From NCBI GenBank assembly GCA_051294905.1, contig CM119372.1, forward strand, positions 11,906,001-11,970,000: a DNA stretch of 64,000 nt, in the 5' to 3' direction. The notes beneath the pieces are model-generated. The model worked only from the letters and a program-made list of their open reading frames with translations. It searched no databases and had not been told where the DNA came from. Below are positions 1 through 64,000 of this stretch, piece by piece. The stretch is from Botryllus schlosseri (lineage: Eukaryota). Both the position numbers and the translations under genes were made by a program. The stretch's first letter is position 1. The number at the start of each line of letters is the position of its first letter.

Positions 1-874
1 TAAGTAGCCTAGGCTTATTACAGATAAAATTATACATTAAATTTACAACTAGGCTATGCTGTACAGGACAAGGATAATGTTTCTATATGCAAGGGTTACG
101 GTCACCGTAGAAGTGAGAAATTGAAGATGATGTGCTAACATTAGAGAACGTGTTCAAGCTTAGCAGATTCTCCAGTTCTATTGAATAACTAGAAAGCGCT
201 GGCAATAAGTAACTTATGGTCGGCATGTGCGTCATTCACTTTCATTACTAGTCGTTTTATGTTATTCGTTCTTTCTTTTCACCCAGTGTGCGATGCACAT
301 TGCTTATGCCCGGGTGGGTGTCTGATTTCAAAGACTTCTCCAATGTTTCGACACCTTGCCATTGTATCGCGGTCTAGTGATGCCATGAAATTATGAAATT
401 ATATTAATAAACTGATACTGATACTTCCCAAAACGAATTTTCGGATCGTAAATGAAATTCCTACAGTTTTCAACTCGCGATGAAGGCTACATACAGAACC
501 GACCGACTTGGATAAGTTGTTTAAGTTCTATTTTGCTCTCTATATGTTGATTTGTTGACCAGCAGCACGCGACCAAGCTTTTTTTCTCACGTGACCGATT
601 TATGATAAGCTCTGTCTCTTCTTTTATGATTCGAAACTCTCGTACACGTCACAAATGGGAGACGACCGGTGGCCGCGATGCCGGGCGCTTGACATTGGCA
701 AACGAGATAATATAAGATAAGTCATTCATGGAAAGGTTATGGAGTTTCAAATATTTCATCGTGACATGGTCAGGAGTTTATGGTACGATCGTAATTGGAA
801 AACTATGATATATATGGACGACTTCAAGAAATAATTAATTTATTGCTTTTTAACAGATAGCACATAATATATTA

Positions 875-7890
<7,016 letters not shown>

Positions 7891-9055
7891 TCTTTTACAT
7901 AATGAAGCGTGTATGGCATTACTCAGTGTCCACTGTCCTGTATCCACTTCACAGTAACTGCATTGGGGAGAAGTGATTGTTTGTGAATTGACCTTGTATT
8001 GCATTATATTAGCGTCTAATTTATAATATACTGCAGGAAAACAGACTCAAGCGGCCAAAGCCATCGCTATATTTTAGTATATGTAGTGCATGCCACATGG
8101 TCTTTTGAAAATAATTAAGCCAATATGACATATTTACACGGTTTTGTGAAAGACTTTTGTTTGATGAGTAGGCCTACTTCATACACGATTTGTTTAAAAT
8201 GCAACCCTAATCGCATCGTAACACCTAAAACATGGTGAGTGTTTGAAGATATAATGTCTATTTTTGTGTTATCAAAAAGCATCCGAATATCATTTCAATT
8301 CCGAAGTTTGCGATTCGCTGGTACCATTCGCCATTTTTTTATTGAAGAAATAAACATATTATCTATAATTACGTTCGCGTGTTAAAAATCGGCCAACCAT
8401 TCAATTTCCAGCAAAGTATCGTCGTCAGCCAAGTGTCAACTGACGATCCATAAAAGGATATCGCGCGAAGCGGATAATATCGGATTGAAAAGTGCCGATT
8501 CCTAATCCCACTGTTTCTTGAATAGCATGGAGGAGACCGCACACGCTTTAAGCCACGATCGTCTGTGTCTTGCCACTCATAGGGGATTACGTCGGTCCGC
8601 ACGATCGCCACAAAGGAGCTAAATCCAATCACTCCGGTTGTAATGCCAACGGCTGTTGACGAGACCCCCCGCAGATAGATGTAGAAAGAAAAATTAATCA
8701 AGTTTTGAAATACTTGGCAGCAAGTGACGCGACGAAGGCCTTTTGTCCGAGATGTCAACACACCCGAGTATCAGCGATAGCAGTCTGCCGACTGCATTTC
8801 AGATATAGTCTACATTGTCCGTATCGATACCTTTACAACCGATGAGTTCATAATAGCAAAAATTCTTTATTCATCATAAAATGATTAGACATATGAACTT
8901 AATATAGATTGGAAATGAACAAGCACACGTCTTAAATCTCTTTCATAGCTTTTTGTAATTATTGGCGTATTTATGTTCTATTTTATCTTTTAATAAATCT
9001 TTACGAATTGGAAATTCATCCAGAATTGGAAATTCATTTGCGACCAATAAATTAC

Positions 9056-10894
9056 TTTTGCAAGATGTCAAATCCCAGTTCTTGACCTAACCAGGACCTC
9101 CCGCGTTGCTGATGTAACAAGAACTCGCTATTATTTTCATAGCACGCGTCTGGATAACTTTTCAGGTCAATAATAAATACCGTCGGTGACAGCCTGTTAG
9201 CAAACGAAGCTACATCCCCGTGATTTACGCCCTTACTATTTCCTGTCAAATACCTTTCCTATGCCTTTGACATGTACAAGTAGATAGAGGGGTGCGTTAA
9301 AAGTCACGGCCCCACAAGACGCCAAAGCGAAAGTGATGTCCCACGGTAGTCTGAACGTGAATGCTCAAATCGCTGTCCATATCAGACAATTACACGGCTA
9401 CGATAAGACGCTCGCGACTAACCCTCTACTAGCGATTGATTTTTGAGGACACCCAAAGGTGATGTAAGCCACTGCATGGTTTTGCCTATAGTTTCAAAGC
9501 TAAAAAAAGAAAGTATTAACTATGTAATTACAATGAAAATGTCGCATAATACTCGTAAGGGATGCTGTCAAAGTATAAAGTAATGATACCCAATACGAAT
9601 ACGTCATTTCCAACATTTCGCTAATAATTTAAAAGCGAAAATTAGTTGAAAATGGGACAGGTTGTTTACCTAAAGCTATACACAAGTTAAAACTATAAGC
9701 ACCAAAATATGTCTCCAACAAAATTAGTGTATTGGGTCATTTCGAGTGGGCAATTAATGTATTATGATTTGTATCTGTAAGCAGACGTATGCCTACTTTG
9801 TTAGCAACCGGATATGTAATGTTTGTTAATAGAGCTTAACTAACAATTAACAATTACCAATAGGAAATCATATAATGTCAATCTCATACTATCACATGGC
9901 ACACGGACTTCCGCTCGAGACTTTAGCACACGCCGATCAGTATATCGACGATAGAAAGCCGCAGCGTCACCACCCAAAATATTCAGAATCGGACGAAAAT
10001 CCGACACAGCGTAAGTTCGATGTAGCTCACGTTCCAAGGAAATTATTTCATTAGCAGGTGCGTTCTTTCTTCGAGACACGTCGTTTATTGTGGTGTATAT
10101 AGGCATTTGGCAGTTACATGTCACAAGAAACTAACACACGGGGCATTTCACAGGTGTGCTGTGATATTAGTCGCCAGATTACGATATTACGCCTCGCGCA
10201 GAATCAAGTTTTCGAAGGATTAAAAGGCTTTTAGTAAACATAAGAAACAGGACCAATCAACAGCGCCACCCACGATGCGACATCACAGCTGGCGGATGTG
10301 TGAAAGTCACTGTAAATGTAACTCGTTGTCAACGATGTCTGGGTCATTGTTGCGTCGGAAACATTGAATATCTAATTAGCTATATATATATAGGCTCACG
10401 CTCAGATATGGCCGGGGAAACATTTCACGTTAAAAGCATAAACAAACATCATGTCTGCACAAAGGTCAAGCGAGAAAGATGAAGTAGAAAAAACATCTCA
10501 ACGCGGTTCTTGAACGGTGTAACCTGGAAGAATAGGGGTTCCCTGAGCCACTCTGAGGGGTTACCATGTAGGTTAAGACACACACTCAACTCATGCATAT
10601 GATTTGTGATGACACATCCGTTTTAGCCATCATTGGTTGCGGATAATTATAGACTCGATCTGTAGTTGTATTGTGACCGTTGACCGTGATACATATACAT
10701 CGTGTGCAGTGTCGTACGTAGGGAGGAAGGTTTTCCAAATTGAACCACCTTATTTCTGAAATGACAATTCTATCTCCGACATTCATAAACTCTTTTGTAA
10801 TTAAGTAGTTGGTATCACGCTGTTGCTGTTGCGTTTCGACAGAACAATAAGGTGACAATTCCCAAGGTGACGTCTCGCACTTCTGAACTGGTAT
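9056..10894 (-). CDS. Unidentified multi-exon gene (partial); exons 10894-10718, 10130-9890, 9485-9423, 9350-9316, 9258-9056
   Basis: Five GT-AG-bounded segments join phase-consistently without stops (IPVQKCETSPW...LPPY-FLVTCNCQ...VPCD-SKTMQWLTSP...-DYRGTSLSLWRL-ERYLTGNSK...DILQ). Two introns are 57 and 72 nt, like the short Gli and Fezf introns. No family recognised. Confidence 0.45.
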
Positions 10895-11982
10895 CTGAAA
10901 GGGAACAGCAGAAGTCACACTAATTCACCATAATGTTTTCGTATTGTGTGAATATTATATTTCAATTATTTTTTTTCTGTTAACACTCTGTTTTTACGTA
11001 TGGTGACATAATAGAGAGTTCATGGTCTACTTTGGACGTGGCCTACGTCACAGCGTTGCAAGTGTTGTACGAAACTATTTATAAGTCGCCGATCATTCGT
11101 ATCGGATAAGTTCTATCTATAATGAACGCTAAGGAGACTTTTAAACTAATTTCGTTAAATCCCGGCATGTAACTTCGCAATCTTCGCCATGCAGATAATT
11201 CAATAGAACCACATATGTATATAAATATCTAATATCAAACAGGCACCATTAAGTTTCCAATGATACATTTAAGTTGCATACATAAATCGTAATTATACAG
11301 TTATAACTGTCCAATACATTTGTTTTGAAGTTTTCTGGTCCTTGAAGTCAAAAAGGTTGAGAACCACTGCATGATCTATAGTGATGTATGTTAGATGCGC
11401 AGTTGGTATTGTGGAGGATATTTGTTTTTATGATTCAGCGAGAATCCGGGTTTCCGCGATGGCTTAGGCTTGGGATTAGATTTGCGTGTAAGTGTTCCCC
11501 CGTCTAGTAAGGCTTAAGAGCCACTGGTCCGCAACGAAAGAGGCACGCACCACTTGTCGTTAATTAATATATTATGGCGACACAACTTTCAGATATTTGC
11601 TGCCGCATGAATGTATGTCTAATATAAAAATGTAATAGCCTATACATCGTCCTAGCTCGGATATCATATGCATTGGCGGGGTGACAGATAATATTCCAGT
11701 TCCAGTAGTATCTTTCAGTCAATATGGTTGATACTTGAATGGCTAAAGATGAGACGAGGTATCCATGCATTTGACAAGCGTTTTACGATCCAACGAAAAA
11801 CATCCAACGAACTGTTATTGGTTGAAATGGAGAAGTTTTCAATTAGTATCATATCAAAATGTTCTGTATTTATCCTATATTTGGAAAATTAAAAATTCAC
11901 CTGCTCTAATAGTATAATCGATGGCAACATTTATTTCCAGCATAATATCTATGCCAGTATATTTAGCAGGCTGTTTTGCGGC

Positions 11983-12008
11983 AGAGAGAGAGAGAGAGAG
12001 AGAGAGAG
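11983..12008. repeat. (AG)n microsatellite
   Basis: About 13 uninterrupted AG units. Confidence 0.95.
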
Positions 12009-14851
12009 GAGGCTTGGTACCATACGATATCGTCGAAGAGGCAGTCATGTCTGTTTATTTATTTATATATGTATTATACACAATATAAATGAAACTATAT
12101 CGTTTATAAATTTATACTAAACAATGATATTGTGTTGAAGTTTCATGCCTTACATATCCTGATTGAAAACGTCCGTGGCATTATTTGAAACCCCTGCATG
12201 GAATATCGCAATAGCAATGACCCTCCCGAGCTATTTCGGTGGGGCATCGAAAAGCTGTTTGCCTTCAATTAGTATTCTGCGTCGGTAAAATTTATTAGTA
12301 TTTCCCACACTTCCAATCCCAAATATAATGTTACTTCTCAACCTAATACCTACCTCATATAAATTGTAGAAATATCACTATGCAATGGCGGATTATGGTC
12401 AGTAAATTAAGCTGTTGATGCGATACGATTGGAATACCGTGATCTTGCGTTATCACGAATCACAATATATCAGGGGTGGCCAACCTGCCGCCGTAGAAGG
12501 AAATTTGGGCGGCCGTGGACATGGACACGTAATTGAATTAGTATGTGTTGACGGCCGTCGACATTGAATTTAAATTTACGAATTGCCTCCCTATTTCTTG
12601 AGAGATTTTAACTGATCTTGAAATTTTCTTCGTGCCATGCGCGATTCAATGTGACTTCATTTTTGGATTTTAATATATAGTAGCGCCCTTTCCAAGGAGC
12701 GCCCACAGTATAGATTCGCCCCAAATTCGCCCCAATCTCGCAATCGTGTGCTCCTCACTATACCGACACTCCTAGAGGGAGGTTAAGAAATAACGGCATG
12801 CAACAAAGTGACTAATACCAATTGGCCCACCCCAAGACGCATCATTGTTTATAACTTGCCCTAAATTTTAGAAAACACCTCCTCCATCAACTTTACCAGT
12901 GAAACACATGAGATAAGAAAGGATAAATGTTTGATAGTAATATATAAAACTACTATGATATTAATGACGAAATTCATTAGTAAAACTGACAAAAGTCAGT
13001 CACGTAACTTAACGACGATGTCACCACTCGCGATTTCGCTCAGTTTACCAACACATCCTCACCGCCAAATGAATTAGGACCTGCTGTACGTTTCGAAGTG
13101 TGTTGATCGTCACACCATATCAACCTAATTAGTTGACGTAATGGTCTTTGGTTTACGGTAAGTTGACAAAGTACCATCTAAAACAGTACAGTAGGGTAAA
13201 AGGTGTAAAATGAAAAATGAGAAGCCCGCAGACAGCGTCACCTCTACGACACAGACTTACAAAAATGAATTTGACTGTGTAAACAATTTTGAAAATTTTT
13301 CACCTAGTGCTTTTTTACAAGCAATATTGACATTTTTGTCAAAAAATATTCGCCGTACTCATTCGCATCATTATTATCATTATCACAAGTGCGGGGAATC
13401 TATACGTTCGACCAAAACGGTATCAGATATAAACGAGTTAATCTCTCGAAAATACCTTAGTGTCATCCCTGCACTCTATACTTTATCACCTTTTGTTTCG
13501 TTTATTCAGGGCAAACAACGCAATGGGGCGTCCATTCTTGTCGCCAGCGCATTGTAATCGTTGAAAATAGCGAAATATTCAATGTTGTTTATTCTACTTT
13601 TGTGCCTGACTTCAGTCGCCGGGTGTCGGGTAAAAAATTCATCTATCCAAGAAGGGATAAGCTCCCTCTGATGCGATGATTTCTCAAGAGATGTCACATA
13701 TCGAGCCTTCTTGCCGGTGGCTGTCAGAATGGGGCCCCAGCGAAGGAGTTTATCGGCAGCTAAATCCGCCAACTGTCAAAGTCTTTTGAATCTGACTGGA
13801 AACCTCCTTCTTTACCGACGTATGGAACGTAATTGCCGATAGGTTGGAAAAACAGGGATCATGAAATTTTAATTGTTGTCTCAACGTTTTGGGATCGCTG
13901 GATTTAATTTATTTTGTTTGCCCGTCAGACTACATACCGTGTAAGTTCGAGCCGCTTATTGTGAAAAAATAAACATATTTGAACGGTCGAGTGATGTGTA
14001 ACAAATACTATCAATTGAAGCATTTTTTAAAATAAAATTGCGTGTCTTTCTTTATTTGTTTATGTATCCAGGCGGGGCAGTTCGGAAAAAAAGGAAGTAG
14101 GCGTTGAAATGACTTGATAAACAGCACTGATATACTTCATACTCGCACTGCAACATTTATAGCGTGAGTTCTAGGTTGAAGGGACATGTACAAGTACACT
14201 TTCATTCGTTTATGAATATTTTCATTCGTTCGAAACATCATAACATTGCGATACAATGAAAAGATAGGAAGGATCAATCAGAATGTCTTGAATTAGTCAA
14301 TCAATAAAACACCCACACCTGGCCTATAAGAGGAAGAAATTTGTAAACTGTTAGACACGCACATGGCACATTTAATGTGAAGTACAAAAGAAAACATAAA
14401 ATGGCGTGCCTATAGTACAGGCAAAAGTGGTATGTCAAATCATGAAGTGGTAATATCAAACGCATAGGCCTACTATAGTATCTATTCATTAAAATCTGAT
14501 TGTAGTTTTGTTATTTGGTTGTGTGCTTGACATTGCACGCTGATTGACGAAATACAGAACTTACCACTTGGAGTGGTGGGCCATTTATAGCCGCAGACCT
14601 GAGCATTTTACGGCCCGCGAAGCGATTCTGACCAGCCAGCGAAAGGTTGCCTGGAATTTGGAACAGAAAACCTCCCCCTGCATTTGAATCAGCAACGGAA
14701 TCATAATAAAGAATATCAATATCAGTCTGGTGTAAAGAACCATTGCAGCCGGAAAAACACAATGAATGCCACAAACCACACTTGTGTACCGTGGTTACGT
14801 AGCTTACGTTCATCATATGTAAATAATGTCGATAGGCCCTATCGGATAAGG

Positions 14852-16003
14852 CAGTGGTTCTTAACCTTGTCTCCAGCGCCTCTCGGGGGGGGGGGGCGAT
14901 TTGGATTTTTAAGGTGGCGAAAACGCTTAGGGGACGAAATGGGGGCGGTGTGGGGGGGGCGCTGAAGAAAATTGGCCTCGCAGCAGAAGGTGTAGTAAGG
15001 ACATATGATTATATAGTAAAACAATACCTCTATATACCCATGTATATGTTCTCATTGCAAACTAACTTTCGACAAAATCTGTCAAATCAAAACGTTTTCC
15101 GTTGCACTCATCGCGAAATATCCACCCACGATATTGCCATGAATGCAGTGGTTTATTTTAATTCATGTAAAATTAATTTGACGTAGTTTTGAATTTCCAA
15201 TTCCTCGTTAAAACACTCCGGTCACCCTATACTTACTCCAAGTCTTTCCGTCACCTTTATATCTTTTCATTGTATCGCAGTTTTGTGGTGTTCTGAAATG
15301 ATGAAAATATTATCGAGCTGATACTTAGCCTATACTGATAGGTCGGGTATTTTCTACAAAATGTTTTGAACTAGATGTTGTATCATGCAGCGCACTACGT
15401 GTCGATATCGCAAAGGCATTGTACTGTACAACTTATGAGAGTGATGCCCTCTGTACATTGAAGATGTTTTGAAGCTATTTGGCCAAAATGAATAACTAAA
15501 TATACTTGTATTTGTGAGCTACAAAATTAAATCCTCGGAATATTTCTTCTTCATAAAGGATGATACGGCTTAGTGTTGTTACCTCCATTCATGTTAAGAG
15601 CTTGGTGCAGTACTTAAATTTAATATGAGCGAATCGCTACCACATTCTCAGTTGATTTAGTAGTTACACGAAGCAATAAAACAAAATCCAGTAGAATTAA
15701 CTTCCCCGTATAGCCAATCGCAAAGGAGAATTAGTGATCAGTACATCGATCTCGATCGAAATGCTATGAGCCCGTAGGCCTTACCCTAGGGTTGTTATAA
15801 CAACCTTGATTTGATCCTGAAAATAGCACATAAATTATACCGTTAATTAGTCGAGTGGTCCAATTGTGAAGTCCCAACCCGAAACCAGACTTCGACCACT
15901 TACGCATTGTTTTTTTCAACCTAAAGTCCTTAAAATAAGGGGGACGCCAGACCCAGGCAATTTTTGAAAAGGGGCGCTGGAGAAAAAAGGTCAAGAACAA
16001 CTA
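14852..16003. mobile_element. Decayed hAT non-autonomous element (cagtggttcttaacc family)
   Basis: TIRs cagtggttcttaacctt...ccagcgcc / ggcgctgg...aaggtcaagaacaacta; both ends homologous to 32826-34725; TSD eroded. Confidence 0.65.
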
Positions 16004-17049
16004 TGATAGTTCATAGTAGGCTATACTATTCTATAACAATTACAGTCATGGGTCATGATTTCTATATAATATAGCTCAAGACTTGTTTGATGCCATTGTT
16101 ACAGTACCGATTACACGGTCGGTACCTCAAAAATTGCTTCGTGATTCGTACCCAAATCCCGAATTTATCAAACCAGCCAATCAATGTACGTGAACAGCAG
16201 TCATAAGCAAGAAGGGTTATGTGGAAAAAGTAAGATGGCGGCTGAAGGCCGACATTTTAAGAATGTTTTAAGCGCTAAATATTTGTTTGTTTTTAGTTTG
16301 TGGTGAACAGGTTGCAGAGTTCAAGGAGTATAATTTGTGTCGGCATTATGACAATTAAGGTACGCAGACACTCGACTAAGACTGAGATCAGGCGAATGTC
16401 GGAAAACCTGCTAGGAGCACTCCGATTGTTCATAACAAAGCCGATTTACGACTTTTGAGGGCGGTTCGGGGGGAGGTCCGGTGCATGTACTTTGTTTATT
16501 TCATGCATAGCCGTGGTGCTTGTCGCCTAGGTCGTGTGCTCCACGACAATGATTTGGTAATGTTCAGTATATTTTGTTTTCGTAATCTTCCGGACGACTT
16601 CCACACGTGCGCGCTTCCAACATCAGTCTCTCTCGTTTTGCGTGCGCCCGGAAATTTATCTTTGCTGTCGACTTTTTTGGTTCGGCTCACCAGGAATCTG
16701 GGCTTTTTGAAACACTGTTATGGCAGTGGGGTTAGCGATGAGAAGCCCAGATAAATCTCTGGCACATAGAAACGTGTAGAGACTCGGATCAACATCCATT
16801 GGTATTGTGACTGTGTCGCTTTTAGCACACTGCGGCACTCGCTGACCCCAGAGTATGTAGGCCTACTGATAAGGATATAATTTCTATTTTCAATTCTGAA
16901 AATTCTGAAAATCAGTACGACAACAGCTTACGTTCAATACAAGCGTTGCCTGCTATAAGATTTATCATATGTGTCTGCGAAGCTAGCCAGAACTTCATAG
17001 CTGCAGCTGGCCGGCCAACCTAAGATATAGCATCCATCGCTATATCTTT

Positions 17050-17990
17050 TAGGGATGGTGTGAACGTGAGGTTCACGTTCGCGTTCTGTGTGTGAACCTC
17101 GGAAATTCAGAGGTTCGCGTTCACAACAGAACCTTGATAGGTTCTGCACTGTGAAGCTTTTTCATATATTACAATTTTCACTTCATTATGACATCTTTAG
17201 TACAAATTTATTGCATTTCAACTGCGAGCCACTCTGTGCATGCCGCTGGCAGCAGAAAAAATCAACACAAAACGAATATGCACCTTGACAATCTCAAAAA
17301 TTTTACTTGATTTGTTACAAAAGTTTGCTCCACATATCCAGCTTCCCGTTTGTGAATATTTAGCGACTCTCTGCTGAGAGCTCGACTCGCAATCACACAA
17401 CATCACGAGCGAAATACACTACATGTAGTCAGCGAATGATGCTTATTCAACCAATCAATCTTGACTTCATATGTTTATTGTATCATAAAAAAACGTGCGA
17501 TTTGGGTGTTGGCTACTGCTGTAAACTTATCAATGGGATAATATAGGTAGCAAGTATAGAAACCCTGTTTTACACTCTGCTCAAAATCAATGTAGCAATA
17601 TTCAGACGCCGAATACACTGTCTGGTGTGGCCAAGACTATTAAGGCGTAAGCATATATTCCATGGCAAGTTCTCATCGAAATTGTTGGCAAAGCGACGGA
17701 TATTATTGATTTTATGGAAGTATTATATCATTTGATTGCCTTAGTTGATACATTCAGCGACGTTTAAAACGCCAATATGCACTTCAGCATTGTGGCATTA
17801 TGCGGCCCGAGTCTTCGCTAGGTATCGTGTACATTTAATATAGGCTATCACTTCATTGAAAGATAGGGTTGGGATTAGCAATATGACGTCACGTGACGTC
17901 ATGAGGTTCACGTTCGTGTTCACACAGAACCTTTCAAAAAGGTTCGCGTTCACACGAACCTGAACCTTTCAGAGGTTCACACCATCCCTA
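17050..17990. mobile_element. hAT MITE family B (tagggatggtgtgaac termini)
   Basis: 16 bp perfect TIR tagggatggtgtgaac / gttcacaccatcccta; subterminal ggttcac/gtgaacc repeats; flanks atatcttt / aatcttt; internal homology to 5714-6725. Confidence 0.85.
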
Positions 17991-20017
17991 AATCTTTTTC
18001 TGGGGATTGTGCATGATTACAAATTTACATTCAAGCGAAATAGCGAGAAACTCACTATTGCCCTCTACTGGTTTTTACATATGACAGCGCAATAACCTCC
18101 GCTTACTTAGCCTACTTAATGCTAATATCTGAGTCCAGTATCAGTTGAAACGATCATTCAATCAATCAATCGTCAGATTATATTTTCAGCTGCCGAAGAC
18201 ACACACACACAATGTACAATTTGATATACAAGACATACAATGCGATGTACTGAACAGATAGTGGGATGCCAAACGATTAATCAGTAGATGGTCTCTTGAA
18301 CTAGCATCCTCCTCGACCTAGTGCCCGATGTCACAGTCATCTTCGATGTCATTCTTTCTTCGCCGGCCCTTTTTAGAAGCTTTTTCTTACTCTTACTCTT
18401 TCTTTATCGGGCCTTTTTGTTTGTCACCGTAAGAACAGCGACACGGGGACGAGGAACCCAGAATGACCTCCGACGGCGTGAATCGAACCTGGGAGGTCCT
18501 ACTTGGATGGCGCCGATGCTTCCCACTACGCTATCTCCCTATTACTCATAACTATCGCAATTTTTTACCTAAAAATGGAATATCAAAATTTTGACTTTTT
18601 TAGCCTGAAAACTTAATTTGGACCTAACGTATGCAAATTAGGTGTTTTCCCACATAATGTTAGAATTTTACTACTTATCTTCATCTTTGGTCCGAACTGT
18701 TTGTCCTTACGACGTATTTCGGCCTGAAAAAACTTTTGGCTCAAAAACCGACAAATTTCCAGTAGTTAGGCTACATCACGTATATTATGGTAGAAATAAT
18801 TTAAATCTGTTGTAGTACAACGAAAGATACTTTCCTACATTCTCGGGTATAGAAAGTGTCTGTCCTTACTAAGTAGCTTGCCAAGAATGGAGAAAGAACG
18901 TTCAACAGTAGCAGTTGTTGAATGATAAGACTCAAGTTGTGCGTGCGTACCCTGCTGCTGACACACCGTGTTTGCTTCATTCTGGCAATATCGTGTCTAC
19001 ATCACAATTTTTCAAAATGCGCTTGTTGATATAAGAACCATACAATGCCCACGCAGTCTTCCTTCAGTTAGGATTTTGCATTACGTTGAGCTAACACCAT
19101 GGCAATCTATTTTTTTTTAATATTTATGATTCGCAATGAGCAGGCAATGGGCCGTCTACAACGGTAGGCCTATAAAGTAGACTACGAGCTGTAAAATGCC
19201 AAATGAGAAGTTCCCCGACAGTGCAAAATCTACGATACAAACGAACTGCAGGTTGTAAAAAAAATTGCGACTTGGTTTACAAGTTTGACAATTTTTGACC
19301 TAACGCTACAATTTTGACCTAATTTTTACTTTTCTTGACATGTCCAAAAAATTGTCCTACTTTTAATTCTTCCTTAGATATCACCTCTTTTTGTCTGAAA
19401 TTATTTCTCCTGCGCTTATAGTGGAACGAACGAGGCTACGTACTCAACAGCAGAAGATCTGCGGTATGATAACGTTGCAAAACGTTTAGTGCCGAGCAGG
19501 GATCCATGGATCCAGGAACATTTCTTGTCCTGAGAACAAAATTCGGAGATTTCCCTATATACAGTATACACAATACATCGTATAAATATTAATGACGAAT
19601 CGTCTCGTAGTGACTGTGTAATTGCGATTACAAGTAATAGGCTCCGCCTCTCCAATTTTTCTTCGGGTTGTTCGATATTGGTACCCTGTTGCTGAAAATC
19701 AAATGAAAAAATAAGAATAATTTGTAAAATAGAGACTAAATGTTAGCGCAATTATGATAGAACGCTGTGCGGTATATATTAATAGTATCGCTTTAGTCCA
19801 TTGGAATGCTTTTGTCTAGAGCAGTGTTTCTTTCTTTCCTAAGCTTTTAAGCTCTCGTACCTCTTGACCTGTCATGAAATGTTTCTCGTACCCCTATCCA
19901 GGATCGTAACAGGAATTTCTGAAGCCGCCTCAAACACATGTCTTGTGTCAACGAAGCGTTTTCAACACAACCACAGGGGATTTCAAGGGAAGTAGACATT
20001 TCAGGGACTGCTATGGC

Positions 20018-20436
20018 TAGGGTTGCATTTAAAACAAATGGTTGTTTAAAACACTTTGTTTAGGATATGTTTTGAACAGTGTTTTAAACAAAGACCTTTG
20101 AAAAAAACAAACTTGTGTTTTTTAAGTTGTGAAATTATGCCATATAGTTGTGTCAATACTTTCCAAAAAACATGTTGTATGAGACGCATAATTACCACCC
20201 GATATAGCCGACGGATATCGATAGGATGTTTGGAACCCTCATAATAGTCGGTTACACAGCTATAGTACAGATATTTCGTCAAAGGAGCCATATTTACATT
20301 ATATTTTCAATTGTCGATGTCAATGCACGATGACGTCACAATTGAATATTCGTGACGTCGTGGCTTTAAAAAACACGTTTAAACTAGGGCCTTGTTTTAA
20401 ACACGTTTGTTTAAAATTTATTTTTGTGCAGCTCTA
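20018..20436. mobile_element. hAT MITE family A
   Basis: tagggttgca / tgcagctcta termini; TSD gctatggc / gctatgga. Confidence 0.8.
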
Positions 20437-20557
20437 GCTATGGATATATCAATATCTAAGATTTCGACAAACGTGCTATGATTTTGGGCGTCTATCGCGG
20501 CCGATCTATTTGGTAATGTAGTTTACTTGGTGGGAGGTGCACCGAAACGTCATAGGT

Positions 20558-20839
20558 TGTTGTTGTTGTGGGTAGTATTCAATATTCATGGTGTCTGTCG
20601 ACTGCTATGGTCATTTACATTAGGCCGGTTTTCATCGATTTTATTCCGTATCTGCCGACTTGTAGCACGGCCCACTTCTATAAGACACTGCTTACACGGA
20701 TGAGAAGGCGAGGAGAAGCCTAGATAAACGTAGGCTACAACACTTAGGTAGGAATTCAGGAGTCGACCTACGCTGGACTCGAACCCGCAACCATTTGGTG
20801 TTGCAGCTCTGGATTACAGCACTACGCTAACTGGCGATC
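20558..20839 (-). mobile_element. tRNA-derived SINE
   Basis: Minus-strand head with A-box-like tagcgtagtg and B box ggttcgagtcc; (caa)n tail; 13 bp TSD aaacgtcataggt / aaacgtcgtaggt at 20545-20557 and 20840-20852; partial paralogue at ~44480-44580. Confidence 0.8.
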
Positions 20840-22496
20840 AAACGTCGTAGGTCTTGGAGTGTTCAGGGTGGAATTTACGGCCGGTACCGACATTCCGGTG
20901 TATGCGATATTCCTCCACAAACTGCATGGCTTAACATCACTGGACTATAAAGCACGCCAACGCCTCAATGGCCATTCTCTCTTAGTCAAGTCCGTAAGTG
21001 TCGGAACATTTCTCATATTAGATTGGAATTAGAATTAGAGCATAAAACCAATTCACAAATTAGATTAGAATTAGAACTAGAACTAGAACTAGAGCATAGA
21101 AACATTTCACATATTAGATTAAAATTCGATTACTGGCATTTCGCTCTAATTTAGTGAAATTAGTCATCTAGAATTATCTAGTTGTCCAACTGTCCAAGTC
21201 TGACTCCGAGACGAAGTCACCATGAAAAATCGGGGCTAATGAGCGGTATACTATATAGTACAGTGGTTCGGAACCCTTTTGGACAGAAGAGCCATATTGG
21301 CCCAATATTTTCAAATGTAACTTCCGAAGAGCCATACATGTCATTCAACTGTTACATCACAATTGAACATCAGTGACGTATTGGTAGCACTAATATGTAG
21401 GATTCGTAGTGTGCGCCATATTTTTCTGCCCACGTGGGTAGGTAGAGCCACATATGATCGGTGCATGGTCCCGGAAGCAGTACATAACCACCGCGTGATG
21501 CGTCAATGACGTGGGGTTAGGGGAGGCAAGTGAGGCAGTGCCTCAGATGTCGTCAGGGATGAGTGAAGGAAAATTGTGAATCCTTCAATGGATATTGGTA
21601 TCTTCTGTCGATGTTTATGAATGACCAGATTTTGAACATTTTTATTCCTAAAATGACGGAATTTTCATGCTTATAGACACTTACGTGACCTTTGACACGA
21701 ACGAATCAGGTTGCAGTAGGATGTAAACAAAGAACAAGCCCGGGCAAGCTTACTATGAGCTCTTATGGAAAAGGGTTGAAAAATATAGGTTTTTAGCAAA
21801 ATTACATTGAATTGGGAATAGCTGGCTTTGGTGAATGGTAATAACGTAGAGCTAGTATGTATATGCAGTGTTATAACCTACAATAAGCATGAATGATGGC
21901 AAGCACGCATCAGCATGGTATGTCCAAATGAATGAATTTCTGACAACTTTTCGGATGAAGCAACTATTGCTGTATTATCCTTAGTCGTATACTATAGGAT
22001 TGTTGTAGCGAATAGAGTGTATTAGAGGAATATTGAGTCAGGATATGTGTGGTATCCATTATGTGGCGTTATATGCGTTCTATTTATGGAATCGACATTT
22101 GTATATAGTAGTCTACAGTCTGTATCATTATCTAGCAAATTACTGTTACACTGGACACTTGTCTGCATATTCAATGATCATATTAATATGATATATGTTA
22201 GGCAACATGATCTGTTCCCGGCTGAAATCGTCATTTTTTGTTCTAGCTCGTGTATTGAATCTATCAGGATAAACACTGTGCTAATAGCCTGCGTAACATG
22301 GAGATGGCTACCCAGACCTTTCCTGGTGTGCGCTTTTACCTTTCCCAGAGCCAATGACATGCATGGAAGAATGTAAAATCTGGATAAAGGCATGTGGACT
22401 TCCTTGTAGTCATCTGAATTCTCATTTTATTAAGAAAATGACATATCTATTATTGTACCAAAAATATTGAATCGTGACATAATCTAGAATCTAGAT

Positions 22497-22861
22497 CAGT
22501 GGTTCCCAACATGGGCGATTTGGCGGTCTAGGGGGGGGCGAAAATGACGAAGGGGGCGACAGGGGGGCGAAAATGGACAAAGGGGGCGAAAATAGCGAAG
22601 GGGCGATTCGGGGGGGCGATGACGCGTCAAAACGGCTGACATTTTTTCAATTTTTTTTTTATTTTTAGTCAACCCACGGAAATTTAGTTACAAAAGTGTG
22701 TCAAATTAGACATCGAGCCGAAAATTTGACGCTTTTTTTTACTCAACCTGCCGATGATTACAGGTTTGTATGCCCAATTTTCGGTACACAAAATTTGGGG
22801 GGCGATGATCGGTATTGACCTTGAAAAGGGGGCGATAGGTCAAAAAGGTTGGGAACCACTG
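22497..22861. mobile_element. hAT MITE family C nested in the ISL2EU-like element
   Basis: TIRs cagtggttcccaac / gttgggaaccactg; perfect TSD atctagat at 22489-22496 and 22862-22869. Confidence 0.9.
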
Positions 22862-23555
22862 ATCTAGATGAAACAATTCTGTGTTTCAAAATGAGTCCAA
22901 TCTGAAATGCAGTCACACTTGATGCCACAATCGACTTGGTGTGTCTCGTTTTATTCCACTCCAGTTTTGTTGCTTGATGGTGTGTAATGTATTGAAATTG
23001 TTGAAAACAATGTATTCAATAATGAGACGAATAGTTGAAATTGGTAGCGGTGATACGTTGTACGAGTCGGACGAGTACGCCTTGATAGGTGCCTGCACAG
23101 CAGTATTGCTCTGTAAAATAAACATATTATATATTTTGTGCAGGCTTGATGGATATCTTTTATGAAGCTGCAGAAAGAGGAAGTCGATGGATAAAACGCA
23201 AGAAAATCAAATTTCTGGAAGAAGCATAGAAGCACAAAACAGTAAACTCGTCCAGGAAAATTACAAATTGACGGACAATTATTGCTAGTGAAGTTCAGTT
23301 CTCAGAGGAGCATCATAATGTCAAAAGATGCGGAGAAGCTGAAATTTTATGCTAGACTACATTAAATTCTTTCTGAATTGCCCGACTTATCCTACTGACG
23401 TCAAATTTATAGTATTGCTGTAAGCATAGTATTTAACCATTGGGTCAGCCATATGTAACTGCTTCATTAAATCGCGATTTGGCCATGTAGATATGTGGTT
23501 CTTGAAAATGCACCATTTGCATTCATTCATGATTTCTCAAATCTAGAATGATTAT

Positions 23556-23840
23556 TGACTGTCAATAAATCACATACAACTTTGAAAGGATTGATGGATT
23601 GTGGTACACTTACTTTTGTGCAGGAACTATTTACAGGGAGCATTTCAGATCGAAATATTAGTTAAATATGTGGATTCGACAAGAAATGTAAGAAAATGAC
23701 TGTCAATAAATCACATACAACTTTGAAAGGATTGATGGATTGTGGTACACTTACTTTTGTGCAGGAACTATTTACAGGGAGCATTTCAGATCGAAATATT
23801 AGTTAAATATGTGGATTCGACAAGAAATGTAAGAAAATGA
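23556..23840. repeat. Tandem duplication, period 141 bp, two apparently identical copies
   Basis: tgactgtcaataaatcacatacaac...tgtaagaaaa starts at 23556 and again at 23697. Confidence 0.9.
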
Positions 23841-25596
23841 TGGAGTTCAGCTATGGTGAGCCAGGCAATGCTATCATGGCAGAAAAGGGATTCACCATTG
23901 AGTCTGAAATCAAGAAATTGAATCTAGATTTAAATATTCCTGCACGTGATTTACACACCGTCAAATGCCTGAGCCAGACTGTTCCACAACAAGAAAGATG
24001 GCGAGAGAACGTATTCATATTGAACAGCTGATCGGAAGAATCAAGGAGTATAAAATTTTGTCTGGTGTCATACTATGCAGCATTGTGTATCACAACTAAC
24101 CAAATATATATGGACTAATTGCATACTCTAATTCAAGATTGAAAATTAAAAATGAATGACGCAACATATTCGGCAATTGTGCAAATTCAGTTCCATTGTC
24201 AATATCGTAATGCCTAATAGCATGCTACGGATCGTAATTGCGCGGTGCCATGGTCAGTCTGTACCAACAGTGCATGTCTAGATATTCCAGTGGTGTGTAT
24301 TATTGAAGCTCATTTAGATGCCCAATTTGTTGAATGAACAATTCTCCAGATGAAAATGTTCTAGGATTATTTGTGTTTGATGGAATGTTATAAAACTGAA
24401 GACACCAGATACACCAAAATCTACCTTGAGGCAGGAGTTGATCGGTTGCGAGTACGGTGGAGAGATTGCTTGTCAATCACGATGGAGCTCACTGATGCTG
24501 ATGCAAATCACAATGTAGTCCTTTTAGCTTCAGGTGCTGGATTGTCTTAATCAATGCATATGCATGAGAGCATATATCAGAACCTAATATGAAAATAAAT
24601 CATGGTTAAAATATCTATTGAAGGAGTCTCTGAAAAATGTCTTTTTCCTTACTTACCCTGTCTTACAAGTGCAAGACGAATCAATAATGGATTTTCCGAG
24701 AACGTGTATTTCCATTGAGTGTGTTATCTCACTTTTCCGCAAGTTGCTATAACATTGGCTGTTCACTAGAATATTGCTTCTAAAAAGAGTGGATTGTCTC
24801 CTCAATCTTTATCCCTAAATCGTGTGCATAGCGCTCCATGAAATACTTCGTAGCTTTCTCCGCGGTGTTAGAAGAAGATGCTGTTCCACTCAAATCCATA
24901 AATTCGATAGAATCTCCATAGCTTTCAAGTTTCATAATCAATACACAAAAATTGTGATGTGTGGCAGCAGCTATATTTTATAGTATATATATTTCTGAAC
25001 ATGAGATATGCTTGAAAATTTTGCTCGAGACCTGGAGCCTATGAAATCGTCAAAATATGCATTACCACAATCCTATAGTATAGTATACAACAATCGTCGC
25101 CTAATCAGAAAAGTTGTCAAAAACCCGTGCATTTGGACACAGCACGCTGGTGCGTACTTGCCACCATTCATGTTCATCCTAGATTAAAAGCTGCAACCAC
25201 ATACTAGCTCTACGCTATTACTATTCATTAAGGCCAGTCATCCCCAATTCAACGTAATCTTGCTTAAAACCTTCATTTTTCAACCTTTTTCCATAAGAGC
25301 TCATAGTAAGCTTGCCCGGGCTTGTTCTTTGTTTACATCCTGCTGCAACATGATTGGTTCGTGTCAAAGGTCACGTAAGTCCTTGACTCATTTCTGTAAC
25401 TTGTGTTTTCTTTTTTTTTCATTAGCCTGCTATTATTTTGTCGGGGGTTGGTACTCAAATTGAAGTAATAGCAATAATTACGTTGAAACGGAATCGCCCG
25501 ATGGCACGATGCGCGAAGAAAATGTTCGGACTGAAGTAATCCACGTTTTTCTTTAGTTTGTGGTCTGATAAGTGTGATCTTGACGATAGTCTAGAG

Positions 25597-28492
25597 CAGT
25601 GGTTCTCAAGCTTTTTCACTGTGGGAGCCATTTTATGAACCTCAACTCTGTCGGGAGCCGCATGATGGCACGAATAACGTAATTTATTGAGAATAGAAAA
25701 ATATCATCAAAAATGGTATCAACGAAATGGTGTACGGCTAAAATAGCGACGGCCTTAATAGCGACGGCCAAAACACCGACTGGCCACAACAGCGACGGCC
25801 ATAACAGCGACGGCCAAAACCGCGATTGGCTCAAACAGCGACGGCCAAAACAAATACGACAATTTCCCCAGACGACACTGTGACAGCGGGCACTCCCCAT
25901 ACGGACAACTTCCGAAACGACGTTACCCAGCCACGTCCCTTCACCGATGGTATACCGAGGTATACCATTCACCGTTGAAGCCGATTGCGGATGATTTACA
26001 ATTTACATTCTTCCAGATAGTAAATAGATAGTGATCACCACAGATTTAGCGTCACAACATGTTTATTGAGACTTAATCCACAATCTTTCTGAGTTCCGAG
26101 AGCATGTGAATTGAGTTTGGATGAACAAGGCGTGACGCTAAATCTGTGGTGATCACTATCTATTTTGCAACTTAGTGCGAAACTTGAAATTGAATTTGAT
26201 TTTTCACAAGTTTGTCATAACGAGGTTTCATCGTGGAGGAAGCTGTGCACAAGAGCTGTTTCAGATGACGATCAGTCAATCGGTTGCGATATTTGCTTTT
26301 GATCCTCACTAATTTGCTGAAAAGGGCTTCACATACATAGGTTGAACCGAACATGCAGGCATTCTTCGATGCGTTAGCTATCAGGTTGGGGTATTTTTCT
26401 TCAGGAACAGCACCCCAAAATTCAAGGAGTCCATTGCTTTGAAACAACAGTCGCAATTCTATATCGGACTGCAAGTCCAGCAGTTCCATCTGAAAAATAT
26501 CAGGGGCAGTGGCGGCATCTACTGCCATTGGGTTTGAAAATATATTCATCAGGGGTACGGAATGATGCATTCCCTCTATTCGACGTTTAAACCCGTCAAT
26601 CAAGGTACTAATAACCTGGTCATATGTTTTGAATGATCCATTCTGTCGGTGGTTTGAAAGCGTTACAAAATGTGTCGTAACACCCTCCTCTAGGTGCTTT
26701 CTCCAAAGACACAATTTCTCAATGAAACCAGACACTGTCCCGTACCAGGCGTGACAGAGCTTGTTATTTCCTTGTAAGTTCCGATTTAGTGACGACAGGT
26801 GTGAGGTAATATCCACCATGAACGCCAAGTCAGCAACCCAGTGTTCGTTTCCCAACTGAGGGATGTCTTTCTTTCCTTCGACAAATATTTTAATCTCAGG
26901 AAGTAGCGCGTAAAATCTTTTGAGGCATGCAGCTCGGCTTAGCCATCGTACAGCGGTGAACATGATCAAGTCTCCATGGTCAGCATCAATATCGGTGAGA
27001 AAAGCCTTGAATTTTCGATGGTTAAGTGCGTTTGCTCGAATCCAATTTACGGTCGATATTACTATATCTGTCACATTGGACATCTTTAATGATTTAGCAA
27101 CAAGACTTTCCTGGTGTATAATGCAGTGTTGCCAAGTCACAGCGTCAAGATTCTGTTCAGCACGCCATTTGTTGACGAGTCCTTGAAGACCTAGATTTTT
27201 GCCGAGCATTGCTGGGCAGCCATCTGTCGCCAATGAATATAATTTCGATGGGTCTAAATGCGCTTCTTGAAGAGTAGCATGAAATTCACGAAACATGTCG
27301 GTTCCCTTCGTTGTGCCATGAATAGATCGCAAAGTAAGAAACTCCTCGCAAATCTTGAAATCTGGCATGACTCCCCGGATGAATACAGCTAATTGCTCTA
27401 TGTCGGTAATGTCGTTAGTGCTGTCAAGAGCAAGCGAGTAGTAAGAAAAATCTTGCGACTTGTGAATAAGTTGCTCATGCAGATCTTGGGATATGCAATC
27501 GACACGACGCGTTACTGTATCATTGCTAAGCTGCAATTTTTTAGCTTTCTGCTGAATGGCAGGAGAACAATTGTCTTCGGTAAACAAAACAATAGCCTGC
27601 TTCGTAATTTCGCCATCAGAATATGGCTTCATATTGCTGGCCAATAGATGACTGATCTTATATGATGTTATTGTTACCTCTTCGGGTTCTTTTTTTTTTA
27701 AAAACATTTTTCCTTGTTTGCTACGCTCTGCTTTCAGACATTCTAACTTCCGTTTCCTTGATTCACCTTGATAGACGTCGTATTTTCCCGCATGTGTTTT
27801 ATAATGCCTCTTAACGTTGAAAGATTTTACACCGTTTATTATTATAGGGCACAGAAGGCATTTCGCTTTGCCGTTTTCCTCAATTTGAAAATACGCCTCT
27901 TCCCATTCACTTTGAAAGGCCCGATTTTCTTGCACAAGGGTGCGAGATTTCTTTGCAGGTTGATCTGAACCTGACATTATCATTGAACCAAAGTCTCCGA
28001 TATTTTCTAACGCTATCAAGATAAAAGCAAAGAGTAAGAAAATAAAGTACCTGCAGTTACCCCAAACGTTGATTGTCTTATTGACCGAGTCTCTTGTCAC
28101 CCGTATTCTAATATGAGCCGCCGTCTCGAGCGAAATAAACTTCGCCCGTCTCATTACAGACACCTGATTAGGCTTAGGTCAGACGGTCAGAGCCTTCAGT
28201 AAAGCAGTAAAGGTTCGGATTTAAAGCCTACCGAAATTACTATCGGTAATGTTACGTCACAACCCGTACAACTTGTATTACGTAGGATTCTATTGTGATC
28301 AGGGAATGACCTTCGCGTCAGTAAACGTGAACATAAACGTACATTTGTTGTGTTGAAGGCGCGATTTATTTATGATCATGAATAATTAGAATTTCCGTAG
28401 AAGCATCAATGATTTCACATCGTTAGTGAGAGCCGCACGGAGAGCAGTCGAGAGCCGCATGCGGCTCGGAGAGCCGCGGTTGAGAATCACTG
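25597..28492 (-). mobile_element. Full-length autonomous hAT transposon (Buster/SPIN/Charlie group), 2,896 bp
   Basis: TIRs cagtggttctcaa / ttgagaatcactg; perfect TSD gtctagag at 25589-25596 and 28493-28500; gagccgc subterminal repeats; uninterrupted transposase ORF. Confidence 0.95.
26172..27983 (-). CDS. hAT transposase, GTF2IRD2/SPIN-like, ~603 aa from the first ATG
   Basis: BED-type finger CLLC...KRHYKTH; catalytic D (SLALDST), D (ATDGCPAM), CxxH (HCIIHQE), RW (VRWLS) and E (STYVCEALFS); C-terminal dimerisation motif KSKYRNRLTD. The ORF track extends it to a GTG at 28163. Confidence 0.93.
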   Translation of the reverse strand: MIMSGSDQPAKKSRTLVQENRAFQSEWEEAYFQIEENGKAKCLLCPIIINGVKSFNVKRHYKTHAGKYDVYQGESRKRKLECLKAERSKQGKMFLKKKEPEEVTITSYKISHLLASNMKPYSDGEITKQAIVLFTEDNCSPAIQQKAKKLQLSNDTVTRRVDCISQDLHEQLIHKSQDFSYYSLALDSTNDITDIEQLAVFIRGVMPDFKICEEFLTLRSIHGTTKGTDMFREFHATLQEAHLDPSKLYSLATDGCPAMLGKNLGLQGLVNKWRAEQNLDAVTWQHCIIHQESLVAKSLKMSNVTDIVISTVNWIRANALNHRKFKAFLTDIDADHGDLIMFTAVRWLSRAACLKRFYALLPEIKIFVEGKKDIPQLGNEHWVADLAFMVDITSHLSSLNRNLQGNNKLCHAWYGTVSGFIEKLCLWRKHLEEGVTTHFVTLSNHRQNGSFKTYDQVISTLIDGFKRRIEGMHHSVPLMNIFSNPMAVDAATAPDIFQMELLDLQSDIELRLLFQSNGLLEFWGAVPEEKYPNLIANASKNACMFGSTYVCEALFSKLVRIKSKYRNRLTDRHLKQLLCTASSTMKPRYDKLVKNQIQFQVSH

Positions 28493-28507
28493 GTCTAGAG
28501 TCTAGAC

Positions 28508-29971
28508 CAGTGGTTCCCAACCTTTTTGTCTTCATTCCCCACTTCACATTTTTTCCGAGCCTTAATTCCCCACCAGGACCGTAACAACACCTCGTCAGCC
28601 CCGCCAAAAAAACGTTGATCTTGGGCCCCCACAGGGTGATAAACTCCCTCAGTCCCGCTGAGCCTGTACGCTTTTTCCCCGCTACTTATCAGCTACATTG
28701 GGTATAATGTTTAGTGCGTCACCTTATGTGGACTAAACGCGCGAAGCGCAAAAAATTTGTATATAGTACGTGTTTGAATCGGTAAATATGATAGGGAATT
28801 GCACATATTTTGTGATCAATTTTTTAACCCCTCTCTGCTCACGTAATCAGATTTACCCGTAGAGCTGAGTGAGGTGTGTTAGAAAAGGTAGGACCCCGAA
28901 ATAAGAATTAAATATTTTCAGGCGGACCCGTTGGTATATTGACTTCATTGCATTATGCTATTTCGTGACCTCCTTTATCTGCTGTCAAAAGATAAGGAAT
29001 CGCTCAAACTAAAAAGCACACACGATTTCAAATTGGTATTGCTTTACTGGTAAATAATTTTTCCCTGCGAGATGGCATTTGCCCTGTGGGGTTCGAATCG
29101 CCAGGACAGGAACACTCGGCGCCAGCCATTTACCCGCCTATGGACAATTAAGCATATATGTATACTCTATATATATCGAAGTTTTCGGTCACCACAAGGC
29201 CATTCCTTCTAGGCCAAGATCTTCTCGCTGCTCATCGTTCTAGCACACCTCTCTAAGTTGCATTTTACATGGCCTTGGTGCGTTGTGGCGCAGTAATGGC
29301 CGACGCCGAAGTCTCCATTTCTATAAATTTTACGTATTTTCGTGGGGGAAGGGTACCGAAGGGGAATAATCGAATATTCGTCAAAAAGTAAATCGCGCAC
29401 CCAGCGCGAAAATTGTTTGATAAAGTGGCATACATTTCGAAAAAAATACTTTAATTTATGATAATTCACGAAATAATTTTGGGCCTCTTCGAGCTTGCCC
29501 CCGCCCCCCGAATTGAGGGGTTTGAGGTGCGGCAGTTACGATCCTGCTCCCCACTACCCAGCACTTTTGTCATCACAGAGCAGCTATTTGCTGGTTTGAC
29601 TACACAAGACACACGACCACCAGTACGCAAGACAATCGCCTTTAACTGCAACATAAAACGTATTGTGAACCGATACCAGTAACGTTCAAAATTTCGCGAA
29701 AGCGGTATTTCACGTCAAACTAGTCGTGCTGGATGCGTTTGTGACGCCATGATTGGCCATCCAGAGTAGAAATGAGGTTTTGTGAACGACACGCAATATA
29801 ATTTTCGATACATACATTCCAGAGCAGTTTACTGGTAACGGTAATTGCGCATGTGTCTCCGTGAATATGTAGACTGTCCTGTATATGATTTTAAACAAAT
29901 GAGTCTATTCCCCACCAGAAATCATTGAATTCCCCACCAGTGGGGAATTCCCCACCTTTTGGGAACCACTG
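28508..29971. mobile_element. Non-autonomous hAT element abutting the autonomous copy
   Basis: TIRs cagtggttcccaa / ttgggaaccactg; perfect TSD gtctagac at 28500-28507 and 29972-29979; ttccccac subterminal repeats. Confidence 0.9.
28574..29546. mobile_element. Family D element (cagggccgtaac-type termini) nested in 28508-29971
   Basis: Termini caggaccgtaac / gttacgatcctg; TSD ttccccac / ctccccac; inverted homology to 33393-34616. Confidence 0.75.
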
Positions 29972-30349
29972 GTCTAGACCGTGTGGCACAAACAAGGCTG
30001 GAGATGTATCATCACATGCCTTATTTGATCATGTAAATACGATTGCGAAATAAATGCGCACTGTGTTTGGCACAAATAGATAGGCGAATATCACTTTCAC
30101 CCGCACTTACGTAATGATAATCGACTCGTTCGTGAATCGCGTAAGGCCGGACTTTGTTCAATACTGCGTGTGTGAATTATATGTATAAAGAACAGTGATG
30201 TAATTACCCGTATAGTTATGGGGATGTCTGAAGGTCAATACCCCCTCCCCTCCCCCAGTAGTTGTACTGCCCACCCTATGGGGGCTCAAGACTATCGTTT
30301 TCGGGGGGTGTTCCTTGAACTCATCAAATATTTTCTCTATTCTCTACTA

Positions 30350-30400
30350 GTTGCTGACGATTACCCCTGACGAGTGTCAGCCGAAAATATTCGGGTTCAT
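30350..30400 (+). ncRNA. Putative minimal type I hammerhead ribozyme, copy 1 (core intact)
   Basis: ACCC-CUGACGA-G(UGUCAGC)C-GAA-AAUAUU-C-GGGU: helix I ACCC/GGGU, conserved CUGANGA and GAAA boxes, palindromic helix III AAUAUU, UUC cleavage triplet at 30390-30392. Confidence 0.65.
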
Positions 30401-30654
30401 TTCAATATGAATATACTATTTAATCATCAAATATTTGCTCCCGTATTTTTTTTTATGCCACGTCACTGATACCGACCATATATAAATGATGATGCAAAAC
30501 TACCGCATTAAATCTCTTATGTATCTACAGGGTTATGGGAAACCTATATCATCCATTCGGTATTTCCTGGTCGGCATCGGGAAAAAATACGAACATAAAC
30601 CTCAATTTATAACATAACTTCCATAGCTTTTGACGAAAACAAATATATAATAAA

Positions 30655-30828
30655 GACTGAACCTCCAACCAAATCCTTAGCTGACATACTTCAATCAAAC
30701 TTGAAGTCGAGCTTCTCGAACTCGACATTTGCCAATGTATAATATCGACTGAACCTCCAACCAAATCCTTAGCTCACATACTTCAATCAAACTTAAAGTC
30801 GAGCTTCTCGAACTCGACATTTGCCAAT
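30655..30828. repeat. Tandem duplication, period 92 bp, downstream of the Gli stop codon
   Basis: gactgaacctccaaccaaatccttagct...gacatttgccaat at 30655 and 30747, with two substitutions seen. Confidence 0.9.
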
Positions 30829-31439
30829 TCGCCAAACAAGTTCAAAGACTGCAACCCTAAACATGCACTTAGTTTTCCCGATTATCGAAACTGCAACCCT
30901 GCAGACCGCCTATACCTCTCAACACATTCTGTCTTGCGTCATCCGTTGATAATTCTACTGTCTACTATCCATCGTTTGGTTAATTTAGTGCCCATGGCTT
31001 TATTTCATCAGTGGCAGTATAAAAGTTATTGGAAATATACGTACAAAACAGGAAAGTATGGCGACGCGCGTTTTCGTTGGCAGTGTTTCAAACATAAGGC
31101 ACAATACGATTTCACGAGGCATCCGTCTTTAAACGTTATTTCAAATACTTCACAAACGTAAAAAAACAGCTGTAAACAGACAGCCAAAGCAATAGGAACG
31201 AATACGGCTCACATATACCCAAAGCGGTAAGGATGATAACATATGACAATGTGCGGTAAATAAAATATGCAGCGCAGAAGTCACGCTACGAACGAATTCA
31301 GGAGTTGGCTGGCGTACCGTGTCTTATCGGTCTGTCATAAAATCAAAATCTGGTACAAAATGGTGTCGGATACATGATTGTGTTTGCGAAAATTCGAGGT
31401 GAGATATACTGCATCTTCGTCTTGGTCTGCGCGCTTTGC

Positions 31440-57152
<25,713 letters not shown>

Positions 57153-57221
57153 CTAAAACGAGAAGAAATGAGTTATTATTTCGAACACGCAAATACAAGC
57201 CCTGATAAATATACAGTGAAA

Positions 57222-57270
57222 TAAACCCGAATATTGTATGCTGACACTCGTCAGGGGTAATCGTCAGCAC
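57222..57270 (-). ncRNA. Degenerate hammerhead-like copy 3 (GAAA box mutated)
   Basis: Minus strand reads gtgctgacgattaccc-ctgacga-gtgtcagc-atacaatattc-gggttt; cgaaa is replaced by ataca. Confidence 0.45.
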
Positions 57271-60200
57271 TTATAATATCTCGTTGTCCGTAAGACTATC
57301 ACTCCTCGTATATTATGTATAAATGACATAAAGGTAGGCCCTCATCAACCATGAAGGTTCTGTATTATCAATACTATAGCCTGTGTTTTACATTACTGAA
57401 TCGTATCCTGCGTACTATTCATACCGACACATACCTCTTAATGTTAATAACTTTTCCATTTTATGCGAATATTTTTGTATTTGTCACGACAACTTGTTTG
57501 AATAAATATTTGTCATGGACGTTGCCAGATTGACTTCGCGAAGCGTAAACTGCTCCAAAGGAGTAAGTAGTACGATTTGCGTATTACACGGGCCTCGTTG
57601 GTTCCTATGTTTCACCCTAGTATATTGTTGTGGTGCTTTGAACAGATAAAATATTCAATCAATATGTCAAAATCAGTGATACTTGGAAAAATATATAAGT
57701 GGTGGATAAGTGATGGATGATGCCTAGATCAATCGTATATTCGTATACTTGGATCAGGTCAAAATGAATGCTTTAAAAACATGCTCGTTGAATATAGCGG
57801 TCTGGGTCATCATAAACTAATAAAATGTGTAATAATAGCAGTAATTGATCTCTGGTGAAATATTCAAATTCTAAAATTACATATAGTTCGTTGTTACGAG
57901 CATCTCTCAACATATAAGAGCACTTTTTGTATATTTAGCCGCATGTTTTCGCTGATGTATCACGCAAACCAATAACTTCGCTAAAACAGGACAGATAAAC
58001 TAAATGAATCATTACATAAATCTACTCTACTCGTATGTTTCTTTCTTCGGATACATATTAAAAATTATCGTCAAAAGCAGGGCGTTTTAGTTTGCGTTAT
58101 TTTGCTAACATGTCAAATAACTTGACAAACAAAGCGACGATTGTATCAAACTAGGGCGTGGATATATGGCAGTCGGGGCAATAATCGGCTAAATAAACAT
58201 TGCCATTTTCCAAGATGGACGAAATGCTATACTATATAAATATACTACTATAGCGTGTTTTGCGGTACGGTGTTTCGATATTTATGGGATGTGTATATAT
58301 TATATATATGTGTGTTTATGGTGTCCGCCTGACACCAAGTTCCATAATATGCACAATAAGAATATAGGCGCAGCCAGGATGTAAATTTGGGAAAAATGAA
58401 ATTTTTGTAGCACTGCCATCACGTCACATATCCATAGTGGTGGCGTGAACTATTAACATCTATGAAGTTCAAATGCCCAAGTCGAAAATCGTGAGGGAGT
58501 GTATAGGCGCCCTTCGCCACCCCGGCGTACGCCAGTGAGTGATGATTAGTATGAAACGGCATAGTGTCGTTGTAGATTGAAATTCAGACAATATTTCGAA
58601 CTCAATCGAGGCTATTATATCAATGAATCGCGCAGTCGTTTCGTAGACCCAGCAGATCACAACCATTCCACGACCCGGAGAAAAATTATAATTTCCAATA
58701 TCGCGGTAACGAACCTTGAAGCAAGGATAAAGATATCCTTATGGCATTGGAAGGTCACCGATGATAGATGACTGTTGCACATATTCGGGACAAGCCAAGC
58801 ATGAAATACCCGCGCTGCGATTTCGGCAGGCGACAACAGAAGGGAATGATAAAATCCGTTAGCAACCCCTAAAATGCTTCGGTGCAGAACGGAGAAAATT
58901 TTTCTGTCAACAAACACTGAAGGTTTCACACAAAAACGAATCGCTCCACGGAAAATGGGTGCGGTTAATATTATACCATTTTAGCGACTAAATCCTTTAT
59001 AATCATGCCCCGGTAGATAGTTTTACGTGATGGCTGTGAATGTAAAATCTATGAAACAAGGTGCAAAGGCTGTGGTTCTAATACGGTACTACACCGAGTG
59101 TACTTTCTCAAATCTTTGTCACCGTATCAAGTCTTGAGATCATTCCCAGAGGGCGAAAGTCCCGCCGTAAGCCCTTGGGGACGAAGAGAGAAGTTGCAAG
59201 TATCAAAGACTCTTTGTAAATCACACAAGTCGACACACAGAGTGTAGCAAGTGCGACAGCTCAGCGGAGGATTAAATCAAGGATTATCACCTAAGTTGTT
59301 CAAGTCGCTCCATGGCGATGTCGAGTTCCAAAATCCGCACAAAATCTCGCCGTGACCGGTCATTTTCTAGGCTTCGTCTCACAGATGGTCACGAATATCA
59401 CAGTGACAAGAAACACAGTAGTTCAAACGACACATCATCATGTTTTGTCTCGAGTCTGGCAGCACACGTCTACACCATACTGTACACAGTGTCCAACAGT
59501 TACCATGCGCTTTTTAATATCTCCACGATACTCCCGCAATAGTGATAAACAGCTTTATATCACGCTCTAACTAAAAGTGTGACAAAGTCACGCATATATC
59601 CCGGGAAAGAATGTTCGAATAAATTTAGTTGTGATTCTGTAAAATTTCGAAAATTTTAATAACGAAGACAGACTATACTACCATCTACCCACTACCAAGT
59701 ACCAATTATCGCGCTAACGCGAGTATGTTTCACGCCTCTTTCCACGCCGATTCGTCGGGGTGCAAAGTGCGAGAATTGTTCGAATATTTCGGATTACAAT
59801 GCTATTTGCCATGTGTGCTGGGAAGATTACGTTCGTTGATTGGGCCGTGAATGTGAATAAATGACAGTACGATATCATTGATGCCGTAGATCTATACACG
59901 AGACGATGCAAAGCATACGTTATATATCAAATCAACATCAGGTGCGAACCTTTAGTTAACGTTCGGATTTAATTTTATTCAGGACAAGTAACCAACAATT
60001 AAGAGCTTAAAAAATTTACTTCGACTTGATTACAAGGCACGAACAGTATCGACCGAGCGATGTTTAATCATCTGATTCGGCAACGTGTCATTATCCTTGC
60101 CATTTCTCAAAAGTCCTAACGAACTGCATTCAACCACAGTGTCCCATGCTTCAAGTAACGAAATACTGAGCGATCGTAATATTTTTAGTTTGATGAATTC

Positions 60201-61949
60201 ACTTGGTCTAGCAGTGCCTAAGCAAAACCAGACCATATACACAAATTCGATATTTATACCCGCATAGAGTGGACCTCCTAACAGTCCCAACCACGATAAA
60301 AGGACACAATTAGATTGTTGTCCGAGGGACGACATACAGCGACGTGTGGCGCATCGTGCTTACACGATACACGTTATCAACATTTATGCGTGAGGCCGGG
60401 CATACATGATATACAACACAGCTCCATCAACGCAACCGTAATAATTCACTGCTATAATTTAACGGTAAGTACTGATTCAAGTTACGGGTATATTCACATT
60501 GTGTTTTATGCTGATAGAATTCGCTCGACTGCTAATTGACAATTATATCATTGTCGAACAGCATGATTGGTTCGTAAAATCTTACTTTTAGGCAAGGACT
60601 GGAAATTGGACCAAATTGAAAGACGTGAATCGCACCGAAATTTAGTCATCAAACGAATTTTGAACGAAAATGGATTCCTGTGAATGATGGACGTATGCGG
60701 TCGTCGTAGGCGGCGTAACGCTATCTGGTATTATCGAAAATTGAACTTCTCAACAACGTTATCTCGTACTTTGAGAATATAATTCGCGAGAAGGTCTAGG
60801 ATTTAGACTTTCGTAACGTAAATTTATTTGGGGTGGCGTGAGTCGAACGCGACAACAGCCATGACATCAACTTGCTATGATCACTGATGCAAGCATGGTA
60901 GCGCGCAAAATGACATCACACTCAAATGTAGAGTCCGGCGCAATCTTCGTAATATAATTTAAGGAATAGATACAAGCGCAGGACTGCATCAATTCGAGTC
61001 GAATTGATAATTTTTATTTCCCAATCTCTGTTAGGGATTCACTGTGCTATATGAGCTCTTCACAATCACGAAAAAATACCTTGTCAATGGTCTGGTCAGG
61101 AAGGGTTACAGATATATTATATGTTATGCGGCGGGTAATGGACCTATACAATGCCTTAAGAAGTGACATAACATCTAATGAAACGCTGCCAATTATAGCT
61201 GTCTTTCTATTGCTCCTCATTGCGCTCAGTCTGCCTTAATACGCTCGCATAATATACAACGCCTTGCGTTATTAGTACGGAATTTAGATGCGCGATGCGC
61301 GTACACTGTGTATTGTACAGCTTCCTGATCTAGGATATAAGTATTTCGACATGGAAAATCATATAGATATCCAACATCTAACGATTCACGAACTAACTCA
61401 ACTGGTTTTGGCGGCTATTATCGCTCGCGAAACGGCTGTGACTTTTCAATTTTTAGTGACAGGACGGCGAAAATTGTCGTTCACACTATCTGCCGCGTTC
61501 CGCTTTGCCGCTATTGAAAATTCCTCTGGTTCGTGAGCTTAACTCACCAGCCGCCGCGGGTGGTCCTAAATTAGCGTAGGATGTAACGCAGTGCGCAAAA
61601 AGGTTAGAGTATCACAACAGAAAATATAAACCGTAGACTATCCGCGCCTAAAAATACGTGAGCGAACGTAAATAGGAAAGAAGTCGTCCGGTAGTAATAA
61701 GATGTAATTCGCCAAGTTGAAGCCATTTCGAAGCCTTAGCATAATCATGGATTACGTACAGATATCCCTAATTCCACGCACGTAAGTGTGATAAGGCACC
61801 TCAAACCTTTAGGTCTCTTATTCTCTGGATTATGAGACCCATTTGTAGAATTTACACAGGCAAATCAGGAGCTTATCCCATATGTATCGATGTATCGTAA
61901 TGTTATAGGTTTCTGTTTTGCACCTGCTATAGATGGTATATGACCTGTA

Positions 61950-62207
61950 CCATTAATACTAATCCCCATTACAATAACCTATTTGATAGCGCTTCATGTC
62001 ATAGTTTCTATAACCGTGCCAAGGAACGGTAATTTCGTAGTTACAATTGAACATGATATATGACTTTTACCCGGGCCTGCGATAACTTAAGGTTGTACCA
62101 TGACTTGAGCTTGTATCATGTATATTAATCCCCATTACAACAACCTATTTGATAGAGGTACACGTCATAGTTTGTATAGAAGTGTCAAGGAACGGTAGTT
62201 ACAGTTG
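61950..62207. repeat. Diverged tandem duplication, period ~165 bp
   Basis: taatcccattacaa(t/c)aacctatttgatag...gtcatagttt...caaggaacggta...gttaca occurs twice. Confidence 0.75.
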
Positions 62208-64000
62208 CGATGCAATATTTGACCATAAATCGGCAAGGTTTGGACAGCTAAATCATCGGTGATGGATTTCCTATTTCGTTATTATCAGATTGTGCTCAAT
62301 ATTGCGCCAGCGAAAGTTGATACTCTTGTTGGAAGTGTTTTGGGGCAAAACCGGGTCGGAGAGTTTTGGTAAGACCACGTGACTCATGTAATTTGAGATT
62401 ATCATCCGTATCGCTCATGCGATAACCGCTCAAGCATCTCGGAATTTTGCCATTCTGTGGATCGCGGCAACTACCGTGTAGGATCACGACAGCACAGTCT
62501 GTGGGTTCTTAGATGTATAAAGTGACTGATTCTTTCCGTTCGATACGACTTCGCCGTTCACGACAATCCATAACAAATATTTGGAAATTTTCGGCCGCAA
62601 GTTGACAACTGTTGTCACCGGAGTTGGCTTGGGAAACCGCAAGATCGCCACAACGTTAACAAGAAATGACCACTCATATTGGGATGATACGATGATAGTT
62701 CGTATGGTTGTTTATATCAATGACGCCATTGATTTCATCTGACCAATCACCAGCACTACACACATCATTTGTAGGATATGAGGTGCTTTGTGCGCGCTGG
62801 TTGGCGGAACCGTGTAATTATCGTATCGAGGATGACTCACATCCAAATGATAAGTACCGCCAGTCGGAAAATTTCTATAAATCGCCGATAAGGCAGTTCA
62901 CAAAACGTCTAGAGTAGGCCGATATAAAAATGATACAGTACACACAGGTCTCTAATCTCTATCGAATCACTCGTTGATTTTCAGTATACTGGACGCATGC
63001 AAATGTAATGTATGTCGTCGCGGTGGAATCAAAGTAGCTTATGTCCATATTTTCAAATTTTAAGATCAATTCTTCAAACTTACGGAAAACCAAGTTTTTG
63101 TAAAAGTTTGATTTGTTTTTGGCCATATCTTGTTCATGTTTATTTTTATCACATTGTTTCAGAGTAAATCATGGTCAAGATGTGGTTTCACAACCTTCAG
63201 CCCGTATCAACCTTCCTGCCGGACCGCCAAAGATATCACAATTTTCTCAAAACTCAATTCTCAAATGGAAGAAATTTGGAATATTTTTTCTACATGGTGT
63301 TGTTATATGGAGGTCATGATCTACTAAAGACTACGTCACCATGCTGCAAGTGCAAGTGATGCGCGAAACTGTTTAAAAGCATATAGCCATAACCTAATGC
63401 CAGATTTATGTAAAAGATGAGAAGACTTATTATCCGTAATTGTTAGATTTCGACAGTATAGTTTAGGTACATTTGGCAGTACAATAGAAGCTAGCAAACA
63501 GCAAAGTCGCATATAATTGAATAGTATATTCATATTGAAACATATACTATTCAATTGTATATTGAAGTTCTGTACCTCCAAGAAGCTGTTCAAAGTCGCA
63601 TATGTTGGAAAAGAAACCGAACAATCAAAATCAAATTAGTGGTTTTTAACAGTACTCCACCTTGACATAACTTCGATCGAACTACGTGTATCAGGTTTGC
63701 TATAAAAGATACAACATTAAATGAAGTTTCCCATAATTGCTTTTGAGTTGCAACTATTTTTCGTAATTAAATATATTCATCATGAATAGTTTCAAACTCG
63801 CGCGGGAACGTTAAACCATTTCGAAAGAAAAATATGTTTAAAAGATATGGAATATGCATTGTTGATATATATAGGAAATGCGTGATAAGAGATCAAAATG
63901 TGTTGTTTTTCCATAAAATTTCAATAGCCGAACTAATCCAGTGACTTCTAAATGAGGAATCATGCTCGTGAGTATTAATTTCATCGTCTAAGTATTTACA

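What the first reader, a model, noticed from the sequence alone, without database searches (positions are those of the whole stretch)
30350..30400. Repeat family encoding a minimal hammerhead ribozyme with a predicted loop II pseudoknot
Seen: ACCC-CUGACGA-G-UGUCAGC-C-GAA-AAUAUU-C-GGGU, with helix I ACCC/GGGU, a one-base-pair helix II, palindromic helix III (AAUAUU) and a UUC triplet predicting cleavage after 30392. Upstream GCUGAC (30353-30358) is exactly complementary to loop II GUCAGC (30376-30381), and both halves are retained in all three copies (also 48728-48778 and 57222-57270). Established: minimal type I hammerheads with palindromic helix III occur in Penelope-like retroelements and retrozymes and cleave as dimers, and loop II pseudoknots stabilise some natural hammerheads. 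Inference: this is a short, non-coding, ribozyme-bearing mobile family. No reverse transcriptase was seen next to any copy.
Basis: partly seen in the sequence, partly recalled or inferred. Interest (0 to 1): 0.8.

Follow-up and report, generated by a model that had tools for sequence, protein, structure and literature searches.

The report
Pseudoknotted hammerhead in Penelope-like retroelement stubs
The three repeats are short broken-off ends of a very abundant, recently active Penelope-like jumping gene, and each carries that element's small hammerhead ribozyme motif in an unusual form whose second stem is replaced by a pseudoknot.

Summary
The motif is at 30353-30396 as described, with copies at 48661-48855(-) and 57217-57269(-). 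The 29-mer across it occurs 11,563 times in this 495-Mb animal-type genome, against 0 for the control.

This is not a short non-coding mobile family. The copies are 5'-truncated terminal stubs of a 2,692-bp Penelope-like element (PLE) with an 848-aa RT plus GIY-YIG-like ORF. It shows tandem and head-to-head copies, two 3'-end clusters (the PLE "tail") and a 12-bp target duplication around copy 1. The motif lies between the stop codon and the next ORF start, with predicted cleavage 14 nt before the ATG.

Sister PLE families here and in metagenomes share this architecture with different stem sequences. All 6 pseudoknot pairs and 3 of 4 helix I pairs show compensatory changes, and helix III stays palindromic.

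Against: no Rfam hit, one relative family has U at core position 3, and neither RNA read ends nor insertion 5' ends mark the cut site. Cleavage is untested.

[quoted passage not shown] I found the two together in a PLE in no paper, so I file it as a new variant of a known kind. This scan noted PLE hammerhead stubs in other genomes before.

The parts
30339..30424 (+). Copy 1: an 86-nt 5'-truncated insertion of the Penelope-like element (unit positions 79-164), ending at the short (tail-less) 3' end.
   Evidence: blastn against the tandem unit gives 100% identity over 86 nt.
30322..30333 (.). Left copy of the 12-bp target-site duplication CATCAAATATTT. Five extra bases (30334-30338) separate it from the insertion.
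   Evidence: Read directly.
30425..30436 (.). Right copy of the 12-bp target-site duplication.
   Evidence: Read directly.
30353..30358 (+). Pseudoknot strand P (GCUGAC), pairing with 30376-30381.
   Evidence: All 6 pairs show changes on both sides across families (helix 1, 92.9% of cells paired).
30363..30366 (+). Helix I 5' strand (ACCC), pairing with 30393-30396.
   Evidence: 3 of 4 pairs show changes on both sides (helix 2).
30367..30373 (+). Hammerhead core box CUGANGA (C3-A9).
   Evidence: The box is intact in the consensus of every own-genome sister family seen.
30374..30382 (+). One-base-pair helix II (G30374:C30382) closing a loop made of a 1-nt bridge (U30375) and the pseudoknot strand Q (GUCAGC, 30376-30381).
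   Evidence: 36 G:C, 3 G.U and 1 other among 40 rows. The bridge nucleotide varies (A, G or U) between families.
30383..30385 (+). Core G12 A13 A14.
30386..30391 (+). Helix III as a loop-less 6-nt palindrome (AAUAUU), which can pair only with a second copy.
   Evidence: Sister families carry AAGCUU, also a palindrome; the central pair changes G:C to U:A.
30392..30392 (+). C17; predicted cleavage lies 3' of this base.
   Evidence: Follows from hammerhead numbering. Cleavage is not shown.
30393..30396 (+). Helix I 3' strand (GGGU).
30407..30409 (+). Start codon of the element's ORF (unit position 147). Only the first 6 codons are kept in this stub.
48661..48855 (-). Copy 2: an older 196-nt stub (unit 12-206) that includes the 3' tail. 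The motif lies at about 48732-48774, with helix I out of register.
   Evidence: 87.8% identity.
57217..57269 (-). Copy 3: a 53-nt fragment (unit 92-144). P, the core box and Q are kept; the GAAA box is lost.
   Evidence: 92.5% identity.
63511..63594 (.). Head-to-head junction of two tail pieces of the same element (unit about 140-203), without the ribozyme motif.

Best explanation
[quoted passage not shown] Reverse transcription starts about 31-75 nt downstream of the motif, so every insertion carries it, however short. The motif is the element's hammerhead ribozyme. It sits in the 146-nt spacer between one unit's stop codon and the next unit's start codon. In transcripts of tandem or partly tandem copies, two motifs pair through their palindromic helix III. 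Each would then cut after C17, 14 nt before the AUG, releasing unit-length RNA with a very short leader. In place of a normal hairpin helix II it has a single G:C pair, and the six loop nucleotides pair with a hexamer 8 nt upstream of the core. That pseudoknot extends helix II and ties it to the far end of helix I. Shown: the sequence anatomy, the PLE identity, and covariation of helix I, the pseudoknot and the palindrome. Inferred: cleavage itself, the need for a dimer, and that the pseudoknot belongs to the active fold.
For: PLE identity. L031 holds two 1,480-nt arms that are 100% complementary. Each arm carries a 535-aa open frame that matches RVT_1 at E 2.3e-8 and contains YVDD and a GIY...YVGRT motif.
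The tandem array L064 has a 2,692-bp period and 860-aa open frames. All 150 scored matches of the endonuclease part, out of 8,652 first-look candidates, are 98-100% identical.
Of the 30 loci fetched around the 29-mer, 10 hold a second copy, and 8 of these are minus-then-plus head-to-head pairs 47-1,055 bp apart. The 3' ends fall in two clusters, 34 at unit 163-175 and 32 at unit 191-207, of 73. This matches the PLE 'tail' described in PMC8557442 and PMC11167929 (passages read). Copy 1 has a 12-bp target duplication.
Ribozyme. At least 10 of 80 metagenome PLE loci carry a classic minimal hammerhead. A descriptor for the one-base-pair-helix-II form hit 6 times in those loci and 0 times in reversed controls.
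In the own genome CTGADGAG-N5-8-CGAAA occurs 888 + 862 times against 62 + 58 for the control. These hits fall into several sister families with different stems.
On 41 aligned rows, 90.5% of cells pair against 76.8 +/- 1.0 in shuffles (0 of 500 reach it) and at most 38.4% when partners are slid. All 6 pseudoknot pairs and 3 of 4 helix I pairs change on both sides.
A third lineage, L077 (47% aa identity), pairs GCAUU with AAUGC at the same place. The distance from P to C3 is 8 nt in every family.
In a sample anchored outside the core, 64 of 79 PLE-type rows keep all core positions, and every deviation is a singleton (counted by eye).
Precedent. [quoted passage not shown]
Against: No Rfam hammerhead model matches, even at E up to 10, and RF00163 found nothing in the genome, although only 73 of 70,463 candidates were scored.
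The closest relative family (57-63% aa identity) has UUGAAGA, that is U at core position 3, in 5 of its 6 copies and UUAAAGA in the sixth.
Raw single-cell RNA reads and contigs showed no pile-up of molecule ends at the predicted site, and reads cover both strands as embedded copies. That library type is poorly suited to the question.
None of 74 distinct insertion 5' ends lies at the cut site.
The nested minimum-energy fold of the monomer is three small hairpins at -12.2 kcal/mol, one of which sequesters the core.
The own-genome sister families were found with a pattern that fixes the core, so their core conservation is partly built in.
For another PLE, hammerhead mutants did not affect insertion in vitro, and no reads began at the cut site (PMC11167929, passages read).
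Window copies 2 and 3 are themselves defective.
Confidence: 0.75

Rival explanations
1. The upstream hexamer and loop II form an ordinary hairpin that is conserved for another reason, such as recognition of the RNA by the element's RT/endonuclease or dimerisation and packaging. On this view the hammerhead core is a relic that no longer cuts in this lineage.
For: The relative family keeps P:Q, helix I and the palindrome but has U3. No cleavage-site ends appear in reads or among 74 insertion 5' ends. Hammerhead mutants did not affect PLE insertion in vitro (PMC11167929, passages read). The P:Q hairpin alone is worth -7.4 kcal/mol.
Against: Helix I crosses P:Q and covaries as well, so both pairings are under selection. 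No own-genome sister family has a fixed change in the 11 core positions, while stems, N7, the bridge nucleotide and H17 differ between them. The 8-nt P-to-core spacing is constant, as expected for a three-dimensional constraint.
Confidence: 0.15
2. Conformational switch. In this family GUCAG of loop II can pair either with the core's own CUGAC (off state, a 5-bp hairpin with a GAGU loop) or with the upstream hexamer (on state), so the upstream strand acts as an anti-inhibitor.
For: The core-sequestering hairpin is part of the nested minimum-energy fold. The upstream strand resembles the core box in several families.
Against: The core-to-loop pairing is not conserved: about 3 bp in the GCCAGU families and none in L077, read by eye. 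One change in the relative family breaks it.
Confidence: 0.07
3. One reading: an independent short, non-coding, ribozyme-bearing mobile family (retrozyme-like).
For: The window copies are short and have no ORF beside them. One pair of direct copies 135 nt apart exists (L028).
Against: The copies are collinear with the end of the 2.7-kb autonomous unit. Their 5' ends are scattered, 74 ends at many positions, and they share the unit's two 3'-end clusters. No short tandem array was seen in the window.
Confidence: 0.03

Closest known systems
Minimal hammerheads (min-HHR) in the pseudo-LTRs of metazoan Penelope-like elements (Cervera and de la Pena 2014, PMC4209133; Lunse et al. 2017, not held, recalled only)
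   Same: Type I topology, location in the repeat between PLE ORFs, helix I of 4-5 bp, G10.1:C11.1, a palindromic loop-less helix III implying action as a dimer, and very high copy number.
   Different: The published form has a hairpin helix II, described as 7-8 bp for Schistosoma. The published descriptor asks for a 3-7 bp helix II and the string gaaannuh (supplement). Here helix II is one pair plus a pseudoknot, and the palindrome is 6 nt, so the motif fails that descriptor on both counts. The word 'pseudoknot' does not occur in that paper's main text or in the one supplement file that could be searched.
[quoted passage not shown] 2011, PMC3088659)
   Same: A 6-bp Watson-Crick pseudoknot links the stem I side to the stem II side. 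Stem II is reduced to one pair. Spacing is constrained.
   Different: That example is type II, comes from a metagenome dataset and acts as a monomer with a normal stem III. Here the ribozyme is type I, lies in an animal retroelement, and the pseudoknot strand lies 5' of helix I and pairs with loop II itself.
Poseidon PLE of Anolis carolinensis, PAc (Frangieh et al. 2024, PMC11167929)
   Same: The hammerhead sits at the ORF start. Reverse transcription starts at two internal sites inside the 5' end of the ORF, which gives the optional tail. Copies are tandem.
   Different: In PAc the cut site is 26 nt after the start codon. Here it is 14 nt before it, so cleavage would leave the ORF whole.
Non-LTR retrozymes of animals (Cervera and de la Pena 2020, PMC7229834, listing and abstract only; Li et al. 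2026 preprint, abstract only)
   Same: Short hammerhead-bearing repeats related to PLE pLTRs.
   Different: Retrozymes are short tandem units that yield circular RNAs. The window copies are solitary truncated ends of an autonomous element.

Membership tests
Hammerhead ribozyme (type I) | CUGANGA and GAAA core boxes in the order C-G-cleavage site, with H17 not G | tested here: met
   for copy 1. Copy 2 keeps both boxes. Copy 3 lacks GAAA.
Hammerhead ribozyme (type I) | Three helices around the core | tested here: inconclusive
   Helix I has 4 bp with covariation. Helix II is only G10.1:C11.1 plus the pseudoknot. Helix III is possible only between two copies.
Hammerhead ribozyme (type I) | Match to the curated Rfam covariance models | tested here: not met
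   Searches give no match. (RF00163 on the genome) gives none, but only 73 of 70,463 candidates were scored and the controls did not ring.
Hammerhead ribozyme (type I) | Self-cleavage at the predicted site | not testable with these tools
   Reads showed no pile of ends at the site, but the library is unsuitable.
PLE min-HHR as defined by the 2014 descriptor | Stem II hairpin of 3-7 bp and gaaannuh | tested here: not met
   The descriptor text is in the supplement. Here stem II is 1 bp and the palindrome is 6 nt.
PLE min-HHR as defined by the 2014 descriptor | Lies in the repeat between the ORFs of a PLE | tested here: met
Penelope-like element (EN+, C-terminal endonuclease) | RT domain followed by a GIY-YIG endonuclease in one ORF | tested here: met
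   RVT_1 matches at E 2.3e-8. The VVY...YVGRT...H motif after the RT is read. PF01541 itself did not reach E 0.01 and is precomputed for only 2 of the 120 listed homologs.
Penelope-like element (EN+, C-terminal endonuclease) | Partial tandems, head-to-head 5'-truncated copies, optional 30-40-bp tail | tested here: met
Pseudoknot-stabilised hammerhead | At least 4 bp of pairing between the stem I side and the stem II side, supported by covariation | tested here: met
   6 of 6 pairs change on both sides and 92.9% of cells pair. L077 has an unrelated 5-bp pair at the same place.
Non-LTR retrozyme | Short tandem unit with one hammerhead per unit | tested here: not met
   The window copies are solitary. 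One 135-nt-spaced pair elsewhere looks like two adjacent truncated insertions.

The most novel reading that the evidence does not exclude
A clade of animal Penelope-like elements uses a distinct hammerhead build. Stem II is cut down to one G:C pair. Its helix is completed in pseudoknot fashion by a hexamer placed exactly 8 nt upstream of the core, with a single nucleotide bridging the groove. Stem III exists only between two copies. Cleavage falls 3-25 nt before the start codon, so it would produce an uncapped unit-length mRNA. This build escapes both Rfam and the published PLE descriptor, so PLE hammerheads may be under-counted, and some elements may have been scored as lacking canonical ones.
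Probability: 0.4. Interest if true: 0.5.

Novelty: new variant of a known kind. Interest (0 to 1): 0.4.

Why it matters
It turns an apparent orphan ribozyme repeat into a well-placed part of a known retroelement class. It also gives a compact (about 45 nt), strongly covarying natural example of a hammerhead whose stem II is a pseudoknot. If it is active, search descriptors for PLE and retrozyme hammerheads need a pseudoknot branch. The placement just upstream of the AUG would make the long-open question of what PLE hammerheads are for testable in a very young, high-copy family.

Tried and rejected
1. Terminal inverted repeats of a DNA transposon or MITE. The minus-then-plus pairs suggested this at first. 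It was rejected because the arms are 5'-truncated RT-coding copies.
2. The upstream CUGACGA as the true core box (a 'two-box' model). It is conserved in the relative family, but the A, B and L077 families have other sequences there, and no helix I or II fits it.
3. A hammerhead-less sister family. It appeared to turn up (21 of the 100 listed rows), but its flanks are unrelated to the PLE, so it is an unrelated repeat that matched the anchors.
4. Expression: no RNA holder listed. Laying one raw single-cell RNA run and three contig sets gave depth that mirrors genomic copy pile-up and no ends at the site.
5. RF00163 on the whole genome gave nothing, with weak coverage.
7. Lunse et al. 2017 could not be read. 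One of the Cervera 2014 supplement files could not be searched. A description of this variant there cannot be excluded.
8. Literature searches for hammerhead + pseudoknot + Penelope (14 papers) and hammerhead + Penelope-like + stem II + tertiary (10 papers) gave no title or abstract on such a variant. I read passages of only some of these papers.

Full report
**What is in the sequence**

On the + strand the window reads as follows:
- GCUGAC at 30353-30358
- a 4-nt linker
- ACCC at 30363-30366
- CUGACGA at 30367-30373
- G at 30374 and U at 30375
- GUCAGC at 30376-30381
- C at 30382
- GAA at 30383-30385
- AAUAUU at 30386-30391
- C at 30392
- GGGU at 30393-30396

Two minus-strand copies keep both hexamers. 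Copy 2 has lost a C from ACCC and gained a G in GGG, which puts helix I out of register. Copy 3 has AUACA in place of C-GAAA.

Rfam gives no match at gathering score for the window. It gives no hammerhead match even at E up to 10 for 30250-30500.

**It is a high-copy repeat**

The genome that holds the window is 495.5 Mb in 219 contigs. The 29-mer spanning both hexamers, with up to 3 mismatches, occurs 5,835 + 5,728 times; the reversed control occurs 0 + 0 times. Of the 30 loci fetched, 10 hold a second copy. Eight of those are a minus copy followed by a plus copy, 47 to 1,055 bp apart.

**What the repeat belongs to**

- Two copies 2.9 kb apart (L031) are the ends of two 1,480-nt arms that are 100% complementary.
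- Each arm carries a 535-aa open frame with an RVT_1 match (E 2.3e-8), the YVDD motif, and after it a VVY...YVGRT...H motif of GIY-YIG type.
- The last 192 residues have 8,652 first-look candidates in the genome. All 150 that were scored are 98-100% identical, with open frames up to 860 aa.
- A tandem array (L064) has a period of 2,692 bp. The motif occurs once per unit, and the ORF runs 848 aa from ATG to stop.
- Counting from the first base after the stop codon: the upstream hexamer is at 93-98, the core box at 107-113, C17 at 132, and the ATG at 147.
- Insertion 5' ends are scattered: 74 distinct ends, none shared by more than two copies. The 3' ends fall into two clusters, 34 at unit 163-175 and 32 at unit 191-207, of 73.

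Tandem units, head-to-head 5'-truncated copies and an optional 30-40-bp tail are the published signature of Penelope-like elements (PLEs) (PMC8557442 and PMC11167929, passages read). The tail has been traced to two internal start sites of reverse transcription inside the 5' end of the ORF (PMC11167929).

The ORF has 843 homologs at E up to 1e-5 among 8,000 scored candidates. Many are about 840 aa long and sit on contigs of about 2.7 kb.

**The window copies**

blastn of the unit against the window gives:
- 30339-30424, unit 79-164, 100% identity
- 48661-48855 minus strand, unit 12-206, 87.8%
- 57217-57269 minus strand, unit 92-144, 92.5%
- a head-to-head junction of tail pieces at 63511-63594, without the motif

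Copy 1 is flanked by an exact 12-bp duplication, CATCAAATATTT (30322-30333 and 30425-30436). The repeats are therefore dead stubs of an autonomous element. Reverse transcription starts downstream of the motif, so every stub carries it, which explains why it is the most abundant part of the element.

**Is the hammerhead real?**

Individual insertions decay neutrally, so conservation across all copies says little. Families have to be compared.

Scanning 80 metagenome loci that encode relatives of the ORF (28-69% identity) with a strict descriptor found classic PLE minimal hammerheads in at least 10 loci. These have a helix I of 4-6 bp, CUGANGA, one unpaired nucleotide, a hairpin helix II of 5-7 bp, GAA, a 4-6-nt palindrome and H.

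The closest relatives (57-63% aa identity; 6 copies in L066, L067, L069 and L096) carry a motif homologous to ours. Compared with ours:
- the outer pseudoknot pair has changed from G:C to U:A
- a helix I pair has changed from A:U to U:A
- the palindrome has changed from AAUAUU to AAGCUU
- the core box reads UUGAAGA, that is U at position 3, in 5 of the 6 copies (UUAAAGA in the sixth)

A third lineage, L077 (47% identity), has a 4-bp helix I, CUGAUGA, G, a 6-nt loop, C and GAA. The loop's AAUGC is complementary to GCAUU upstream, again after a 4-nt linker. A descriptor for this one-base-pair-helix-II build hit 6 times in the 80 loci (316,136 bases, both strands) and 0 times in reversed sequence.

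**Sister families in the same genome**

The pattern CTGADGAG-N5-8-CGAAA excludes our own family by its N7. It occurs 888 + 862 times against 62 + 58 for the control. I fetched forty 130-nt stretches around listed hits.

Three of them (L148, L149, L160) are unrelated. The rest fall into several PLE families, with the ORF's ATG some 15-30 nt downstream where it is kept. They share the same build but use different stems:

| Feature | Variants seen |
|---|---|
| Pseudoknot (upstream strand / loop strand) | ACUAAC/GUUAGU, ACUGAC/GUCAGU, ACUGGC/GCCAGU, UCUGGC/GCCAGA, ACUGGU/ACCAGU, GCCGAC/GUUGGC |
| Helix I (5' strand / 3' strand) | GCUA/UAGC, CACUG/CAGUG, CACUC/GAGUG, GCUC/GAGC |
| Palindrome | AAGCUU |

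The distance from the end of the upstream strand to C3 is 8 nt in every family.

I aligned 41 of the 51 candidate rows. The ten dropped rows were the three unrelated ones, six whose upstream part is missing or rearranged (L152, L161, L167, L178, L185, L105), and one duplicate. On this alignment:
- 90.5% of cells form a standard pair
- shuffles give 76.8 +/- 1.0, and 0 of 500 reach the observed value
- sliding the partners gives at most 38.4%
- all 6 pseudoknot pairs, 3 of 4 helix I pairs and the central palindrome pair show changes on both sides

Three caveats apply. The rows are related. L077 is out of register in this alignment and counts against the structure. The own-genome rows were chosen with the core fixed, so this alignment cannot test the core.

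For a less biased look at the core I anchored a pattern outside it (CGTTC, 33-35 nt, GAATAAATT). It gave 417 + 392 hits against 1 + 3 for the control. Of the 100 listed rows, 21 belong to an unrelated repeat. Of the 79 PLE-type rows, 8 have a change in the six fixed positions of CUGANGA and 8 in GAAA, with one row in both, so 64 of 79 are intact. I counted these by eye. All deviations are singletons, whereas stems, N7, the bridge nucleotide and H17 differ between subfamilies. These anchors reach only families that I had found through the core pattern, so this is supporting evidence rather than independent evidence.

**How it most likely works**

Helix III has no loop, so it can form only between two copies. 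This is as proposed for PLE and newt hammerheads (PMC4209133 passages; PMC6765202 passages).

Helix II is the single G10.1:C11.1 pair. The six nucleotides that precede C11.1 pair with the upstream hexamer, which would stack on that pair as a 7-bp helix. The single variable nucleotide after G10.1 would bridge the groove. I recall a one-nucleotide loop spanning 6-7 bp in classical H-type pseudoknots; this comes from memory and not from a call. The 8-nt link then ties the far end of this helix to the far end of helix I. That is the job done by loop-loop contacts or pseudoknots in other hammerheads.

According to PMC3088659 (passages and section 8 read):
[quoted passage not shown] - its rate constant exceeded 1.2 per min
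- it depended on its 6-bp pseudoknot

Cleavage after C17 would fall 14 nt before the AUG in our family, 3 nt before it in the closest relative family and roughly 15-25 nt before it in the others. It would therefore release unit-length RNA with the ORF intact. That step, and any role in translation of an uncapped RNA, is inference.

**Evidence against activity**

- Rfam finds nothing.
- The relative family has U3.
- Reads from one raw single-cell RNA run and contigs from three other runs mirror the genomic pile-up of stubs, come from both strands, and mostly run on into unrelated sequence. No place shows many molecule ends. The library type is poorly suited.
- None of 74 insertion 5' ends is at the cut site.
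- The nested minimum-energy fold of the monomer is three small hairpins, one of which pairs the core's CUGAC with loop II. That pairing is not conserved in the other families.
- For the Anolis PLE, hammerhead mutants did not change insertion in vitro (PMC11167929).

**Comparison with what is known**

Hammerheads in PLE repeats are established (PMC4209133), and so are pseudoknotted hammerheads (PMC3088659). The published PLE descriptor requires a 3-7 bp stem II and the string gaaannuh (supplement), so this motif would escape it on both counts.

Neither the main text of that paper nor the one supplement file that could be searched contains the word pseudoknot. Two full-text searches listed no paper whose title or abstract describes such a PLE variant.

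I could not read Lunse et al. 2017 or one supplement file. The claim that the variant is unreported is therefore provisional.

**Verdict**

The thing is a new structural variant of a known kind, and not a new mobile family. Earlier notes of this scan describe PLE hammerhead stubs in other genomes.

Noticed in passing
window 63511-63594: Head-to-head junction of two short tail pieces of the same PLE (unit about 140-203), with no ribozyme motif. This is a fourth fragment of the family in the window.
   Followed up: partly
G000:C1:22034521, 22037299 and 22040077 (L147 lies in this array): A second PLE family (ACUAAC/GUUAGU pseudoknot, GCUA/UAGC helix I) sits in a tandem array with a 2,778-bp period. 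More than one PLE family with this hammerhead build therefore looks recently active in the genome.
   Followed up: partly
L186-L189 (for example G000:C1:8624654-8625100): An unrelated repeat family made up 21 of the 100 rows listed. It matched my two anchors by chance, and its flanks bear no likeness to the PLE. Its nature is unknown.
   Followed up: partly
L148 and L149 (G000:C1:1478415-1478544 and 7163045-7163174): Two copies of another repeat that contains CUGAUGAG-N7-CGAAA but has no fitting helix I, palindrome or upstream complement. This is probably a chance core match in a different repeat.
   Followed up: no
proteins P0001, P0003, P0006 and P0016: Full-length homologs (about 840 aa) sit on contigs of 2,685-2,698 bp, almost exactly one unit length. 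This could reflect collapsed tandems or unit-length (processed or circular) molecules in those assemblies.
   Followed up: no
L105 (metagenome contig), about 3023 on + and about 1108 on the reverse strand: A classic minimal hammerhead lies inside a stretch that matches the RT, and a pseudoknot-type motif of the relative family lies on the other strand. These are probably nested or adjacent PLE insertions.
   Followed up: no
L064:1300-2100, table 5: In the raw RNA run, 12 reads show a joint that goes back 92 nt (1628 to 1537) with about 22 inserted letters. This is probably a genomic rearranged copy rather than an RNA event.
   Followed up: no
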